From contig DATNIC010000003.1 in assembly GCA_035604635.1 (NCBI GenBank), forward strand, positions 22,028-86,027: a DNA stretch of 64,000 nt. Direction: 5' to 3'. Positions 1 through 64,000 of this stretch are shown in pieces (within the stretch, counting starts at the first letter, position 1; every line of letters begins with the position of its first letter). The notes under the pieces were generated by a model. It saw only the letters and a list, made by a program, of their open reading frames with translations, was not told where the DNA came from and did not search any database. This stretch comes from Candidatus Binatia bacterium (GTDB lineage: Bacteria > Vulcanimicrobiota > Vulcanimicrobiia > Vulcanimicrobiales > Vulcanimicrobiaceae). The translations under genes and the position numbers were made by a program.

Positions 1-3000
1 AAGCGTCTGCACGACCTCACGCAACGCTTCGTCGAGGGCAGCATTCGTGCTGCTGATCAGGACACGATGAAATTCCGTCAACGGGAGCGGCGCGACATTG
101 TTGAGCGCGATCGAGAGCACGGAGCGGTATTGTCCGATCGCCTCGGAGCGCGCCGTCCCGCGTTCGATCATCGAGCCGATGAGCGGAACGATGGCGATCC
201 AAGGAGCGACTGAGCCGAGCGGCGCCGCCTCGAGCGAGGGCAGGCTCGATCCGACCGCGACCGCGTCGACCGTCCCCCAGATCCGGACGTTCGTCGGCGC
301 CGGGAGCACGGCGGCGCGCACGCTCGAGTTCGAAATCGCTCCGAGCAAGTCACGCAGCGCACCACGGCTCACACCGTCTTCGAGATCTTTGGCCGTGAGC
401 GCATAACGCGGCAAGCGCAATTTGATGAACAGGCGATCGAGCGTCGTGCGCTGCGCTTCGCGCAACGCGTCGAGCCGCACTTGCACGCCTTCATCGGCGC
501 CGTGAATCGTATCGGGAAAGAATGCGCGCATCGCAAAGAAGTGGGTGATCAGGCCCTGGAAGTCGGCTTGTTCCAAGTACCGCAACGTGCGCGTGAGCCG
601 CTCTTCAGGCAAGTCGAGCGTCACGCTCAAAGCACCGACCTGTGCCTGCGCCGGCGCCGGCTCTTCGATGGACGTCACGGGGAGTTCCGCAGTCTCGCTT
701 GGCGCCGCTTGGGGAGCCGGCGCCCGTTCTGCACCTTCGACCGCCGCTTCCGCGAATTGCGCATCGCTGACGCTCGGCACCGGTTCCGCTCGAATGGGAA
801 CGGCGCGCGGCAACGCGGCGATTGCAGCGGGCGGCAGAATCGCTGCGGGCATCGGACGAGACGCCGGCGTTGCGGGCGGAACGTCGACGCCGCTCTCACG
901 CGCTGCGACGCCGGCAACGTTGAAAGGCAAGCCGTTCGCGCGCACCGCAAAGGCGGGCATCGAACGCACGCGCAATGGGATCGCGTCGACCTCATGGCGG
1001 ACGGTGTCATCCCATTCGACCTGCGCCTTCGCTTCGATCAACGTCCCCAGCGGTAATGGCGTATTCACAATAGCGGACCAGCGAATCAACGCCTCGACTC
1101 CGGGACCGACGTCCTCGAGACTTAATCCCTCGTCATGCCAGAGGAGCGAACCTCCATCGACGTCGAGTAGCGGGACATCGTTGACCGAGGTGCTTCCGGG
1201 GACGTAGACCGTGTTTGCGATCGGCGGCACGAAGACGGTGAGTTTGCGTGCCGCGCCGTCACCCGTGTTGCGCAGCATCAAGATGAAATAGAGCGGCGCA
1301 CCGCTCTCGACGGTTTCGACAGGCTGCGTGCGCAACGCCGCACCGTGGCGAAACTCCGGCGCCGCTTCGGTCGCGATCGTCACGGGGAAGAGCGCTAAAG
1401 GCAGCAGGCCGACGCCGGCGAGCCGGCCTTCGACCGAAATCGTGCTTCCGCGCTCGACGAAGCGCGCGAGACGGAAGCGGACCGTCGCCTCGGCGCTGGC
1501 ACCGGCCGCAACGTCGCCGAAGATCAGGGTCGAACCATCGCGTGACGCGCCCTCGACTGCTTCGAGACGTGCTTCAGGCGAGACGCGCAACGTCACGCGA
1601 ACGTCGCGGGAAAAATCGGAGCCTTCGTTCTCTATCCGGACCCGCACGTCGGTTGCGCGATCGGGCCGCAGCGGCTCGGTGCTCGAGAGCATAAGGCGGG
1701 AGCCGCTCGGCGTAAAGCGCGGCCGTGAACGCGCGACGAGGACGACGCTGCCGAGCGAAACGTGCTGCACTTCTCGGGTCGAAAGCGTCGCGCCGAGCCG
1801 CAGCTCGGTCCGATCGGCAAGCGGCGAGACGACGCGCGCGCGGACGACGATGGTGCGCGGCTCGAAGGGCTCGAGCGATCCCAGATCGACCGAATCGCTG
1901 CCGAGCTCACGCTCTTCGCCGTCGCCGATGCGATAGCGGATCTCTTGAAACGGGTCGTCGGTCGAGATCGTCAGCTTGGCGTCCGTCGCCGTCGTCGTCC
2001 CATCGTTTGCGACACTAATCAGGAACGAAACGAGCTCGCCGGGGCGCGCCGCAGAGCTGCCCCTGATCTCTATTTTGTTGCGTGCTTCCAGGAAGCGCGG
2101 GCGCGCTCGCAAGATCAGCGTCCGTTCGAGCGTGCGGTTCCCGGTTGACCACGTCAAATTCGCGCTCAACGGCAAACGCGTCCCATCCCGGGCGGGCGCG
2201 ACTGCGTACGCTTCGATCGCCGCTTCGATGCGCTGGCCGGCGGCGACGCGGTCGAACGTAAAGACACCGGGCTCTGCTCCCTCGCCGACCGCGCGCAGAT
2301 CCATCGTCCGCGATCCGGCCGCGTAGCGCAGCCCCTCGGGCAAATCGACGCGGACGCGGACGCCTTCCGCATCGCACGTCCCCGTATTGCGCGCGACCAG
2401 GGCGATGCGGACCCGCTCACCCGGCTCGACTTCGGCATCGCCGGAGACGACGATCGCGGTCTCGTCGCCGTCGAACCGGCTCGCGGATTGAACGACGAGT
2501 TCTGCACGCGCCAGGGGAAACTCCGGCGTCTCCGCTGAGGCGACGGCCCCATCGACGAACAACAGCGTCCCGTTCTCGAGCGGGATGTCGATCCGCGCGC
2601 GGTATTCGATCAACAGCGCGGCGCCGGCACCCAAGGTCCCGGCCGCGATCGGCGCGTGGGTGAACCCGAAGGGATCGCCGCGCTCGTCGACCGCGACCTC
2701 ACGCCCGTCGATCCGCGCGCTGCCCGGGACGTACGTAGTGCGATCGGGGATCGGCAGGACCACGATCACGTCGCGCGCGCTCGATTGACCGGAATTGAAG
2801 ACCCGTGCGACGATTTGCACCTCTTCTCCGGGTTCGGGCTCGCGGACGGGCTCGAGCATGACGGTCGTCGAGGCGTTGCGCAATTCGGGGGCGCTGCGCG
2901 CCACGAGCCGTACGATGTTGGAGCCGATGGCGGGGATCTCGAGCGACGCGATCGCCGCCTGCAGCTCGAGCACCGCGCCGTTCTCGATCGCAGGAGCGAC

Positions 3001-3330
3001 CGAATAGGAAATCGAGATCTTGCGCTCGGTCCCGGACGGGACTTCGCCGATGTCGGCGCCGTTGCTCGAGAGCAACGCCGTTTCGCCACCGGGTTCGTCG
3101 AGCGGTACGTCGTCGATCCGTGCGCTGCCGACGAGATAGCGCAGACCGTCGGGCAATGTAAAGCGGATCCGCAACCCGGTTGCCGACGCGCCACCCAAGT
3201 TGTAAAACGCGAACGTGGCGCGTACCGTCATCCCAGGTTCGACGAAGCGATCGGGAGAAACGACGAGGGTTCGCAACCCTTCGGGTAACGGTGATGCACC
3301 CGGCGCGAAAACATCCGTCAGGGTCCGCAT
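1..3330 (-). CDS. Large DUF11-type (conserved repeat domain / CARDB-like) repeat protein, partial: C-terminus lies beyond nt 1; at least 1110 codons visible
   Basis: Absent from the ORF track because it has no stop in the window: the minus frame (coordinate mod 3 = 0) is stop-free from TGA 3394-3396 down to nt 1. Hand translation from ATG 3330 gives MRTLTDVFAPGASPLPEGLRTLVVSPDRFVEPGMTVRATFAFYNLGGASATGLRIRFTLPDGLRYLVGSARIDD... It has six repeats of the pattern EPG..V.....V.N.G...A..V.V...LP.GL.YVPGS...DG, then a Pro/Ala linker and a helical C-terminal region (LTRTLRYLEQADFQGLITHFFAMRAFFPD...). Alternative ATG at 3384. No signal peptide seen. Confidence 0.75.
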   Translation of the reverse strand, partial: MRTLTDVFAPGASPLPEGLRTLVVSPDRFVEPGMTVRATFAFYNLGGASATGLRIRFTLPDGLRYLVGSARIDDVPLDEPGGETALLSSNGADIGEVPSGTERKISISYSVAPAIENGAVLELQAAIASLEIPAIGSNIVRLVARSAPELRNASTTVMLEPVREPEPGEEVQIVARVFNSGQSSARDVIVVLPIPDRTTYVPGSARIDGREVAVDERGDPFGFTHAPIAAGTLGAGAALLIEYRARIDIPLENGTLLFVDGAVASAETPEFPLARAELVVQSASRFDGDETAIVVSGDAEVEPGERVRIALVARNTGTCDAEGVRVRVDLPEGLRYAAGSRTMDLRAVGEGAEPGVFTFDRVAAGQRIEAAIEAYAVAPARDGTRLPLSANLTWSTGNRTLERTLILRARPRFLEARNKIEIRGSSAARPGELVSFLISVANDGTTTATDAKLTISTDDPFQEIRYRIGDGEERELGSDSVDLGSLEPFEPRTIVVRARVVSPLADRTELRLGATLSTREVQHVSLGSVVLVARSRPRFTPSGSRLMLSSTEPLRPDRATDVRVRIENEGSDFSRDVRVTLRVSPEARLEAVEGASRDGSTLIFGDVAAGASAEATVRFRLARFVERGSTISVEGRLAGVGLLPLALFPVTIATEAAPEFRHGAALRTQPVETVESGAPLYFILMLRNTGDGAARKLTVFVPPIANTVYVPGSTSVNDVPLLDVDGGSLLWHDEGLSLEDVGPGVEALIRWSAIVNTPLPLGTLIEAKAQVEWDDTVRHEVDAIPLRVRSMPAFAVRANGLPFNVAGVAARESGVDVPPATPASRPMPAAILPPAAIAALPRAVPIRAEPVPSVSDAQFAEAAVEGAERAPAPQAAPSETAELPVTSIEEPAPAQAQVGALSVTLDLPEERLTRTLRYLEQADFQGLITHFFAMRAFFPDTIHGADEGVQVRLDALREAQRTTLDRLFIKLRLPRYALTAKDLEDGVSRGALRDLLGAISNSSVRAAVLPAPTNVRIWGTVDAVAVGSSLPSLEAAPLGSVAPWIAIVPLIGSMIERGTARSEAIGQYRSVLSIALNNVAPLPLTEFHRVLISSTNAALDEALREVVQTL

Positions 3331-3399
3331 AATGCCCGACGGACGTTCGTCGCAGCAATGCAGCCGACCTTGACCGCTTTTCATAGGGACCCATCACAT

Positions 3400-4596
3400 A
3401 TGTTCACGGCCCGACCGACCGATCAACTCTCGCGCGGCTACTCCCGGCTCGGGAGCGAAAAGGCGTTTGAGGTCCTCGGCTTGGCGCGGGCATTGGAAGC
3501 GGAGGGCCGGTCGATCGTCCATCTCGAGATCGGCGAGCCGGACTTCGATACGCCCGACCACATCAAACGCGCCGGCATCGCCGCGATCGAAAAAAACTAC
3601 ACGCACTACGCGCCCGTCCCGGGGATTCCCGAACTGCGCGACGAGATCGCGCGCCATGCTGCGAAGGAACGTGGTGTCGCTCCGTTCGCGCGCGACAACG
3701 TCGTCGTCGGCCCCGGCTGCAAGATGGTGATCTGGAACGTCCTCTCCGCGTTGATCGACCCCGGAGACGAAGTCGTCCTCACCGATCCCGGCTACCCTGC
3801 GTACGCCTCGGCGCTCTCGTACTTGCAGGCGAAGATGGTCCTGGTCCCGCTGCTCGAATCGCGCAACTTCGAATTCGACCTCGACGTACTCGGCGCGCGG
3901 GTCACCGCACGGACGAAGCTGATCATTCTGAACACGCCGCAGAATCCGACCGGCGGCGTCCTTTCCAAAGGCGACCTGCAAGCCGTCGCCGAGCTCGCGC
4001 AGCGGCACGACTGCATGGTCCTCGTCGACGAGATCTACCATCGGCACCTCTACACCGGCGAACCGTTCGTTTCGATCGCCGCGTTGCCGGGGATGCGCGA
4101 GCGCACCATCCTGATCGACGGCTTTTCGAAAGCCTATGCGATGACCGGCTGGCGCCTGGGGTACGGCGTCATGCCGGAGTGGCTCGCGCACGCGACGACG
4201 CTGTTCAACAACAACACGTTCTCGTGCGTCTCGACGTTCGTGCAAATCGCGGGGATCGAGGCACTCACCGGCCCCGACGAGCCGATCGCAGCGATGGCGG
4301 AGACGCTTCACAAGCGGCGCGACGTCCTGATCGCGGGACTCAATGTACTTCCCGGCGTCTCGTGCACGCTGCCGAACGGTGCCTTCTACGCCTTTCCGAA
4401 TATCTCGCGCATCACCAAAGACGACCAGGAGCTCGCGCGCTACCTGCTCGAGGACGCCGGCGTCGCCGTGTTGGGCGGCTCGTCTTTCGGAGATGCCGGC
4501 GCAGGCTACCTGCGCCTCTCGTATGCGAGCTCGATTGAAAACATCGAGGTAGCGCTCGAACGAATGCGCAAAGCGCTTCCGAAATATCGCGACTAA
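3400..4596 (+). CDS. Class I/II PLP-dependent aminotransferase (aspartate/aromatic aminotransferase-like)
   Basis: ORF 3358..4596. Motifs HLEIGEPDFDTP, NTPQNPTGG and SKAYAMTGWRLGY (PLP lysine). Start placed at in-frame ATG 3400 (MFTARP...); ATG 3358 is also possible. Confidence 0.85.
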   Translation: MFTARPTDQLSRGYSRLGSEKAFEVLGLARALEAEGRSIVHLEIGEPDFDTPDHIKRAGIAAIEKNYTHYAPVPGIPELRDEIARHAAKERGVAPFARDNVVVGPGCKMVIWNVLSALIDPGDEVVLTDPGYPAYASALSYLQAKMVLVPLLESRNFEFDLDVLGARVTARTKLIILNTPQNPTGGVLSKGDLQAVAELAQRHDCMVLVDEIYHRHLYTGEPFVSIAALPGMRERTILIDGFSKAYAMTGWRLGYGVMPEWLAHATTLFNNNTFSCVSTFVQIAGIEALTGPDEPIAAMAETLHKRRDVLIAGLNVLPGVSCTLPNGAFYAFPNISRITKDDQELARYLLEDAGVAVLGGSSFGDAGAGYLRLSYASSIENIEVALERMRKALPKYRD

Positions 4597-4598
4597 AC

Positions 4599-5396
4599 CT
4601 ACTTGAGGTTTTGCGCGAGGAACGCCTTGACGCGGTCGTGCGCGTCCTTCGTCGCGTCGGGATCGAAGTTCATCGTGTAGATATTCGTGCCCACGTGAAC
4701 CGTCCCCCGATCTGCCGGATTGTCGAAAGCGTGCGTTGCGTTCGGATACGTGTACGCCGTCACCGGGTAACCCCGCTGCGCCAACGCCGCCGCGTCGCGT
4801 TCACACGGTTCGGCCGGTGTCCAATCGTCGGCAGAACCGAGGAGGACGAGTAGCGGTGCGGCAACCCCGACGGAGCTCATCATCGCGCACACGGGGTACA
4901 ATGCGACGGCGGCCCGGAAGCTTGCGCCTTGCATCACGGTATCGACGAATCGTTTGTCGTCGCTGACCAGGGCGGTCCCGGCGCCGTGGGACCAGCCGAT
5001 CACGCCGACGCGTGCACCGTCGACCTCGGAACGCGTCCGCAGAAACGCAAGTCCACCGTAAGCGTCGAACGCCCGCGTCCGCATGTTCGGAGGCCCGCCC
5101 GTGCAGACGTTGCGCACGCCGCGCGGTCCGAAGCTGTCAACGACCAGCGCTTCATAACCGTTCACCGCGAACCACCCACCCCAGTCTTGCTCGTGCTTCT
5201 GGGGTCCGCCGCAAGTGTGCAGCAAGACCATCGCCGGAAACGGGCCGGGTCCCGCAGGACGGTAGAGCGTCGCCGTCAGCTGACCTTTGAAGTTCGTATC
5301 GAGGCTCGGAAAGGTCACGCTCTCGCGCGCGCTCTGCGCCTGCGCGATCGATAGAAGCGCGACGGCGAAAATGACGCATGCCGCAGCACGTTTCAC
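4599..5396 (-). CDS. Secreted dienelactone hydrolase family protein
   Basis: ORF 265 aa. Signal peptide MKRAAACVIFAVALLSIAQA; alpha/beta hydrolase motifs GWSHGAG (nucleophile elbow), SADDWTP, ATHAFD. Confidence 0.8.
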   Translation of the reverse strand: MKRAAACVIFAVALLSIAQAQSARESVTFPSLDTNFKGQLTATLYRPAGPGPFPAMVLLHTCGGPQKHEQDWGGWFAVNGYEALVVDSFGPRGVRNVCTGGPPNMRTRAFDAYGGLAFLRTRSEVDGARVGVIGWSHGAGTALVSDDKRFVDTVMQGASFRAAVALYPVCAMMSSVGVAAPLLVLLGSADDWTPAEPCERDAAALAQRGYPVTAYTYPNATHAFDNPADRGTVHVGTNIYTMNFDPDATKDAHDRVKAFLAQNLK

Positions 5397-5409
5397 GGCA
5401 ATCCTCCGG

Positions 5410-6402
5410 TCAGCTTAGTTTCATGGCATCTTTTGCCGCCCGCAACGTCTGCGCCGCTACCGCTCGCGCCTTGTTACTACCTTCGTTGAGGATCCGCTTG
5501 ACGGCGCCGTCCTCAATCTGCGCACGGCGCTCGCGGATCGGGCGGAGCCAGCCGTTGAGGTTTTCGGCGAGCTCGCCCTTGCATTGCACGCATCCGAGTG
5601 CGCCCGAGCGGCAGTTCTCCTCGATCCACGGCAGGCGCGGCTCGTTTCCAAGCTTGTGCAGCGTGAAGACCGGGCAAATCTCCGGACGGCCGGGATCGTT
5701 CTTGCGCACCTTCTGCGGATCGGTGAACATCGTGCGCAGCTTCTTGGTCGTCGTCTCATCGTCGTCGGCGATATCGATCGTGTTGCCGTACGACTTGGAC
5801 ATCTTGCGTCCGTCGGTCCCCGGGACTGCCGGAAAATCCGAGAGCGTCGCCTCCGCCTCGACGAGCGTCTCGCCGTAGAGATGATTGAAGCGCCGCACGA
5901 TCTCGCGGCCGAGTTCGAGATGTGCGAGCTGATCGCGACCGACTGGGACGCGGTTCGCACCCACGATCGCAACGTCGACCGTTTGGAGCAGCGGATACCC
6001 CAGGAACCCGAAGGTCGCGATCTCGCCTCCAAGCTGTTCGATCTGTTCCTTATATGTAGGGACCCGCTGCAGCCACGAGACGGGGGTGATCATCGAGAGC
6101 AGCACGTGAAGTTCCGAGATCTCGGGGATGCGCGACTGCACATAGATGGTCGAACGCAAGGGATCGAGACCGGCTGCCAGCCAGTCGCGGACCATCTCTA
6201 CGGTGTTGGGCCTGATCTCGCTCGTCTCGGCGAACCCGGTCGTCAGTGCGTGCAGATCGGCGACTTCGAAGAAGACCTCGCTTGCGCGGGCCATTTCGAC
6301 CCACTGGGACAGCGCCCCAACGAGGTGCCCAATGTGCAAGCGGCCCGTCGGCCGCATGCCGGACATCACGCGTATTTTGGTACGTTTTTGCGCGGCAACC
6401 AT
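5410..6402 (-). CDS. trpS: Tryptophan--tRNA ligase
   Basis: ORF 330 aa. Class I aaRS motifs GRLHIGH (HIGH) and KMSKS; overall TrpRS-like length and sequence. Confidence 0.93.
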   Translation of the reverse strand: MVAAQKRTKIRVMSGMRPTGRLHIGHLVGALSQWVEMARASEVFFEVADLHALTTGFAETSEIRPNTVEMVRDWLAAGLDPLRSTIYVQSRIPEISELHVLLSMITPVSWLQRVPTYKEQIEQLGGEIATFGFLGYPLLQTVDVAIVGANRVPVGRDQLAHLELGREIVRRFNHLYGETLVEAEATLSDFPAVPGTDGRKMSKSYGNTIDIADDDETTTKKLRTMFTDPQKVRKNDPGRPEICPVFTLHKLGNEPRLPWIEENCRSGALGCVQCKGELAENLNGWLRPIRERRAQIEDGAVKRILNEGSNKARAVAAQTLRAAKDAMKLS

Positions 6403-6563
6403 CGCTTTTTGGTGCTAGTTGCGCGCCTGGGGGCCGTATGCTACGATGCGGGCATCGTAACCCTGGCTTTCGAACCACGCGCGGTCCCGGGACAGTTGGA
6501 GTGCCATCCACTTCAGGTACTTAGCGAGTCGAAACCGTCCCACGAACAACAAGGAGCCTCGCT

Positions 6564-6911
6564 TTGTATACTGACGAACGGCTGACCTGCACCGATTGCG
6601 GCGCAGAGTTCGTTTTTAGCGCCGGAGAACAAGAGTTCTTCGCGAGCAAAGGATTTCAAAACAAACCGAATCGCTGCCCAGACTGCCGCGCCGCGCGCAA
6701 AGCAGCGCGCTCGGGCGGCGGCGGCGGCGCCGCCGGCGGAATGTCGTCGGGCCGCGCCGGCGGAGGCGGATACGGCGGCGGACAACGCGAGATGTACTCG
6801 GTCACCTGCAGCGAGTGCGGACAGCCGGCGGAAGTTCCGTTCCAACCGCGCGGCGACAAGCCGGTCTACTGCCGCGAGTGCTTCCAAAAAAGCCGCTCCG
6901 GCTACCGCTGA
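6564..6911 (+). CDS. Double CxxC...CxxC zinc-ribbon protein with Gly-rich (RGG-like) linker
   Basis: ORF 115 aa starting at TTG, 7 nt after AAGGAG (6551-6556). Two ribbons, CTDC...CPDC and CSEC...CREC, separated by SGGGGGAAGG...GGGGYGGG. Resembles the widespread small zinc-ribbon domain-containing protein family. Confidence 0.75.
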   Translation: MYTDERLTCTDCGAEFVFSAGEQEFFASKGFQNKPNRCPDCRAARKAARSGGGGGAAGGMSSGRAGGGGYGGGQREMYSVTCSECGQPAEVPFQPRGDKPVYCRECFQKSRSGYR

Positions 6912-6937
6912 CTTCGTAACTGAAGGAGCGAACAATC

Positions 6938-6961
6938 GAAGAGCGCCGCAAGGCGCTCTTC
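6938..6961. terminator. Bidirectional intrinsic-terminator-like hairpin between convergent genes
   Basis: GAAGAGCGCC-GCAA-GGCGCTCTTC: 10-bp perfect stem with a GNRA loop, between the zinc-ribbon stop (6911) and the thiD stop (6962). Followed by TTAATA on + and preceded by an A-rich run. Confidence 0.6.
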
Positions 6962-7735
6962 TTAATAGGCGACGTGCATGTTTGCGAAGTTTCGGGCCTG
7001 CCCGATTCGCTCGCGCACGACTGCGCGAGCGCGCCGCACCGCCTCGACGAGCGGTGTCGCCCGCGCGAGCTCGAAGGCCAGCGCTGCGGCGAGGACGCAC
7101 CCCGTCCCGCGCATTGTGCCCGGAAGGCGGACATCTTCGAAGCGCGTCATCTCGCCGTCGCGGCACAGGACGTCGATCGCCCGGCCGCTCAGATGGCCGC
7201 CCTTGAGCAACACCGCGCGGGCGCCGAGCTCGCAGAGACTTCGGGCGGCGTGCTCCATCGACGCGACGTCGGCGATCGGCTCGTTCGTCTCGAGTAGGAT
7301 CCGGGCTTCCTCGAGGTTCGGCGTGACGACGTCGCACCGCGGGAACAGTCGATCGCGCATTGCCGCGATCGTTGCGGCATCCGCGAGGACGCCGCCGTCG
7401 CTCGAGGCGATCACCGGATCGAACACCGCCGGGATGCCGTACGATCGCTCGAGGATCGCCCCGACGCTGCGCACGCTCTCCGGCGAGAGCAACGCGCCGA
7501 CGCGAATTGCATCGATGCGGGCGTGGCGTAACGAGGCGAATTGCGCGGCGATCGTCTGTGCATCGACCGGCATGCGCGCGACGACCCCGTCGGGCCCTTG
7601 GGCGCTGATCCCGGCGACGACGCTCACCGTGCGTGCGCCGAGCTCATGCAGGACCAAGAGATCGAGGCCTAGTCCCGCGACGTTCCACGGATGGGTCGTC
7701 CCGATCGAGCAGACCACCGGCCGGCGGTCCGTCAC
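6962..7735 (-). CDS. thiD: Hydroxymethylpyrimidine/phosphomethylpyrimidine kinase
   Basis: C-terminal 257 codons of ORF 6962..8191 (VTDRRPVVCSIGTTHPWNVAGLGLDL...GTGCVLAAALA). GTG start at 7735 overlaps the thiE stop (GTGA). The upstream 152 codons are Arg-rich antisense of thiE. Confidence 0.88.
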   Translation of the reverse strand: MTDRRPVVCSIGTTHPWNVAGLGLDLLVLHELGARTVSVVAGISAQGPDGVVARMPVDAQTIAAQFASLRHARIDAIRVGALLSPESVRSVGAILERSYGIPAVFDPVIASSDGGVLADAATIAAMRDRLFPRCDVVTPNLEEARILLETNEPIADVASMEHAARSLCELGARAVLLKGGHLSGRAIDVLCRDGEMTRFEDVRLPGTMRGTGCVLAAALAFELARATPLVEAVRRARAVVRERIGQARNFANMHVAY

Positions 7736-8367
7736 GCGCGCGACTCCCAAGCCGCAACCAGCGCCCGCGCCGTAGCGGCGACATCGGTCGCGCCGGCAAG
7801 CGCCGAGATCATTGCCGCCATGGTCGCCCCGCTTGCGCGGACATCGCCCAGGCGGGAACGATCGATCCCTCCGATGGCGACGACCGGGACGCGGCTCGCA
7901 CGCACGACGGCCGCGACGCCGGCGACACCGATCGGAGCGCCGGCATCGCTCTTGCTTGCCGTCGCGAACATTGGTCCGACGCCGAGGTAATCCGCGCCGA
8001 CCGCATTCGCGATCTCCGCTTCGGCCGGCGTCCCGCAAGAGAGACCGATGACTTTGTCGGCGAGCACTCCGCGCAGCACCGCCAGGTCGACGAGCGCGGC
8101 ATCCTCTTGCCCGAGGTGGATCCCGTCGGCCGATCGGGCCGCCTCGACGTCGTCGTTGACGATGAGCAGTGCCCCGTCGGCGTGAGCGCACGCGACGAGA
8201 GCGCGCAGCTGTGCGGGATCGATCCCGTCCTTCGCGCGCAGTTGAACGACGCGGATCCCGCCGGCGACCAGCGCGGCCCCGAAGCCGACCGGATCGGCGG
8301 TGACGGCGGTATCGACGATTGCGTAGATGCCGTCGGCGAGCGACGGCCAGCGTTCGCGCGGCGTCAT
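7732..8367 (-). CDS. thiE: Thiamine-phosphate synthase
   Basis: ORF 211 aa. ThiE-like sequence: IYAIVD...VQLRAK...HLGQED...GVGPMFAT.SK...VVAIGGI. Confidence 0.9.
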   Translation of the reverse strand: MTPRERWPSLADGIYAIVDTAVTADPVGFGAALVAGGIRVVQLRAKDGIDPAQLRALVACAHADGALLIVNDDVEAARSADGIHLGQEDAALVDLAVLRGVLADKVIGLSCGTPAEAEIANAVGADYLGVGPMFATASKSDAGAPIGVAGVAAVVRASRVPVVAIGGIDRSRLGDVRASGATMAAMISALAGATDVAATARALVAAWESRA

Positions 8368-8382
8368 CGGACGGCGGGGCGG

Positions 8383-9228
8383 CTAGAGATCCAAGAGCAG
8401 ATCGACGATGCGCGCGAGATCGCTCTGATCGGCGTAGCGGATCTCGATCGAGCCCCCGGCACCGCGCCCGACGATCGCAACGTGCGTCCCTAGCCTGTAC
8501 CGCAAGCGTTCGACGACCGCATCGACGTCGGCGTTGCCGTCTTTGGAGCGCCTCGGCGGCGTCGGGGTTCCCGCGGTTTTTCGGCGCTGCGCAAGGGCCT
8601 CGACGGCACGCACCGACAGACCGCGAGCGACGATCATCCGGGCAAAGTCTTCGCGCTCGGCTTCAGGGACCGCGAGCAACGCCTTCGCGTGGCCGGACGT
8701 AAGCGAGCCACTGCGCAGCGCCGCTTTGATGGTTTGCGAGAGGCCCAGCAGACGCAGTGCGTTCGTGACGGTCGGACGGCCTTTGCCGACGCGATCGGCG
8801 ACTTGATCCTGCGTTAAACCGTACGTGTCGATGAGGTGTTGAAAGCCCATCGCTTCCTCGAGCGGATCGAGATTCTCGCGCTGCAGATTCTCGACGATCG
8901 CGACTTCGAGGCTCTCGCGATCGTCTGCATCGCGCATGATCGCCGGGATTGTCTCGAGTTGTGCAGCCATGGCAGCGCGCCAGCGGCGCTCGCCGGCGAT
9001 GAGTTCGAAACCGTCGTCGCGGCGGCGAACGATGATGGGGACGAGAACCCCGAGCTCGGCAATCGAGCGGCGTAGCTCGTCCAAACTCGCAGGATCGAAG
9101 TTGGTTCGGGGCTGCTGTGGATTGGGCCGGATCTGCGTGACCGGTATCGGCCGCACCGTTGATGACTGATCGGGGCCGAGCAACGCACCCAATCCACTCC
9201 CCAGACCTCTGCGGGGGGCTGCGCTCAC
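8383..9228 (-). CDS. parB: Chromosome partitioning protein ParB/Spo0J
   Basis: ORF 281 aa. ParB-box motifs IRPNPQQPRTNFD and LIAGERRWRAA, plus an HTH region. GTG start overlaps the parA stop (GTGA). Confidence 0.92.
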   Translation of the reverse strand: MSAAPRRGLGSGLGALLGPDQSSTVRPIPVTQIRPNPQQPRTNFDPASLDELRRSIAELGVLVPIIVRRRDDGFELIAGERRWRAAMAAQLETIPAIMRDADDRESLEVAIVENLQRENLDPLEEAMGFQHLIDTYGLTQDQVADRVGKGRPTVTNALRLLGLSQTIKAALRSGSLTSGHAKALLAVPEAEREDFARMIVARGLSVRAVEALAQRRKTAGTPTPPRRSKDGNADVDAVVERLRYRLGTHVAIVGRGAGGSIEIRYADQSDLARIVDLLLDL

Positions 9229-9998
9229 GATACGGCTTCCAATTCGCCGAGGATCTCGCGCGCCAAAGCGAGATAGGCTTGCGCGCCGCGGCTCTTGATA
9301 TCGAAGATGATCACCGGTTTACCGTACGACGGCGCTTCCGATATGCGAATGTTTCGTGGAATCTGCGTCTTGAAAACGACACGCGGAAAATAGCGGTGCA
9401 CTTCGTCGAGGACTTCGGTGGCGAGCCTCGTTCGACCGTCGAACATCGTGATCAGCACGCCTGAAATCGCCAGTCTCGGGTTGAGCGCGCCATGCACGCG
9501 TCCGATGACGGTCGTGAGTTGCGAGAGTCCTTCGAGGGCGTAAAACTCCGCCTGCACGGGGACGATCGCTTCGTCTGCGGCAGTGAGCGCATTGATCGTC
9601 AAGAGTCCGAGCGACGGCGGGCAATCGATGAGAACGAAGTCGTACTGATCGCGCACCGCTTCGAGCGCGTTCTTCAGCCGCGTCTCTCGCGAGAGCATCG
9701 AAACGAGTTCGATCTCGGCGCCGGCGAGATTTAGCGTAGCCGGAACGACGAAAAGGTTCGGAATTTCGGTCGCTTTTGTCACTTCCGCGATCGGCGCGTC
9801 TTGCAGCAAAGCCGAATAGATGCACGCCGGCAAGCCGCGCTTGTTGATCCCCAGGCCGGTCGTCGTGTTGCCTTGCGGATCGATGTCGACGACGAGCGTC
9901 TTGCGTCCAAGCGTCGCGAGTGACGCGCCCAAGTTCACGGCCGTCGTGCTCTTACCGACGCCGCCTTTTTGGTTCACGATAGCGATGACGCGACTCAA
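9225..9998 (-). CDS. parA: Chromosome partitioning ATPase ParA/Soj
   Basis: C-terminal 257 codons of ORF 9225..10730. Deviant Walker A VNQKGGVGKST. Start set at in-frame TTG (LSRVIAIVNQKGG), 10 nt after a GGAG contributed by repeat copy A. The upstream part of the ORF reads through the repeat and is rejected. Confidence 0.88.
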   Translation of the reverse strand: MSRVIAIVNQKGGVGKSTTAVNLGASLATLGRKTLVVDIDPQGNTTTGLGINKRGLPACIYSALLQDAPIAEVTKATEIPNLFVVPATLNLAGAEIELVSMLSRETRLKNALEAVRDQYDFVLIDCPPSLGLLTINALTAADEAIVPVQAEFYALEGLSQLTTVIGRVHGALNPRLAISGVLITMFDGRTRLATEVLDEVHRYFPRVVFKTQIPRNIRISEAPSYGKPVIIFDIKSRGAQAYLALAREILGELEAVS

Positions 9999-10005
9999 TT
10001 TTAAG

Positions 10006-10115
10006 GCGCTCCGCCCCAGGCTCCGCGCCCCCCATGCTTCGCATGGGGCCCCCAGACCGTCGGGCCCGTAAACATTCTCCTCACAATTCGATTCCCCGAG
10101 GGGGCCCGTAACAAC
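10006..10115 (-). repeat. Structured GC-rich intergenic repeat, copy A (immediately 5' of parA)
   Basis: Reverse complement reads GTTGTTACGGGCCCCCTCGGGGAATCG...GGGGGCCCCATGCGAAGCATGGGGGGCGCGGAGCCTGGGGCGGAGCGCC. See findings for the five other copies. Confidence 0.9.
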
Positions 10116-10188
10116 AAATCCGGTGTTCGGCCTACCGTCCGGGATGCTTTTGTTCGCGATGCGGAATATCTTTCCATAAAACGATAAA

Positions 10189-11580
10189 CTATGTTCCCCG
10201 GGGAACCTTGGCGGCCTGGAGCCGGAGGATCTCGAGCTGGGCTTCTCGCGGCAGGGTCGGTTCGTCGAGGACTCGCTCGAGGACCGCTTGCAAAAGGGGG
10301 CCCACGCGACGGTCGCCGCCTTTGGCCGTCGGCTCGGCGCCCAAGGCCCGCAAGGCGTCCTGCCCGTCGACGGCGAGGTCCCGGACCGAGAGGGGTGGCC
10401 GCTCGGCGAGGATCGCTTGGACCCGCCGTTCGAAGCGCTCGTTGCTGTCGCCGCGCTTGGGCAACCCGCTCCCAACGATATCAGCCCGTCGAAGCTGAAA
10501 CTGCCGCTCGAGCTCGTCTTGACCGACCCGCCGGACGAAGCGCCGGATCGCTCGGTCCGAAAGTTCCGGCGCCGCGACGTACATGTGCTCGCGGACGAGT
10601 CGCGCGATCTGTTCGGTCTCGTCATTGGAAAAGCGCAGCCGCTCGAGGATCGATCGGGTGACGTCCTGCCCGACGACCTCGTGCCGGTAGAAGTGCGGGC
10701 CCTCTTTGGTGCGGGGTTTTCCGACGTCATGCAGGAGCGCCGCTACGCGCAAGACGAGGTCGCCCGGCGGCGTGGCATCGAGCGTCTCCAAGCTGTGGCG
10801 GTAGACGTCGTAGGCGTGCCATTCATTCTGGTCGACGCCGACGCCCTCGAGCAGCTCGGGGACGACGTGAGCCAGCACCCCGCCCGTGCGCATCAACTCG
10901 ATCCCGATCGAGGGACGCGACGCGTCCGCGAGCAGCTTGACGAGCTCGTCATGGATGCGCTCGGCTGAGACCGTTGCAACGAGCGGTGCGACCGCTCGCA
11001 TCGCCTCCATCGTAGCCGGGGTCAGGGCGAACTCGAAGCGCGCCGCAAATTGGCAAGCCCGCAGCATGCGCAGCGGATCTTCGACGAACGCTTCGGGCCG
11101 CAAGATATCGATTCGCCGGGCAGCGATATCGGCGGCGCCCTCGTACGGGTCGACGAGGCCGCCGGAAGGGATCGCCCGCGCAAGCATGTTCATGCGAAAA
11201 TCGCGCCGTGCGAGGTCTTCCTCGAGCGAGACGTCCGGCCCGGCGGCATCAAGCGCGAAGGCACGGTGCCCGACCCCGGTCGAGCGTTCGCGACGCGGGA
11301 GGGCAACGTCGACCGTCACCCCCTCGATGATGCACTTCACGACCGGGAACGATGCCCCGGCGACCTCAGCTCGGCCGACGTTCGCGAGCCGCTCGACCAG
11401 GGCATCGAGCCCGATCCCGGTCGCGACGTAGTCGAGGTCTTTGACCGGCCGCGGGATACCGTCGAGCTCGGAACGCAGTTCATCGCGGACCCGTCCGCCG
11501 ACGGCAAAAAGGGAGCCCGCCGGCAGCACGGCAGCGAGCCGGACATCGATCGCCGCCAGGTCCGCGAGCGGCTCAGTCAT
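10189..11580 (-). CDS. cca: CCA tRNA nucleotidyltransferase / poly(A) polymerase family protein with HD domain
   Basis: ORF 463 aa. Nucleotidyltransferase head (FAVGGRVRDELR...KDLDY) and HD domain (LLHDVGKPRT). Confidence 0.85.
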   Translation of the reverse strand: MTEPLADLAAIDVRLAAVLPAGSLFAVGGRVRDELRSELDGIPRPVKDLDYVATGIGLDALVERLANVGRAEVAGASFPVVKCIIEGVTVDVALPRRERSTGVGHRAFALDAAGPDVSLEEDLARRDFRMNMLARAIPSGGLVDPYEGAADIAARRIDILRPEAFVEDPLRMLRACQFAARFEFALTPATMEAMRAVAPLVATVSAERIHDELVKLLADASRPSIGIELMRTGGVLAHVVPELLEGVGVDQNEWHAYDVYRHSLETLDATPPGDLVLRVAALLHDVGKPRTKEGPHFYRHEVVGQDVTRSILERLRFSNDETEQIARLVREHMYVAAPELSDRAIRRFVRRVGQDELERQFQLRRADIVGSGLPKRGDSNERFERRVQAILAERPPLSVRDLAVDGQDALRALGAEPTAKGGDRRVGPLLQAVLERVLDEPTLPREAQLEILRLQAAKVPRGT

Positions 11581-12223
11581 AACACAGCGGTCGCTTCGTG
11601 GGGATGCCGGTCCGCCGAGGAAACCGTCCCGGGGTCTCCCCCCGCTTCTCGATGATCACGATCCGGCGCTCTCCAGCGAGCTGCCGCTCCTCGATCAGTG
11701 TGCCCCCGAGCATCTCCGCCGCACCAGCGACAGCCGCCCGCTCGCGTTCGTCCATCGCGCCCCGCTGTAGGAGCGCGACGCCTCCGGGCGCCAGGAACGG
11801 GAGCGTCAGCTCAGCGACTGTCGACGCGCTCCCGACCGCGCGCGCCGTCGCCGTCAGGAAGGTGCCGCGCAGCGCCGGGTCGTGCGCCAGGGTCTCGGCC
11901 CGTCCGGTTCGCACCGTCCCCTCCAAACCCAGATGCGTCAGCGCGCTCCCGAGAAAGTCGGCCTTCTTTGCGACCGCCTCGACACACGTGAGGCGCTGGG
12001 CGGTCGCGAGGGCAAGCGGGATCCCCGGCAACCCTCCGCCCGCACCGACATCGACGAGCGCACCTCGGACGAACGGGGCGAGCGTCAACGCATCGAGGAG
12101 ATGCGGGACGAGCGCGTCCACCGTCCGCGCCGCGGTCAAGTTCACCCTGCGCGTCGCCTCGAGGAGAAGTGCCCCGTACCTCGCCAGCCGCTTGGCGAGG
12201 TCCGCGGCGACGCCGTCGGCCAT
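11573..12223 (-). CDS. rsmG: 16S rRNA (guanine527-N7)-methyltransferase RsmG (GidB)
   Basis: C-terminal 216 codons of ORF 11573..12562, from ATG 12223 (MADGVAADLAKRLARYGALLLE...). SAM motif LVDVGAGGGLPGIPLA. Sits downstream of mnmG as usual. Confidence 0.88.
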   Translation of the reverse strand: MADGVAADLAKRLARYGALLLEATRRVNLTAARTVDALVPHLLDALTLAPFVRGALVDVGAGGGLPGIPLALATAQRLTCVEAVAKKADFLGSALTHLGLEGTVRTGRAETLAHDPALRGTFLTATARAVGSASTVAELTLPFLAPGGVALLQRGAMDERERAAVAGAAEMLGGTLIEERQLAGERRIVIIEKRGETPGRFPRRTGIPTKRPLCYD

Positions 12224-12245
12224 AAGACGCGCGCCGATCTCGGTC

Positions 12246-14108
<1,863 letters not shown>

Positions 14109-14131
14109 CGAGGGTTATTGTACGTGAAGCA

Positions 14132-15001
14132 ATGGCCGATTCAAAGCTCGCGGTGCGCGAGAACGTCGCCGGGCCGTTTTTCGTCGACCGCACCTGCATC
14201 GATTGCGATGCCTGCCGGCAACTCGCGCCCAGCGTCTTCGGCGACGGCGCGCGGACGTCGTTCGTCGCGCAACAACCGCGCGACGCAGGCAACCTGCGCG
14301 CGGCCCAGCAGGCCGTCCTGGCGTGCCCGGTCGGTGCGATCGGCGACCGCGACCACCGCCCGAACGCGGCGACGCACGACTTTCCGCTGCTCATCGATGG
14401 TGATTTGGAAACGCGCGGCGTCGCCTTCTGCGGCTTCAACGCGCGCGCATCCTACGGCGGGAACAGCTATCTGATCGTCCATCCCGACGGGAATTGGCTG
14501 GTTGACTCGCCGCGCTTCGTGCGGCCGCTCGTCGAGCGGATCGCGGCTTTCGGCGGCCTGCGCTTCATTTTCCTCACGCACCGCGACGACGTCGCCGATG
14601 CCGCGGAATTCGCCGCACACTTCGGTGCGCAGCGCATCATCCATGAAGGCGACCGCGGCGCGGCGCCCGGCGCAGAGATCGTCATCGAGGGCAGCGCGCC
14701 GGTCGCTTTCGCGCCCGAGTTCACGATCATCCCCACGCCCGGCCACACGCGGGGGCACTGCGTCCTCTTGCACGAGCGCTACTTGTTCACCGGCGACCAT
14801 CTTGCATACGACACCGACGCGCAACGTCTCGTCGCGTGGCGCGACGTCTGCTGGTATTCATGGCCCAAGCAACTCGAATCGCTCGAAAAACTCGCAGCTT
14901 ACGATTTCACGTGGGTCTTACCCGGTCACGGCAAGCGTATCCATCAGTCGCCGGACGTGATGCGCACGCAGCTGCACCGCCTCGTGGAGCGCGCCGCCTA
15001 G
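14132..15001 (+). CDS. Ferredoxin-like domain fused to MBL-fold metallo-hydrolase
   Basis: ORF 289 aa. N-terminal Cys cluster FFVDRTCIDCDACRQLAP; MBL motifs FLTHRDDV and TPGHTRGH. Confidence 0.75.
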   Translation: MADSKLAVRENVAGPFFVDRTCIDCDACRQLAPSVFGDGARTSFVAQQPRDAGNLRAAQQAVLACPVGAIGDRDHRPNAATHDFPLLIDGDLETRGVAFCGFNARASYGGNSYLIVHPDGNWLVDSPRFVRPLVERIAAFGGLRFIFLTHRDDVADAAEFAAHFGAQRIIHEGDRGAAPGAEIVIEGSAPVAFAPEFTIIPTPGHTRGHCVLLHERYLFTGDHLAYDTDAQRLVAWRDVCWYSWPKQLESLEKLAAYDFTWVLPGHGKRIHQSPDVMRTQLHRLVERAA

Positions 15002-15002
15002 G

Positions 15003-16361
15003 CTACTTTCCGATACAGAAGCGCGCGAAGATCCCATCGAGAAGCTCTTCGGTCGCATCCTCGCCCGTGATCCCGCCGAGTGCGGCCGAGGCTTCAATGA
15101 GATCGGAGCTGGTGAAATCCAGCGGGTCGCCGCGCTCGATCGTCTCGCACGCGCGTTCAAGCGCGCGCACTGCCGCGCTCACGCAATCGGCCTGACGCGC
15201 GCTCGCGAGATGCGGGCGCTCGAGATCAGGCAACACGCCGCCCCAGCCGCGATGCGCGATCAGCTCGCGCACGTGGGCCAAATCCGTCGAGTCGCGCGTC
15301 GAGCCGAGCAACGCATCGCGCTCCGCGGCCTCGCGGGCGTCGTAACCGGTGCGTCCGAGATCGCGCTTGTTGAAAAAAAGGACTCGCTCGCGCTCGCGCG
15401 TCGCGACGAGGATCGCGCGCGCCTCCGCACCGAGCGGCTGCGAAGCGTCGATGACGACGAGGGCGATGCGCGCCTGCTCGAGCGCTCGCCGTGCGCGCTC
15501 GATCCCTGCCGCCTCGAGCCGGTCGGCGTGTTCGCGGATCCCGGCAGTATCGACCAGCCGGACGAACACGCCGTCGATCGCAAGCGATTCCTCGATCGTA
15601 TCGCGCGTCGTCCCGGAGATCTCGGAGACGAGCGCTCGCTCTTCGCCCAAAAGGGCATTGAGCAGCGACGACTTGCCGGCGTTGGGCGGCCCGACGATCG
15701 CGACGGTCGTCCCCTCGCGCACGAGCCGCCCCGTCTCCCACGATCCGAAGAGGCGTTGCAATTCGTCTGCGATCGCATGCAGACGCGCCGCGAACGGCGC
15801 GCGCTCGGGTTCGGGGACCTCGTCGGGGAAATCGAGCGAGCCCGCCAGCTCCTCGAGCATCGTTTGCAAGCGGGCGCGCAGGGCGGCGACGATCTCGACG
15901 AGTCCGCCGGCAAGCCGGGCCGCGGCCGAACGCACGGCCGAGCGTCCTTCGGCCTCGATGAGATCCGCCACGGCCTCAGCCGCCGAGAGATCGAGCTTCC
16001 CCGCCAAGAAAGCGCGCCGCGTGAATTCGCCCTGCGTCGCCAGGCGCGCGCCGGCGGCCAACGCGGCGCGCAAGGTCTCGCGCACCACGACGGGCGAGCC
16101 GTGCACGTGCAATTCGAGAACATCCTCGCCCGTATAGGAACGCGGCGCGGGCATCCAAAGCGCGAGCCCACGATCGAGCGTCTCGCCGGCTGCATCGAGG
16201 ATCGTCCCGGTCGTCGCGACTCGCTCGCGCAACGCGGTGCGCGAGCGAAAGACCCGCTCCGCGACGCTGCGCGCGCCCGGTCCGCTCACGCGCACGATCG
16301 CGACCGCCCCGCGCCCGGGCGGCGTCGCGAGCGCGACGATCGTGCCGAGGTCGGAACTTAT
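15003..16361 (-). CDS. mnmE: tRNA modification GTPase MnmE (TrmE); start codon unresolved
   Basis: ORF 15003..16295 (GTG) lacks the conserved N-terminus. The same frame upstream encodes EISSDLGTIVALATPPGRGAVAIVRVSGP with no ATG/GTG/TTG. Start tentatively placed at ATA 16361, overlapping the jag TAA (ATAA). G domain GPPNAGKSSL, DTAG; C-terminal CIGK. Confidence 0.85.
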   Translation of the reverse strand: MSSDLGTIVALATPPGRGAVAIVRVSGPGARSVAERVFRSRTALRERVATTGTILDAAGETLDRGLALWMPAPRSYTGEDVLELHVHGSPVVVRETLRAALAAGARLATQGEFTRRAFLAGKLDLSAAEAVADLIEAEGRSAVRSAAARLAGGLVEIVAALRARLQTMLEELAGSLDFPDEVPEPERAPFAARLHAIADELQRLFGSWETGRLVREGTTVAIVGPPNAGKSSLLNALLGEERALVSEISGTTRDTIEESLAIDGVFVRLVDTAGIREHADRLEAAGIERARRALEQARIALVVIDASQPLGAEARAILVATRERERVLFFNKRDLGRTGYDAREAAERDALLGSTRDSTDLAHVRELIAHRGWGGVLPDLERPHLASARQADCVSAAVRALERACETIERGDPLDFTSSDLIEASAALGGITGEDATEELLDGIFARFCIGK

Positions 16362-16969
16362 TTCGGCGAGATGACGACGCGCCGCTCGGGATCGACGCCC
16401 GTCGACTCGGTCGTCACGTACGGATTGTCGGCCAGCGCCAGATGGATGACCTTGCGCTCCGAGGGCAGCATCGGCTCGAGCATTTGCGGCTTGCGCTCGC
16501 GCACCGCGCGTTCGAGGGTCGCCAGCGCGACCGCCTTGAGCTGGTCGGCGCGGCGCGCGCGATAGCCTTCGGCGTCGATCGTGTAGTAGCGGCGGTTATT
16601 ACGCACGCCCGCATTCACGATATTATTAAATATGAGGTTGAGCGCCTCGAGCGTATGGCCGTGCCGGCCAATCAAGTTCGCGAGATCGGGGCCGCGCACT
16701 TCGAGGTACTCGCCTTCCGTGCGCACGATGTAGCGCACTTCCGCGGACGGGACGCCCATGCGCGTGAGGATGCCTTCGAGCAGCTCGCGCGCCGGCTTGG
16801 CCGATTCGGGCTCGACGCTCGGCGCTTCGCTGTGCCGCTGCCGGCGCGGTGGAGCCTCGGCCGGCCCGCTTGCGCGCGGCAGTGGCGCCGAGCGGCCCGC
16901 GCGGCGTCGATTGCCGTGTTCGCGGCTGGGCTGCGCCTCGTCGTCGTTGCGCTCGCGTTCTTCGTCCAT
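16358..16969 (-). CDS. jag: Jag/KhpB-type RNA-binding protein (KH + R3H domains)
   Basis: ORF 203 aa. KH-like region (LIGRHGHTLEALN) and R3H (ERKVIHLALADNPYVTTES). The N-terminus is a charged, disordered segment instead of a Jag_N domain. Confidence 0.8.
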   Translation of the reverse strand: MDEERERNDDEAQPSREHGNRRRAGRSAPLPRASGPAEAPPRRQRHSEAPSVEPESAKPARELLEGILTRMGVPSAEVRYIVRTEGEYLEVRGPDLANLIGRHGHTLEALNLIFNNIVNAGVRNNRRYYTIDAEGYRARRADQLKAVALATLERAVRERKPQMLEPMLPSERKVIHLALADNPYVTTESTGVDPERRVVISPK

Positions 16970-16987
16970 CGTTCTCTCCTTAATGCG

Positions 16988-17797
16988 CTACCGGCGCGAC
17001 CGCCGCTTGCGACGCGACGGTTCTTTCCGGACGCCCGAGGCCGGTGCGCCGTTGCGCGACGGGTCGGCCGCGTTCGCGGACTCGAGGGCCGGGGCGCCGG
17101 CGGGTGCCGGTGCGACACGGAAACGGCGCAACATGAAATACTGCTGCGCCATCGTGAAGGCGTTGATCGCCAGCCAGTATAGGATCAGCGCGGATGGCCA
17201 CGAGCGGCCGAACCACGCGATGAACAGCGGCGAGGTGAACGCCATGATCTTCTGCGTCTGAGCCTGCTGCGGATCAGACGACGGCGGGCTGCCGAAGCGG
17301 ACGCTGAAATACATCGAGACAACGTAGAGCACGAGCAGCACGTAATCCGGCGCCGCGAGGCTGGTCGCCAGGATATTCGGAAATTGGTGCGAGAACGCGC
17401 CGCCGATCCACAGCCACTTCTCGTTCGTAAACGTCTTCTGCTCGGCGATGATCGCATAGTACAAGCTGAAGAGAATCGGCATTTGCAAGAGCAGGGGCAG
17501 GCAGCTCGCAAACGGGTTGACGTTGTGCTCTTTGTAGAGCGCCATCGTCTCGGCGTTGATCTTCTGCGGATCACCCTTGTGTTTTGCTTGGATCCCCTTG
17601 AGCAGCGGCGCAATCTTCTGCATCTCCGCCATCGACTTGAACTGCACGAAAGTCAGCGGCAAGAACGCGATCCGGATCAGGGCGGCCAAGACGATCAAGC
17701 TCCAGCCCAGATTGTGGATGACGCCGTTGAGCGCGATGATGACCTGAATCAGCGCATCGACGATCGGTTGGAGCGGATTGGAAAAGGCGAGAAACAA
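16988..17797 (-). CDS. yidC: Membrane protein insertase YidC/Oxa1 family, short form with basic C-terminal tail
   Basis: ORF 269 aa. Conserved core LAALIRIAFLPLTFVQFKSMAEMQKIAPLLKGIQAKHKGDPQK...NPFASCLPLLLQMPILF. Tail RKEPSRRKRRSRR. No large periplasmic P1 domain. Confidence 0.9.
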   Translation of the reverse strand: MFLAFSNPLQPIVDALIQVIIALNGVIHNLGWSLIVLAALIRIAFLPLTFVQFKSMAEMQKIAPLLKGIQAKHKGDPQKINAETMALYKEHNVNPFASCLPLLLQMPILFSLYYAIIAEQKTFTNEKWLWIGGAFSHQFPNILATSLAAPDYVLLVLYVVSMYFSVRFGSPPSSDPQQAQTQKIMAFTSPLFIAWFGRSWPSALILYWLAINAFTMAQQYFMLRRFRVAPAPAGAPALESANAADPSRNGAPASGVRKEPSRRKRRSRR

Positions 17798-17832
17798 CGA
17801 GGAGCCTTTCGAGGGCGCGAAGACCGGACGCC

Positions 17833-18045
17833 TTACGGGACCGGGTCAAAGCCTCCCGGATTCCACGGGTTACAGCGTACGAGGCGGCCGGCTGCGAGGA
17901 GGACGCCGCGCCAGGGGCCATGCTTCAACACTGCTTGGTAAGCGTACTGCGAGCACGACGGCGCGAAGCGGCATGCGGGCGGGAACAGCGGCGAGAGCAC
18001 CAGCTTGTATAAGCGCAGGACGCCCAAGAACAGCAAGCGGATCAC
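17833..18045 (-). CDS. yidD: Membrane protein insertion efficiency factor YidD
   Basis: ORF 70 aa. Motifs YKLVLSPL...CRF.PSCSQYA...HG...G..L...R...CNP. Confidence 0.9.
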
Positions 18046-18347
18046 AAAGCCCCCGCCAACTCTCGCGCCAGCTCGGCATATGAGGCTCGGCCGCTTCCGG
18101 CGCGCGCGACGATGACAAGATCGCGCGGCGCCGTCCCCAACAAGCGGCGCACCGCTTCGCGCAGCCTGCGGCGGATTCGATTGCGCTCGACTGCCCCGCC
18201 GACCGTCCGGCCGACGACGATCCCCACTCGAACCGGCCCCTCGCGTTTCACCAGACTATATACCGCCAAACGCGGCGTTTGGGTACGCCTGCCCCGGCCT
18301 CGCACCCGGGCAAAATCGCCCCGGCGCCGCAGGCTCTCGAAGCTCAC
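18042..18347 (-). CDS. rnpA: Ribonuclease P protein component
   Basis: C-terminal 101 codons of ORF 18042..18767, from GTG 18347 ([21 protein letters not shown]...[14 protein letters not shown]). Stop overlaps the yidD start (ATGA). Begins 2 nt after the rpmH stop. Confidence 0.85.
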
Positions 18348-18349
18348 GG

Positions 18350-18484
18350 CTACACCGAGAGCCGCTTGCGGCCTTTCTTGCGGCGCGCCGCCAGGACGCG
18401 ACGACCGTTCTTGGTCCGCATCCGCTCCAAGAATCCGTGTACGCGCTTGCGCCGGCGGTTGTGCGGCTGATACGTCCGCTTCAT
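18350..18484 (-). CDS. rpmH: 50S ribosomal protein L34
   Basis: Too short for the ORF track. Hand translation: [44 protein letters not shown], a canonical L34. Confidence 0.93.
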
Positions 18485-18613
18485 GACAGGGGGTCGGGCC
18501 TTTCCTCGGGCTAGAAATCCGGCCGGGGTCGCCCGCGGCCGCAGTCATCGAGTATACGGCGGCGCCGTGACCCGCGTCAAGAAAAAGGCACGAAATGCGA
18601 ACCCTTCGCAGCC

Positions 18614-18788
18614 TTTCCACACCTGTGGACAAGCCTGTGGAGACGCTCGCTGCACGGGAGGCCTCTAAGGGCGCAACGACCGAGTTTTTTCGCTGTAATA
18701 GCGCCACGATCAGCTTGCGGATAAGCCCGAAAAACCCTGATTTGACGGGCTTTCTCTGATGGTTCATTGCCTGTGGATAAGTGGATAA
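18614..18788. promoter_or_regulatory. DnaA-box cluster in the rpmH-dnaA intergenic region
   Basis: Matches to TTATCCACA/TGTGGATAA: TGTGGATAA 18772-18780 (perfect), AGTGGATAA 18780-18788, TGCGGATAA 18716-18724, TGTGGACAA 18624-18632. Weaker: TGTGGAGAC 18636-18644 and CTTTCCACA 18613-18621. Confidence 0.65.
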
Positions 18789-18915
18789 AATCGTGCTTGG
18801 AAACCGCAGGAACGCAGTCGCTCGCCGCTAATTGTGCGGCTCACTCCGACGGGTCGATTCGCGCATGCGGGGGCCGATCGCTACGGCGGAAATCTGCGTT
18901 TTCGGTAGGTACTGC

Positions 18916-20280
18916 ATGGGATCAGCGAGCGGCCAAACGGCGATCGGGAGCGATTTGTGGACCTCGGCCCTGGATGCTTTGGAGCGTAAATACTCCAAGC
19001 CGATCTTCGAGATGTGGATCAAGCCGATGCGTCTGGTCAGCCTTGCAGGGACCGACGTCGTCCTCTCGGTCCACAGCAACTTTGCCCGCGATTGGGTCGA
19101 AAACCGGCTACGCGGAGATATCACTGAAGTGATGATCGCGCTCTTGGGGCACGACGTGAGTCTACATTTCACGGTTGCCGAGGGCGCCGAAGGCGGCAAC
19201 CGCCCGGTCCCCGTGCCCACGCTCGCGCCGGCGGCGGCGATCGAGGAGCCCCGCACGGCGAATCTCAACCCGCGGTACACGTTCGAAGAGTTCGTCGTGG
19301 GCAATTCCAACAGGTTCGCCCATGCCGCCGCTCAAGCGGTTGCCGAGGCGCCGGCGCGCGCTTACAACCCGCTTTTTTTGTATGGAGGCGTGGGACTCGG
19401 CAAGACGCATCTCATGCACGCGATCGGTCACCGCGCGACGTTCGAGAATCCGCGGGCGAACATCGTTTACGTCTCGAGCGAGAAATTCACCAACGAGTTC
19501 ATCATCGCGATCAAGAACAACCAGACGGTCGAATTTCGCAACAAATACCGCCACGTCGACGTCCTCTTGATCGACGATATCCAGTTCTTGGAAGGCAAGG
19601 AGCAAACCCAAGAGGAGTTCTTTCACACCTTCAACTCGCTCCACGAAGCGAGCCGCCAACTCGTGATCTCAAGCGACCGTCCCCCAAAAGAGATTCAAAC
19701 CCTCGAAAGCCGGCTCAGATCGCGTTTCGAGTGGGGACTCTTGACCGACATCCAGCCGCCCGATCTCGAGACGCGCGAGGCAATCCTTCGGAAAAAGGCG
19801 GAAACCGAGAAGGTCCCGGTCCCCGACGACGTCACGCTCTTCATTGCCAAAGTCATCCCCTCCAACATCCGCGAGCTCGAGGGCGCGCTGATCCGCGTCG
19901 TGGCTTTCGCTTCCCTGACGAAATCGCCGATCACGGTTGAGCTCGCCTCGGAAGTGCTCAAGAACGCCGTCGCGCAAGCGCCGATGCACCGAGTCACGAT
20001 CCCGTTGATCAAAGAGCGCGTCGCGAAAGCCCACGGCCTAACGGTCAAGGAGATGGACCATCAGCGCCGTGACCAGCGGCTCGCGGCACCCCGCCAAATC
20101 GCAATGTATATCGCGTGCGAGCTCACGGACTGCTCGTTGCCCCAGATAGCGCGCGACTTCGGGAAGAAGGACCACACGACGGTCATGTACGCGCGCGACA
20201 AGGTCAAAGAGCTGATGGTGCGCGACGAGGCCTATCGCAACAAAGTCCGCTCATTGATCGCGCTCTGCCAGTCCGAATAG
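18916..20280 (+). CDS. dnaA: Chromosomal replication initiator protein DnaA
   Basis: ORF 18832..20280. Start placed at ATG 18916 (MGSASGQTAIGSDLWTSALDALE...). AAA+ Walker A GGVGLGKTHL, box VII, and C-terminal DNA-binding domain (HTTVMYA). Confidence 0.95.
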   Translation: MGSASGQTAIGSDLWTSALDALERKYSKPIFEMWIKPMRLVSLAGTDVVLSVHSNFARDWVENRLRGDITEVMIALLGHDVSLHFTVAEGAEGGNRPVPVPTLAPAAAIEEPRTANLNPRYTFEEFVVGNSNRFAHAAAQAVAEAPARAYNPLFLYGGVGLGKTHLMHAIGHRATFENPRANIVYVSSEKFTNEFIIAIKNNQTVEFRNKYRHVDVLLIDDIQFLEGKEQTQEEFFHTFNSLHEASRQLVISSDRPPKEIQTLESRLRSRFEWGLLTDIQPPDLETREAILRKKAETEKVPVPDDVTLFIAKVIPSNIRELEGALIRVVAFASLTKSPITVELASEVLKNAVAQAPMHRVTIPLIKERVAKAHGLTVKEMDHQRRDQRLAAPRQIAMYIACELTDCSLPQIARDFGKKDHTTVMYARDKVKELMVRDEAYRNKVRSLIALCQSE

Positions 20281-20526
20281 CCGGGCTCGAGCCCGGGGAT
20301 AGCTCTGCACAGGGCCTGCCTGCGAACGTGGATAAAACGACTTCGCCGGCAGGCCCGTGAATATGTGGAAGTCCCTGCCTCATCGATCCACAGCTTCTCC
20401 CGGCTCCGCAGGCTCTCCGTATCGGTCCGCGAGGCGATCTCCACACTGCTCACCGCCTTACTACTGGTACGACTACATACTTAATTTACTAAGACGCGGA
20501 CAAGGCTTGACGGCCAACGGTGGATA
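20281..20526. other. Candidate oriC segment (dnaA-dnaN spacer): degenerate DnaA boxes plus an AT-rich stretch
   Basis: CGTGGATAA 20327-20335, CGATCCACA 20384-20392, ATCTCCACA 20437-20445, GGTGGATAG 20519-20527. The only AT-rich tract is CTTACTACTGGTACGACTACATACTTAATTTACTAAGAC (~20457-20495). A 16-nt perfect palindrome CCGGGCTCGAGCCCGG sits at 20281-20296, right after the dnaA stop. Confidence 0.55.
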
Positions 20527-21645
20527 GTGAAGTTTACCTGTAGCACCAAAGAGATCGCCCAGGCAGTCGGCGCAGCCAGCAAGGTCGTCAACGCGCACAC
20601 GACCGTTCCGATCCTCTCGAACGTCCTGCTGTCCTCCGACGCCGGTCTCGTGCGGGTGCGCGCAACCGATTTGGAGCTCACTCTCGAGCACTCGTTTACG
20701 GCCGAGGTCAGCGAGAGCGGGAGCGTCACCTTGCCGGCGAAACTCTTCAGCGGGTATCTCGGGAATCTTCCGGCCGGCCTCCTCGAGCTTTCCGGTACGG
20801 CGACCCGCGCGAGCGTCAAGTGCGAACGCTCGAACTACGATTTTCACGCCCTGCCCGCCGAGGAGTATCCGCCGCTTCCGGCTGCGCAAAAAGGCGCAAC
20901 GCTCGAGATCTCGGCAAAGCGTTTTCGAGAGGGTGTCAACTCGACGATTTTCGCGGCCTCGAACGAGGAGGCGCGCGGCGCCGTCCTTATGGGGACGCTG
21001 CTCGAGATCGAGGGGACCAATCTCACGATGGTCGCGACGGACGGTTACCGGCTCGCGAAGTTCACGACGACGCTCGAACGCGGTCTCTCGGAAGGCTCGG
21101 CAAAGTACATCGTCCCCTCCCGCGCGCTCGCCGAGGCGGCGCGCAATCTCGGCGCTGCCGAGATGCTCGAAATGACGGCGCTGGGCGCACAAAGCAATCA
21201 ACTCGCGCTGAGCGCAGGCCCGACGTCGATCATCGTCCGATTGGTCGACGGACAGTACCCCAACTACGGACAGGTGATCCCCGCGAAATTCGACCGCAAA
21301 GCGACGGTCAACACGAGCGCGCTGATCGGAAGCTTGCGCCGCGCGGAACTCGTCGCGGGCGATCGCGCGAGCATGGTCAAGCTCAGCCTCAACAACCAGC
21401 AGATGATCATCACCGCGAATTCCGATGTCGCCGGTAACGCGTACGAAGAGCTCGAAGTCGAGCAGAACGGTGACGATCTGACGATCGCGTTCAACGCGCG
21501 CTACCTGGTCGAGATCCTCAACCACGTCGACTCCCCGCAGGTCCTCATGGAGTTCTTGGGCCCGCTCTCACCGGCTGCGATCCGGCCGCTGGAGACGAGC
21601 GAAGGCAGCTCGCAACTCTACGTTCTGATGCCCTTGCGGCAGTAG
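20527..21645 (+). CDS. dnaN: DNA polymerase III beta sliding clamp
   Basis: ORF 372 aa starting at GTG. Typical DnaN sequence (MKFTCSTKEI...ATDGYRLA...) and position after dnaA. Confidence 0.95.
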   Translation: MKFTCSTKEIAQAVGAASKVVNAHTTVPILSNVLLSSDAGLVRVRATDLELTLEHSFTAEVSESGSVTLPAKLFSGYLGNLPAGLLELSGTATRASVKCERSNYDFHALPAEEYPPLPAAQKGATLEISAKRFREGVNSTIFAASNEEARGAVLMGTLLEIEGTNLTMVATDGYRLAKFTTTLERGLSEGSAKYIVPSRALAEAARNLGAAEMLEMTALGAQSNQLALSAGPTSIIVRLVDGQYPNYGQVIPAKFDRKATVNTSALIGSLRRAELVAGDRASMVKLSLNNQQMIITANSDVAGNAYEELEVEQNGDDLTIAFNARYLVEILNHVDSPQVLMEFLGPLSPAAIRPLETSEGSSQLYVLMPLRQ

Positions 21646-21647
21646 CG

Positions 21648-22727
21648 TTGCGGTTGAGGCTGCTGGGCCTCGTCGACGTGCGCAATTATGCCGAGCTGAA
21701 CATCGAGGTCCCCCCCGGGCTGGTCGTCTTTACCGGCCGGAACGCGCAGGGCAAGAGTAACCTCCTCGAAGCGATCGGGGTTCTCGCGACCGGGAAATCA
21801 TTTCGTACCGCGCATGAAGGTGAGTTGATCCGCCATGGCTCGCTGCGGGCGGTGGTCAACGGTGAAGCTGATGTTGCAGCAGGGAGCATCCATCTCGCCT
21901 GCGAGATCGCGCGCACCGCGCAAGGCACGCGCAAGACGTACCGGCTCAACGGGGAGCCGACGAAGTTTGCGCGCTACTTGGGAAGCGTTCGGGCGGTGAC
22001 GTTCACCCCTGCGGACCTGGAGCTCGTCGATGGCCCGCCCTTGCGCCGACGCGCGATGCTCAACAGCGCACTCTCGCAGAGCGATCCGAGGTACTATCGC
22101 GAGCTCGCCTTGTACACCAAGATCCTCACGCAGAAGCGCGCGCTGCTCCGCGCGTCCGAGATCGTCGATCGCGAATTGTTAACGACGTATAACGCGCAAT
22201 TAGCCGCGGCCGGCGACGCGCTCATCGCTGCGCGAGCGTCCTACGCGACGACATTCTCGAGCGCCGCGGCCGCCGCGCACCGGGCACTGGGCATAGACGG
22301 CGTGCTGCAAGTCGTCTATCGTCCCGACGTCGAGCCCGGGTCACTCGCCGCGCGGCTCGAGGAGCGCATGCCCCTCGAGATCGCGCGAAAAGCAGTGTTG
22401 GCCGGACCGCATCGTGACGACGTCGAGCTCATCCTCGACGGGGTTTCGCTTGCCGCGTTCGGCTCGCAGGGGCAAAAGCGCGGGGCCGTGCTGGCGCTCA
22501 AACTGGCTGAGTACGCGGTCTTACGCGAGCAATCGGGCGAAGCGCCCTTGCTCTTACTCGACGACGTCCTCTCGGAACTCGACGACGTGCGGCAACGCTA
22601 CTTCATCGAGAACATCGCTCCATTCGAGCAGGTCTTCCTAACAGCGACGGTCTTGCCGGACCGCCTGCACGCGCCCTCGCACGTCTACCGCATCGAGGCG
22701 GGGCGGGTGGAGCGCCTCGCGTGCTGA
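21648..22727 (+). CDS. recF: DNA replication and repair protein RecF
   Basis: ORF 359 aa starting at TTG. Walker A GRNAQGKSNLLEAI, signature SQGQKR, Walker B LLLLDDVLSELD. Confidence 0.93.
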   Translation: MRLRLLGLVDVRNYAELNIEVPPGLVVFTGRNAQGKSNLLEAIGVLATGKSFRTAHEGELIRHGSLRAVVNGEADVAAGSIHLACEIARTAQGTRKTYRLNGEPTKFARYLGSVRAVTFTPADLELVDGPPLRRRAMLNSALSQSDPRYYRELALYTKILTQKRALLRASEIVDRELLTTYNAQLAAAGDALIAARASYATTFSSAAAAAHRALGIDGVLQVVYRPDVEPGSLAARLEERMPLEIARKAVLAGPHRDDVELILDGVSLAAFGSQGQKRGAVLALKLAEYAVLREQSGEAPLLLLDDVLSELDDVRQRYFIENIAPFEQVFLTATVLPDRLHAPSHVYRIEAGRVERLAC

Positions 22728-23560
22728 GGCCGCTTCGGGCGACGCTCGGCAGCTGGTCGCCGCGCGCCGGACGCTCGCCGCTCGACCCGCTCGGCGCGAT
22801 CGCCGCCGCGTGGCCGCAGATCGTCGGCGCAGAGTTGGCTCGCGCGACCCGCCCGAGTTCGATTGCCGGCGACGCGCTCGTCGTCGTGACCGGCTCGAGT
22901 GCGTGGAGCCAGCAGCTCTCGTTCCTCGTGCCGGAGATCTTGCGAGCGCTCGGCGAGATTCCGGCGGCGGCGCACATCGGCCGCCTGCGTTTTCGTGTCG
23001 GTCGCATCGAACGATCGCGCGGTCGGACAGCGACCGCCGCGAAGCCGCCGGGTGGGAAGGGGGCCGGAATCGACTCGGGCGCGGAGTTCATCGCGCCGAG
23101 GTCGCTCGACGAGGCGCTCGACCGGATTCGGCTCCGATTCGAGCAGACGCGGGATGCAAAACACACGCACGGGTGGAAATCTTGCGAGCGTTGCGGTGTT
23201 ACGATCCAAGGCGGGACGCAGTGCGCCCCCTGTGCCGGGTCGATCGCCGCAGAACGGGAAGTCGCGGTGCAACGGCTGATGTACGACGCTCCGTGGCTTG
23301 GTTACGGCGGAACGGCGGCACTCATCGAGGCGTTGACGGTACAGGAATACGAGCGAAATCGGCATGCACTCTTGGAGCGCTGGTGGACATTTCTGCTGCG
23401 TGCCAAGGCCGACGGCCGGGTATCGGCGGACGGTCGCGAACGACAGATAGCAAGCTCGTACGTGCTCCTGCAAACCGGCTGGGAGCCGCAACGCATCAGC
23501 CCGGCCATCGTCCGTAACATCCTGGGCGACGACCTCATGACTCTATTGTATGAACAGTAA
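22721..23560 (+). CDS. DUF721 (DciA-like) protein with C-terminal CxxC...CxxC zinc ribbon and extra domain
   Basis: ORF 279 aa; GTG start overlaps recF by 7 nt. N-terminal DUF721-like region (AAAWPQIVGAELARATRPSSIAGDALVVVTGSSAWSQQLSFLVPEILRAL) in the classic recF-gyrB position. CERCG...CAPC at about aa 155-172. Confidence 0.7.
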   Translation: MLRPLRATLGSWSPRAGRSPLDPLGAIAAAWPQIVGAELARATRPSSIAGDALVVVTGSSAWSQQLSFLVPEILRALGEIPAAAHIGRLRFRVGRIERSRGRTATAAKPPGGKGAGIDSGAEFIAPRSLDEALDRIRLRFEQTRDAKHTHGWKSCERCGVTIQGGTQCAPCAGSIAAEREVAVQRLMYDAPWLGYGGTAALIEALTVQEYERNRHALLERWWTFLLRAKADGRVSADGRERQIASSYVLLQTGWEPQRISPAIVRNILGDDLMTLLYEQ

Positions 23561-23570
23561 CAAAAACCAA

Positions 23571-25580
<2,010 letters not shown>

Positions 25581-25589
25581 GGGAACGAT

Positions 25590-28500
25590 GTGGCGGTGAG
25601 ATCTGCCGCCCGTTACGCCGCGATCGCGATTGCGGTCGTCATCGCTACGCTACTCGCGGTGTTCCACGCGACCGCCCTGCGGTGGGCGGTCGCGACCGGC
25701 GCGGGCCTGGCGACCGGGTATACGATTCGAATCGGTGAGCTACGCTTCGAACGCGGCCGCCTCGCGCTGGGCGACTTGCACGTCGCTCGCCAAGGCGAAC
25801 CGCTCCTCGACGCGGCGCGCATCAACGTCACGTACGATCTGGGCGAGCTGCTGCGCGGCGGCGCGCATCGCTTCGGCTTGCACGGCATCAGCGTCGACCA
25901 GCCGCACGTGACGATCGTCCGTCACAAGGATCTCTCGCTGAATATCGAGCTGCCCAAGGGCGGAGCCGCGACGCCGCAGCTTGGGACGCCGTTGTCCTTC
26001 ACCGCTCGCGTCCGCGACGGCTCCGTCGAGATCCGCGACCCGTTCAACCCGTCGCCGCAAGCGCACTTGCTCCGCTTGGACGACATCAACGTCGACGCGA
26101 ACGTCGATTCGGACCATCGGACGCACTACCGCGTCACGGCCGGCGTGTTGCGTGCCCCGACGACCGGGGCGGTGCGGAGTAACCCGCTCAAGATCATCGG
26201 AACGATCGATCAGGATCGGCGCTACGCGATGCACCGCATTACGGCCGCCGACATCCCCGTCGCCGGCTTCGTCGACTACTTCGTCGATTCACCCGCGGCG
26301 CGATTTCTAACCGGCGACGTCCGCAACCTCGACATCAAGCTCTTCTCGCTCGACACCGCGGTCGACGCGCCGCTCCATCTCGGCGGTTTCTTTCACGTCG
26401 ATGGAATCAGTGCGCGCGTCATCGGGATCGACGGCCCGGTCGGACATCTGCGCGGCGATCTCTATCTGTCCGATGACGGCATCCTCGCGCCGCGGATCGA
26501 CGCCGATATCGGCGGGACGCCGATCGTCACCGGCGGCGGCTTCTTCGACTTCGCAAACCCGCAGTTCCGCATCGCGGTTCGCGGAGCCGCCGATCTGCGC
26601 GTGCTGAGCGGCTTCTTTACCTTTTTGAAGGGCCAGCCGGTCGCGGGTCCGGTCAGCTTCACGACCCTGATCGAAGGCAACGTCGGCAAACCGCTGATCT
26701 TTGCCCGCGTGCAACTCCCCGCCGTCAGCTGGGGCGCATATCCATTCCGGGCCGGTCACGGGCTCGTGGCCTATTATGAGGATCAAGTGACGATGGCGCC
26801 GCTCGAAGCACGCTACGGTCCGATCGATGTCATCGTCCGCGGCGGGATGGCGCTCTCCGATCACATCGACTCGGAGTTTGCCGCGCAGATCGCCGGCCCG
26901 GGCAAGGCGCTGCCGTATCTCGATCGGGTCGCACCTGATGTGAGGTTGCAAGGCATCGCCGTCGTCGCGGGACGCGATCTGCCGTTGCGTGCGCGCGGAC
27001 TGCTCTATAGTGAAGGCACGGCGACGGATCTCTCCGCCTTCGTCGCGGTCGACGAGCGCGGGCGCGGCGAATTCGGTCCGATCAACTTCACACGGCGCGA
27101 CGGGAGCGAATTCAGCGGCAGCTTTGCGCTCGACCGGCCCAATTCGAATGGCGGCTTCTGGGCGTGGATGCGCAACTTCCATTTTCGCGATCCCGGGATA
27201 CCCGCGGCGTTGCCGGGAGTCGTCTTGCCGGAGTTTCCGACCTTCGGCGGCGTCCTCGACGGAGCGTTCGCGGGCGGCGGCGCACCCTCCGATTTTACCA
27301 TTGCCGGCCATGTCAACGGGACGGCAATGGAGTTTCTGGGGATCCCCGTGACGCAGGGCTCGGTGACGTTCGGCGGGACCTTTCACGAACTGCGCTTCAC
27401 CCGGATCGATGCGCGCGGTCCCTGGGGACACGTCGCCGGGACCGGGGCCGTCGCGATGCCGGGCGCGTTTCTCCTGAGCGGCAACTTTGATGGGACACTC
27501 GAAGGCCTGCGCCGTTTTACCGGCGATATCGGCGCGAGCGGCGCAGCTTCGGGTCCGTTTGCCGTCGCGGTCGATGGGCCGCGGATCGTCGTGCAAACGC
27601 AGGGCGTGCGCTTGCGCGGCGCGCTGATTCACGGCGTCCCGCTCGACGCTTTCGACGGGACGCTTGCGGTCAATACGGGCGGCTCGCTCGAGGTTTACGG
27701 CGCGCGGGCGCGGCTGGCAGGGAGCGACGTCGTCGCCGCCCGCACGGTGTCGGGCCGGATTGCCGTCGCGGCTGCCGATCTTCCGGCGGGCCGCCTGAGC
27801 GCTGCGGGCCTGCCGCTCGAACGCGGAGCGCTGAGCTTCGTCGGGACGGCCGGAATGGCGAACGGGTCTCCGACCTTCGACGGCGCGATCGCGCTGCGCG
27901 GCGGAGCGTACGGCGGGCACCGTGTCGATGTGACCAGCGGCCTCGGGTTCGCGGGTTCGACACTCTCGGTCGCCGATGCGACGGCGGAGCTCGACGATCA
28001 AATCGGGCTCATTGACGGCCGCGTGAGCGGGCTCGGCGGGACGCCGACTTTCGACCTGCGGACGCAGATACCGGTGGGCGATCTCGGACGACTCGCGTCA
28101 GGCCTGCGCGTCCGCCTACCGCATCTAACGGGAAGCTTCGGTGCGGACGTGCGCATTGCGGGTTCCCGCGCGGACCCGCGCGTCAGCGGTGCGGTCACGA
28201 TCCCGGAAGGCTCGCTCAACGGTTTGCATTTCAGTGAGGCAGCGGCGCAGATATCGGGGGGCTTGCGCGCGATGGCTTTGCGCGCCGGAACGATCCGCGT
28301 CGGAACGACGAAAGCGACGCTCGAAGGGACGTACTTGGCGAACGGATTCTCGCTCGGGGTACGCTCGGATGCGGCGGACCTCGCCGACTTCAACGGTTTC
28401 TTCGACGTCGGCGACATGCTCGCCGGCCGCGGCCGCGTCACGCTGGCGTACCGCTCGTTCGGGACGCCGGCGACGAGCGGAGATATCGCGCTGACGGGCG

Positions 28501-30773
28501 TTCAGTATCGCAACTTCCCGTTGGGCTCGTTGACCGCGCAATGGTCGAGCCGGAACGGCGTCACCGACACGCACTTGGCAATGGGCGGCTCCACCGGAGC
28601 GCTCGCCATCGACGGGCCCGTCACCCTCGCGCGCGGTCGGGGCTCGCTGCTGCAAAACGCGACCTACGACTTGCGCGCGAAGATCGCCGGCCTCGACGTG
28701 GGCAATTGGCTGCCGATCGTCGGATTCTCGTATCCGGTCATCACCGGACGTCTCGACGTTGACGGGACCATGCGCGGTGCGGGCCGCAATCCGACGATCG
28801 ATCTGACCGCGGCACTTTCAAACGGGACCGTCGGGCGCGTCCCGCTTTCGGAGGCAACGCTCGGCGCGCGCGTGACGCAGCAGATGGTCGCGCTTCAAAA
28901 TATCGTCGCCGTGATACCGCACTTGAACTTGACCGGCGCGGGTACGGTCGGCGTCGCGCCGGGCGCGCCGATTGCGCTGACCATGCACGGACACAGCGAC
29001 GACGTCGGCGCGCTAGCGGCGCTCGCAAAGCGTTTGCCGTTTGCGGCGAGCGGGACGGGCGACGTCGACTTGCGCGTCACCGGGACGCGCGTCTCGCCGG
29101 AAATCGCCGGCAGCTTCGAACTCCGCGACGCGAACGCGGCGGGCTTGGCGATTCCGCACGTCGCCGGAGGGTTCGGCTTGCGCGGTCACAGCTTGGAGCT
29201 GCAAAATACCAACGTCGAGCTTGCCAAGGGGACGCTGAGTCTAGCAGGCTCGCTCCCGCTCACGGTCGCGCCGTTCGGCGTCGGACCGGCAAACGCGCCG
29301 CTTTCATTCGACGTCGATGCCCGGGCCGTCGATCTCGTGAATTTCGCACCGATGTTGCCGAAAGGCTCGACGCTAGCCGGTACCCTCGAAGGTCGATTCG
29401 GCGTCGCGGGGACGCCGTCGGCGCCGCAACTCACCGGCGGCCTCACGCTCGCACGCGGCGCGTTCGCACTTCCGGGCCAGGCGGCGCTGAAAAACATCAC
29501 CGGGCAACTCTCCTTCGATCAACAGACCGCGACCCTCGACCGGCTCCACGCCGATGCCGGGGCAGGGACCGTCGACGGCTCGGGCCACATCGTCTTTCCG
29601 GTCGGCGCAAGCGCGCTCGACTATCGTTTCATCGCGACGGCCAACCACGCGATCATGAGCATCCCCGGTTTTTTCGCCGGGCAATTCGACGGCAACGTCA
29701 CCTTGACGGACAGTGATGCACGGCCACTGGTCGGCGGAGCGATGACGATCAGCAACGCGACGATACCGTTTGCGGCGCTCTTCGGTGCGGGCGCGGGTTT
29801 GGGCGGCAACTCGCTCGTACCCGCCGATCTCGCGTTCAACCTCGCGCTCACCGCCGGAAAAAGCGTGCGGGTCCGCAGCGGAGCGATCGACATCGGCGGC
29901 GAGGGGACGGTCAACTTGACCGGGACGCTCGGCGATCCGCGGCTGGGCGGCAGCTTCGATGCGAGCCCGGGTGGGACGCTCGTCTACTTCAATCGCGTCT
30001 TTCGCGTGGTACGCGGGCGCGTCACGTTCGATCCCAATGCAGGGATCGTCCCGGTGATGGACGCGCTGGCGACGACGCACGTCCCCAACACCGATCCCGA
30101 TCCGTCGCGCAATCCGGGCGGCTACGCCGACATCACGATCGACGTCACCGGACCCGTCACCGCGCTCAACATCGATCTCTCATCGAATCCGCCGTACCCG
30201 CGCGAACAAATTTTGGGATTGCTGTTGGGTGCATCGTCGATCGGTGCCGTGAACTTCGGCGGGACCGGGAGCGCGCCGTCGAGCGTCGGCGGTACGATCA
30301 GCGGCGCGCCGCAGGTGACGATCGGCGGGCTCCCACCGGGACTGGTCAGCCAGCAGAGCGGCACGATCAGCGTCAATCAACAAGCCTTCGCCATCCTCGA
30401 CGCGCAGTTCACGCGCAGCTTGCTCTCGCCGATCCAGAACACTCTGGGGAGTGCACTCGGGCTGACGACTCTGGATTTGACGCTCGACTACGGCGGCAGC
30501 GTCGGGTTCAACGCGCGCAAGCAGCTCGGAAAGGGGAACGTCTACGCGATTTACGGGCAGTCGTTCAATTTGCCGCTGCGACAAACGTTTGGGATCCAGG
30601 CGCAGCCCAATCCGTCGTTCTCGCTTCAGGTGACGGGCTTCACGCAGTATGGAGTCACGGCGTTCGGCGCGTATCCGCTCAACGTGTTCTCGACAAACCA
30701 AACGGTCACGGCCGGGCAAACCCCCGGTGGGACGAGCGGCTTTACGTTCAGCGCTCAACGGCGCTATCCATGA
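25590..30773 (+). CDS. tamB: TamB/AsmA-like translocation and assembly module protein (giant, N-terminally anchored)
   Basis: ORF 1727 aa. N-terminal TM helix (AAIAIAVVIATLLAVF), long beta-rich Gly/Ala/Thr sequence, DUF490-like C-terminus (GGTLVYFNRVFRVVRGRVTFDPNAGIVPVMDALATTHV). Lies directly upstream of bamA. Confidence 0.8.
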   Translation: MAVRSAARYAAIAIAVVIATLLAVFHATALRWAVATGAGLATGYTIRIGELRFERGRLALGDLHVARQGEPLLDAARINVTYDLGELLRGGAHRFGLHGISVDQPHVTIVRHKDLSLNIELPKGGAATPQLGTPLSFTARVRDGSVEIRDPFNPSPQAHLLRLDDINVDANVDSDHRTHYRVTAGVLRAPTTGAVRSNPLKIIGTIDQDRRYAMHRITAADIPVAGFVDYFVDSPAARFLTGDVRNLDIKLFSLDTAVDAPLHLGGFFHVDGISARVIGIDGPVGHLRGDLYLSDDGILAPRIDADIGGTPIVTGGGFFDFANPQFRIAVRGAADLRVLSGFFTFLKGQPVAGPVSFTTLIEGNVGKPLIFARVQLPAVSWGAYPFRAGHGLVAYYEDQVTMAPLEARYGPIDVIVRGGMALSDHIDSEFAAQIAGPGKALPYLDRVAPDVRLQGIAVVAGRDLPLRARGLLYSEGTATDLSAFVAVDERGRGEFGPINFTRRDGSEFSGSFALDRPNSNGGFWAWMRNFHFRDPGIPAALPGVVLPEFPTFGGVLDGAFAGGGAPSDFTIAGHVNGTAMEFLGIPVTQGSVTFGGTFHELRFTRIDARGPWGHVAGTGAVAMPGAFLLSGNFDGTLEGLRRFTGDIGASGAASGPFAVAVDGPRIVVQTQGVRLRGALIHGVPLDAFDGTLAVNTGGSLEVYGARARLAGSDVVAARTVSGRIAVAAADLPAGRLSAAGLPLERGALSFVGTAGMANGSPTFDGAIALRGGAYGGHRVDVTSGLGFAGSTLSVADATAELDDQIGLIDGRVSGLGGTPTFDLRTQIPVGDLGRLASGLRVRLPHLTGSFGADVRIAGSRADPRVSGAVTIPEGSLNGLHFSEAAAQISGGLRAMALRAGTIRVGTTKATLEGTYLANGFSLGVRSDAADLADFNGFFDVGDMLAGRGRVTLAYRSFGTPATSGDIALTGVQYRNFPLGSLTAQWSSRNGVTDTHLAMGGSTGALAIDGPVTLARGRGSLLQNATYDLRAKIAGLDVGNWLPIVGFSYPVITGRLDVDGTMRGAGRNPTIDLTAALSNGTVGRVPLSEATLGARVTQQMVALQNIVAVIPHLNLTGAGTVGVAPGAPIALTMHGHSDDVGALAALAKRLPFAASGTGDVDLRVTGTRVSPEIAGSFELRDANAAGLAIPHVAGGFGLRGHSLELQNTNVELAKGTLSLAGSLPLTVAPFGVGPANAPLSFDVDARAVDLVNFAPMLPKGSTLAGTLEGRFGVAGTPSAPQLTGGLTLARGAFALPGQAALKNITGQLSFDQQTATLDRLHADAGAGTVDGSGHIVFPVGASALDYRFIATANHAIMSIPGFFAGQFDGNVTLTDSDARPLVGGAMTISNATIPFAALFGAGAGLGGNSLVPADLAFNLALTAGKSVRVRSGAIDIGGEGTVNLTGTLGDPRLGGSFDASPGGTLVYFNRVFRVVRGRVTFDPNAGIVPVMDALATTHVPNTDPDPSRNPGGYADITIDVTGPVTALNIDLSSNPPYPREQILGLLLGASSIGAVNFGGTGSAPSSVGGTISGAPQVTIGGLPPGLVSQQSGTISVNQQAFAILDAQFTRSLLSPIQNTLGSALGLTTLDLTLDYGGSVGFNARKQLGKGNVYAIYGQSFNLPLRQTFGIQAQPNPSFSLQVTGFTQYGVTAFGAYPLNVFSTNQTVTAGQTPGGTSGFTFSAQRRYP

Positions 30774-30934
30774 ACGGTACCAGGACACGGGACCCGCGTC
30801 CAGAACCTGCCGACCCGGGTAGGGCGCGCAACAGCCCACATCGGGTGCGCGTTCCCGATGTGTCTGCGTTAGCTCGGACGGCGGCACGCGCGTGCGCCGG
30901 AGCCGCCCACGTTCCTCGAGGAAAAATCGGTTTG

Positions 30935-33208
30935 ATGGTCTATCCCCTCCGACGCGCGGGCCGCGTCGTGGTCGCGTTGCTCCTTTTGATCAGCCTTGCC
31001 ATGCCCGCGATGTCGGCCGATGTTACGCCGAAGATCGTCTCGGTCTCGGTCTCGGGAAATGCCCATGTGCCAACCGAACGGATACTCGCCGTCGTCAAAG
31101 CGAAAGTCGGCGATCCTTTCGATCCCAAGGTCGTCCAAGACGACTTGCAGGCCATCTTCGCGTTAGGCTACTTCGCCGATCAGGTACCGCCGCTGATCGA
31201 CCAGCGGCCGGACGGGATCGCGGTCACCTACCGCGTCATAGAAAACCCTGTGATCACGGCCATTCGCTTTGACGGTAACGCGCACGTCCCATCGGACACG
31301 CTGCTGGCGTTGATGGACACCTCGGTCGGCGCGGTATTCAATACCAACACGTTTCACGAAGACGTACTCAAGATCAACTCGTACTACGACAAGGTCGGGT
31401 ACGGCGGTCAGCTTCCCACGCACGTTGCCGACATCAACATCGATCCGCAAAGCGGAGCCCTGACGCTCAAGATTCAGGAAGGCTTGACGGTCCGCAACAT
31501 CATCATCACGCCTCCGCCGGTCGGCGATCCCGTCCTCTCCGCCAAGGTGATCTTGAATGCGATCACCCTCAAGCCGGGCCAGCCGTATTCCGAGCTCGCT
31601 CGCGACAAAGACATCGAAGCGCTCAAGAATCTCTACGACAAGAGCGATCTGCAGCTCGGTGACTTCGAAGGCGGCATCGATCCGGCGAGCGTCGATCTGA
31701 AGAATCTCACCGCGGACGTCCGCTACACGATCTCAGCGGCCCGCGTCGGCGCCGTTCAAATTACCGGCAATTTCAAAACGCACGATGACGTCGTTCGCCG
31801 TCAGCTGCGCACGCGTCCCGGCGACCTCGTCCGCCCGAGCAATCTTCGCAACGACTACAACCGGTTGAACAACACCGGCTTTTTCTCGAAAGTCGACCTC
31901 ATCCCGAAGACGGGACCCGATCCGAAGCGTCCCGCATATGTGACGCTCGATTGGAACGTCGCCGAGCAGCGCACCGGCGTCGCCGAACTCGGCGGCGGCT
32001 ACTCGGGCGGTCTGACCGGACAGGGTCTCACCGCGCACCTTTCCTACTCGGAAAACAATATCAACGGGACCGGGAACGGCGCGTCGGTCCGGCTCGAAGG
32101 CGGGTCGCGCTTGGTCAACATCCAGCTCTCCGGCTCCATGCCGTACTTGGGCAACTCGCTGCGCGCGCAAAAATACAGTCTCGGCGCGACGGTTTTCTTG
32201 ACGTCGCAAACCAACCTGTATCCGATCTACGCGGTCCCGAGCGCCTCACCGAACCCGAATGGGCCGGCACCGACGCCGCTGCCGGCGAACAATCCGCAGC
32301 TCGTCACGCTGGTCCCACTCGACCCCAACAACATCAACCAAGTCGCAAACCAGGTCTCGAACTACTTCTCACGCTCGAACGGCATAGCCGTGACGCTCGG
32401 CCGCCGTCTCTCCGATCCGGTGAAGTTTTCGATCGGGGCCAACATCCAGCAAGTCAGCTCGGCCGTCACGCTGCCGTCCGGCTTCGCATTTAATTCCTCA
32501 CAAGTCCCGGTCGGGACGAACGCTTCGACGTTACCGCAGTTCACGTTCTCGAACAGCGTCAGCGGCGCTATCGCGCTGGGCGTGAACGCGCCCTCGATTG
32601 CGAACGTCAACTCGACCGCGCCCTTTGCACTACACAGCGTGGTCTTCGCGCTCGCCGCCGATACGCGAGACGACGTCTTCAGTCCGCGGCGCGGCGTGTT
32701 GTCGTCTTTGACCGATGAGATCAGCGGCCCGTGGATGGGTTCGGATTTCAAATATACGCTAACGACGTTGGACATCGCAAAATACTTCCCGGTCATGAAA
32801 AACTCGACGTTCGCGGTGCACGCCCAGTTCGGCACGTCGACGGGGGCGATCCCGACGAACCGGCTCTACACGTACTCAGACCAGCAGTTGCGCGGGTACA
32901 ACACGGTCTTCTACGGGACCGATGCTCGGCTGTTTCAGGCCGAGCTCCGTGTCCCGATTAGCCCGGACCGCCACATCGCGTTCGCGACCTTTTTCGATGA
33001 CGGCGCGACCCGGATTCGCGGTGCGGCACCGACCTACGATTCGCAAGGGAACTTGATCGCCAACTTGAGTAACTTCCAGTGGCATCCCGACGCCGGCGTC
33101 GGCGTCCGCTTCGACATCCCGCAAATAGGAATCCGTACGATTCGACTTGACTATGCCAAGGGCAGCACGGGGACACACTTCTCCTTCGGCATCGGCCAAA
33201 GTTTCTAG
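30935..33208 (+). CDS. bamA: Outer membrane protein assembly factor BamA (Omp85 family)
   Basis: ORF 30770..33208. Start placed at ATG 30935 (MVYPLRRAGRVVVALLLLISLAMPAMSA signal peptide; GAGG 13 nt upstream). POTRA repeats (VSVSGNAHVPTERILAVVKAKVGDPFD...). C-terminal barrel ends ...FSFGIGQSF. Confidence 0.9.
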   Translation: MVYPLRRAGRVVVALLLLISLAMPAMSADVTPKIVSVSVSGNAHVPTERILAVVKAKVGDPFDPKVVQDDLQAIFALGYFADQVPPLIDQRPDGIAVTYRVIENPVITAIRFDGNAHVPSDTLLALMDTSVGAVFNTNTFHEDVLKINSYYDKVGYGGQLPTHVADINIDPQSGALTLKIQEGLTVRNIIITPPPVGDPVLSAKVILNAITLKPGQPYSELARDKDIEALKNLYDKSDLQLGDFEGGIDPASVDLKNLTADVRYTISAARVGAVQITGNFKTHDDVVRRQLRTRPGDLVRPSNLRNDYNRLNNTGFFSKVDLIPKTGPDPKRPAYVTLDWNVAEQRTGVAELGGGYSGGLTGQGLTAHLSYSENNINGTGNGASVRLEGGSRLVNIQLSGSMPYLGNSLRAQKYSLGATVFLTSQTNLYPIYAVPSASPNPNGPAPTPLPANNPQLVTLVPLDPNNINQVANQVSNYFSRSNGIAVTLGRRLSDPVKFSIGANIQQVSSAVTLPSGFAFNSSQVPVGTNASTLPQFTFSNSVSGAIALGVNAPSIANVNSTAPFALHSVVFALAADTRDDVFSPRRGVLSSLTDEISGPWMGSDFKYTLTTLDIAKYFPVMKNSTFAVHAQFGTSTGAIPTNRLYTYSDQQLRGYNTVFYGTDARLFQAELRVPISPDRHIAFATFFDDGATRIRGAAPTYDSQGNLIANLSNFQWHPDAGVGVRFDIPQIGIRTIRLDYAKGSTGTHFSFGIGQSF

Positions 33209-33310
33209 GAAAGCGCATATTTTGTTCATGCTGTCGTTACCGAAAAGCTCATTTGCTTTAGCAAACTTCGCTTTCCGGTGCCTAAGCCTGAACAAAATAT
33301 GCGCTTTCCT
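33207..33310. repeat. Perfect 22-bp inverted repeat (long hairpin) spanning the bamA stop and the 5' end of the first ompH gene
   Basis: AGGAAAGCGCATATTTTGTTCA (33207-33228) is the exact reverse complement of TGAACAAAATATGCGCTTTCCT (33289-33310). The 60-nt spacer itself contains nested pairings: ACCGAAAAGC/GCTTTCCGGT (9 of 10) and TTTGC-TTTA-GCAAA. Confidence 0.85.
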
Positions 33311-34076
33311 GCTCGCGATGGCTCTGCTGGGTGCGCCGCTTGCGCTTGCTGCGGACGTGACGGATATCGGGTACGTCGATCAGGAGGCGCTCGCGGCGAT
33401 CCCGCGCTTCGCGGCTGCCAACCGCCAGCTCATCGCGTACAAGGCGGAGCTGGACAAGCAGTTTACGCAGCAAGTGCGCGGGGCGCGTTCGGCCGACGAT
33501 CAAGCCCGGATCGCTCAGGACTTTCAGAATCGGTTCGCAGAGCGTCAGCGCCAGTTGCTCGGTCCGTTGTTCGCGCGCGCTCAGGTCGCCATCGCATCGG
33601 TCGCGGCCAGCAAGAGTCTCTCGGTCGTCCTGGACAAGCGCATCGTCGTCTTCGGCGGTCAGGATATCACCAAGAACGTCGTCGATCTCATCGGCGGCAT
33701 CGCCGATCCGGTCCCGCCGATCAACACGCCCCCGCCTTCGCGCGTCGGCTGGGTCGATCAAACGCAGATCGACGCGTTGCCGAGCGTCAAAGCCGCGGAG
33801 CAGACGTTTGCGAAATTCCAAGCCGACCAACAGAGGATCGCGCAAGGAAAGATGAAGGGCGCGAGGACCGACGCCGACCGCTCAAAAGCCATGTCGGACT
33901 ATCAGAGTGCCGTCGGTGCCGAACAAAAGAAAGACATCCAGCCGATCGTCGATCGGACGCGCGGCGTCGTAGCCGACGTCGCCCGCAAGCGCAATCTCAT
34001 CATGGTTGTCGACCGCAACAACATCATTTACGGCGGAACCGACGTGACGGCCGACGTGACGGCCGTGCTCAAGTAG
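33228..34076 (+). CDS. skp: OmpH/Skp-family periplasmic chaperone, two tandem OmpH domains
   Basis: ORF 33147..34076. Start uncertain: ATG 33228 gives a 41-aa signal peptide ...LLAMALLGAPLALA/ADV; in-frame CTG 33288 (LNKICAFLLAMALLGAPLALA) would be ideal. Two OmpH-like halves, ending ...SLSVVLDKRIVVFGGQDIT and ...LIMVVDRNNIIYGGTDVT. Confidence 0.75.
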   Translation: MLSLPKSSFALANFAFRCLSLNKICAFLLAMALLGAPLALAADVTDIGYVDQEALAAIPRFAAANRQLIAYKAELDKQFTQQVRGARSADDQARIAQDFQNRFAERQRQLLGPLFARAQVAIASVAASKSLSVVLDKRIVVFGGQDITKNVVDLIGGIADPVPPINTPPPSRVGWVDQTQIDALPSVKAAEQTFAKFQADQQRIAQGKMKGARTDADRSKAMSDYQSAVGAEQKKDIQPIVDRTRGVVADVARKRNLIMVVDRNNIIYGGTDVTADVTAVLK

Positions 34077-34077
34077 A

Positions 34078-35385
34078 ATGGTCGTGCGCGCGCTTCTGGG
34101 CACGCTGCTCCTGCTCGCATTCGCCGCCTGCGCTCGGTCGGAGTCGACGTCGGCCGGCGATTCGGACCACGGCGGGCGAGTCGGATACGTCCGGATGGAC
34201 GTCCTCGTGAAGAGTCACCCGCTCTACTCGCAGCTCTCCGCCTACGAAAAGAGCATCGAGGCGCTGAGCTTGCGCGAGATCGGCCCCGGCGCCGCGTCGT
34301 CCGGCAACGACCTATCCAAGCAGGAAGCCGAGCTGCAAACCGAGCTGCAGGCGGCGGCTGAGCGGACGAACCGCCTGCTGAAAGACAAGCAGGACGAGTA
34401 CTCGCGCCGCGAGCACGACGCAATCGAAGCGGCGCTCGCCGGCAGTTCCTCCGGCTCGAGCACCGCGCAGATTGCAGCCCGCCTCAACGCGACCGCGGCG
34501 AAGCAGCAGTCCTCAGCGATCGCCCAAGCGCACCAGGATCTGGGCACGTATCGCGGCGCGGTCGTCGCCCAGGACAAATCGGCGAGCGACGCGCTGGTCA
34601 AGACGTTCAACGAGCGTGCGAACCGTCTCTATCGCGATAAGGCCAACCAGTTACAAGCGCAGGAATCCCAATACTCCCTGCAGCTTGCGCAGACCGACGC
34701 GCCGCAACGGCTCCAGCTGCGCATGAAACTGTCGAACCTCGCGCTCGACGACGCCGGCCGCAAAGAGGCGCAGGCTGCGGTCGATGCCCTCGACAAGAAA
34801 GAATCCGATGCGCTCGCTGTGATGCGCACCAAAGATCAGCAGACGCTCGCGCAGTATCAAGATCAGCTGCGCACGCAGACGCGCGGGGATCTCGACAAGC
34901 AGCTTGCCGCAGTGCACTCGCGCAGCCAGGCCAAGCTCGGGGCACCCGCCTCGGCGGTGGGGAATTTGGGCGGCCCGGCGCCGGTCTCGGTGAATGCCGG
35001 AAAAGGCCCCGGGCAGCAGGCGGCCCCGGCTGCGCTGCAGGCGAAACTCCAAGCCCTGCACCGGCAGTACCAAGATCAGTTCAACGCGGACGCAAAGCAA
35101 ACGATCGCGGACTTCAACAAGACGCGCGAGGACCTGCAGCGCAGGTTCAATCAACTGCGCGGCGCCGATTCAACGGCGCAAACGAGCGCAGCGCAGCAGC
35201 TGGCGTCGCTGCAGAAGCAGCACGATGATCTTTACGCACAAATCGTGGCGCAAATCCAGCGCGAAGTTCAAACGGTTGCGAAGAGCCACGGCGTCGACGT
35301 CGTCGTCAGCAACGTCGTCGCGTCGGGCGGGAGCGTCGATCTGACCCAAGACGCCGAGAAGCAGATCGAGAGCCTCCATGAGTAA
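34078..35385 (+). CDS. Extended OmpH-like lipoprotein with long Gln/Ala-rich coiled coil
   Basis: ORF 435 aa. Signal plus lipobox-like LLLLAFAAC. Long heptad-like Q/A/E-rich region. OmpH-type C-terminus (VAKSHGVDVVVSNVVASGGSVDLT). Confidence 0.65.
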   Translation: MVVRALLGTLLLLAFAACARSESTSAGDSDHGGRVGYVRMDVLVKSHPLYSQLSAYEKSIEALSLREIGPGAASSGNDLSKQEAELQTELQAAAERTNRLLKDKQDEYSRREHDAIEAALAGSSSGSSTAQIAARLNATAAKQQSSAIAQAHQDLGTYRGAVVAQDKSASDALVKTFNERANRLYRDKANQLQAQESQYSLQLAQTDAPQRLQLRMKLSNLALDDAGRKEAQAAVDALDKKESDALAVMRTKDQQTLAQYQDQLRTQTRGDLDKQLAAVHSRSQAKLGAPASAVGNLGGPAPVSVNAGKGPGQQAAPAALQAKLQALHRQYQDQFNADAKQTIADFNKTREDLQRRFNQLRGADSTAQTSAAQQLASLQKQHDDLYAQIVAQIQREVQTVAKSHGVDVVVSNVVASGGSVDLTQDAEKQIESLHE

Positions 35386-35791
35386 ACCGATCTGGTCTCT
35401 TGTCGCCGCGCTGATCGTCGTGGGTTGTGGACACTCGTCCTCGAGCGACGTAGCGGTCGTCAGCATCGTACGGATCACGTCGAACTGGCCGAAGTTCATC
35501 AACTATAACAACCAGCTCAGTGCCGATGCCGCCGCGATCGAGCGTTCGCAGGCCTCCGACGCGGAAAAACAGCGCGAGCGCGAGCAGCTGCGCGCGCAGT
35601 ACGTCAAGATGCAGGACGAGGTGACGTCCGACGTTCGCGAAGCGGCGGCGAAAGTCGCGAAGAATCGAAACTTCAAGATGGTCGTCACCAGTGAGTTCGC
35701 AGCTTTTCCGCCCGCGAATGGCGGGACCGACATCACGGCGGATGTCGAGAAGATCCTCGACATCACGGAGCGGGCGACGCCGTCGCCGTGA
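35378..35791 (+). CDS. Small OmpH-like lipoprotein
   Basis: ORF 137 aa. Lipobox LIVVGC; coiled-coil middle; C-terminus NFKMVVTSEF...GGTDIT. Overlaps its neighbours by 8 and 4 nt. Confidence 0.65.
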   Translation: MSKPIWSLVAALIVVGCGHSSSSDVAVVSIVRITSNWPKFINYNNQLSADAAAIERSQASDAEKQREREQLRAQYVKMQDEVTSDVREAAAKVAKNRNFKMVVTSEFAAFPPANGGTDITADVEKILDITERATPSP

Positions 35792-36846
35792 GCGGGCCGC
35801 ACGCCGGGCTGGGGATGCTCTCCGAGATCGCGACGGCACTCGGCGGGCGCGTTCGCGGCGATGGTAAGATCGTCGTTGCGCGGCTGGCGGCGATCGACGA
35901 CGTCGATCGGGAGACGTTGACTTTCGCGACGGACGAGCGTTATCTGCGGGCCGCCCTTTCGTCGTCCGCGGCGGCGGTCCTTACCGAAGAACGGTTGGCC
36001 GACGCGGTCGAAACGAACAAGCCGCTGATCCTCGTGGAATCCGCGCGCGCCGCGCTCGCGCAGCTGCTTCAAGGACTCGAACCGCCGCGGCCGAGCGGCC
36101 CGCACCGCGACCCCAGCGCCGTCGTCGACCCCAGCGCCGAGATCGGCGCCGGCGTCGTCATCGGTCCGCTCGTCGCGATCGGCCCACGCGCTCGCGTCGG
36201 TGCGCGCAGCGTCCTGTATGCCGGCGCCGTCGTCGGCGCCGAGGCAGTCGTCGGCGAGGACTCGACGTTCCATCCGCACTCGATGCTGCTCGACCGTTGC
36301 GTTGCCGGAAAACGCGTCGTGCTCCAGGCGGGGGCCGTCGTCGGCAGCGACGGATTCGGTTACGTGTTCGTCGACGGTGCGTTTCGCAAGATCCCGCAAA
36401 TCGGCAACGTCGAACTCGGCGACGACGTCGAGATCGGGGCGAACACGTGCATCGATCGCGCGCAGACCGGGACCACGCGCGTCGGCGATGGGACGAAGAT
36501 CGATAATCTCGTCCAGATCGCTCACAACTGCAGGATCGGAAAACACTGTGCGTTCGCTGCGCTCACCGCGATGGCGGGATCGACGATCGTCGGCGACTAC
36601 GTCCGCGTCGGCGGAGCCTCGACGTTCAAAGGGCACGTCACCGTCGGATCCAACGTGACGCTTGGCGGTAAAACCGAAGTGTGGGCGGATATTCCGGACC
36701 ATTCGTTCATGAGCGGCCGCCCGGCGAAGCCGCATCGCGACGAACTGCGATTGCAGGTCCTCATTCAAAAGCTGCCTAAGCTGTTTGCTCGAGTCGACGC
36801 TCTAGAAGGTAAGAAGAAGAAATCGTCGAGCTCCGACGAGGACTGA
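35788..36846 (+). CDS. lpxD: UDP-3-O-acylglucosamine N-acyltransferase
   Basis: ORF 352 aa. GTG 35788 overlaps the upstream stop (GTGA); ATG 35815 (MLSEIATALGG) is an equally plausible start. Left-handed beta-helix hexapeptide repeats and LpxD N-terminal domain. Confidence 0.9.
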   Translation: MSGPHAGLGMLSEIATALGGRVRGDGKIVVARLAAIDDVDRETLTFATDERYLRAALSSSAAAVLTEERLADAVETNKPLILVESARAALAQLLQGLEPPRPSGPHRDPSAVVDPSAEIGAGVVIGPLVAIGPRARVGARSVLYAGAVVGAEAVVGEDSTFHPHSMLLDRCVAGKRVVLQAGAVVGSDGFGYVFVDGAFRKIPQIGNVELGDDVEIGANTCIDRAQTGTTRVGDGTKIDNLVQIAHNCRIGKHCAFAALTAMAGSTIVGDYVRVGGASTFKGHVTVGSNVTLGGKTEVWADIPDHSFMSGRPAKPHRDELRLQVLIQKLPKLFARVDALEGKKKKSSSSDED

Positions 36847-36856
36847 AAGCCGACGC

Positions 36857-37693
36857 TTGCACTATCAAACCACGCTGCGCGATACGATCGAGTTCGAGGG
36901 AATCGGACTGCACACCGGTCTTCCCGCGCGCGTCAGCATCCGTCCCGCGAAGGCCGCTAGCGGCCTTTCTTTTCGCCTCGACGGAGGGGTGACGCTTCCG
37001 GCGCACGCCGAGTTCGTTATCGATACGCGCCGCGCAACCGTCCTTGGGAGCGGAGGGCATACCGTTTCGACCGTCGAGCACTTGCTCTCGGCTTTGACCG
37101 GGATGGGCGTCGACAATGCGCTTATCGAGGTCGATGGGCCTGAGATCCCGGTCTTGGACGGCAGTGCTCTGCCGTTCGCGCAAGCGATCGCGGACGTTGG
37201 CACGACGGCGCTCGGCGAGCCGCGACGGCGCTACATCCCGGCGGCGCCGAGCTATTTTCGCGACGGCGACAAGATGTTGATCGTGCTCCCCGCCGCCGAA
37301 TTTCGCGCAAAGGTCACGGTCGCGTACGATGCGCCGATCGGTGCGCAGTTCTTCGACGAGGAGATCACGCCGGAGATCTATTTGCGTGAGATCGCGCCGG
37401 CCCGCACGTTCGGCTTTGCCCACGAGGTCGAAGCGTTGCGCAAAGCGGGCCTCGCGCGCGGCGGGTCTTTGGAGAACGCCGTCGTTTTCGCGCCGGACGG
37501 TCCGATGCAGGCGCTCCGCTTCCCCGACGAACCGGTCCGTCACAAAGCACTCGATCTGATCGGCGATTTTGCTCTGCTCGGAGCCTGGCCGCAATGCGAG
37601 GTCGTCGCGATCAAAGGCGGACACACGCTTCATCACCGAGCCGTCCTCGAGTTGCGCAATGCCGTTCGGCCCGGCACGGCGGCCGCGCGGTGA
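36857..37693 (+). CDS. lpxC: UDP-3-O-acyl-N-acetylglucosamine deacetylase
   Basis: ORF 278 aa starting at TTG. Motifs TLRDTIEFEGIGLHTG, TVEHLLSAL, FAHEVEALR, HKALDLIGD. Confidence 0.93.
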   Translation: MHYQTTLRDTIEFEGIGLHTGLPARVSIRPAKAASGLSFRLDGGVTLPAHAEFVIDTRRATVLGSGGHTVSTVEHLLSALTGMGVDNALIEVDGPEIPVLDGSALPFAQAIADVGTTALGEPRRRYIPAAPSYFRDGDKMLIVLPAAEFRAKVTVAYDAPIGAQFFDEEITPEIYLREIAPARTFGFAHEVEALRKAGLARGGSLENAVVFAPDGPMQALRFPDEPVRHKALDLIGDFALLGAWPQCEVVAIKGGHTLHHRAVLELRNAVRPGTAAAR

Positions 37694-38169
37694 GCCCCAA
37701 GCCGATCGACATTCGGCAGATCATGGAGATCCTGCCGCACCGTTATCCGTTCGTCCTCATCGACCGCATCCTCGAGCTCGAGCCGATGGTGCGCGCCGTC
37801 GGTTACAAGAACGTCACGGCGAACGAGCCGGTGTTCAGCGGGCACTTTCCCGGCAATCCGCTGATGCCGGGCGTCTACATGATTGAGGCGATGGCGCAGC
37901 TCGGCGGAACGGTCATCCTAGCCCCGGGCGATTGGAAAAAGAAAATCCCGTATCTGGCCGGGATCGACAAGGCGAAATTTCGCCGGCCCGTGATCCCCGG
38001 CGACCAGCTGATGATGGAAGTGAAGATGCTGCGGTCGCGCAAAAACATCGGCTGGGTCGAAGCGAGCGCGACGGTCGACGGGCAGTACGTCTGTTCGGCA
38101 GAGCTCATGTTCTCGATCGTCGACGACCCGCGCGCGTTCCGCTTGGATTCAGCGGTCTTGCATGAATGA
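37690..38169 (+). CDS. fabZ: 3-hydroxyacyl-ACP dehydratase FabZ
   Basis: C-terminal 159 codons of ORF 37594..38169, from GTG 37690 (GTGA overlap with the lpxC stop). Motifs ILPHRYPFVLIDRI and FSGHFPGNPLMPGV. Confidence 0.93.
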   Translation: MSPKPIDIRQIMEILPHRYPFVLIDRILELEPMVRAVGYKNVTANEPVFSGHFPGNPLMPGVYMIEAMAQLGGTVILAPGDWKKKIPYLAGIDKAKFRRPVIPGDQLMMEVKMLRSRKNIGWVEASATVDGQYVCSAELMFSIVDDPRAFRLDSAVLHE

Positions 38170-38965
38170 GACGGTTAGCGAGGCGCGTGGCGTCACGACG
38201 CATCCGCTTGCGATCGTGCATCCCGGCGCAATCGCCGGCCGAGGCAGCGAGATCGGGCCATTTTGCATCGTCGGAGAGCACGTGCGGATCGGCGAGCGGA
38301 CGCGCTTGCTCGCCCACGTCGTCGTCAACGGCCACACGACGATCGGCGACGACTGCACGATCCATCCCTTCACGTCGATCGGGGCACCATCGCAAGATCG
38401 CAAGGCTGAGGGAGAAGTATCGTACACGACGATCGGGAACCGGACGGTGATCCGCGAGTACGTCAGCGTGCACCGTGCGACCGGCAAAGAGGAGACGACG
38501 TCGGTCGGCGACGATTGCCTGCTGCTCGCGTACGTCCACATCGCGCACAACTGTAGAATTGGAAACGCCGTGACGATGTCGAACCTCGCGCAACTCTCCG
38601 GGCACGTGATCGTCGAAGACTATGCGACCATCGGCGGGGCCGTCGGCGTACACCAATTCGTCCGAATCGGACGCAACAGCATGATCGGGGGGATGTCGAG
38701 GATCGGCCGCGACTGTCCGCCCTATTTCTTGATTGAGGGAAATCCGGCGAAAGTCTGGGGTATCAACGCGGTCGGTTTGCGGCGCGCCGGCTTCGACGGG
38801 AAGACGACGACGGAGCTGAAGGAAGCCTACAAGCTGATCTATCGCTCCGAGATGAACATGAGCCAGGCGCTCGAGGCGGTGCGCGGGCTGGTCCAGACCG
38901 ACGCGGGACGCCATCTCGTCACGTTCATCGAGTCACCCTCCGACCGCGGGATCACGCTCAAGTAG
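38162..38965 (+). CDS. lpxA: Acyl-ACP--UDP-N-acetylglucosamine O-acyltransferase
   Basis: ORF 267 aa. Hexapeptide repeats, plus the LpxA C-terminal helical domain (GINAVGLRRAGF...EAYKLIY). Confidence 0.93.
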   Translation: MNETVSEARGVTTHPLAIVHPGAIAGRGSEIGPFCIVGEHVRIGERTRLLAHVVVNGHTTIGDDCTIHPFTSIGAPSQDRKAEGEVSYTTIGNRTVIREYVSVHRATGKEETTSVGDDCLLLAYVHIAHNCRIGNAVTMSNLAQLSGHVIVEDYATIGGAVGVHQFVRIGRNSMIGGMSRIGRDCPPYFLIEGNPAKVWGINAVGLRRAGFDGKTTTELKEAYKLIYRSEMNMSQALEAVRGLVQTDAGRHLVTFIESPSDRGITLK

Positions 38966-38976
38966 CGACGCAACGT

Positions 38977-40083
38977 ATCTTCGTCTCGACCGGCGAAGCG
39001 TCGGGCGAATTGGCGGCGGTCGAGCTTGCCGCCGCGATGCGGACGATCGAACCGGAGCTCGCGTTCGAAGGGATCGGCGCGCAGCGGATGCGCGATGCGG
39101 GCTTTGCGCTGCGTTGGGATACGCGGGGCTGGGCAAGCCTGGGGCCGATCGAAGCCCTCGCGAAGATTCCCAAGCTGCTTGCGCTCAATTTGATCACGGC
39201 CGCGGAACTGCGCGCGCGGCCGCCCAGTCTCGTCGTGCTGATCGACTTCGGCGCAGTCAACCTGCGGCTGGCCCGTCAGCTGAGGCGGACCGGCTACGCC
39301 GGTCCCATCTGTTATTATTTTCCGCCGGCTGCGTGGCTTGACGATGCCAAACGCGCGCGCATGGTCGCGCGCGCCTGCGTTGCGGTGACGCCGTTTGCGC
39401 ACCAGCGCGATTTCTACGCATCGCTGGGGTTGCCGATTCACCATTTCGGCCATCCGCTCGTCTCGACGATTCCCGAGCGCCCGCCGCGCCCGCGTCCCGC
39501 GCCCGACGGCGGGCGCATCGCGATCCTCCCAGGCAGCCGCCGCGGCGAGCTGGAGCGGCACGCGCTGCTGCTGTTTGAAGCAGCGCGGCTTCTGCGGATT
39601 CACCGGCCCAGGGCGGAATTCGTCATAGGCGCAGCGGATGACGAAGCCGAGCATAGGCTCGCGGGTCTGGCCCGCGCGTTTACCGAGCTGCCGGTCAGGA
39701 TGATCCGCGGAGCGCGTGCCGCGCTCGACGATGCCGATGCAGCGTGGATCGCGTCGGGGACAGCCGTCCTCGAAGCGGCGCTGCTGGGCGTCCCGACCGT
39801 CGCGCTTTACATCGTCTCGCGCATGCAGGAACGGATGGCGCGGCGCCTCGTCAAACGTGCGAGTTTGAAGTATCTGACCTTGCCGAACCTCGTCCTCGAT
39901 GCGCCCGTCGTCCCGGAACTCTGGCAGGAGCAGGTAACGCAAATCAGTCTCGTCGACGCGCTCGAGCGCGTCTTGGAGGATACGGACGGTCAGCGAGCGT
40001 CCTTTGCGCAGCTGCGCGCGGCGCTCGGTCCCCCGGACGCCCTGGGACGAACTGCGGCGTTCGCAGTCGAACTCGCGAGATAG
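38977..40083 (+). CDS. lpxB: Lipid-A-disaccharide synthase; start codon unresolved
   Basis: ORF 39010..40083 (TTG) begins after the conserved GT19 N-terminal motif. The same frame upstream encodes VATQRIFVSTGEASGEL with no ATG/GTG/TTG. Start provisionally placed at ATC 38977; ACG 38968 also fits family N-termini. Confidence 0.85.
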   Translation: MFVSTGEASGELAAVELAAAMRTIEPELAFEGIGAQRMRDAGFALRWDTRGWASLGPIEALAKIPKLLALNLITAAELRARPPSLVVLIDFGAVNLRLARQLRRTGYAGPICYYFPPAAWLDDAKRARMVARACVAVTPFAHQRDFYASLGLPIHHFGHPLVSTIPERPPRPRPAPDGGRIAILPGSRRGELERHALLLFEAARLLRIHRPRAEFVIGAADDEAEHRLAGLARAFTELPVRMIRGARAALDDADAAWIASGTAVLEAALLGVPTVALYIVSRMQERMARRLVKRASLKYLTLPNLVLDAPVVPELWQEQVTQISLVDALERVLEDTDGQRASFAQLRAALGPPDALGRTAAFAVELAR

Positions 40084-40811
40084 TGCGCATCTACCACACG
40101 TCCGACTTACACGACCATCGTGGGATCGTAGAACCGTTGCGCGCGCTGCGGGCGCGCGCTCCGGGGCTGCTCGTCGATTGCGGTGACGCGCTTCGCGGCA
40201 GCCAGACTGTCTATTTCCGCAGCGAGCCGATCCTCGGTGAACTCGACGACGCGGCCTACGATGTCGCGGCCGTCGGCAACCGCGAGTTTCACTATCTGCT
40301 CCCCCTGATGGTCGCCCGGTTGCGCAAAATGCACCATCCGGTCGTTTGCGCGAACCTCGTCGATCTGCGCGGCCGCCCGCTCCCGTTCGTCCCCTCGCTC
40401 GATCTTCAGCTGGACGACGAGCGCGGAAGATCGAACGTCCGGCTGTTCGGCTTACTCGTCCCGCAGTATCGCGTCGGGAGCCCGTGGGAGCGCATCTTCG
40501 GTTGGCGCTTCCTCGATCCGCATGCAACCGCGGCCGACATCGCGCAGCAGACACCGAGCGGGACGACGTTGATCGCGCTCTCGCATCTGGGGCTGCGCGC
40601 CGATCGCGAGCTGGCAGGACGCGTCCCGCGCTTGGACCTGATCCTCGGCGGACACAGCCACGATACGCTCGCCGCGCCGGAGTACGTCGGTCCCGTCCCC
40701 ATCGTCCACGCCGGGCCGTACGGACACTACGTTTCGCGCACCGAGCTCGTCCGCGACGGCGCGCGAGCAAGGATCGCGTCGTACGAGCTGCTTCCGCTGT
40801 TAGCAGCGTAA
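40083..40811 (+). CDS. Calcineurin-like metallophosphoesterase, candidate UDP-2,3-diacylglucosamine pyrophosphatase (LpxH/LpxG-like)
   Basis: C-terminal 242 codons of ORF 39744..40811, from GTG 40083 (overlaps the lpxB TAG by 1 nt: TAGTG). Motifs HTSDLHD, CGDALRG, GNREF, LSHLG, GGHSHD. Confidence 0.6.
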   Translation: MRIYHTSDLHDHRGIVEPLRALRARAPGLLVDCGDALRGSQTVYFRSEPILGELDDAAYDVAAVGNREFHYLLPLMVARLRKMHHPVVCANLVDLRGRPLPFVPSLDLQLDDERGRSNVRLFGLLVPQYRVGSPWERIFGWRFLDPHATAADIAQQTPSGTTLIALSHLGLRADRELAGRVPRLDLILGGHSHDTLAAPEYVGPVPIVHAGPYGHYVSRTELVRDGARARIASYELLPLLAA

Positions 40812-40816
40812 CGGCA

Positions 40817-41965
40817 GTGAGCGTCCTCTTCGTGACGAACGGACATGGCGAAGCCGCGATCGGCGCACGGATCGCGCGCGACGTGCGCGCGCTTGGTCTC
40901 GACGTGGACCACTTTCCACTCGTGGGGACCGGATTCGAGGCACCGAGCTTCCCGGAGATCGGCCCGCGCGAGCGGTTGCCGAGCGGCGGGCTCGTCGCGA
41001 TGGGCAATGTCGGCAACTTCGCGCGCGATCTGCGCGCCGGTTTCTTGCGCTTGTTGCGCCGGCAGCGGGCGTTCTTGCGCGCGTCGGCGGGCCGCTACGC
41101 TGTCGTTGTTGCGGTCGGCGACGTCTACGCATTGGCGATGGCATATTGCGCGCGCACGCCGACCGTTTTCGTGGGGACTGCGAAGAGCGACTATGTCGCG
41201 CCGTACGGCTGGCTCGAGCGCCGATTCATGCGGAGAGCCGCCGTGCGCTTCGTACGGGACGAGCGGACGGCGGGCGCGCTGCGCGCTCGAGGTCTCTCCG
41301 CAACTGCGGCCAACGTGATCGTCGATTTGGCATCCGATGCGGGCGCGTATCCGTGGCCGTCGGGGGCCGAGCGGCTCGTCCTCTTGCCCGGGAGTCGCGA
41401 GGATGGCTACGGCGACGCGGTGCTGTTGTTGCGCGTCGTCCGTCTAGTTGCCCTCGAGCGACCCGTTTACGCGATGCTCTCGATTGCGGCCTCGCTCGAT
41501 CCGGCGCGAATGGCGTGCGCGCTCGAGGACGACGGCTGGACGATAACGCCCGGTGCGGACGACGAGCCGTTCGTCGCATCTTTAGAAGGAAAGCCGTTCG
41601 CGACCGCATGGCGGGGCGACATCAGCGCGCTCTTCCCCGGCGCGACGCTCGCGCTCGGTCAGGCCGGGACGGCGAACGAAGCCGCCGCCGCGAGCGGCCT
41701 GCCGGTCGTTGCCCTCGAGACGCGCCGTTCGGGTCGCGAAGGATGGTACCGCATGCGGCAAGCCGGCTTGCTCGGAGCCGCGCTCGACATCGTCCCCGGC
41801 GATCCCGCGCAGGCGGCTGCGTCCATCCTGCGGCTGCTCGGCGATCCCGCGCGTCGCGCCGAGATGGGCGCGACGGGACGCGCTCGGATGGGCCCGGCGG
41901 GTGCGGCGGTGCAGGTTGCGCGTGCGATAGCCGAACTCGCCGCGCGAGGTCATGGAGATGTTTGA
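40817..41965 (+). CDS. Lipid-A-disaccharide synthase-related glycosyltransferase (LpxB-like, TIGR03492-type by recollection)
   Basis: C-terminal 382 codons of ORF 40346..41965, from GTG 40817 (VSVLFVTNGHGEAAIGARIA...). GT-B-like; LLPGSR and GTANEAAAASGLPVV motifs. Confidence 0.6.
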   Translation: MSVLFVTNGHGEAAIGARIARDVRALGLDVDHFPLVGTGFEAPSFPEIGPRERLPSGGLVAMGNVGNFARDLRAGFLRLLRRQRAFLRASAGRYAVVVAVGDVYALAMAYCARTPTVFVGTAKSDYVAPYGWLERRFMRRAAVRFVRDERTAGALRARGLSATAANVIVDLASDAGAYPWPSGAERLVLLPGSREDGYGDAVLLLRVVRLVALERPVYAMLSIAASLDPARMACALEDDGWTITPGADDEPFVASLEGKPFATAWRGDISALFPGATLALGQAGTANEAAAASGLPVVALETRRSGREGWYRMRQAGLLGAALDIVPGDPAQAAASILRLLGDPARRAEMGATGRARMGPAGAAVQVARAIAELAARGHGDV

Positions 41966-43184
41966 GCGACACGCACGACTCGCCGCCGTTGCGATCGCGG
42001 CGACGTTTGCTTTTTTCCCGCTCTATTCGTCGCTCGGCTTGCTATACACCGATCCGCACAACTCGGCGCTCCCGCCGAGCGTGTGGCTCGTTCCGCGCAC
42101 GATCGATTGGCTTTTCGTCGTCGTTGCCGGAGCGTCGTTTCTGATCATCCTAGCGGCAGCGACGCGCTGGCGCCGGCCGCTGCCGGAATTGTTTTGGCCG
42201 GGCTGCGCGGGGACGTGCGCGTTTGCCGTCCCGGCGATCTTCGGTTTCGAGCCGGCCGGCGGCCTCACGTACGCCTTCGGCTTCTTCGTTTGGATGATCG
42301 GTGCCAATGCACTCCTCGAGTTGCGCCGGCGCGTCGTTTGGCTGACCGATGCCTGCGCCGCTTCGTTCCTTGCCAGCGGCGCGCTCGCGTGTTTGCTCGC
42401 CGTCGTACTGGTCGCGCTGCGCCGCCCCGCCGACGTCTACGCTTTCCATCACGGCCGCGCCGTCGGGACGTTCCTCAATACGAACGAACTCGCCGGATAC
42501 GCGGTCGTCTTGTGCGCGACTGCGGCCGGCTTCGTCCTGGCTGCACGCACGCATGCGATGCGTGCGCTTGCGCTCGGGGCCTTCGTCTGCGGTTTTGTTG
42601 CACTCGTGTTGACGTTTTCGCGCTCCGGTTTCATCGGCGCCGTCGTCGCCACGCTCGTCTTCCTCGTTGCGCTCCGACCGAGGTGGAACGTCGCCCTGCC
42701 GAGCGCGGCGCTCGTGATCGCGCTGCTCGCGGGTGCGGTCGTCTTCGATGCCCACCACAATCCGTCGGAGAACCTCTCGCGCCTCCCGGCGTGGGCCGCC
42801 GGCTGGCGCACGTTCGAGCTCTTTCCGTTGAGCGGCGTCGGTGCGATCGCGTACTACCGTACCTATCCGTTTATCCGCCCGCCGGACGGGCCGCCGCCCG
42901 GGACGCCGATCTCGTTCGATCCGCACGATATCTTCCTCACCTTGCTCTCGGAACTGGGGGTGCTCGGGACCGGCTTGTTCGCGTACATGTGGTGGCGCTG
43001 GGCCGTCCTCTACCGTGCCGCGCTCATCCGGGCCGCGCCTCGCAACCGGACCTTGGCGCTCGCGATCGGCGCCGGGCTTGCGGGGTTGTGGGCGGTCTCC
43101 GTATTCAACACGCTGAGCATCGTGTTTGCGCTGTGGACGAACTTCATGGCCCTGGCGCTCGTTACGGCCGAAGATGACGCATGA
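41952..43184 (+). CDS. O-antigen ligase (Wzy_C) family membrane protein
   Basis: ORF 410 aa, about 10 or more hydrophobic segments. Motif LVLTFSRSGFIGAVVATLVFL is typical of the WaaL/O-antigen polymerase family. Confidence 0.7.
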   Translation: MEMFERHARLAAVAIAATFAFFPLYSSLGLLYTDPHNSALPPSVWLVPRTIDWLFVVVAGASFLIILAAATRWRRPLPELFWPGCAGTCAFAVPAIFGFEPAGGLTYAFGFFVWMIGANALLELRRRVVWLTDACAASFLASGALACLLAVVLVALRRPADVYAFHHGRAVGTFLNTNELAGYAVVLCATAAGFVLAARTHAMRALALGAFVCGFVALVLTFSRSGFIGAVVATLVFLVALRPRWNVALPSAALVIALLAGAVVFDAHHNPSENLSRLPAWAAGWRTFELFPLSGVGAIAYYRTYPFIRPPDGPPPGTPISFDPHDIFLTLLSELGVLGTGLFAYMWWRWAVLYRAALIRAAPRNRTLALAIGAGLAGLWAVSVFNTLSIVFALWTNFMALALVTAEDDA

Positions 43185-43729
43185 TCGTCCGTAGTCTCCT
43201 CGCCGGCGCTTTGCTAACGCTCCTCTGCGGCTGCGAGTCGACGGGTGGGGGAGGCCCTGCCCAGACCCCCGCCCCGACGCAGCCCGCGGTCCCGGTTCAC
43301 GTCGAAACCCACGGCGACGCCCTCCATCCTGCGACGTTTACCGCGAGCGAGCACAACCGGCGCGTCTACCTTGTCACGGCGAAGTCGAGCGTCGGCGACC
43401 GTCTGGGTGACGGCAGTTTCATCGTTGCGCTCTCGCAGCCGCACGTGACGTTTTTTGAACGGACCGGCAAGACGCTGATCGGCGATTCGCCGAAGGCCGT
43501 CGTCACGGAGAGGGACAAGACGATCATGATGAGCGGCGGCGTAACGGCGCGGACGCAGGATGGAGCGGTTTTGACTTGCGATACGTTGACCTACGACGGA
43601 CGGGTCGAGCGTATTCACGGTGAAGGTAACGTCGTGCTGACCAGTGCACGCGGCGACCGCTTGACCGGCGACACGATCGACGGCGACGTCCGCCTCAACC
43701 ACGTCACGGTCAATAGCAGCCCTCGATGA
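43181..43729 (+). CDS. lptC: LptC/OstA-like LPS export lipoprotein
   Basis: ORF 182 aa; ATGA overlap with the upstream stop. Lipobox LLCGC. Beta-jellyroll-like repeats (...HVTFFERTGKTLIGDSPKAVV...MSGGVTARTQDGAVLTCDTLTYD...GEGNVVLTSARGDRLTGDT). Lies upstream of lptB. Confidence 0.65.
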   Translation: MIVRSLLAGALLTLLCGCESTGGGGPAQTPAPTQPAVPVHVETHGDALHPATFTASEHNRRVYLVTAKSSVGDRLGDGSFIVALSQPHVTFFERTGKTLIGDSPKAVVTERDKTIMMSGGVTARTQDGAVLTCDTLTYDGRVERIHGEGNVVLTSARGDRLTGDTIDGDVRLNHVTVNSSPR

Positions 43730-43737
43730 AACAGTAC

Positions 43738-43899
43738 TTTAGCGCCCCCTCGGGGCATCGTGCTTTCATCGTAATGATGAGGGGCGCTACGGTCGGGGGC
43801 CCCAAAGCGAAGCTTTGGGGGGCGGAGCGAGCACGGATGCGAGCCTGTCGCACAGCACAGGATGTGCGCTGGTGCGACCGGAGGCTCGGCCGGAGCGCC
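43738..43899 (+). repeat. Structured GC-rich intergenic repeat, copy C (5' of lptB; carries a ~55-nt internal insertion)
   Basis: TTTAGCGCCCCCTCGGGGCATCG...GAGGGGCGCTA...GGGGGCCCCAAAGCGAAGCTTTGGGGGGCGGAGCG-[insertion]-GGAGGCTCGGCCGGAGCGCC, then TTTCA-ATG (lptB). Confidence 0.85.
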
Positions 43900-43904
43900 T
43901 TTCA

Positions 43905-44651
43905 ATGAACGGCAGTTCTCAGCGCATCGTTTTGCGCGATCTGGTCAAGCGCTACGGGTCACGTGTGGTCGTCAACGGGGTCAGCGCGACCGTGAACAAT
44001 GGCGAAGTCGTCGGCCTGCTCGGGCCCAACGGCGCCGGGAAGACGACGACGTTTTATATGGTCGTCGGCGTGATCCGTCCCGACGGCGGGTCGGTCGCAC
44101 TCGAGGGCGACGGCGCGCTCGTCGAGCTGACGGACCAGCCTATGCACGAACGCGCGCGCGCCGGGATCGGCTATCTCGCGCAGGAGAACTCGATCTTTCG
44201 CAAACTCTCGGTCGGTGACAATTTGCGCTTGATCTGGGAGATGAACGGCGTCTCGCACGCCGAGCAGGAGGCCCGGCTGCCGGGACTGCTCGACGAGTTC
44301 GGACTGGGCCGCTTGATCGACGCGCGCGGCGACAGCCTCTCGGGCGGCGAACGGCGGCGGGTCGAAATCGCGCGCGCGATGGCGACCGAGCCGTCCTTCC
44401 TGCTGCTCGACGAGCCGTTTACCGGGATCGATCCGATCGCCGTCGCCGACATTCAAACGATGATCCGCCAACTGCGCGAGCGCGGGCTCGGCATCCTCAT
44501 CACGGATCATCAGGTGCGCGAGACGCTCGCCATCGTCGACCGCGCCTACATCCTCAACGATGGGAAGATCGAGGTCGCGGGGACGGCGCAAGAGGTCTTG
44601 GAGAGCCCGGTCGCCCGCAAGTTCTACCTCGGCGAAGGCTTCCGGCTGTGA
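43905..44651 (+). CDS. lptB: LPS export ABC transporter ATP-binding protein LptB
   Basis: ORF 43815..44651; start at ATG 43905 (MNGSSQRIVLRDLVKRYG). Walker A GPNGAGKTT, signature LSGGERRR, Walker B LLLDEP, and the LptB-type C-terminus. Confidence 0.93.
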   Translation: MNGSSQRIVLRDLVKRYGSRVVVNGVSATVNNGEVVGLLGPNGAGKTTTFYMVVGVIRPDGGSVALEGDGALVELTDQPMHERARAGIGYLAQENSIFRKLSVGDNLRLIWEMNGVSHAEQEARLPGLLDEFGLGRLIDARGDSLSGGERRRVEIARAMATEPSFLLLDEPFTGIDPIAVADIQTMIRQLRERGLGILITDHQVRETLAIVDRAYILNDGKIEVAGTAQEVLESPVARKFYLGEGFRL

Positions 44652-45784
44652 GCGTCGCCGTGCATCGCGAGCATCCGTTGACCGCGGGCTTTTCACGCCT
44701 CACGATCCTGGACCGCTACATGTTGGCCGAGCTCGGCGGGCCGTTCACGTTCGGGCTCTCGGCCTTCACGCTGATCTTGGTCGCGACGCAGCTGCTCGCC
44801 ATAGCAAGATTCGTTTCCGACGAGCACGCGCCGCTCCTGATCGCGATCGAATACTTCCTCTGGGGCCTCCCGCAAGTCCTGATCTACGTCATCCCGATGG
44901 CGCTCTTGCTCGGCGTACTGCTTACGATGCAGCGACTCTCCGGCGACAGCGAGATCACCGCGATGAAGGCCGGCGGGATCAGCCTGTACCGGATCGTCGC
45001 GGCACTGATCGTCGTCGGCGTCGTTGCTTCGTTCGTCGGCCTGTTCCTTCAGGAAAAGATCGTCCCGATCGCGACGGACCAGGCGGCATATCTGCGCGAG
45101 ATCGTCATCAAGCACATCACGATCAACAGCAACCTCACCGTCATCACGGCGCTCCCGGGCGGCGGCAAACAACTGACCGTCGCGGCTGCGATGGAGCCCG
45201 CGACACAGGCGCTGCTCAACGTCACCGTCATACAGTACGATCGCGACCAGCGCCCGCAGGAGATCGTCTTTAGCAAACGCGCCGACTACGACGCGCCGAC
45301 GTGGCGCTTCTCGAACGCGACGACGTACCATTTTGATCCCGACGGCTCGACGTTTTCGAGCATAGATCCGGTTCTACGAGTCGATGTGGGCGAGGCGCCG
45401 GGCCAATTCGTGCGCCGCGCTGCTCAGGACAACCCGGAGGATATGAGCCGGGCGGAGATTCGGGCGGTGCTGACGTCAGGGCGACTCTCCGCGGATCAGT
45501 TCCGCACCTATTACGCGATCTATCAGGCGAAGCTGGCGCGGCCGTTTGCAGCACTGGTCTTCGTCTTGATTGCGATTCCGTTCGGTTTGCGCCCGGCGCG
45601 CGGCGGCGGCCCGAGCCTCGGATTCGGTCTCGCGGTTGCGATCGTCTTCATCTACTACGTGATCGCCACGGTGTTCTTGAGCATCGGCGGTGTGAGTCTG
45701 GGACTGGCGACGATCGCCGCGTGGACCCCGAACCTCCTGTTTTCGGCGATGGGCGTCTACTTGTTGCGCAGGGCTGCTTCGTGA
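44648..45784 (+). CDS. LptF/LptG family LPS export permease
   Basis: ORF 378 aa; GTGA overlap with the lptB stop. YjgP/YjgQ-type N-terminus (LTILDRYMLAELGGPFTFGLSAFTLILV), six TM segments, central periplasmic domain. Confidence 0.85.
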   Translation: MSVAVHREHPLTAGFSRLTILDRYMLAELGGPFTFGLSAFTLILVATQLLAIARFVSDEHAPLLIAIEYFLWGLPQVLIYVIPMALLLGVLLTMQRLSGDSEITAMKAGGISLYRIVAALIVVGVVASFVGLFLQEKIVPIATDQAAYLREIVIKHITINSNLTVITALPGGGKQLTVAAAMEPATQALLNVTVIQYDRDQRPQEIVFSKRADYDAPTWRFSNATTYHFDPDGSTFSSIDPVLRVDVGEAPGQFVRRAAQDNPEDMSRAEIRAVLTSGRLSADQFRTYYAIYQAKLARPFAALVFVLIAIPFGLRPARGGGPSLGFGLAVAIVFIYYVIATVFLSIGGVSLGLATIAAWTPNLLFSAMGVYLLRRAAS

Positions 45785-46713
45785 TCATGCAGATCCTGCG
45801 CGGCAGCATCTCCGTGATCAGCATCATGCTGGTTGCGGGATTCATCGCGTACGTCGGCGATCGCGTTGGGCATCAAGTCGGACGCAGGCGCTTGACCCTT
45901 TTCAATTTGCGCCCGCGCCACACGTCGACGATCGTCGCGGTCGCGACGGGAATGCTTATCGCGATGCTCGTCACTTTGATCGCGCTCGCTGCGTCGGAAT
46001 ACGTTCAGACCGCTCTCTTCCGCATCGGTGACCTGAATCAGCAGATGCACGAGCTTCAGACGAAGGTCACGAGCCTCCAGCAGGAAGTCGCCAACACGCG
46101 CAACCAGCCGCGCATTCTCCAACTCGGCGAGCCGATTTGGAACGAATTTCTGATCTTGCAGCCGACGCAGTCGGAAGAACAGCAGTTCGTGGCGTTGCGC
46201 ACGTTCTTCGACGAGACGGTGAAGGCTGCCAACAAAGCCTGGCCTCGCGCCGGTTTGCGGCCGTTCCAGCAAACTTCAGCGGATTCCGAGGTGCAGCGTA
46301 AGCTCCGGCAACAACTCAGCCTGCTCGAGCCCGAGCTGACGCGCGCTCCGGTTCTGATCTTGCCGGTCGCCTCGCAGAATCTTTTTCGGGGTGACGAAAT
46401 CGGCTTCGAGTTCGATCAATACCCCGACCTTCGGATCCTCGCGGCGCACGAGGTCGTCGCCTCCGTCGCGGTCTCGGGCGGAGCGCCGATCGACTTTCCG
46501 CGCCTCATCGCCCTTGCGCGCGACGCGTCGATTCGACGCGGTATGCCGCCGCCGTTCGTGACCTTTCCGCTCGTCAACGGACCGCAGGCGCAGTCGATCG
46601 CGCAAGAGGTCGCCCACTCAAAAGGAAACTTTCTCGTCGTCGCAAAGGCGGCGCAAGACACGTATCCGCATTCGCGCGCGCTCGTCTTGGATTTCGGCAT
46701 CGAGTCGCGTTGA
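45781..46713 (+). CDS. DUF3084-like membrane-anchored coiled-coil protein
   Basis: ORF 45721..46713. Start at GTG 45781 (GTGA overlap) or ATG 45787. N-terminal TM plus AYVGDRVGHQVGRRRLTLFNLRPRHTSTIVAV motif, as I recall for DUF3084; followed by a coiled coil. Confidence 0.5.
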   Translation: MIMQILRGSISVISIMLVAGFIAYVGDRVGHQVGRRRLTLFNLRPRHTSTIVAVATGMLIAMLVTLIALAASEYVQTALFRIGDLNQQMHELQTKVTSLQQEVANTRNQPRILQLGEPIWNEFLILQPTQSEEQQFVALRTFFDETVKAANKAWPRAGLRPFQQTSADSEVQRKLRQQLSLLEPELTRAPVLILPVASQNLFRGDEIGFEFDQYPDLRILAAHEVVASVAVSGGAPIDFPRLIALARDASIRRGMPPPFVTFPLVNGPQAQSIAQEVAHSKGNFLVVAKAAQDTYPHSRALVLDFGIESR

Positions 46714-47114
46714 TGCCCGGTCCTGTGCTGGGCATCGATCCGGGGACGCGCAAGTGCGGTTTTGCCGTCGTTGCAGAACCGGGCGCAGTGCCGCTGGCGA
46801 TGGGGATCGAGCCGGTCGAGACGCTGCCGGAGCGCGTCGCTTTGCTCGTTGCGGCTCACGCTCCCAGCGCGATTGCGCTGGGAGCGGGGACGAACGGGGC
46901 AACGGTTGCCCGCGTTCTGGCCGCTACGGGCATCCCGATTCACATCACCGACGAAATCGAGACTACGCTGCGCGCGCGCGCACGTTACTTCGCCGATCAT
47001 CCGCCGCGCGGTTGGCGCTGGTTCGTGCCGCGCGGGATGCTCCTTCCGCCGCGCCCGATCGACGATTACGCGGCGCTCCTCATCGCTGAGCGCTTCTTGT
47101 CATCTGGGATATGA
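46710..47114 (+). CDS. Small RNase H-fold nuclease, RuvC/YqgF(RuvX)-like
   Basis: ORF 134 aa. N-terminal VLGIDPGTRKCGFAVV resembles the RuvC/YqgF catalytic Asp motif. C-terminal IDDYAALLIAERFL resembles the last acidic motif. Confidence 0.5.
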   Translation: MMPGPVLGIDPGTRKCGFAVVAEPGAVPLAMGIEPVETLPERVALLVAAHAPSAIALGAGTNGATVARVLAATGIPIHITDEIETTLRARARYFADHPPRGWRWFVPRGMLLPPRPIDDYAALLIAERFLSSGI

Positions 47115-48668
47115 GAGGATGTCGATCCACACTTCGAACGTTCGGTTCCACGGCAAGGTCGGGAGAATCGCAGCGCGGCGCAGCGCGATCCCGGTTTGAT
47201 CGAGGAGCGAAAAGCCTAACGGTTCGAGGCGCGAACGGACGTCTTCGTTGGCGAAGCGCGCCGCGTCGGGGAGCAAGAAGCTGTGATCGTCGACTCCTCT
47301 TGCCGACAGATCTGCATTGACGGCGCCGCGAACGAAGAGACGATAGCCGTAATCGTCGATGTACCGGTCGAGGAGAAACCTGCGGTGCGCGGCCGCGTCG
47401 TAGGTTTGCAGGCGCCGGCCGGCGCCCGCGGCGATCGCGGCCGGGACGGCGGTACCGAGCGAATTCGCCGCGGTGTTCCAAGAGGCGAAGGAGTCGATAG
47501 AGCCGGCGATTTTGCGTGCGATCAGCGCTTGGACGAGCGCCTTCTGCTCATCGTCTGAACCGCCCAGAAACGTCAAGTCGGCGACGGCGACGGAGTGGTT
47601 TGCGGCGACGTCCTGGGCGATTGCGTCGACGAAGGCCGCTTCGTCCGCATCGCTCGTCCGGGTGACGCGGACGAAGAGGTCGATGTCCGCGTTGCTCGCG
47701 ACGCGGCGCGCACCCGACGAAGCGATCACGCTATTGACCGTTTGATCGATCGGGCTGATCTCGAGCGGGTCCTGCACGCTGCCGCCGTCGGCGCGCGAGT
47801 AGCGCACGCTCACGGTCGGCGCCCAGTGCGCGTGTTGCGCGAGCGCCGCCGCGACCAAGACCATCCCGAGTTCGTCGGTCCCCGATTCGATCGTCGCAAG
47901 CGACCCCGCGCCGTAGCGTTGGACCGCATCGCGCAACTCGGCGATGTCCCGCAGGTGCAGTCCAACCGTGCCCGCATCGTCTTGGCCCAGGATGACGCGA
48001 TCGAGCACGCGCGTCGTTCCGGCCAAGCCCAAAACGTAGGCGTCGATCGCACGATTGCGCGCCCGTGTCGCCAGATAGGCTTGCAGCAGCGGCTCGCCGA
48101 TCTGGGCGCGCAACTCCGCGGCGCGCGCGCGCTGTTCGTCGGTCTGCGGCGGATCGGGGAGCCGGGCATACTCCGCGATCGACTCGCTGACGGGACCAGC
48201 AGCGAAGAAATCGGCTGCCGCTCCGATCTTTGCCACCCCGGTCGGCGCGAGTCGCATCACGGTCCCAAATGCGAAGACCGATGCGTCTTGCCGCTGGACC
48301 CGGAGGTTGACGAAACGATCGAGGCGTGTTTGCGCCGTCAAGTCGCCGGTCCCAGGCGTCCGCGATGCGATCAGTCCGCCGTACGCGAGCATGTCGGTCG
48401 AGAGCACGTACGCGAACGCATCACGCGTTCGTGGTGAGAGCAGCCAGCTCCAGATTCCCTCCGTGTCGCCGGCCGTCAGAAATCGCCCGAGTGTCGACCG
48501 CGGCGGGGTCAACACGTCGACGCCTGCGATCGAGCCGAGCATCTGCGGCAATTGATACGTGACCGGTCGGTCGTCAATCGGGACGTACGCGATCGCGTAC
48601 TGGTTAACAGCGAGCGCCGGCGCCGACAGGTACGACAGCATGAGGATGGCGAGAGCGGCGACTTTCAC
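47100..48668 (-). CDS. Secreted DUF4127-like protein
   Basis: C-terminal 522 codons of ORF 47100..48863, from GTG 48668 (VKVAALAILMLSYLSAPALA signal peptide; AAGGG ~8 nt upstream). Motifs YVPIDDRPVTYQLP and SWNTAANSLGT recall DUF4127. Confidence 0.5.
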   Translation of the reverse strand: MKVAALAILMLSYLSAPALAVNQYAIAYVPIDDRPVTYQLPQMLGSIAGVDVLTPPRSTLGRFLTAGDTEGIWSWLLSPRTRDAFAYVLSTDMLAYGGLIASRTPGTGDLTAQTRLDRFVNLRVQRQDASVFAFGTVMRLAPTGVAKIGAAADFFAAGPVSESIAEYARLPDPPQTDEQRARAAELRAQIGEPLLQAYLATRARNRAIDAYVLGLAGTTRVLDRVILGQDDAGTVGLHLRDIAELRDAVQRYGAGSLATIESGTDELGMVLVAAALAQHAHWAPTVSVRYSRADGGSVQDPLEISPIDQTVNSVIASSGARRVASNADIDLFVRVTRTSDADEAAFVDAIAQDVAANHSVAVADLTFLGGSDDEQKALVQALIARKIAGSIDSFASWNTAANSLGTAVPAAIAAGAGRRLQTYDAAAHRRFLLDRYIDDYGYRLFVRGAVNADLSARGVDDHSFLLPDAARFANEDVRSRLEPLGFSLLDQTGIALRRAAILPTLPWNRTFEVWIDILSYPR

Positions 48669-48720
48669 TACGCGCCCTTCGCGAAATGGTCTTGCCGTAC
48701 TTTCGGCGTAGCGCGCTACG

Positions 48721-49554
48721 GTGAGGCGATTTGTCGCGATTGCGATCGTCATCGTCGTCGGTGCCCTCTCGCTGATCCAGCTGGGCTCGGATGGGCTCCT
48801 GGGTCCCGCCGCCGTCGCCGGTTCGCTCCCGCGCAACATCCCGCGCGAGGCAGGCGTGCGCATCTACGATGCGCTCGCGAGCGTTTCGTTCTTGACGTTC
48901 GCACGCCGCGCGGCCGCAGCGGCAGCGATCGAAGACCGCGCCTTCGCGCGAGCACAAACCTTGATAGACGCCTTACCGCCTGGTGCGGATCGCGACGATC
49001 TGCAAGGGCAGCTCTACGAATCCCTCGGTGACCACGCACGCGCGGTCGAGCGCTACGTCGCTGCAGGCGATCTCGTCCGTGTCAGTGAGGCTGTCGATAT
49101 CCTCGACCGCAATGGGCATGCCGTGGCGGCGCTCGCGACGCAGCGCCAGCTCGTCGCCGAGCTCGAAGCGTTGCGCGACGCCGACAGCTTGGCGCACGCG
49201 TACTGGCGCCTGGCCGAGCTCGAGTCAGAGACGGGCGACCATCGCGCGTCGCTCGTCGAGTACCACCGCGCCCTCGTCCTCGAGCCGCTTTCGGAGACCT
49301 ATCTGCTCGGCGCCGCAAACGAAGCGATGGGGCACGGCGATCTCCCGTTCGCGCGCGCGTCGTTTGAGCGCGTCGTCATGCTCGATCCGGGGAGTGCGGA
49401 CGGGCATATCGGCGTCGGCCGGGTCGCGCTGCGCAGCGGCGACATCGCGCAAGCGCGCCGGCAAGTCGCGATCGTACGCCGGTTCGCGCCCGACCATCCG
49501 GATCTGCACCGGCTCGAAAGCGAGATCGCGAGCGCAACGGGCCGCGCGCGGTGA
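48721..49554 (+). CDS. Membrane-anchored TPR-repeat protein
   Basis: ORF 277 aa. N-terminal TM (FVAIAIVIVVGALSLI); TPR-like helical repeats (AHAYWRLAELESETGDHRASLVEYHRALVLEP...FARASFERVVMLDP...). Confidence 0.6.
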   Translation: MRRFVAIAIVIVVGALSLIQLGSDGLLGPAAVAGSLPRNIPREAGVRIYDALASVSFLTFARRAAAAAAIEDRAFARAQTLIDALPPGADRDDLQGQLYESLGDHARAVERYVAAGDLVRVSEAVDILDRNGHAVAALATQRQLVAELEALRDADSLAHAYWRLAELESETGDHRASLVEYHRALVLEPLSETYLLGAANEAMGHGDLPFARASFERVVMLDPGSADGHIGVGRVALRSGDIAQARRQVAIVRRFAPDHPDLHRLESEIASATGRAR

Positions 49555-50582
49555 AAGTCGCGCTCGACGCACAGCTCGCCGTCGGGACCGCGACCGGGAT
49601 CGGTGAATACGTGCGAGGCTTGGGACCGGCCCTGCGCGCATGCGGTATCGACGTCGAGATGTTGCAGTTGCCGTTCCTGGACCCGTGGCGTTTCGACCGG
49701 CGCGTCGTGTGGGATCAAATGCTGCTCCCGTTTGCGGCTGCGCGCGCGCGCCCGGATCTGTTGCACTGCGCGTCGGGCACGATGCCGTTCCTCCCGGCCG
49801 GCGCGCCGATCGTCGTTACCGTTCACGACGTCGCTTGGCAGCGCGTTCAGCAGCACACGCGCAGCTACGCGCGCCTGTATTTCGGCGATCTGATGGCGCG
49901 CCGTTCTCGGTCTGCGCGCGCCATCGTCACCGATTCGATCTTCTCGCGTGGCGAGCTGATCGAATTCGTCGGCGTCGATCCATCACGCGTCTTTGTTGCG
50001 TATCTGGGGGTCGATCCGAGTTTTGCGGCGGTCGTCCGCCGGCCGGACCGCGTGAATCCGACGATCCTTGCGGTCGGGACGGTCGAACGGCGCAAGGCGC
50101 TCGGCATGGCGATCGAGGCGCTCGCCGGGCTGCCCGGTGCGCGGCTCGTCAGCGTCGGCCCGACGACTGCGTACGAGCAAGAGTGCCGCGAGCGCGCCCG
50201 GAGGTTCGGAGTCAGCGACCGGGTCGATTTTCGCGGATACGTCTCGCGCGACGAGCTGCTTGCGCTCTACGCAACGACGACGCTCGCGATCGCGCCGTCG
50301 CTCTATGAAGGCTTCGGCTACGCGGCCGCGCAGGCGCTGTGCGCGGGAGTCCCGCTGCTCGCCTCGGATGCCGCTTCGCACCCGGAGATCGTTGCGAACG
50401 CCGTACCACTCGTGCCGAGCGGCGACGTCGCCGCCTGGCGCGACGCGATTGCAGCGCTCCTCGATGACATCGACGCCGCCGAAATGCGGGCCGCATCGGT
50501 CCGCACGGCCGCCGTCGCGCGCTTCACGTGGGAAGCGTGCGCCCGCGCGACGATCCCGGCTTACATGCTCGCCTTACGGTAA
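49551..50582 (+). CDS. Glycosyltransferase family 4 (GT-B)
   Basis: ORF 343 aa; GTGA overlap with the upstream stop. Motifs TGIGEYVRGL, LHCASG and E..G....EA (SLYEGFGYAAAQALCAGVPLLASD). Confidence 0.8.
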   Translation: MKVALDAQLAVGTATGIGEYVRGLGPALRACGIDVEMLQLPFLDPWRFDRRVVWDQMLLPFAAARARPDLLHCASGTMPFLPAGAPIVVTVHDVAWQRVQQHTRSYARLYFGDLMARRSRSARAIVTDSIFSRGELIEFVGVDPSRVFVAYLGVDPSFAAVVRRPDRVNPTILAVGTVERRKALGMAIEALAGLPGARLVSVGPTTAYEQECRERARRFGVSDRVDFRGYVSRDELLALYATTTLAIAPSLYEGFGYAAAQALCAGVPLLASDAASHPEIVANAVPLVPSGDVAAWRDAIAALLDDIDAAEMRAASVRTAAVARFTWEACARATIPAYMLALR

Positions 50583-50583
50583 C

Positions 50584-50694
50584 GTTGTTGAGCGCGCCCT
50601 CGGGGAATCGAACGAATGAGCAGGATGACGAGCGCGCGTGAGGTTGGGGGCCCCACGCGAAGCGTGGGGGGCGCGGAGCCTGGGGCGGAGCGCC
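50584..50694 (+). repeat. Structured GC-rich intergenic repeat, copy D (between convergent genes; no downstream + strand gene)
   Basis: GTTGTTGAGCGCGCCCTCGGGGAATCG...GGGGGCCCCACGCGAAGCGTGGGGGGCGCGGAGCCTGGGGCGGAGCGCC, then TTTTAATAAA. Confidence 0.9.
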
Positions 50695-50696
50695 TT

Positions 50697-52463
50697 TTAA
50701 TAAATAGGCGAGTTGGGTGCGCCGGGCGGCGTGCTCCCATCGTCGGGGCCGATGACGAGATTGAGCGGATACGATGAGCCGCCTTCGGGCATCGTCGTGA
50801 TTTGGACGCGCACGAAACCGTTCGCGGGGACCGTATATTGCCGCAGCATGTAGTGACCGTACGGGTTCACCGCGTGCGACTGCACGAGGACGCGGTCGAT
50901 CAAGTACGTCCCGGTCGCGCGGCCGCCGCGCGGATTCTCATAGATGGCGATCGGGACGGGATGGCCGTAGCGGTTAACGATCGTCACCGTGATCGACTGC
51001 ATCACGCCGTAGTCGCCGGCAAGCGCCTCGCCCTCAAGCATGTTCGGAAGCTTGAGCGAGCCGATTTGGATCTCGAGCGGATCCTGGCTCGTGTCGTAGG
51101 TGTAATCGAAGAAGAACTCGGGAACCGGATAGATCCCGCGCGCGTGCTTCACCTCACTGCTTAAGAGCGCAGCGCTCTGCGAGACGGCCGTGTCGAGCGG
51201 ATCGTTCGCGTCCTGCGCGATCAAGGATAAGTGCAGCGTATTGCCGGTCATCTCGCGCAGCTGCAGAATCGCGCTCGAGATCGAACCGGCCGGGAGCGGA
51301 TGATTCACTAGATTGATCGTCGAGTTCGGCGGGATCGTCACGACCGTCCCTTCGTTCTGCAATTCACGGACCAGGAAGCGACGTGTCGAGAGGTGTCCGA
51401 CCTCCATCTCGTTTTCTTCCGGTCCGGCGGAACCGGTGATGAATTGCACGACCGCGGCTTGGGGTGAAGGGTTCTCGACCTTGAGCAAGATCCGCCGATT
51501 CGGCTGTCCGCGCGGATTGTAGTGGTAGTAAAGGAAGCGCTGTGCCATGTCGCGGCCCAGATCGGCGGCGAACAGCAGCCCGTTCTCGCGCAAGGTCTCG
51601 GGGAAGTCGCTGACCAGCAATTGCGACGGCGAGATACGGGGGAGCGCGAAGTTCTCGATCGAGACGTGCGTCGTCCCCTGGACGGTAATGTAGTCCGGTC
51701 CCTGTATCGAGACGGGAACGTCGACGCTGCGGAGGTTGTCTTGCCCGAGGTCGGTTCGAACGTTGATCGCTTGGGAATTGATCACGACGTTCGCGCCGGG
51801 GCGGGGCCGCGCCGCAGAGCTGACCGCGTCGGCGACGACCGACCGCACGAACGCTGCGGTCGCCGGATTCCCCGTGAGCCGCACGGAGGCAGAGGGTGCG
51901 ATCGAGCCCGCGAGCAGGGCCACGCGCATCCCGACCTCGGCACTGACGCCGCGGTCGTCGGTGACGTGGATCGTCGTGACGCCTAGATTCTTCCCGGAGA
52001 CGACGATCGTCCGCGCGACCTGATCGATCCGCACATCCACGACGTTGGCATCGATCGGGACGGCGGTGATGGTCCCTACCGCCCGATCGACGCGCAAAGT
52101 GATCGTCGTCCCGAGCACGATCGACGCGTTGTTCGGGGTGACGAAGATCGGCGGCGGGGCCGGCGTTGCGGACGGTCCCGTCCCCGGGACGCACGGGACC
52201 GGCGTTGAGAACGGCCCGGGGGTTCCAATCGGGACAAGCGTCGGACAGGGCGACGGCGTCTCACCGGTCTCGGCTCCGGGAGCCGGTGCGGCGGCGCTGG
52301 ATTCCGGAGCCGGGAGCGGGGGCGCGGGGACGGGGGCATTGATCGCGCCGGGTGGCGGCGTGACCGATGCGTTGACGGGGACGGGCTGCGCGTCGAGCGC
52401 ACGCGTCCAAACCAATATGCATGCAAGGATAGCGCACGTAGCCAGACCCGTGCGCAAAGTCAC
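50697..52463 (-). CDS. Secreted protein of unknown function (Pro-rich linker, pilus-N/BON-like beta domain, large uncharacterised C-terminal domain)
   Basis: ORF 588 aa starting at GTG. Signal peptide MTLRTGLATCAILACILVWTRALDA. Pro-rich segment of about 90 aa. IVLGTTITLRVDRAVGTITAVPIDANVVDVRIDQVARTIVVSGKNLGVTTIHVTDDRG resembles the pilus-formation N-terminal fold. I do not recognise the remaining ~380 aa. Confidence 0.6.
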   Translation of the reverse strand: MTLRTGLATCAILACILVWTRALDAQPVPVNASVTPPPGAINAPVPAPPLPAPESSAAAPAPGAETGETPSPCPTLVPIGTPGPFSTPVPCVPGTGPSATPAPPPIFVTPNNASIVLGTTITLRVDRAVGTITAVPIDANVVDVRIDQVARTIVVSGKNLGVTTIHVTDDRGVSAEVGMRVALLAGSIAPSASVRLTGNPATAAFVRSVVADAVSSAARPRPGANVVINSQAINVRTDLGQDNLRSVDVPVSIQGPDYITVQGTTHVSIENFALPRISPSQLLVSDFPETLRENGLLFAADLGRDMAQRFLYYHYNPRGQPNRRILLKVENPSPQAAVVQFITGSAGPEENEMEVGHLSTRRFLVRELQNEGTVVTIPPNSTINLVNHPLPAGSISSAILQLREMTGNTLHLSLIAQDANDPLDTAVSQSAALLSSEVKHARGIYPVPEFFFDYTYDTSQDPLEIQIGSLKLPNMLEGEALAGDYGVMQSITVTIVNRYGHPVPIAIYENPRGGRATGTYLIDRVLVQSHAVNPYGHYMLRQYTVPANGFVRVQITTMPEGGSSYPLNLVIGPDDGSTPPGAPNSPIY

Positions 52464-52483
52464 AATAGCCAGGGCGAACCCTT

Positions 52484-54157
52484 CTACGCGATTTTAGCTT
52501 CTCTGCTGACGGCGGTCGCCAGGAGCGTCTTGTATCCGACTCCCGGAAACAAGACCGTTACCAAATCTTTCTCGGCTCGTTCGACCGTGCCTTGTCCGAA
52601 CTTCGGGTGATGGACGACGTCCGCGATGCGGAAACCGCTCGTCCCGACAATCTGGTTTCCTTGCAGGCAGTTGTCGCATGCGTCGCAGTCCTGCTCTTCA
52701 TAATCCTCGCCGAAGTAGTTGAGGATGAACTTGCGCCGGCAAGAGGCAGTCTCCGCGTACTGCAACATCATCGCGAGCTTGCTCTGATCGTACGTTTTCT
52801 TGGTCTCGTAGTTGTGCAGGTTCAGAACGAGCTCCGGATTCTTCTTGGCCTGCACGGAGAGCTTATATTTCGCCCGCGTCGAGGCGATGATGAAGCCGGC
52901 CTTCTTGAGCAATGCCAGGATGACTTTGAGCTTCGTGAGCGGGAGCTGCGAGATCCGCCGCAGGTCGGTGAGCGAAACCCCGTCTTCCTGCGCGCCGAAG
53001 AAGTCGAGTGTCGCGAAGACCTTCTGGACTTCTTCGAGGGCCGGATACTTGCCGGTAAGGAAGTAGTTCTGCACGCGCGTGTCGCTCATCCGGTAGAGCA
53101 GGATGCACCGCGAGAGATCGCCGTCGCGACCGGCGCGACCCGCTTCCTGCGTGTAGGCTTCGATCGACCCCGGCAGATCGTAGTGCACGACGAAGCGTAT
53201 GTTGGGCTTGTCGATTCCTAGGCCGAACGCGTTCGTCGCGACGACCGCCCGAATCTCTTCGTTCATGAAGAGGTTGTGCACCGCGACGCGCTCGCGTTTT
53301 TGCAGTTTCGAGTGGTATACGGCTGCCGGCACGTCGAGCGACTGCGTGAGATACTCGCTTACCTCCAGCGCGTTCTTGATCGTCGCCGTGTAGATGATCC
53401 CGGTCCCTTCGAGCTCGCCGCTGCGGAAGAGCTCGCGTAGGATCCGCAGCTTCGCTTGCTCGTTTTCTGCGCGGAGCACTTCGTACTGCAAGTTCGGGCG
53501 ATCGAATCCTTTGACGATCGGCTTCACGTGCGGGATCCCGAGCTGCTGCAGAATATCCTCGCGCACGGCCGGCGTCGCCGTTGCCGTGAGTGCCAGGACG
53601 GTCGGGTGGCCCAGGGCTGCAATCACGTGGCCCAGGCCGAGATATGCGGGCCGAAAATCGTGGCCCCACTGACTGATGCAGTGCGCCTCGTCGATGACGA
53701 AGAGCGGGACCTTGATCTCGCGCAAGATGTTCACGAAGATCTCGTCTTCGAGCTTTTCGGGAGTGACGAAGACGATCTTCACCGACCGGCTGCGAATGCG
53801 CGAGATCTCCCAGGCTTCTTGATCTTCTGAAAGCGTCGAGTTCAGCGCGACGATCTCGTGCACGCCGAGCTGATGCAGCATGTCGATCTGATCTTTCATC
53901 AACGCGATCAGCGGACTGACGACGACCGTGGTCCCGTCCAGGAGCAGCGCGGGAAGCTGATAACACAGCGATTTTCCGGCGCCGGTCGCGAGGATCGCCA
54001 AGGTGTCGTTCCCGGACAGAACGCGCGCCACCACCTCCTCCTGTCCTGGATGAAAGCGTTCGAATCCGAATTGTTCGTGCAGAGCGACGCGCAAATTCAC
54101 GAAGTCACCTTGGCTTGACCGGCAACGCCGACGGTCTAAGGCCGCCGTTGCAAACAC
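52484..54157 (-). CDS. recQ: RecQ-family ATP-dependent DNA helicase
   Basis: ORF 557 aa; alternative GTG start at 54100. Motifs FHPGQEEVV, ATGAGKSLCYQLPAL, DEAHCISQWGHDFRPAY, and the Zn-binding CRRK...CDACDNC. Small C-terminal beta domain (HPKFGQGTV). Confidence 0.9.
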   Translation of the reverse strand: MFATAALDRRRCRSSQGDFVNLRVALHEQFGFERFHPGQEEVVARVLSGNDTLAILATGAGKSLCYQLPALLLDGTTVVVSPLIALMKDQIDMLHQLGVHEIVALNSTLSEDQEAWEISRIRSRSVKIVFVTPEKLEDEIFVNILREIKVPLFVIDEAHCISQWGHDFRPAYLGLGHVIAALGHPTVLALTATATPAVREDILQQLGIPHVKPIVKGFDRPNLQYEVLRAENEQAKLRILRELFRSGELEGTGIIYTATIKNALEVSEYLTQSLDVPAAVYHSKLQKRERVAVHNLFMNEEIRAVVATNAFGLGIDKPNIRFVVHYDLPGSIEAYTQEAGRAGRDGDLSRCILLYRMSDTRVQNYFLTGKYPALEEVQKVFATLDFFGAQEDGVSLTDLRRISQLPLTKLKVILALLKKAGFIIASTRAKYKLSVQAKKNPELVLNLHNYETKKTYDQSKLAMMLQYAETASCRRKFILNYFGEDYEEQDCDACDNCLQGNQIVGTSGFRIADVVHHPKFGQGTVERAEKDLVTVLFPGVGYKTLLATAVSREAKIA

Positions 54158-54196
54158 GGCGATCTTCCTAAACCGCTGGGTTGAAAAACAGTTACC

Positions 54197-54230
54197 CGCG
54201 CGGCCCGGGCGTTAAACCGCGCGATTTTTT
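54197..54230 (+). terminator. Intrinsic-terminator-like hairpin in the divergent recQ/dnaX spacer
   Basis: CGCGCGG-[13-nt loop CCCGGGCGTTAAA]-CCGCGCG followed by ATTTTTTC. On the other strand the hairpin is followed by GTAACTGTTTTTC. Confidence 0.4.
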
Positions 54231-54294
54231 CGGGCTTCGAGCGAGCGCGCTGGACCCCCCAGGAATACGCGGGGTGGGACCTAAGTTGGGACCC

Positions 54295-55863
54295 GTGTCA
54301 CTCTACCGCACCTGGCGGCCCAGGACGTTCGCCGATCTCGTGGGCCAGGATGCCGTAGTTCGAACGTTGACCACCGCGCTCGAAACGGGAAAGCTTGCGC
54401 ACGCCTACCTGTTTTCGGGCCCGCGCGGTTCGGGGAAGACGTCAGCCGCCAAGATCTTGGCGCGCTGCGTCAATTGCGTCAGCGGTCCGACGGCGCATCC
54501 GGACAACACGTGTGAGGCGTGCCAGGCGATCTTAGCCGGGACGGCGCTGGACGTCCTCGAGATCGACGCAGCCAGCAATCGCGGGATCGACGAGATTCGC
54601 GCGCTGCGCGAGGCGGTCAAATTTGCCCCGGCGACGATGCGCTACAAAGTCTACATCGTCGACGAGGCGCACATGCTGACCCGCGAAGGCGCGAATGCAT
54701 TCTTGAAAACGCTCGAAGAACCGCCGCCGCACGCGATCTTCATCCTCGCGACGACGGCCCCCGAGTCGCTCCCGCCGACGATCCTATCACGCTGCCAGCG
54801 ATATCAGTTCCGGCGCATCGCGATACCGGTCATGATCGAGCGCATGCGCTCGATCGCGCAGAGCGAGAAGATCGCGATCGACGAGGGAGCGCTCGCCGCC
54901 ATCGCTTACCGGGCTGACGGCGGCCTGCGCGACGCGTTGACGATGCTCGAGCAAGTCGCCGCATTTGCTTCGGGTGCGCCGATCGACGCGGCCACCGTCG
55001 ACGCGGCGTTTGGGACGACCGGGCACGAGCACGCCCGCGCGTTGATGCGCGCGATGCTCGCGGGCGATGCCGCGGGATCCTTACGCATAATCGACGAGGC
55101 AAGTGACGGCGGCGCGGACATGGTCGGACTGACGCGCAATCTCATCGCGGAATATCGTCACTTGCTCGTTGCGCGCGTCAATCCCGAATTGCTCGATCGC
55201 GACCTTTCCGAAGACCACGCGGCGGCTGCGCGCCAGTTGGGCGAAGCGACCCCGCAGATCAAGATCATTCGAGCCTTGCGCCTCTTGAGCGAAGCGCTCA
55301 GCTCGGCGCGCGCGACGGGCAGCCCGCGACTCGAACTCGAGGCCGCGATTCTACGCCTGGTCTTGCAGGCCGAGGACCCGACGCTCGATGCGCTCGCCGC
55401 GCGCGTTACTTTGTTGGAGGGCGGCGCTCCGGCACCCGCGGCGCCGGCTCCAAGAGCGGTTCAGGCGGCGCCGAAGGCGGCAGCCGCGAAGGCGCCGGCC
55501 GCGAAGGGCGCACCCGCCGAACCCGCTGCACCGTCCGGCCCGCTCACGCCGCAAAAAGTCCGCTCGCTCTGGCAGAACATCCGGACCCGGGTCGAGGGCG
55601 AGAAGATCTCGCTCTCGGGGATCCTAGCGCGGACGATGATCGACTTTGCCGGCGATACCCTGACCCTGCGCGTAACCGAGGCCGCAAGTGCCGACCTCCT
55701 GCGCGCCGACCTGGCGACGATCCAGGACGCGGTCGCCGAGGTGCTCGGAGTCCCCCTCAAAGTCGTCGTCCGTCTCGACGGCGCCGCCCGGACCCCCGCC
55801 CCCGCAGTCGAAGAGGATGACGAAGGCGATCTGATGGGCTATGCGCTCAAGAAGATGAGGTAA
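54295..55863 (+). CDS. dnaX: DNA polymerase III subunits gamma/tau
   Basis: ORF 54181..55863; start placed at GTG 54295 (VSLYRTWRPRTFADLVGQ). Walker A GPRGSGKTS, Zn module CVNC...C..C, DEAHML, SRCQRY. Confidence 0.92.
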   Translation: MSLYRTWRPRTFADLVGQDAVVRTLTTALETGKLAHAYLFSGPRGSGKTSAAKILARCVNCVSGPTAHPDNTCEACQAILAGTALDVLEIDAASNRGIDEIRALREAVKFAPATMRYKVYIVDEAHMLTREGANAFLKTLEEPPPHAIFILATTAPESLPPTILSRCQRYQFRRIAIPVMIERMRSIAQSEKIAIDEGALAAIAYRADGGLRDALTMLEQVAAFASGAPIDAATVDAAFGTTGHEHARALMRAMLAGDAAGSLRIIDEASDGGADMVGLTRNLIAEYRHLLVARVNPELLDRDLSEDHAAAARQLGEATPQIKIIRALRLLSEALSSARATGSPRLELEAAILRLVLQAEDPTLDALAARVTLLEGGAPAPAAPAPRAVQAAPKAAAAKAPAAKGAPAEPAAPSGPLTPQKVRSLWQNIRTRVEGEKISLSGILARTMIDFAGDTLTLRVTEAASADLLRADLATIQDAVAEVLGVPLKVVVRLDGAARTPAPAVEEDDEGDLMGYALKKMR

Positions 55864-55873
55864 AGGAGCACCT

Positions 55874-55986
55874 ATGTTGTTACGAGCCCCCTCGGGGCAT
55901 GTCTACCTCATCGAAACGATGAGGGGCTCGCAGGTTTGGGGGCCCCACGCAAAGCGTGGGGGGCGCGGAGCCTGGGGCGGAGCGCC
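55874..55986 (+). repeat. Structured GC-rich intergenic repeat, copy E (between dnaX and ybaB)
   Basis: ATGTTGTTACGAGCCCCCTCGGGGCATG...GAGGGGCTCG...GGGGGCCCCACGCAAAGCGTGGGGGGCGCGGAGCCTGGGGCGGAGCGCC, then GTCAGA-ATG (ybaB). Preceded by AGGAGCACCT. Confidence 0.9.
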
Positions 55987-55992
55987 GTCAGA

Positions 55993-56298
55993 ATGAATCA
56001 AGCCCAGATGATGGCGCAGCTGCGCAAGATGCAAGAGGCGATGACGAAGGCGCAGGATGAGCTCGCCAATACCGTCGTGGCCGGGAATGCGTCGGCAGAT
56101 TTGGTCCAAGTCGAGATGACCGGCGATTTTCGCGTGAAGTCGGTCAAGATCGGCAAGGACGCCGTCGACCCGGAGGACGTCGAGACGCTGGAAGATCTGC
56201 TCGTCGTCGCATTCAACGACGCGCTCGCGAAAGTACAAGAACTCTCGAGCAAGAAGCTCGGTGGGATCACGGGCGGGCTGAAGATACCCGGGATGTGA
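55993..56298 (+). CDS. ybaB: Nucleoid-associated protein YbaB/EbfC
   Basis: ORF 55936..56298; start at ATG 55993 (MNQAQMMAQLRKMQEAMTKAQDEL...). Typical ~100-aa YbaB between dnaX and recR. Confidence 0.92.
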   Translation: MNQAQMMAQLRKMQEAMTKAQDELANTVVAGNASADLVQVEMTGDFRVKSVKIGKDAVDPEDVETLEDLLVVAFNDALAKVQELSSKKLGGITGGLKIPGM

Positions 56299-56299
56299 C

Positions 56300-56905
56300 A
56301 TTATCAAGACTCCCAATCCGGTTCAGGCGCTGATCAACGAGTTCAGCAAGCTCCCGACTGTCGGGCCGAAGACGGCGGCGCGTCTGGTCTTTCATCTGCT
56401 CAACCGGCCGCGCTCGGACGCGCAGTTGCTGGCCGATGCGATCATCGCGCTCAAAGAGCGCGTGCGCCTGTGCTCGCGTTGCTTTTCGATCACCGAAGAC
56501 GACCCGTGCGCATTTTGCACCGACGAGCGCCGCGACGCGAGCCTGCTCTGCGTCGTCGCCGAAGCGAAGGACATCTTCGCTCTCGAGCGGACGTCGGCGT
56601 ATCGCGGACGCTATCACGTCCTGGGCGGCTTGATCTCACCGATGGACGGGATCGGTCCCGCACAGCTGCGCGTCAAAGAATTGATCGATCGGATCGGGAG
56701 CGACCAGCCGGGCGAAGTGGTGATCGCGACCAATCCCAACGCTGAGGGCGAGGCGACGGCGCTCTATCTCTCGCGCTTGATCGCACCGAGCGGCGTCAAG
56801 GTCACGCGCCTCGCCTACGGTTTGCCGATCGGCGGCGATCTCGACTACGCCGACGAAGTAACCTTGGCTAAAGCACTCGAAGGCCGCCAGCAGCTAGCGA
56901 GTTAG
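56300..56905 (+). CDS. recR: Recombination protein RecR; start codon unresolved
   Basis: ORF 56426..56905 (TTG) lacks the HhH domain. The same frame upstream (open from 56282) encodes IIKTPNPVQALINEFSKLPTVGPKTAARLVFHLLNRPRSDAQ with no ATG/GTG/TTG. ATT 56300 gives a 201-aa protein matching RecR length. C4 zinc finger CSRC...CAFC and a Toprim domain are present. Confidence 0.88.
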   Translation: MIKTPNPVQALINEFSKLPTVGPKTAARLVFHLLNRPRSDAQLLADAIIALKERVRLCSRCFSITEDDPCAFCTDERRDASLLCVVAEAKDIFALERTSAYRGRYHVLGGLISPMDGIGPAQLRVKELIDRIGSDQPGEVVIATNPNAEGEATALYLSRLIAPSGVKVTRLAYGLPIGGDLDYADEVTLAKALEGRQQLAS

Positions 56906-57697
56906 ATGAGCATAAAACGCGTAACGGCGGGCGAGATCCGCAAGCGCAAGTCCGAACCCTTTGCGGTCATGACGGCATACGACGCCGCGTTCGCGCACAT
57001 CGCGGAAGCCGCCGGTATCGACGTCTTACTCGTCGGCGACTCGCTCGGCATGGTCGTGCTCGGATACAACGACACCACCGCGGTCGATCTCGTCGACATC
57101 GTGCGTCACACCGGCGCCGTCGCGCGCGCTACGAAACGCGCGCATATCATCGCCGATTTGCCGTTCGGATCGTATCAGGCCAGCGACGCGGATGCCGTGC
57201 GGAGCGCGATTGCCGCCGTCAAAGCCGGAGCGAGTTCCGTCAAGCTCGAGGGGACCGAGGCGATGGTGCCGCGCGTGCGCGCGATCGTCGGCGCGGGTAT
57301 ACCCGTGATGGCGCACATCGGCGTACAGCCGCAAACCGCGGCGCTCGAGACCGGCTATCGCAAGCAGCGCGATGTCGATGCGCTCTTGCGCGACGCGCGC
57401 GCCCATGCTGCGGCCGGAGCCTACGGTTTACTGCTCGAGATGGTCGACGATGCCGCCGCCGCCGAGGTGACGGCCAAACTTCCGATCCCGACCGTGGGCA
57501 TCGGCGCCGGCCCGTCGTGCGACGGGCAAGTCCTCGTCCTGCACGACGTTCTGGGGCTCTACCCGGATCCGCCGTCCTTCGTGCGGCAGTACGCCGATCT
57601 CGCGACGATCGCGACCGACGCGCTGCGCCATTATGCGGAAGACGTGCGGACGCGACGGTTCCCCGGGAGCGCTATCTCTTCCGTAATCGGTCGATGA
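56906..57697 (+). CDS. panB: 3-methyl-2-oxobutanoate hydroxymethyltransferase
   Basis: ORF 263 aa. Motifs MTAYDA, LLVGDSLGMVVLGY, KLEG, GHIGL-type (AHIGVQPQ). Confidence 0.92.
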   Translation: MSIKRVTAGEIRKRKSEPFAVMTAYDAAFAHIAEAAGIDVLLVGDSLGMVVLGYNDTTAVDLVDIVRHTGAVARATKRAHIIADLPFGSYQASDADAVRSAIAAVKAGASSVKLEGTEAMVPRVRAIVGAGIPVMAHIGVQPQTAALETGYRKQRDVDALLRDARAHAAAGAYGLLLEMVDDAAAAEVTAKLPIPTVGIGAGPSCDGQVLVLHDVLGLYPDPPSFVRQYADLATIATDALRHYAEDVRTRRFPGSAISSVIGR

Positions 57698-58649
57698 GAT
57701 CGCGCGCGAACTGCATCGCCGTCGACTTCGCCTCTTCGTAGAGTTTCGCGGCATCGGCGCGGCTCATATGCCGCCCATGTTGATAAAAGAAGTTGACGCT
57801 CTCGCCGACGACCATCGTCCCCGCGTACGCTATGGCGCCCTTGAGCAGCACGCCTGCGACGGGGACGAAGCCCGTCAATTCCCGGGATAGCGCGCGCCAG
57901 CCGAAACCGCCGCCGACGACCGGGAGCAGCTCCCAAACGTGCGACATCTCGGGGTCGCGACCGTATGCGGCGCCGATCTGCATCGTGAGCATCGTCTGGA
58001 TCCCCGTAATTGCGATCATGTCTCCGGCCGATGCGACGGCGCCGACGACGAACCCCAAGACGGGGATGTGGTCGACGAGCCCGCTCGCCATGGCGACTTT
58101 GAGCGAGTTCGATGCGGCGTCACGCGTCAGCTTAGCCGCCACCGCATCGCGAAACGCAGGCAAACGGCGCGCGACGGCGATCTCGTGCCCTTTGCAACAA
58201 TCGACGACGTGCGGGATAACCTTCGGCCGCAGAGCATCGCGATCGAGCGCCGGGACGATGTAGTGTTCGATCTTGCCGCGCTCGGGCGCCGAGCCCGGCC
58301 CCGCCGGCTGCGCTTGGGGATCGACGGTGATCGCGAAGATCGGCACGCGTAGGGGGGTCAGGACGTCGAGGCGCGCCCCGGCGGCGTCGTTGCCGCGACC
58401 CAAAAACAGGATGCACTTCGCGTCCTCGACGAGGATCGTCCGTCCGGCGGAGATGTCGATTGTTTCGAGCGTCGCAGCCGCGTCGAGCGGGACGAATCCG
58501 TCGTGCCCCGCAAGGAACGTCCGGCGCAGCTCGGAGACCAGCGCCGGGTCGCCGCATAGTAAGAACCGGAACGGCTTGCGGCTCTGCGCGTTGACCGCCC
58601 GAGTGTCGACGCCGGTCTTGAGTAAGCGGAAGACGTGAGCCGAACTCAT
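57672..58649 (-). CDS. DUF697 domain protein with degenerate N-terminal GTPase-like region
   Basis: ORF 325 aa. C-terminal DUF697-like segment (LVDHIPVLGFVVGAVASAGDMIAITGIQTMLTMQIGAAYGRD). No intact P-loop seen in the N-terminal half. 3' end overlaps panB by 26 nt (convergent). Confidence 0.6.
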   Translation of the reverse strand: MSSAHVFRLLKTGVDTRAVNAQSRKPFRFLLCGDPALVSELRRTFLAGHDGFVPLDAAATLETIDISAGRTILVEDAKCILFLGRGNDAAGARLDVLTPLRVPIFAITVDPQAQPAGPGSAPERGKIEHYIVPALDRDALRPKVIPHVVDCCKGHEIAVARRLPAFRDAVAAKLTRDAASNSLKVAMASGLVDHIPVLGFVVGAVASAGDMIAITGIQTMLTMQIGAAYGRDPEMSHVWELLPVVGGGFGWRALSRELTGFVPVAGVLLKGAIAYAGTMVVGESVNFFYQHGRHMSRADAAKLYEEAKSTAMQFARDLIDRLRKR

Positions 58650-58652
58650 CGC

Positions 58653-60662
58653 TTAGCCCGACGCATGCGCTTCTTTTTCGGGATCGTCCACGTAGTCGAG
58701 GTAGATCAGCCCCAAGAAGATCTCGAGTGAGAGCGCTCGTACGCCGCGTTCCCTCGCGACGTCGACGATCGAGGTGCGCTCGGCTTTGGCCTGCTGCACG
58801 ATCGCTTCGGTCGTTGCGTTCGTGTCTGCGGCGACGATCGCCGCCGCGGCCATCTCTCCGGGCGAGAGGCCATCGCGAACGAGACTCGCGGAGTCGAGCG
58901 AGAGGCCATTCCAGCGCTCGTCGATCGCGTATTGCAACGTCTGGTATCGATTTTGCGGGTACCCCAAACCCAGCATGGTAATGCGGGTCTCCAACTGCCG
59001 CGCACGCGCCATGTTGTATGTCTGCCATGCCTGCTGCGCAGCGCTTGCCGCTTTGTCGAGCGACTCGAGCGCCGCCTGCATCACGGGCTGGACGGCGCGC
59101 GAATCGACTTGCGAGATGTCGCCGGAATAGTCGAGCTGAGAATGCATCAACTGCCGGAGCGCGCGGTCGGCGTCGCCGATCCCGCCGTCGAGAAGGGCGA
59201 GCGCGCCGCGCGCGGCGTCGATGGCATGGATGCTATCCGCATCCGTCGCCCGCAGCTCCGCGAGCATTCGCGGATAGTACGGTAGCGTGGAGAGCGACTG
59301 CGGCGGGATCGGGTCGAGCCCCAGCGGCGCGGCAAGGTCGGCGTAGATGTCGCGGTCTTCTTTCAAAATGCCGCCTTCCTTGTTCTTCTCCAGCGAGCCG
59401 ACGCCGCCGATCACCTCCGTCGACTTTTCGACCGCGGCGTTGATCGCGCGCGACATCGCATTCAAGTCGACGACGACCTGCGCGAGCCGTCCGCCGGGCC
59501 GCGCCTGCACGTTGCTCAAGTTCGGTGCTTCGGCCGCAAGCGATTGCAGGCGCCCCGTGATCGCCTTGATCTGATCTTGTGCGGCCTTGCGGCGGGCCGC
59601 GAGGCTTGCCGCCTCTTGCGTCTCGAACGTTTGTCCGTCGGCGACCTGTTGCTGGATCGGTCCGACGTCGGGGCGGATGTACGTAAAGCGGCTTTGGCCC
59701 TCGTGCAACGCGCTGGTCTCGTTGAGCGCGACGACCCGCGTCTCGACGGGCCCCGCAGTGGCGGCCTGGGCGAGTGTTTGCTCGCCCTTGTTCGGCTGAC
59801 CGAGCGCCAGCTGCATCTCGCCTTCGTGCAAGAGCGCGACGGGGTTGTTCGGGTCCAGCTTCAGGACCGCAGCGTACTTCATGTTCGCGCTGCTGTAGCG
59901 CGCTTCGTCCTGATCGTGCTGAGCCTGCACCAAGAGCTGATCCGCCGTCCGCTTCTTCGTGTCGAGTTGAGTGCTCGCAAGCAGGCGCCCGATGCGCACC
60001 GGCTCTCCGGGATGGTCGGCGAAATATTTGTCGACGAGCGAGGAATGTTCGCGGTGCGTCGCCTCGAGATGGCGCATGAAAGTGACCATCGCGTCGGGAT
60101 CGTAGCCTGCGCGCGACATCAAGAGCAGGCCGTATGCGTCGGCTTGCAACTCGTCGTCGCGCTGCATCCTGGCGACGATCCCGGCCTCGGCGAGCTGGCC
60201 GAAACGGTAGACGAACGGCGAGAACAGCGAGCCGATTCCAAAGAGGATGTTCAGGATGGTCGTCCGGTTGTTGAGCGTGACGACGTGGCGACGCTCGATA
60301 TGACCCGTCTCGTGTCCGATCACGCCCGCGAGCTCGTCGTCCGACTGCACGAAATCGAGCAAGCCCTCGTCGAGGTAAACATATCCGCCGACCGTGCTGA
60401 ACGCGTTGACCTCGCCCGCTTCGAGAATCTTGAGGTTGTAAGGGACGTCCTTGCGCGCGACCTGGGTCCAGAGCTTTTGGGCGATGCCGTTCGCCCACGC
60501 ATTTTCGAGCGGATCGGTGACCACGGTGTTTTGCGAGGTCACTTGCCGGTCGTAGTCCTTGCCCATCTGAATTTCTTGGGCGGTCGACGTGGCTCGGGCC
60601 GGTGCCGGGATGCTGGCACACACGAATGCGAGGATGAGGACGAACGGAGTGAAGCGACGCAT
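58653..60662 (-). CDS. Secreted M48-family Zn metalloprotease, BepA-like (TPR), with ~400-aa uncharacterised C-terminal extension
   Basis: C-terminal 669 codons of ORF 58653..61070, from ATG 60662 (MRRFTPFVLILAFVCASIPAPARA signal peptide). HETGHIERRH (HExxH) and ELQADAYG. TPR-like region (ARYSSANMKYAAVLKLDPNNPVALLHEGEMQLALGQ). Confidence 0.8.
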   Translation of the reverse strand: MRRFTPFVLILAFVCASIPAPARATSTAQEIQMGKDYDRQVTSQNTVVTDPLENAWANGIAQKLWTQVARKDVPYNLKILEAGEVNAFSTVGGYVYLDEGLLDFVQSDDELAGVIGHETGHIERRHVVTLNNRTTILNILFGIGSLFSPFVYRFGQLAEAGIVARMQRDDELQADAYGLLLMSRAGYDPDAMVTFMRHLEATHREHSSLVDKYFADHPGEPVRIGRLLASTQLDTKKRTADQLLVQAQHDQDEARYSSANMKYAAVLKLDPNNPVALLHEGEMQLALGQPNKGEQTLAQAATAGPVETRVVALNETSALHEGQSRFTYIRPDVGPIQQQVADGQTFETQEAASLAARRKAAQDQIKAITGRLQSLAAEAPNLSNVQARPGGRLAQVVVDLNAMSRAINAAVEKSTEVIGGVGSLEKNKEGGILKEDRDIYADLAAPLGLDPIPPQSLSTLPYYPRMLAELRATDADSIHAIDAARGALALLDGGIGDADRALRQLMHSQLDYSGDISQVDSRAVQPVMQAALESLDKAASAAQQAWQTYNMARARQLETRITMLGLGYPQNRYQTLQYAIDERWNGLSLDSASLVRDGLSPGEMAAAAIVAADTNATTEAIVQQAKAERTSIVDVARERGVRALSLEIFLGLIYLDYVDDPEKEAHASG

Positions 60663-60770
60663 CGATACGTTTTCTCGCGGGGCGGCCTCCGCGCAGGGGC
60701 GCGGATGGCGGACTACGGGCGTTTTGTCGTGTTCGACGGGTCTGCGCGAGCCCATTCGGCTCGGTTGGGT

Positions 60771-60821
60771 TGTGGATTGAGCGTGAGCAGGCTGTGGATA
60801 ACCTCTTGTTTCTGTGGAGGA
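60771..60821 (+). promoter_or_regulatory. Array of three same-orientation DnaA-box-like motifs upstream of minC
   Basis: TGTGGATTG 60771-60779, TGTGGATAA 60793-60801 (perfect consensus), TGTGGAGGA 60813-60821 (overlaps the minC SD). Spacing is 22 and 20 nt. Confidence 0.45.
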
Positions 60822-60829
60822 GCACGCCC

Positions 60830-61594
60830 GTGATGCTGTTGCGCGGGAAAGGGCAGGGGCTCGAGATCGGCTGCAGCGATCGCGACGTCGCGACGGTTTG
60901 CGCAGACCTGCGTGCGCGGCTGACCGCCCAGCCGGATTTCTACCGGGGCAGTCGCGCGCGCGCCGTCTTCGGGGAATCGCTGCCGGCCGAGGCCGATCTG
61001 GCGATGCTGCGCGACTGCTTGGCGGAGTTTGAAATCGTCTTGGACGGGGTGGCCTTGGCCGAGCCCGCACCCGAGCTGCCGCTCTCCGAATCGGCGCGCT
61101 CGCTTGCCGCCGACTTTGCCGGCGCCCGCGCCGATCTCGCGGCGCGGCGCCTCAAGCGCACGCGCGCGGGCGGAGCACGCATCGAGGCGGTCCCCGCGAT
61201 CGATCGCCCCGCCGCCGCCGCAGGGGCGTTCCCGTCGGCGACGCTCTACCACCGCGGGACCTTGCGCGGCGGTCAGGCGCTGCATCACTTGGGAAACATC
61301 GTCGTCGTGGGCGACGTCAACCCGGGCGCTGAGCTCGTCGCGAGCGGCGATATCGTCGTCTTCGGTGCCTTGCGGGGCGTCGCGCATGCCGGCGCGCAGG
61401 GCGACGCGACGGCCAGAGTCATCGCGCTCGAGCTAGCGCCCACGCAATTGCGCATCGCGACCGTCATCGCCGCCGGGGAGGAAGAGCCGCGCGGTGGGCG
61501 CGGGAGCGCCGAGCACGCGGTCGTTCAAGATGGTCGCATCATCATCGTCCCGCACGAACGTGCGGAAAACATCCCGCGGGAGGTCGTCAACTGA
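60830..61594 (+). CDS. minC: Septum site-determining protein MinC
   Basis: ORF 60770..61594. Start at GTG 60830 (GGAGG 9 nt upstream) or ATG 60833. C-terminal beta-helix GNIVVVGDVNPGAELVASGDIVVFGALRGVAHAG. Confidence 0.88.
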   Translation: MMLLRGKGQGLEIGCSDRDVATVCADLRARLTAQPDFYRGSRARAVFGESLPAEADLAMLRDCLAEFEIVLDGVALAEPAPELPLSESARSLAADFAGARADLAARRLKRTRAGGARIEAVPAIDRPAAAAGAFPSATLYHRGTLRGGQALHHLGNIVVVGDVNPGAELVASGDIVVFGALRGVAHAGAQGDATARVIALELAPTQLRIATVIAAGEEEPRGGRGSAEHAVVQDGRIIIVPHERAENIPREVVN

Positions 61595-62382
61595 GCGCAC
61601 GCAAGATCGTCGTCACGTCCGGGAAAGGCGGCGTCGGCAAGACGACGACGACCGCCAATCTCGGCGCAGCCCTCGCCAAACAGCACAAGCGCGTCATCTT
61701 GATCGACGCCGATATCGGTCTGCGCAACCTCGACCTCGTCATGGGGATAGAGAAGCGGATCGTGTTCGATCTCGTCGAGGTCGTCGAAGGGCGCTGCCAG
61801 CTGCGCCAGGCGCTGATCAAGGACAAGCGCTTCGATTCGCTCTCGGTCGTCCCGGCCGCGCAGACGCGTGACAAGCAATCTGTCAGCGAAGAGCAGATGA
61901 CGCAGCTCGTCGCCGAGCTCGCTGAATGGTGCGACTACGTTTTGATCGATTGCCCCGCCGGGATCGAACACGGCTTTCGCAACGCCATTGCCGGCGCGAG
62001 CGAAGCGATCATCGTGACGACCCCCGAGGTCAGCGCAATTCGTGACGCGGATCGCGTCATTGGAAAACTGAACGAACGTAACCAGCCGGTCCGCTTGATC
62101 ATCAACCGGATTCGGCCCGACATGGTTCGCATGGGCGACATGATGTCGGTCGACGATGTTTGCGACATCCTCTCGGCCGAACTGTTGGGCATCGTCCCCG
62201 ACGACGAGGAAGTGATCGATACGACCAATCGCGGCGAGCCGGTCGTCCTCGATCCTACGAACCGGCTCGCGCTCATCTATCACAAGATCGCGCGGCGTCT
62301 CGAAGGCGAGCTCGTTCCGTTCACTAATTTGGCGGCGCCGAGTCTGTTCGAGCGGATCTTCGGCACCTGGAAGGCAGGCTAA
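61591..62382 (+). CDS. minD: Septum site-determining ATPase MinD, copy 1; probable CTG start
   Basis: ORF 61699..62382 (TTG) starts after the Walker A. The same frame upstream encodes LSARKIVVTSGKGGVGKTTTTANLGAALAKQHKRVI. CTG 61591 overlaps the minC TGA (CTGA) and lies 7 nt after GGGAGG (61578-61583). C-terminal amphipathic helix SLFERIFGTWK. Confidence 0.88.
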   Translation: MSARKIVVTSGKGGVGKTTTTANLGAALAKQHKRVILIDADIGLRNLDLVMGIEKRIVFDLVEVVEGRCQLRQALIKDKRFDSLSVVPAAQTRDKQSVSEEQMTQLVAELAEWCDYVLIDCPAGIEHGFRNAIAGASEAIIVTTPEVSAIRDADRVIGKLNERNQPVRLIINRIRPDMVRMGDMMSVDDVCDILSAELLGIVPDDEEVIDTTNRGEPVVLDPTNRLALIYHKIARRLEGELVPFTNLAAPSLFERIFGTWKAG

Positions 62383-62385
62383 GCG

Positions 62386-63240
62386 ATGTTACAACCGCAG
62401 GAAATCCCGCAAGAAGCGCCGGGCGCCGAGCCGCAAGCGGCGAAGGCCGCGATCCGAGGACGGGCGATCGTCGTCACGTCGGGCAAGGGCGGCGTCGGGA
62501 AGACGACGACGACGGCCAACGTCGGTGCAGCGCTCGCGCAGCGTGGCGCCAAGGTGGCGCTCATCGACGCGGACGTCGGCCTGCGCAATCTCGACATCGT
62601 CCTTGGGCTAGAAAATCGCGTCCGTTACCACTTGCTCGACGTTCTCGAATCGAAGGTCCCGCTGGACGACGCGCTCGTGACGGATAAACGCGTCGCGACG
62701 CTCTCACTCTTGCCGGCGGCGCAATCACGCGAGAAAGACGAGGTCGATACGGAGCTCATGCGCGCACTCGTCGAGCAATTGCGTGAACGGTTCGATTATG
62801 TCATCGTTGATTCGCCCGCCGGGATCGAGAAGGGCTTCATCAACGCGGTCGTCGGTGCCCAGGAAGCGATCATCGTTTGCACGCCCGAGGTCAGCTCGGT
62901 CCGGGACGCCGACCGCGTCGTCGGACTCCTCGGAAACCGCTTTTCGCCGCAATTGATCGTCAACCGCGTCCGGCCCGGGCTCGTCAAGCGCGGGAAGATG
63001 CTCTCGGTCGACGACGTCAACGGGATCTTGCGCTTGCCCCTGCTCGGCGTTCTCGGAGACGAAGCCGACGTCATCGTCTCGACGAACCGCGGCGAGCCGG
63101 TCGTCTTCGATCCAAACTCGCGCACCGGAAACGCGTACCGGACGATCGCCGCGCGCATCGCCGGCGACGACGTCCCTATCCCTGCGCCGCCGGCCGAGGA
63201 AGGCTTCATGGGCAAGCTCGGCGCGCTGTTCCGTATTTAG
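62386..63240 (+). CDS. minD: Septum site-determining ATPase MinD, copy 2 (paralog with 27-aa N-terminal extension)
   Basis: ORF 284 aa. Walker A TSGKGGVGKTTTTANVG. Collinear with copy 1 over its whole length, with roughly half or more residues identical by eye. C-terminal amphipathic helix GFMGKLGALFRI. Confidence 0.88.
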   Translation: MLQPQEIPQEAPGAEPQAAKAAIRGRAIVVTSGKGGVGKTTTTANVGAALAQRGAKVALIDADVGLRNLDIVLGLENRVRYHLLDVLESKVPLDDALVTDKRVATLSLLPAAQSREKDEVDTELMRALVEQLRERFDYVIVDSPAGIEKGFINAVVGAQEAIIVCTPEVSSVRDADRVVGLLGNRFSPQLIVNRVRPGLVKRGKMLSVDDVNGILRLPLLGVLGDEADVIVSTNRGEPVVFDPNSRTGNAYRTIAARIAGDDVPIPAPPAEEGFMGKLGALFRI

Positions 63241-63258
63241 CCGGAGGGCACCCTAGAG

Positions 63259-63708
63259 ATGTTCGATTTTCTGTCCCGGTTCTTCAAACCCCAGGGCTCG
63301 AGCGAGACTGCGAAGGAGCGCTTGCGCCTCGTGTTGCTCTCCGATCATTTGCAGCTTGCACCCGACGTCGTCGAGGCACTCAAGTACGATTTGATCGCGG
63401 TGATCTCCAAGTACGTCGAGGTCGACGTCGAGAGCTGCGAGGTGACGTTCGAACAGCAGGACCGCACCGTCCTGATGCTCGCGAACATCCCGATCGTCTC
63501 GATGAAGGTGCGGACGCTTGACCAGCCGGCCGAGCCCGAACCGATCGTCCTCGGCGAGCCCGAACTCGAGGTTCAGCCGGCGACCGTAACGTCACACGCC
63601 CATGCCGCAGCACCACGCCGCCGCCGCCGCCGGCGCAAGAGGTTGGGCGCTGGATCCGATAATAAGCAACATGCTGTTACGGGCCCCCTCGGGGAATCGT
63701 CAAACTAG
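63259..63708 (+). CDS. minE: Cell division topological specificity factor MinE with ~60-aa C-terminal extension
   Basis: ORF 149 aa; GGAGGG 10 nt upstream. MinE core MFDFLSRFFKP...AKERLRLVLLSDH...VISKYVEV. Tail contains RRRRRRRKR. The last 12 codons and the stop lie inside repeat copy F. Confidence 0.88.
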   Translation: MFDFLSRFFKPQGSSETAKERLRLVLLSDHLQLAPDVVEALKYDLIAVISKYVEVDVESCEVTFEQQDRTVLMLANIPIVSMKVRTLDQPAEPEPIVLGEPELEVQPATVTSHAHAAAPRRRRRRRKRLGAGSDNKQHAVTGPLGESSN

Positions 63709-63783
63709 CTCGACGCTGAGGGGCCCGAAAGTCGGGGGGCCCCACGCGAAGCGTGGGGGGCGCGGAGCCTGGGGCGTAGCGCC
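63671..63783 (+). repeat. Structured GC-rich repeat, copy F (overlaps the minE 3' end, immediately 5' of rodA)
   Basis: ATGCTGTTACGGGCCCCCTCGGGGAATCG...GAGGGGCCCG...GGGGGGCCCCACGCGAAGCGTGGGGGGCGCGGAGCCTGGGGCGTAGCGCC, then TTAAA-ATG (rodA). Confidence 0.9.
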
Positions 63784-63788
63784 TTAAA

Positions 63789-64000
63789 ATGGACAAACCC
63801 TGGTATAGATCTTTCAATTGGTCCCTAGCCGGCGTCTGTATCTTCCTCTCGCTGGCCGGCGTCTTGTTTATCAGTTCGGCGACGATGCACGATTCGGGCG
63901 CACCCGACGAATTCAAGAAGCAGCTGCTCTACATCGTCGTCGGGATCACCCTGATGTTCGTCGTTGCGTTTGTCGACTACCACCGATGGCAGCAGTGGGC
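63789..64000 (+). CDS. rodA: FtsW/RodA/SpoVE family peptidoglycan glycosyltransferase, N-terminal fragment (runs off window end)
   Basis: Open to the window end, so absent from the ORF track. Hand translation: MDKPWYRSFNWSLAGVCIFLSLAGVLFISSATMHDSGAPDEFKKQLLYIVVGITLMFVVAFVDYHRWQQW, a typical SEDS N-terminus. Position after minE favours rodA. Confidence 0.7.
   Translation, partial: MDKPWYRSFNWSLAGVCIFLSLAGVLFISSATMHDSGAPDEFKKQLLYIVVGITLMFVVAFVDYHRWQQW

Follow-up and report, generated by a model that had tools for sequence, protein, structure and literature searches.

The DNA flagged by the initial annotation lies between dnaX and ybaB and is one of six copies (A–F) of a GC-rich repeat within the window, by which we mean the whole 64,000-nucleotide stretch analyzed here. 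All six copies listed by that annotation were found again, at the same coordinates or a few bases off. Two core patterns matched the window five and six times, where shuffled sequence is expected to give 0.00 and 0.01 matches, and a covariance model of the 3′ half, run on the window unfiltered, returned exactly the six copies at 25.5–88.9 bits, with the next best hit at 11.9 bits. This corresponds to a density of 94 copies per Mb. The core coordinates stand as first given, but the ends do not: the 3′ end lies 6 nt further on, after a tail with the consensus KTTARA that is conserved in every context, and the 5′ end reaches an ATG or TTG triplet. The parts of each copy, three hairpins (H1, H2 and H3), the tail and a short open reading frame, are collected in Table 1.

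Table 1. Copies of the repeat in the window, with their parts and neighboring genes. Coordinates are window positions, given in element orientation for the parts.
Feature	Coordinates	Strand	Description
Copy A	9999..10117	-	between cca-like nucleotidyltransferase gene and parA
Copy A hairpins	H1 10111-10061; H2 10053-10029; H3 10030-10005	-	
Copy A ends	5′ TTG 10117-10115; tail 10004-9999	-	tail TTAAAA; parA TTG start at 9998
Copy A mini-ORF	10117 to 10001	-	38 codons; TAA stop 2 nt ahead of parA start
Copy B	23567..23684	+	between dciA and gyrB
Copy B hairpins	H1 23573-23622; H2 23630-23654; H3 23653-23678	+	
Copy B ends	tail 23679-23684	+	degenerate 5′ end without ATG; tail ACAAAA; gyrB ATG 23685
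Copy B frame		+	open throughout; sole ATG at 23623; TGA stop overlaps gyrB ATG (ATGA)
Copy C	43726..43908	+	between lptC-like gene and lptB-like ABC ATPase gene
Copy C hairpins	H1 43738-43787; H2 43795-43820; H3 43819-43899	+	tail 43900-43904
Copy C ORF	43726-43908	+	ATG overlaps lptC stop (ATGA); TGA overlaps lptB ATG 43905 (ATGA)
Copy D	50582..50700	+	between convergent genes: GT4 glycosyltransferase ending 50582, minus-strand gene ending 50697
Copy D hairpins	H1 50588-50638; H2 50646-50670; H3 50669-50694	+	
Copy D tail	50695-50700	+	TTTTAA; overlaps stop codon of minus-strand gene
Copy D frame		+	no 5′ ATG; stops inside frame
Copy E (flagged)	55874..55996	+	between dnaX and ybaB
Copy E hairpins	H1 55880-55930; H2 55938-55962; H3 55961-55986	+	
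Copy E ends	5′ ATG 55874; tail 55987-55992	+	tail GTCAGA; ybaB ATG 55993
Copy E mini-ORF	55874-55996	+	40 codons; TGA stop overlaps ybaB ATG
Copy F	63671..63788	+	between minE and rodA/ftsW-family gene
Copy F hairpins	H1 63677-63727; H2 63735-63759; H3 63758-63783	+	
Copy F ends	5′ ATG 63671; tail 63784-63788	+	tail TTAAA; downstream ATG 63789
Copy F mini-ORF	63671-63787	+	38 codons; TAA stop 1 nt ahead of ATG

Three of these copies show how closely the element is fitted to its neighbors. The 5′ ATG of copy E lies 6 nt past a Shine-Dalgarno (SD) sequence, AAGGAG (GGAG-N6), at the position where the ancestral ybaB start stood. Copy C contains the insertion of about 55 nt that had been noted before, which we place in the loop of H3 as a hairpin insertion, and despite it the frame from ATGA to ATGA is kept. 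At copy F, minE runs 13 codons into H1 in another frame and ends at a stop codon at 63706–63708.

The wider sample comprised at least 120 copies from about 30 Eremiobacterota (WPS-2) MAGs among the matches listed; five copies came from the one complete chromosome. At least 103 stretches carry the element, almost all of them, among the matches listed, in Eremiobacterota/Vulcanimicrobiota MAGs, and the covariance model gave 115 matches in 100 loci among those listed. The 691 kb surrounding ybaB in 80 relatives held a single model match. The initial annotation had recognized no named RNA family, and a search of the whole window against Rfam (release 15) at gathering thresholds agrees, with zero matches; at E ≤ 10, two copies gave chance hairpins only, the best being ClpQY_promoter at 15–20 bits against a threshold of 42. 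Full-text literature searches returned no paper containing a 20-nt core string of the element and nothing relevant for Eremiobacterota in combination with repeats. As far as we can tell, this is a new sequence family, distinct from the mycobacterial MIRUs discussed below, whose host phylum differs. Copies are single apart from partial tandem duplications of the 3′ end at six loci (L008, L023, L031, L053, L077 and L102) and two adjacent copies at L092. Sub-families are enriched within individual genomes, and the 3′ part of the element hardly changes from genus to genus, even as the genes on either side diverge. Our best reading is that the repeat, about 115 nt long, constitutes a lineage-restricted, non-autonomous family of the Eremiobacterota.

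The element joins a common 3′ module (H2–H3) to alternative, even permuted, 5′ modules. The compensatory changes that the initial annotation had seen in H1 and H2 are real, with support that extends far beyond the window copies. Across 107 distinct copies, 99.2% of the cells in H2 and H3 are paired, compared with 95.5% in shuffles; six pairs show double changes, and the observed covariation was reached by none of 500 shuffles. The outer pairs of H2 were fixed by the search pattern and carry no evidential weight, but its three free inner pairs vary as AU (68 copies), GU (33) and GC (3); CG (87), UA (19) and AU (1); and GC (95), CG (7) and AU (4). H3, which had not been named previously, has the form GGCGC-GNA-short stem-loop-GNA-GCGCC with a covarying inner stem. 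Within its internal loop an SD-like GGAG is present in 81–82% of copies, no more often in sense than in antisense copies.

In H1 of the window type, at least ten different stem sequences occur, each with its own complement (for example CGAGCCC/GGGCTCG, CGCGCGC/GCGCGCG, CGGGCCC/GGGCCCG and AGGGCCC/GGGCCCT). By direct count of complementary arms, 47 of 55 copies form at least seven contiguous pairs; type 1 H1 was scored in this manner because its stem sub-types are offset by one column in the MAFFT alignment. The loop of H1 had been described as hypervariable, and indeed all loop sequences are distinct; its length, said to be a constant 24 nt in copies A, E and F, averages about 25 nt and is not strictly constant. 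A search for long ‘autonomous’ versions, in which the two arms of H1 would be widely separated, told us nothing, since H3 fits the arm motif as well.

The fold belongs to one strand of the element. In 94 of 102 copies the top strand is the more stable one, and copies that lie antisense to the flanking genes keep the top-strand fold (−58.8 vs −52.3 kcal/mol), with the G-U asymmetry on their own strand. Folding of single sequences gave z-scores between −0.7 and −3.0, too weak for thermodynamics by itself to have singled the repeat out. The implied reading as a stand-alone structured RNA gene or motif is disfavored, given that antisense copies retain the fold on the element's own strand.

The position of the element with respect to genes is equally regular. 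Gene calls were made by in-house, greedy whole-ORF calling, and several ‘convergent’ strand calls were wrong and were flagged by hand. Among the matches listed, about 117 copies were classified, and 71 of them have co-oriented genes on both sides; after strand corrections roughly 80% of copies are in sense orientation relative to the flanking genes and about 18% are antisense. The element takes up the space between its two neighbors. In the window, the five copies placed ahead of a gene all have the sense orientation. For 38 of 85 co-oriented copies the first in-frame start codon of the downstream gene lies exactly 6 nt past the terminal GCGCC, and for 52 of the 85 it lies 5–9 nt past it. The downstream genes are unrelated in kind and include parA, gyrB, lptB, ybaB and rodA. 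Some copies stand upstream of a separate, native SD.

At junctions for which an ancestral empty site is available for comparison, the 5′ end of the element bears an ATG where the gene originally had its ribosome-binding position. From this ATG, a frame of 37–40 codons extends across the hairpins and ends at, or immediately beside, the true start codon of the downstream gene. Of 74 sense copies, 43 have ATG as their 5′ triplet, compared with 5 of 23 antisense or convergent ones, and 41 of 56 sense copies have an open frame, whose stop falls at +2 (18 copies), +7 (11 copies, as ATGA) or +1 (5 copies) relative to the end of the last hairpin. A premature stop or a missing start codon was scored in some 10–15 of the 56 (copy B, for example), although some of these cases are one-base registration errors in anchoring. 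Over the whole element, the difference in open frames between sense and antisense copies (41/56 vs 13/23) was not significant (P=0.19). Within the hypervariable loop of H1, by contrast, a shuffle test restricted to the loop found stops in the element frame in 2 of 55 copies where 16.6 were expected, while the other two frames contained stops in 17 and 12 copies, so that the depletion is limited to the element frame. It is present in type 1 (2 vs 9.8 expected, P=0.001) as well as in type 2 (0 vs 6.7, P<0.001).

Comparison with relatives revealed the same junctions in filled and unfilled states. A locus syntenic with the window at 75–80% identity (L108) is without copies D, E and F: its D site is genuinely vacant, the stop codons of the two convergent genes overlapping there, and at its E site a 53-nt relic remains between flanking ATGA...ATGA. 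The ancestral overlap of dnaX and ybaB, ...GGAG-N6-ATGA..., is present in about 75 relatives, and eleven further pairs of filled and empty junctions were found, with close relatives that do without the element in housekeeping operons as well. Some junctions are filled in different genomes by copies with compensatory differences, such as copy E and its counterpart at L118. At three loci (L043, L012 and L069) the upstream gene reads through the whole element, and at two (L022 and L083) the element may provide a new N-terminus. Empty sites, a relic copy and read-through fusions in relatives indicate that copies are gained and lost.

Like the initial annotation, we see no transposase close to the copies in the window and no clear-cut terminal inverted repeats. 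A doubtful candidate repeat, found by eye in type 1, pairs a 5′ TGTTACGGGCC with a 3′ end whose reverse complement is TTTAACGGCGC (7 of 11 bases), and type 2 has nothing comparable. The further statement that target duplications are absent holds as a general rule: in 50 copies whose 5′ triplet is not ATG, the left-flank 3-mer recurred 0–2 times per right offset, with 0.1–1.9 expected, and left flanks show no conserved target and share only a terminal (A)YG. It does not hold for three ancestral ATGA stop/start sites (copy C, L069 and the relic at L108), which are now flanked by ATGA...ATGA, whereas copies with a non-ATG 5′ triplet show no duplication. Neither a transposase nor a reverse transcriptase could be linked to the repeat, and ‘mobile’ is therefore used here on the strength of presence and absence among relatives.

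Taken as a whole, these observations are probably best explained by a mobile intercistronic repeat, similar to the MIRUs, that is gained and lost at gene junctions and is tolerated through translational coupling. On insertion, the 5′ ATG of the element would take over the original ribosome-binding position of the gene. Ribosomes starting at this ATG, or arriving from the upstream gene, would translate the 37–40-codon frame and in so doing melt the three hairpins. They would then terminate at the TAA of the AT-rich tail, or at a TGA that overlaps the true ATG, shortly after the SD-like GGAG inside H3, and could re-initiate on the displaced start codon. We propose that by this handover of ribosomes an insertion would barely disturb expression of the operon. 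The peptide itself is not the point in this explanation. The antisense copies, about 18%, and the copies that precede a native SD imply that coupling is not the whole story, and the three-hairpin fold is most likely recognized in a single-stranded intermediate during spread rather than used in the host mRNA.

The fold might instead serve the cell, with H2–H3 acting in cis as an operon ‘punctuation’ that is conserved because the cell uses it; it could be bound by a global RNA-binding protein or an RNase, stabilize the mRNA as hairpins of the REP kind do, or tune the initiation of translation on the following cistron. The near-invariant 3′ module among diverging flanking genes could equally well reflect such a host function. 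The fixed spacing to the start codon and the predominance of sense copies point the same way, as do the GGAG in H3, G·A-rich internal loops that resemble protein-binding motifs (GNA/GNA in H3, tandem GA in the T2 form of H1), and the compensatory differences between copies at one junction. We regard this as possible but rather unlikely. Antisense copies have their fold and G-U asymmetry on a strand that is absent from the mRNA of the flanking genes there, the GGAG is conserved no better in sense than in antisense copies, relatives manage without the element at the same junctions, and the genes served have no common theme; moreover, a stable hairpin 6 nt before an ATG would be expected to hinder direct initiation. 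A second possibility is that an HUH/Y1 enzyme moves the non-autonomous element as single-stranded DNA, much as IS200/IS605 PATEs, or REPs with their RAYTs, are moved, with the top-strand hairpins as recognition sites, the orientation bias derived from replication and the association with start codons derived from purifying selection. Such movement is compatible with a coupling ORF, and competes with our preferred reading mainly on the purpose of the fold and the means of movement. It would suit the lack of convincing terminal inverted repeats and of general target duplication, the partial tandem duplications of the 3′ end, the sub-families within genomes and a strand-specific fold that is kept in either orientation relative to genes, as well as the switch in orientation across the dnaA/parAB origin region of the window (A on the minus strand, B–F on the plus strand), although no case examined separates the direction of replication from that of the genes. 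The left and right hairpins are unlike, however, where the ends of IS200/IS605 share a hairpin; ATG apart, no conserved 4–5-nt target precedes the element; no Y1 or RAYT gene was noticed in passing; and the element does not resemble REPs, which are characterized in the abstract of PMC3733652 as 20–40 nt long with a GTAG or CGTC head. We consider this unlikely.

H2–H3 might also be more than tolerated cargo, namely an active, portable device for re-initiation or ribosome handover that spread through operons of the Eremiobacterota as a modular ‘bicistronic adaptor’ by way of a strand-specific, single-stranded intermediate; the fold, with its embedded GGAG and AU-rich tail, would hold or position the terminating ribosome on the next start, and the intermediate would be made by an enzyme whose transposase activity is yet to be recognized. 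The shared 3′ module, fitted with exchangeable or permuted 5′ heads, could then be likened to the tail relationship of SINEs and LINEs, yet we give this little credence. That the element encodes a functional small protein of 37–40 amino acids (MLLRAPSGN... or MVMDRAQQ...) would fit an open frame with a start codon, a preceding SD and avoided stops, but is highly improbable: copies differ in which of three frames encodes the C-terminal half (one ending ...GGPTRSVGGAEPGAERR), the residues encoded by the loop are hypervariable, compensatory stem changes alter residues (R to H in H2 of copy A), and Pfam searches with the mini-ORF peptides gave no match. A protein-database search with the mini-ORF peptide found two proteins only, which does not amount to a census because gene callers skip mini-ORFs. 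Scarcely tenable, finally, is a small catalytic or autonomous RNA such as a self-cleaving ribozyme. It could be read into the circular permutation of the H1 arms between T2 and T1/T3, as in hammerhead and twister, with the tandem G·A helix kept, and into the conserved single-stranded segments beside helices; against it, the permutation is confined to H1, no conserved candidate cleavage site is apparent, no ribozyme family was found in Rfam even at E ≤ 10, and the open frame and docking geometry are left without explanation.

The reading that we favor, a coupled intercistronic repeat, has its closest counterpart in the mycobacterial interspersed repetitive units, or MIRUs (Supply et al., 1997, as described in PMC12548453 and PMC3184786). 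These are said to ‘insert themselves at start codons’ and to contain an ORF coupled at −4 spacing (PMC12548453), and to have tetranucleotide direct repeats and ORFs that overlap neighboring genes (PMC3184786). Both families consist of short, GC-rich repeats that lie within operons in the orientation of the genes, are apparently mobile, occur at start codons and leave filled and empty sites between relatives. In both, a small ORF overlaps or abuts the stop and start of its neighbors (−4, ATGA) so that translation would stay coupled, and internal GC-rich inverted repeats are present; the ATGA...ATGA flanks at three sites of the Eremiobacterota element may correspond to the tetranucleotide direct repeats of MIRUs. 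We know of no transposase for either. They differ in phylum, in length (40–100 bp for MIRUs, about 115 nt here) and in arrangement, MIRUs forming tandem VNTR arrays and the Eremiobacterota element single copies. Unlike MIRUs, the latter has a defined, covarying three-hairpin fold with an invariant 3′ module and alternative 5′ modules, lies antisense in about 18% of cases, and often places its stop 1 nt before the ATG (TAA-A-ATG) besides using ATGA.

Resemblances to other repeats are more partial. Rickettsia palindromic elements (RPEs; Ogata et al., 2000, cited in PMC3184786) are likewise palindromic repeats of 100–150 nt with an open frame that may be read into host proteins. In our element, comparable use appears as C-terminal read-through (L043, L012, L069 and minE into copy F) and possibly as new N-termini (L022 and L083). 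RPEs, however, lie inside coding regions and mature proteins, whereas the Eremiobacterota element lies at gene boundaries, usually as its own mini-cistron; no internal insertions of the RPE type were seen among the copies examined, and the two are unrelated in sequence and host. REP/BIME elements and RAYT-associated REPINs are also abundant, intergenic GC-rich hairpins, often in operons, with strand-specific structure and without terminal inverted repeats or target-site duplications. A REP is a single 20–40-nt palindrome with a GTAG or CGTC head, usually downstream of stop codons, without an ORF and not docked to start codons; about 115 nt long, with three different hairpins and no such head, our element is not a REP, in keeping with the initial annotation, which had recognized no REP type in it. 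Neisseria REP2 (Morelle et al., 2003, described in PMC3184786) sits immediately upstream of ORFs, has two internal stem-loops and supplies a ribosome-binding site and ATG to the downstream gene, but does so with a promoter and its own ATG fused to the gene, where the Eremiobacterota element keeps the native ATG behind an upstream coupled ORF. IS200/IS605 PATEs share the absence of terminal inverted repeats and target-site duplications, hairpins near both ends and strand asymmetry; the present element differs in that its end hairpins, H1 and H3, do not resemble each other, a conserved target of four or five nucleotides was not found and no TnpA partner was identified. The fixed-length target-site duplication of a MITE is likewise absent.

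To our knowledge, MIRU-type elements have previously been described only in mycobacteria, and their movement and tolerance have been conjectural since 1997. The repeat would provide a second, independent family of this type in a barely cultured phylum, with numerous divergent copies, well-defined sub-families, relics and empty sites. With it, the idea of coupling gains a statistical footprint in the frame-specific avoidance of stops within a hypervariable loop. The family also offers a comparative system for two questions: which enzyme targets gene junctions, and whether translation can neutralize a structured insert. In practical terms, the copies distort gene calling in Eremiobacterota MAGs, producing wrong starts, spurious C-terminal extensions and missed mini-ORFs, and they mark lineages. 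In synthetic biology, ‘bicistronic design’ insulates translation from RNA structure, and the architecture of this repeat would be its natural counterpart.

The initial annotation described six copies of a repeat in the window, and all were found where it placed them (copies A–F). Core patterns of 28 nt and 24 nt gave 5 and 6 window matches in a sequence averaging ~65% G+C, where dinucleotide shuffles predicted 0.00 and 0.01. A scan with R1, a covariance model built from the 3′ half of 107 copies and run without filters, returned exactly the six copies (88.9–25.5 bits), with the next match at 11.9 bits. The window lies on a peat metagenome contig, and an identical gyrB occurs on three JGI contigs. 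In one genome per GTDB species, a pattern fixing only the outer part of hairpin H2 matched at least 103 stretches, nearly all in MAGs named Vulcanimicrobiota, Eremiobacterota or WPS-2; carriers among the matches listed include Elarobacter, Lustribacter, Velthaea, Vulcanimicrobiaceae and one Baltobacteraceae. A Phycisphaerales match was rejected as a G/C run and a Streptomyces match was weak (27 bits). R1 found 115 copies in 100 loci from the matches listed (700 kb in total), compared to a single copy in 80 metagenome loci around ybaB homologues (57–87% identity, 691 kb). The repeat is therefore restricted to a subset of the phylum, with a patchy distribution even in close relatives. It is a real family without a previous name. 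True copies are also present on contigs assigned to Actinomycetota, namely L015 (CAVUZI010000008.1, binned as Acidimicrobiaceae, two copies) and L038 (JAFAHG010000213.1, binned as Actinomycetota), which reflect either mis-binned Eremiobacterota contigs or inter-phylum transfer.

Repeat copies and associated features in the window and in compared loci (L-numbers)
Feature	Position	Strand	Junction or context
Copy A		minus	cca-like/parA
Copy B		plus	dciA/gyrB
Copy C		plus	lptC-like/lptB-like
Copy D		plus	GT4 glycosyltransferase/convergent gene
Copy E	55874-55996	plus	dnaX/ybaB
Copy F		plus	minE/rodA-family
Extra hairpin (~55 nt)	43821-43890		H3 loop of copy C
minE	63259-63708		
Longest ORF for ybaB, start	55936		within copy E
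Replication-origin neighbourhood	8383-30773		mnmG-rsmG-cca-parA-parB minus; dnaA-dnaN-recF-dciA-gyrB-tamB plus
T2 copy, example	L067:1655-1724		
Relic, 53 nt	L108:9957-10000; L107:644-687		dnaX/ybaB
Unrelated hairpin	L108:17900-17990		minE/rodA (copy F site)
Partly tandem-duplicated 3′ ends	L008:6195-6300; L031:5728-5810; L102:7613-7700; also in L023, L053 and L077		after a full copy

From 5′ to 3′ the element comprises a triplet (usually ATG), H1, a G-run, H2, H3 and a conserved tail, K-T-T-A-R-A. H2 is CCCCNNGC-GAA/AAA-GCNNGGGG or a 9-bp variant, and H3 consists of GGCGC, a 3x3 internal loop (GNA/GNA), an inner stem of 2–4 bp with a small loop, and GCGCC. Three forms of H1 occur among the copies. 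T1, the form in the window, has a GTTGTTAC stem, a CCC-UCG-GGG mini-hairpin, a hypervariable loop of ~25 nt and a ATGATGATG stem. T2 (about 45 copies) reads ATGGTGATG-GASCGAGCG ... GTTGTTGCGAGSTCGG, and T3 (L014, L033, L048, L078 and L095) carries the T2 arms in reverse order, so that the two form the same helix, with tandem G.A/A.G mismatches, in circularly permuted connectivity. Each of their arms carries its own conserved 5′ single-stranded motif, ATGGTGATG or GTTGTT. Copy C holds an extra hairpin in its H3 loop. Elsewhere the last ~15–25 nt (..GAGCGCC-TTTAAA) are partly duplicated in tandem, which may be the footprint of repeated insertion or of slippage. The 3′ half of H3, GGCGGAGCGCC, resembles the 5′ arm of T2 H1, GGAGCGAGCGC (as in L067), a likeness that hints at modules derived by internal duplication; because of it, a motif search for split ‘autonomous’ versions was uninformative.

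The central claim of the initial annotation was that H1 and H2 show compensatory stem changes. Within H2 and H3, where only the inner three H2 pairs and H3 are free of search-pattern ascertainment, 99.2% of 1702 cells were paired, compared to 95.5% in shuffles; six pairs (51 cells) changed on both sides, no shuffle of 500 reached the covariation score, and pairing fell to 40–66% in slid controls. The inner H2 pairs vary as AU/GU/GC, CG/UA/AU and GC/CG/AU. In T2 H1, columns 12-58 pair without exception, as C-G (27 copies) or G-C (20), and columns 18-52 are G-U in 37 and A-U in 8. T1 H1 has at least 10 stem variants, each with its complement present and including the three originally quoted, and 47/55 copies have at least 7 contiguous pairs. 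The structural claim is therefore correct. Furthermore, the top strand of the element folds better than the bottom in 94/102 copies (mean −54.8 vs −49.1 kcal/mol, Wilcoxon p=2e-17), consistent with recurrent G-U pairs being A.C mismatches on the opposite strand. Folding z-scores of single copies were modest.

According to our own codon-bias gene calls, 71 copies lie between two genes sharing the element's orientation, 9 at the 3′ end of a co-oriented gene that meets a convergent one (as copy D), 7 between divergent genes, upstream of the co-oriented one, and 21 antisense between two genes. The downstream gene is on the opposite strand in 31 copies as called, or ~20 (~18% of the total) without strand mis-calls. 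A typical copy occupies the entire intergenic gap. Upstream genes end most commonly right at the 5′ triplet, often as TAATG or TGATG overlaps, and the first in-frame start of a co-oriented downstream gene, mostly ATG, falls exactly 6 nt past GCGCC in 38/85 copies and 5–9 nt past it in 52/85. The window junctions belong to housekeeping operons that otherwise have nothing in common. Around the replication origin, element orientation flips with both gene and presumed replication direction, and the two are inseparable there.

Relatives have empty and relic sites at junctions that are filled elsewhere. Locus L108 is collinear with window 45.8–64 kb at 75–80% identity, the alignment is interrupted exactly at D, E and F, and R1 had zero matches in L108. 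At the D site of L108 the stop codons of the convergent genes overlap (TCAATAA), so this site is truly empty. In about 75 relatives the dnaX/ybaB junction has its ancestral arrangement, ...GGAG-N6-ATGA..., in which the stop of dnaX and the start of ybaB overlap. In the window, it is the 5′ ATG of the element that has this Shine-Dalgarno (SD) sequence at the same spacing (AAGGAG-CACCT-ATG), and the ATG of ybaB comes after the tail. L108 and L107, the closest relatives and otherwise without the element, hold a relic here, ATGA-GGTCATGGAATTCCGGTTCGAGGCCGGG...GTTAGGAGCGCCGTAGA-ATGA, in which the 5′ start, a single H1 arm and the 3′ end survive and H2 and the greater part of H3 are gone; the L118 copy is full but divergent (H2, CCCCGAC-AUC-GUCGGGG). 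There are 11 further filled/empty pairs among the loci. The minE/rodA site of L108 is occupied by a hairpin unrelated to the element, GAGCTAC-GCCGAAA-GTAGCTC, after which come GGAGGAGG and a GTG start; this may be a different intercistronic element.

Copy C and the L069 copy stand in place of ancestral ATGA overlaps and have ATGA on both flanks. Because copies with a non-ATG 5′ triplet show no target duplication, no general target-site duplication is claimed. In L043, L012 and L069 the upstream gene has lost its stop and continues across the full element as far as the TAA of the tail or the ATGA; these genes and minE bear element-encoded C-terminal tails of 13–45 residues. The L022 copy is antisense, and the start of its downstream gene seems to lie within the element.

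The 5′ triplet is ATG in 43/74 sense copies versus 5/23 antisense or convergent ones (T1 alone, 23/41 versus 0/11). Among 56 start-adjacent sense copies, the frame from this triplet stays open as far as the 3′ end in 41, compared to 13 and 38 for the other frames, and at least 5 ‘closed’ frames are one-base registration errors of anchoring. Its stop falls at +2 (18 copies, TAA in the tail), +7 (11, TGA overlapping ATG) or +1 (5). We confined a stop-depletion test to the hypervariable H1 loop, whose sequence differs in every copy. Frame-0 stops occurred in 2/55 copies versus 16.6 expected from within-loop shuffles, 0/300 of which were as low (T1, 2 vs 9.8, P=0.001; T2, 0 vs 6.7, P<0.001), with frames +1 and +2 at chance level (17 and 12). 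Antisense copies showed no significant frame-0 depletion in the loop (4/23 vs 6.4 expected). Copy C, despite its insertion, is a single frame that joins the ATGA of the lptC stop to that of the lptB start. The peptides of these 37–40-codon mini-ORFs share N-termini only because the underlying DNA is structurally conserved. Their C-terminal halves lie in three different frames, stem compensation alters encoded residues, and a Pfam search of the peptides gave zero family matches. Therefore, selection appears to act on translation itself and not on the product.

The observed geometry is SD-ATG-[structured ORF containing GGAG]-stop-ATG(gene). Ribosomes could start at the 5′ ATG, or come in from an upstream gene by reading through, and would unwind H1–H3, terminate 0–5 nt from the native start and re-initiate there. 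Natural overlapping gene pairs, of which ancestral dnaX/ybaB is one, are believed to couple similarly. Such coupling would account for the survival of insertions with precisely this placement and orientation in a genome that is compact and has many overlapping neighbours. The antisense fifth of the copies, those upstream of a separate SD (e.g. L024 and L027) and the way junctions are found fall outside this explanation.

Antisense copies, where the flanking-gene mRNA is the bottom strand, fold their own top strand as well as sense copies do (−58.8 vs −55.8 kcal/mol) and keep its advantage over the bottom strand (−58.8 vs −52.3 kcal/mol). GGAG in H3 is 82% and 81% conserved in the two orientations. 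Together these values argue that the fold is a property of the element itself and is not maintained by the host message. The simplest inference would be that propagation needs a single-stranded form of the top strand (DNA or RNA), and near-invariant H2–H3 beside exchangeable H1 modules would fit a putative recognition module.

Mycobacterial interspersed repetitive units (MIRU) lie in operons, are transcribed polycistronically, have filled and empty sites, and show tetranucleotide direct repeats, GC-rich internal inverted repeats and ORFs overlapping their neighbours (Delihas 2011, PMC3184786). The present element appears to match these behaviours, with ATGA repeats flanking some of its sites. 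Unlike MIRU, it is found in another phylum, has another length, occurs as single copies (non-VNTR) and is built on a defined architecture of three covarying hairpins, in which the 3′ module is invariant and the 5′ modules are permuted. RPE, REP/RAYT, Neisseria REP2 and IS200/IS605 derivatives each have some traits in common with it, but it differs from each of them in defining features. By this comparison, it is probably best described as MIRU-like, junction-docking and translationally coupled. For carrier MAGs, automatic annotation will contain artefactual or real C-terminal extensions and misplaced starts, as for ybaB, and the element is relevant to both the mobile-element and translation fields.
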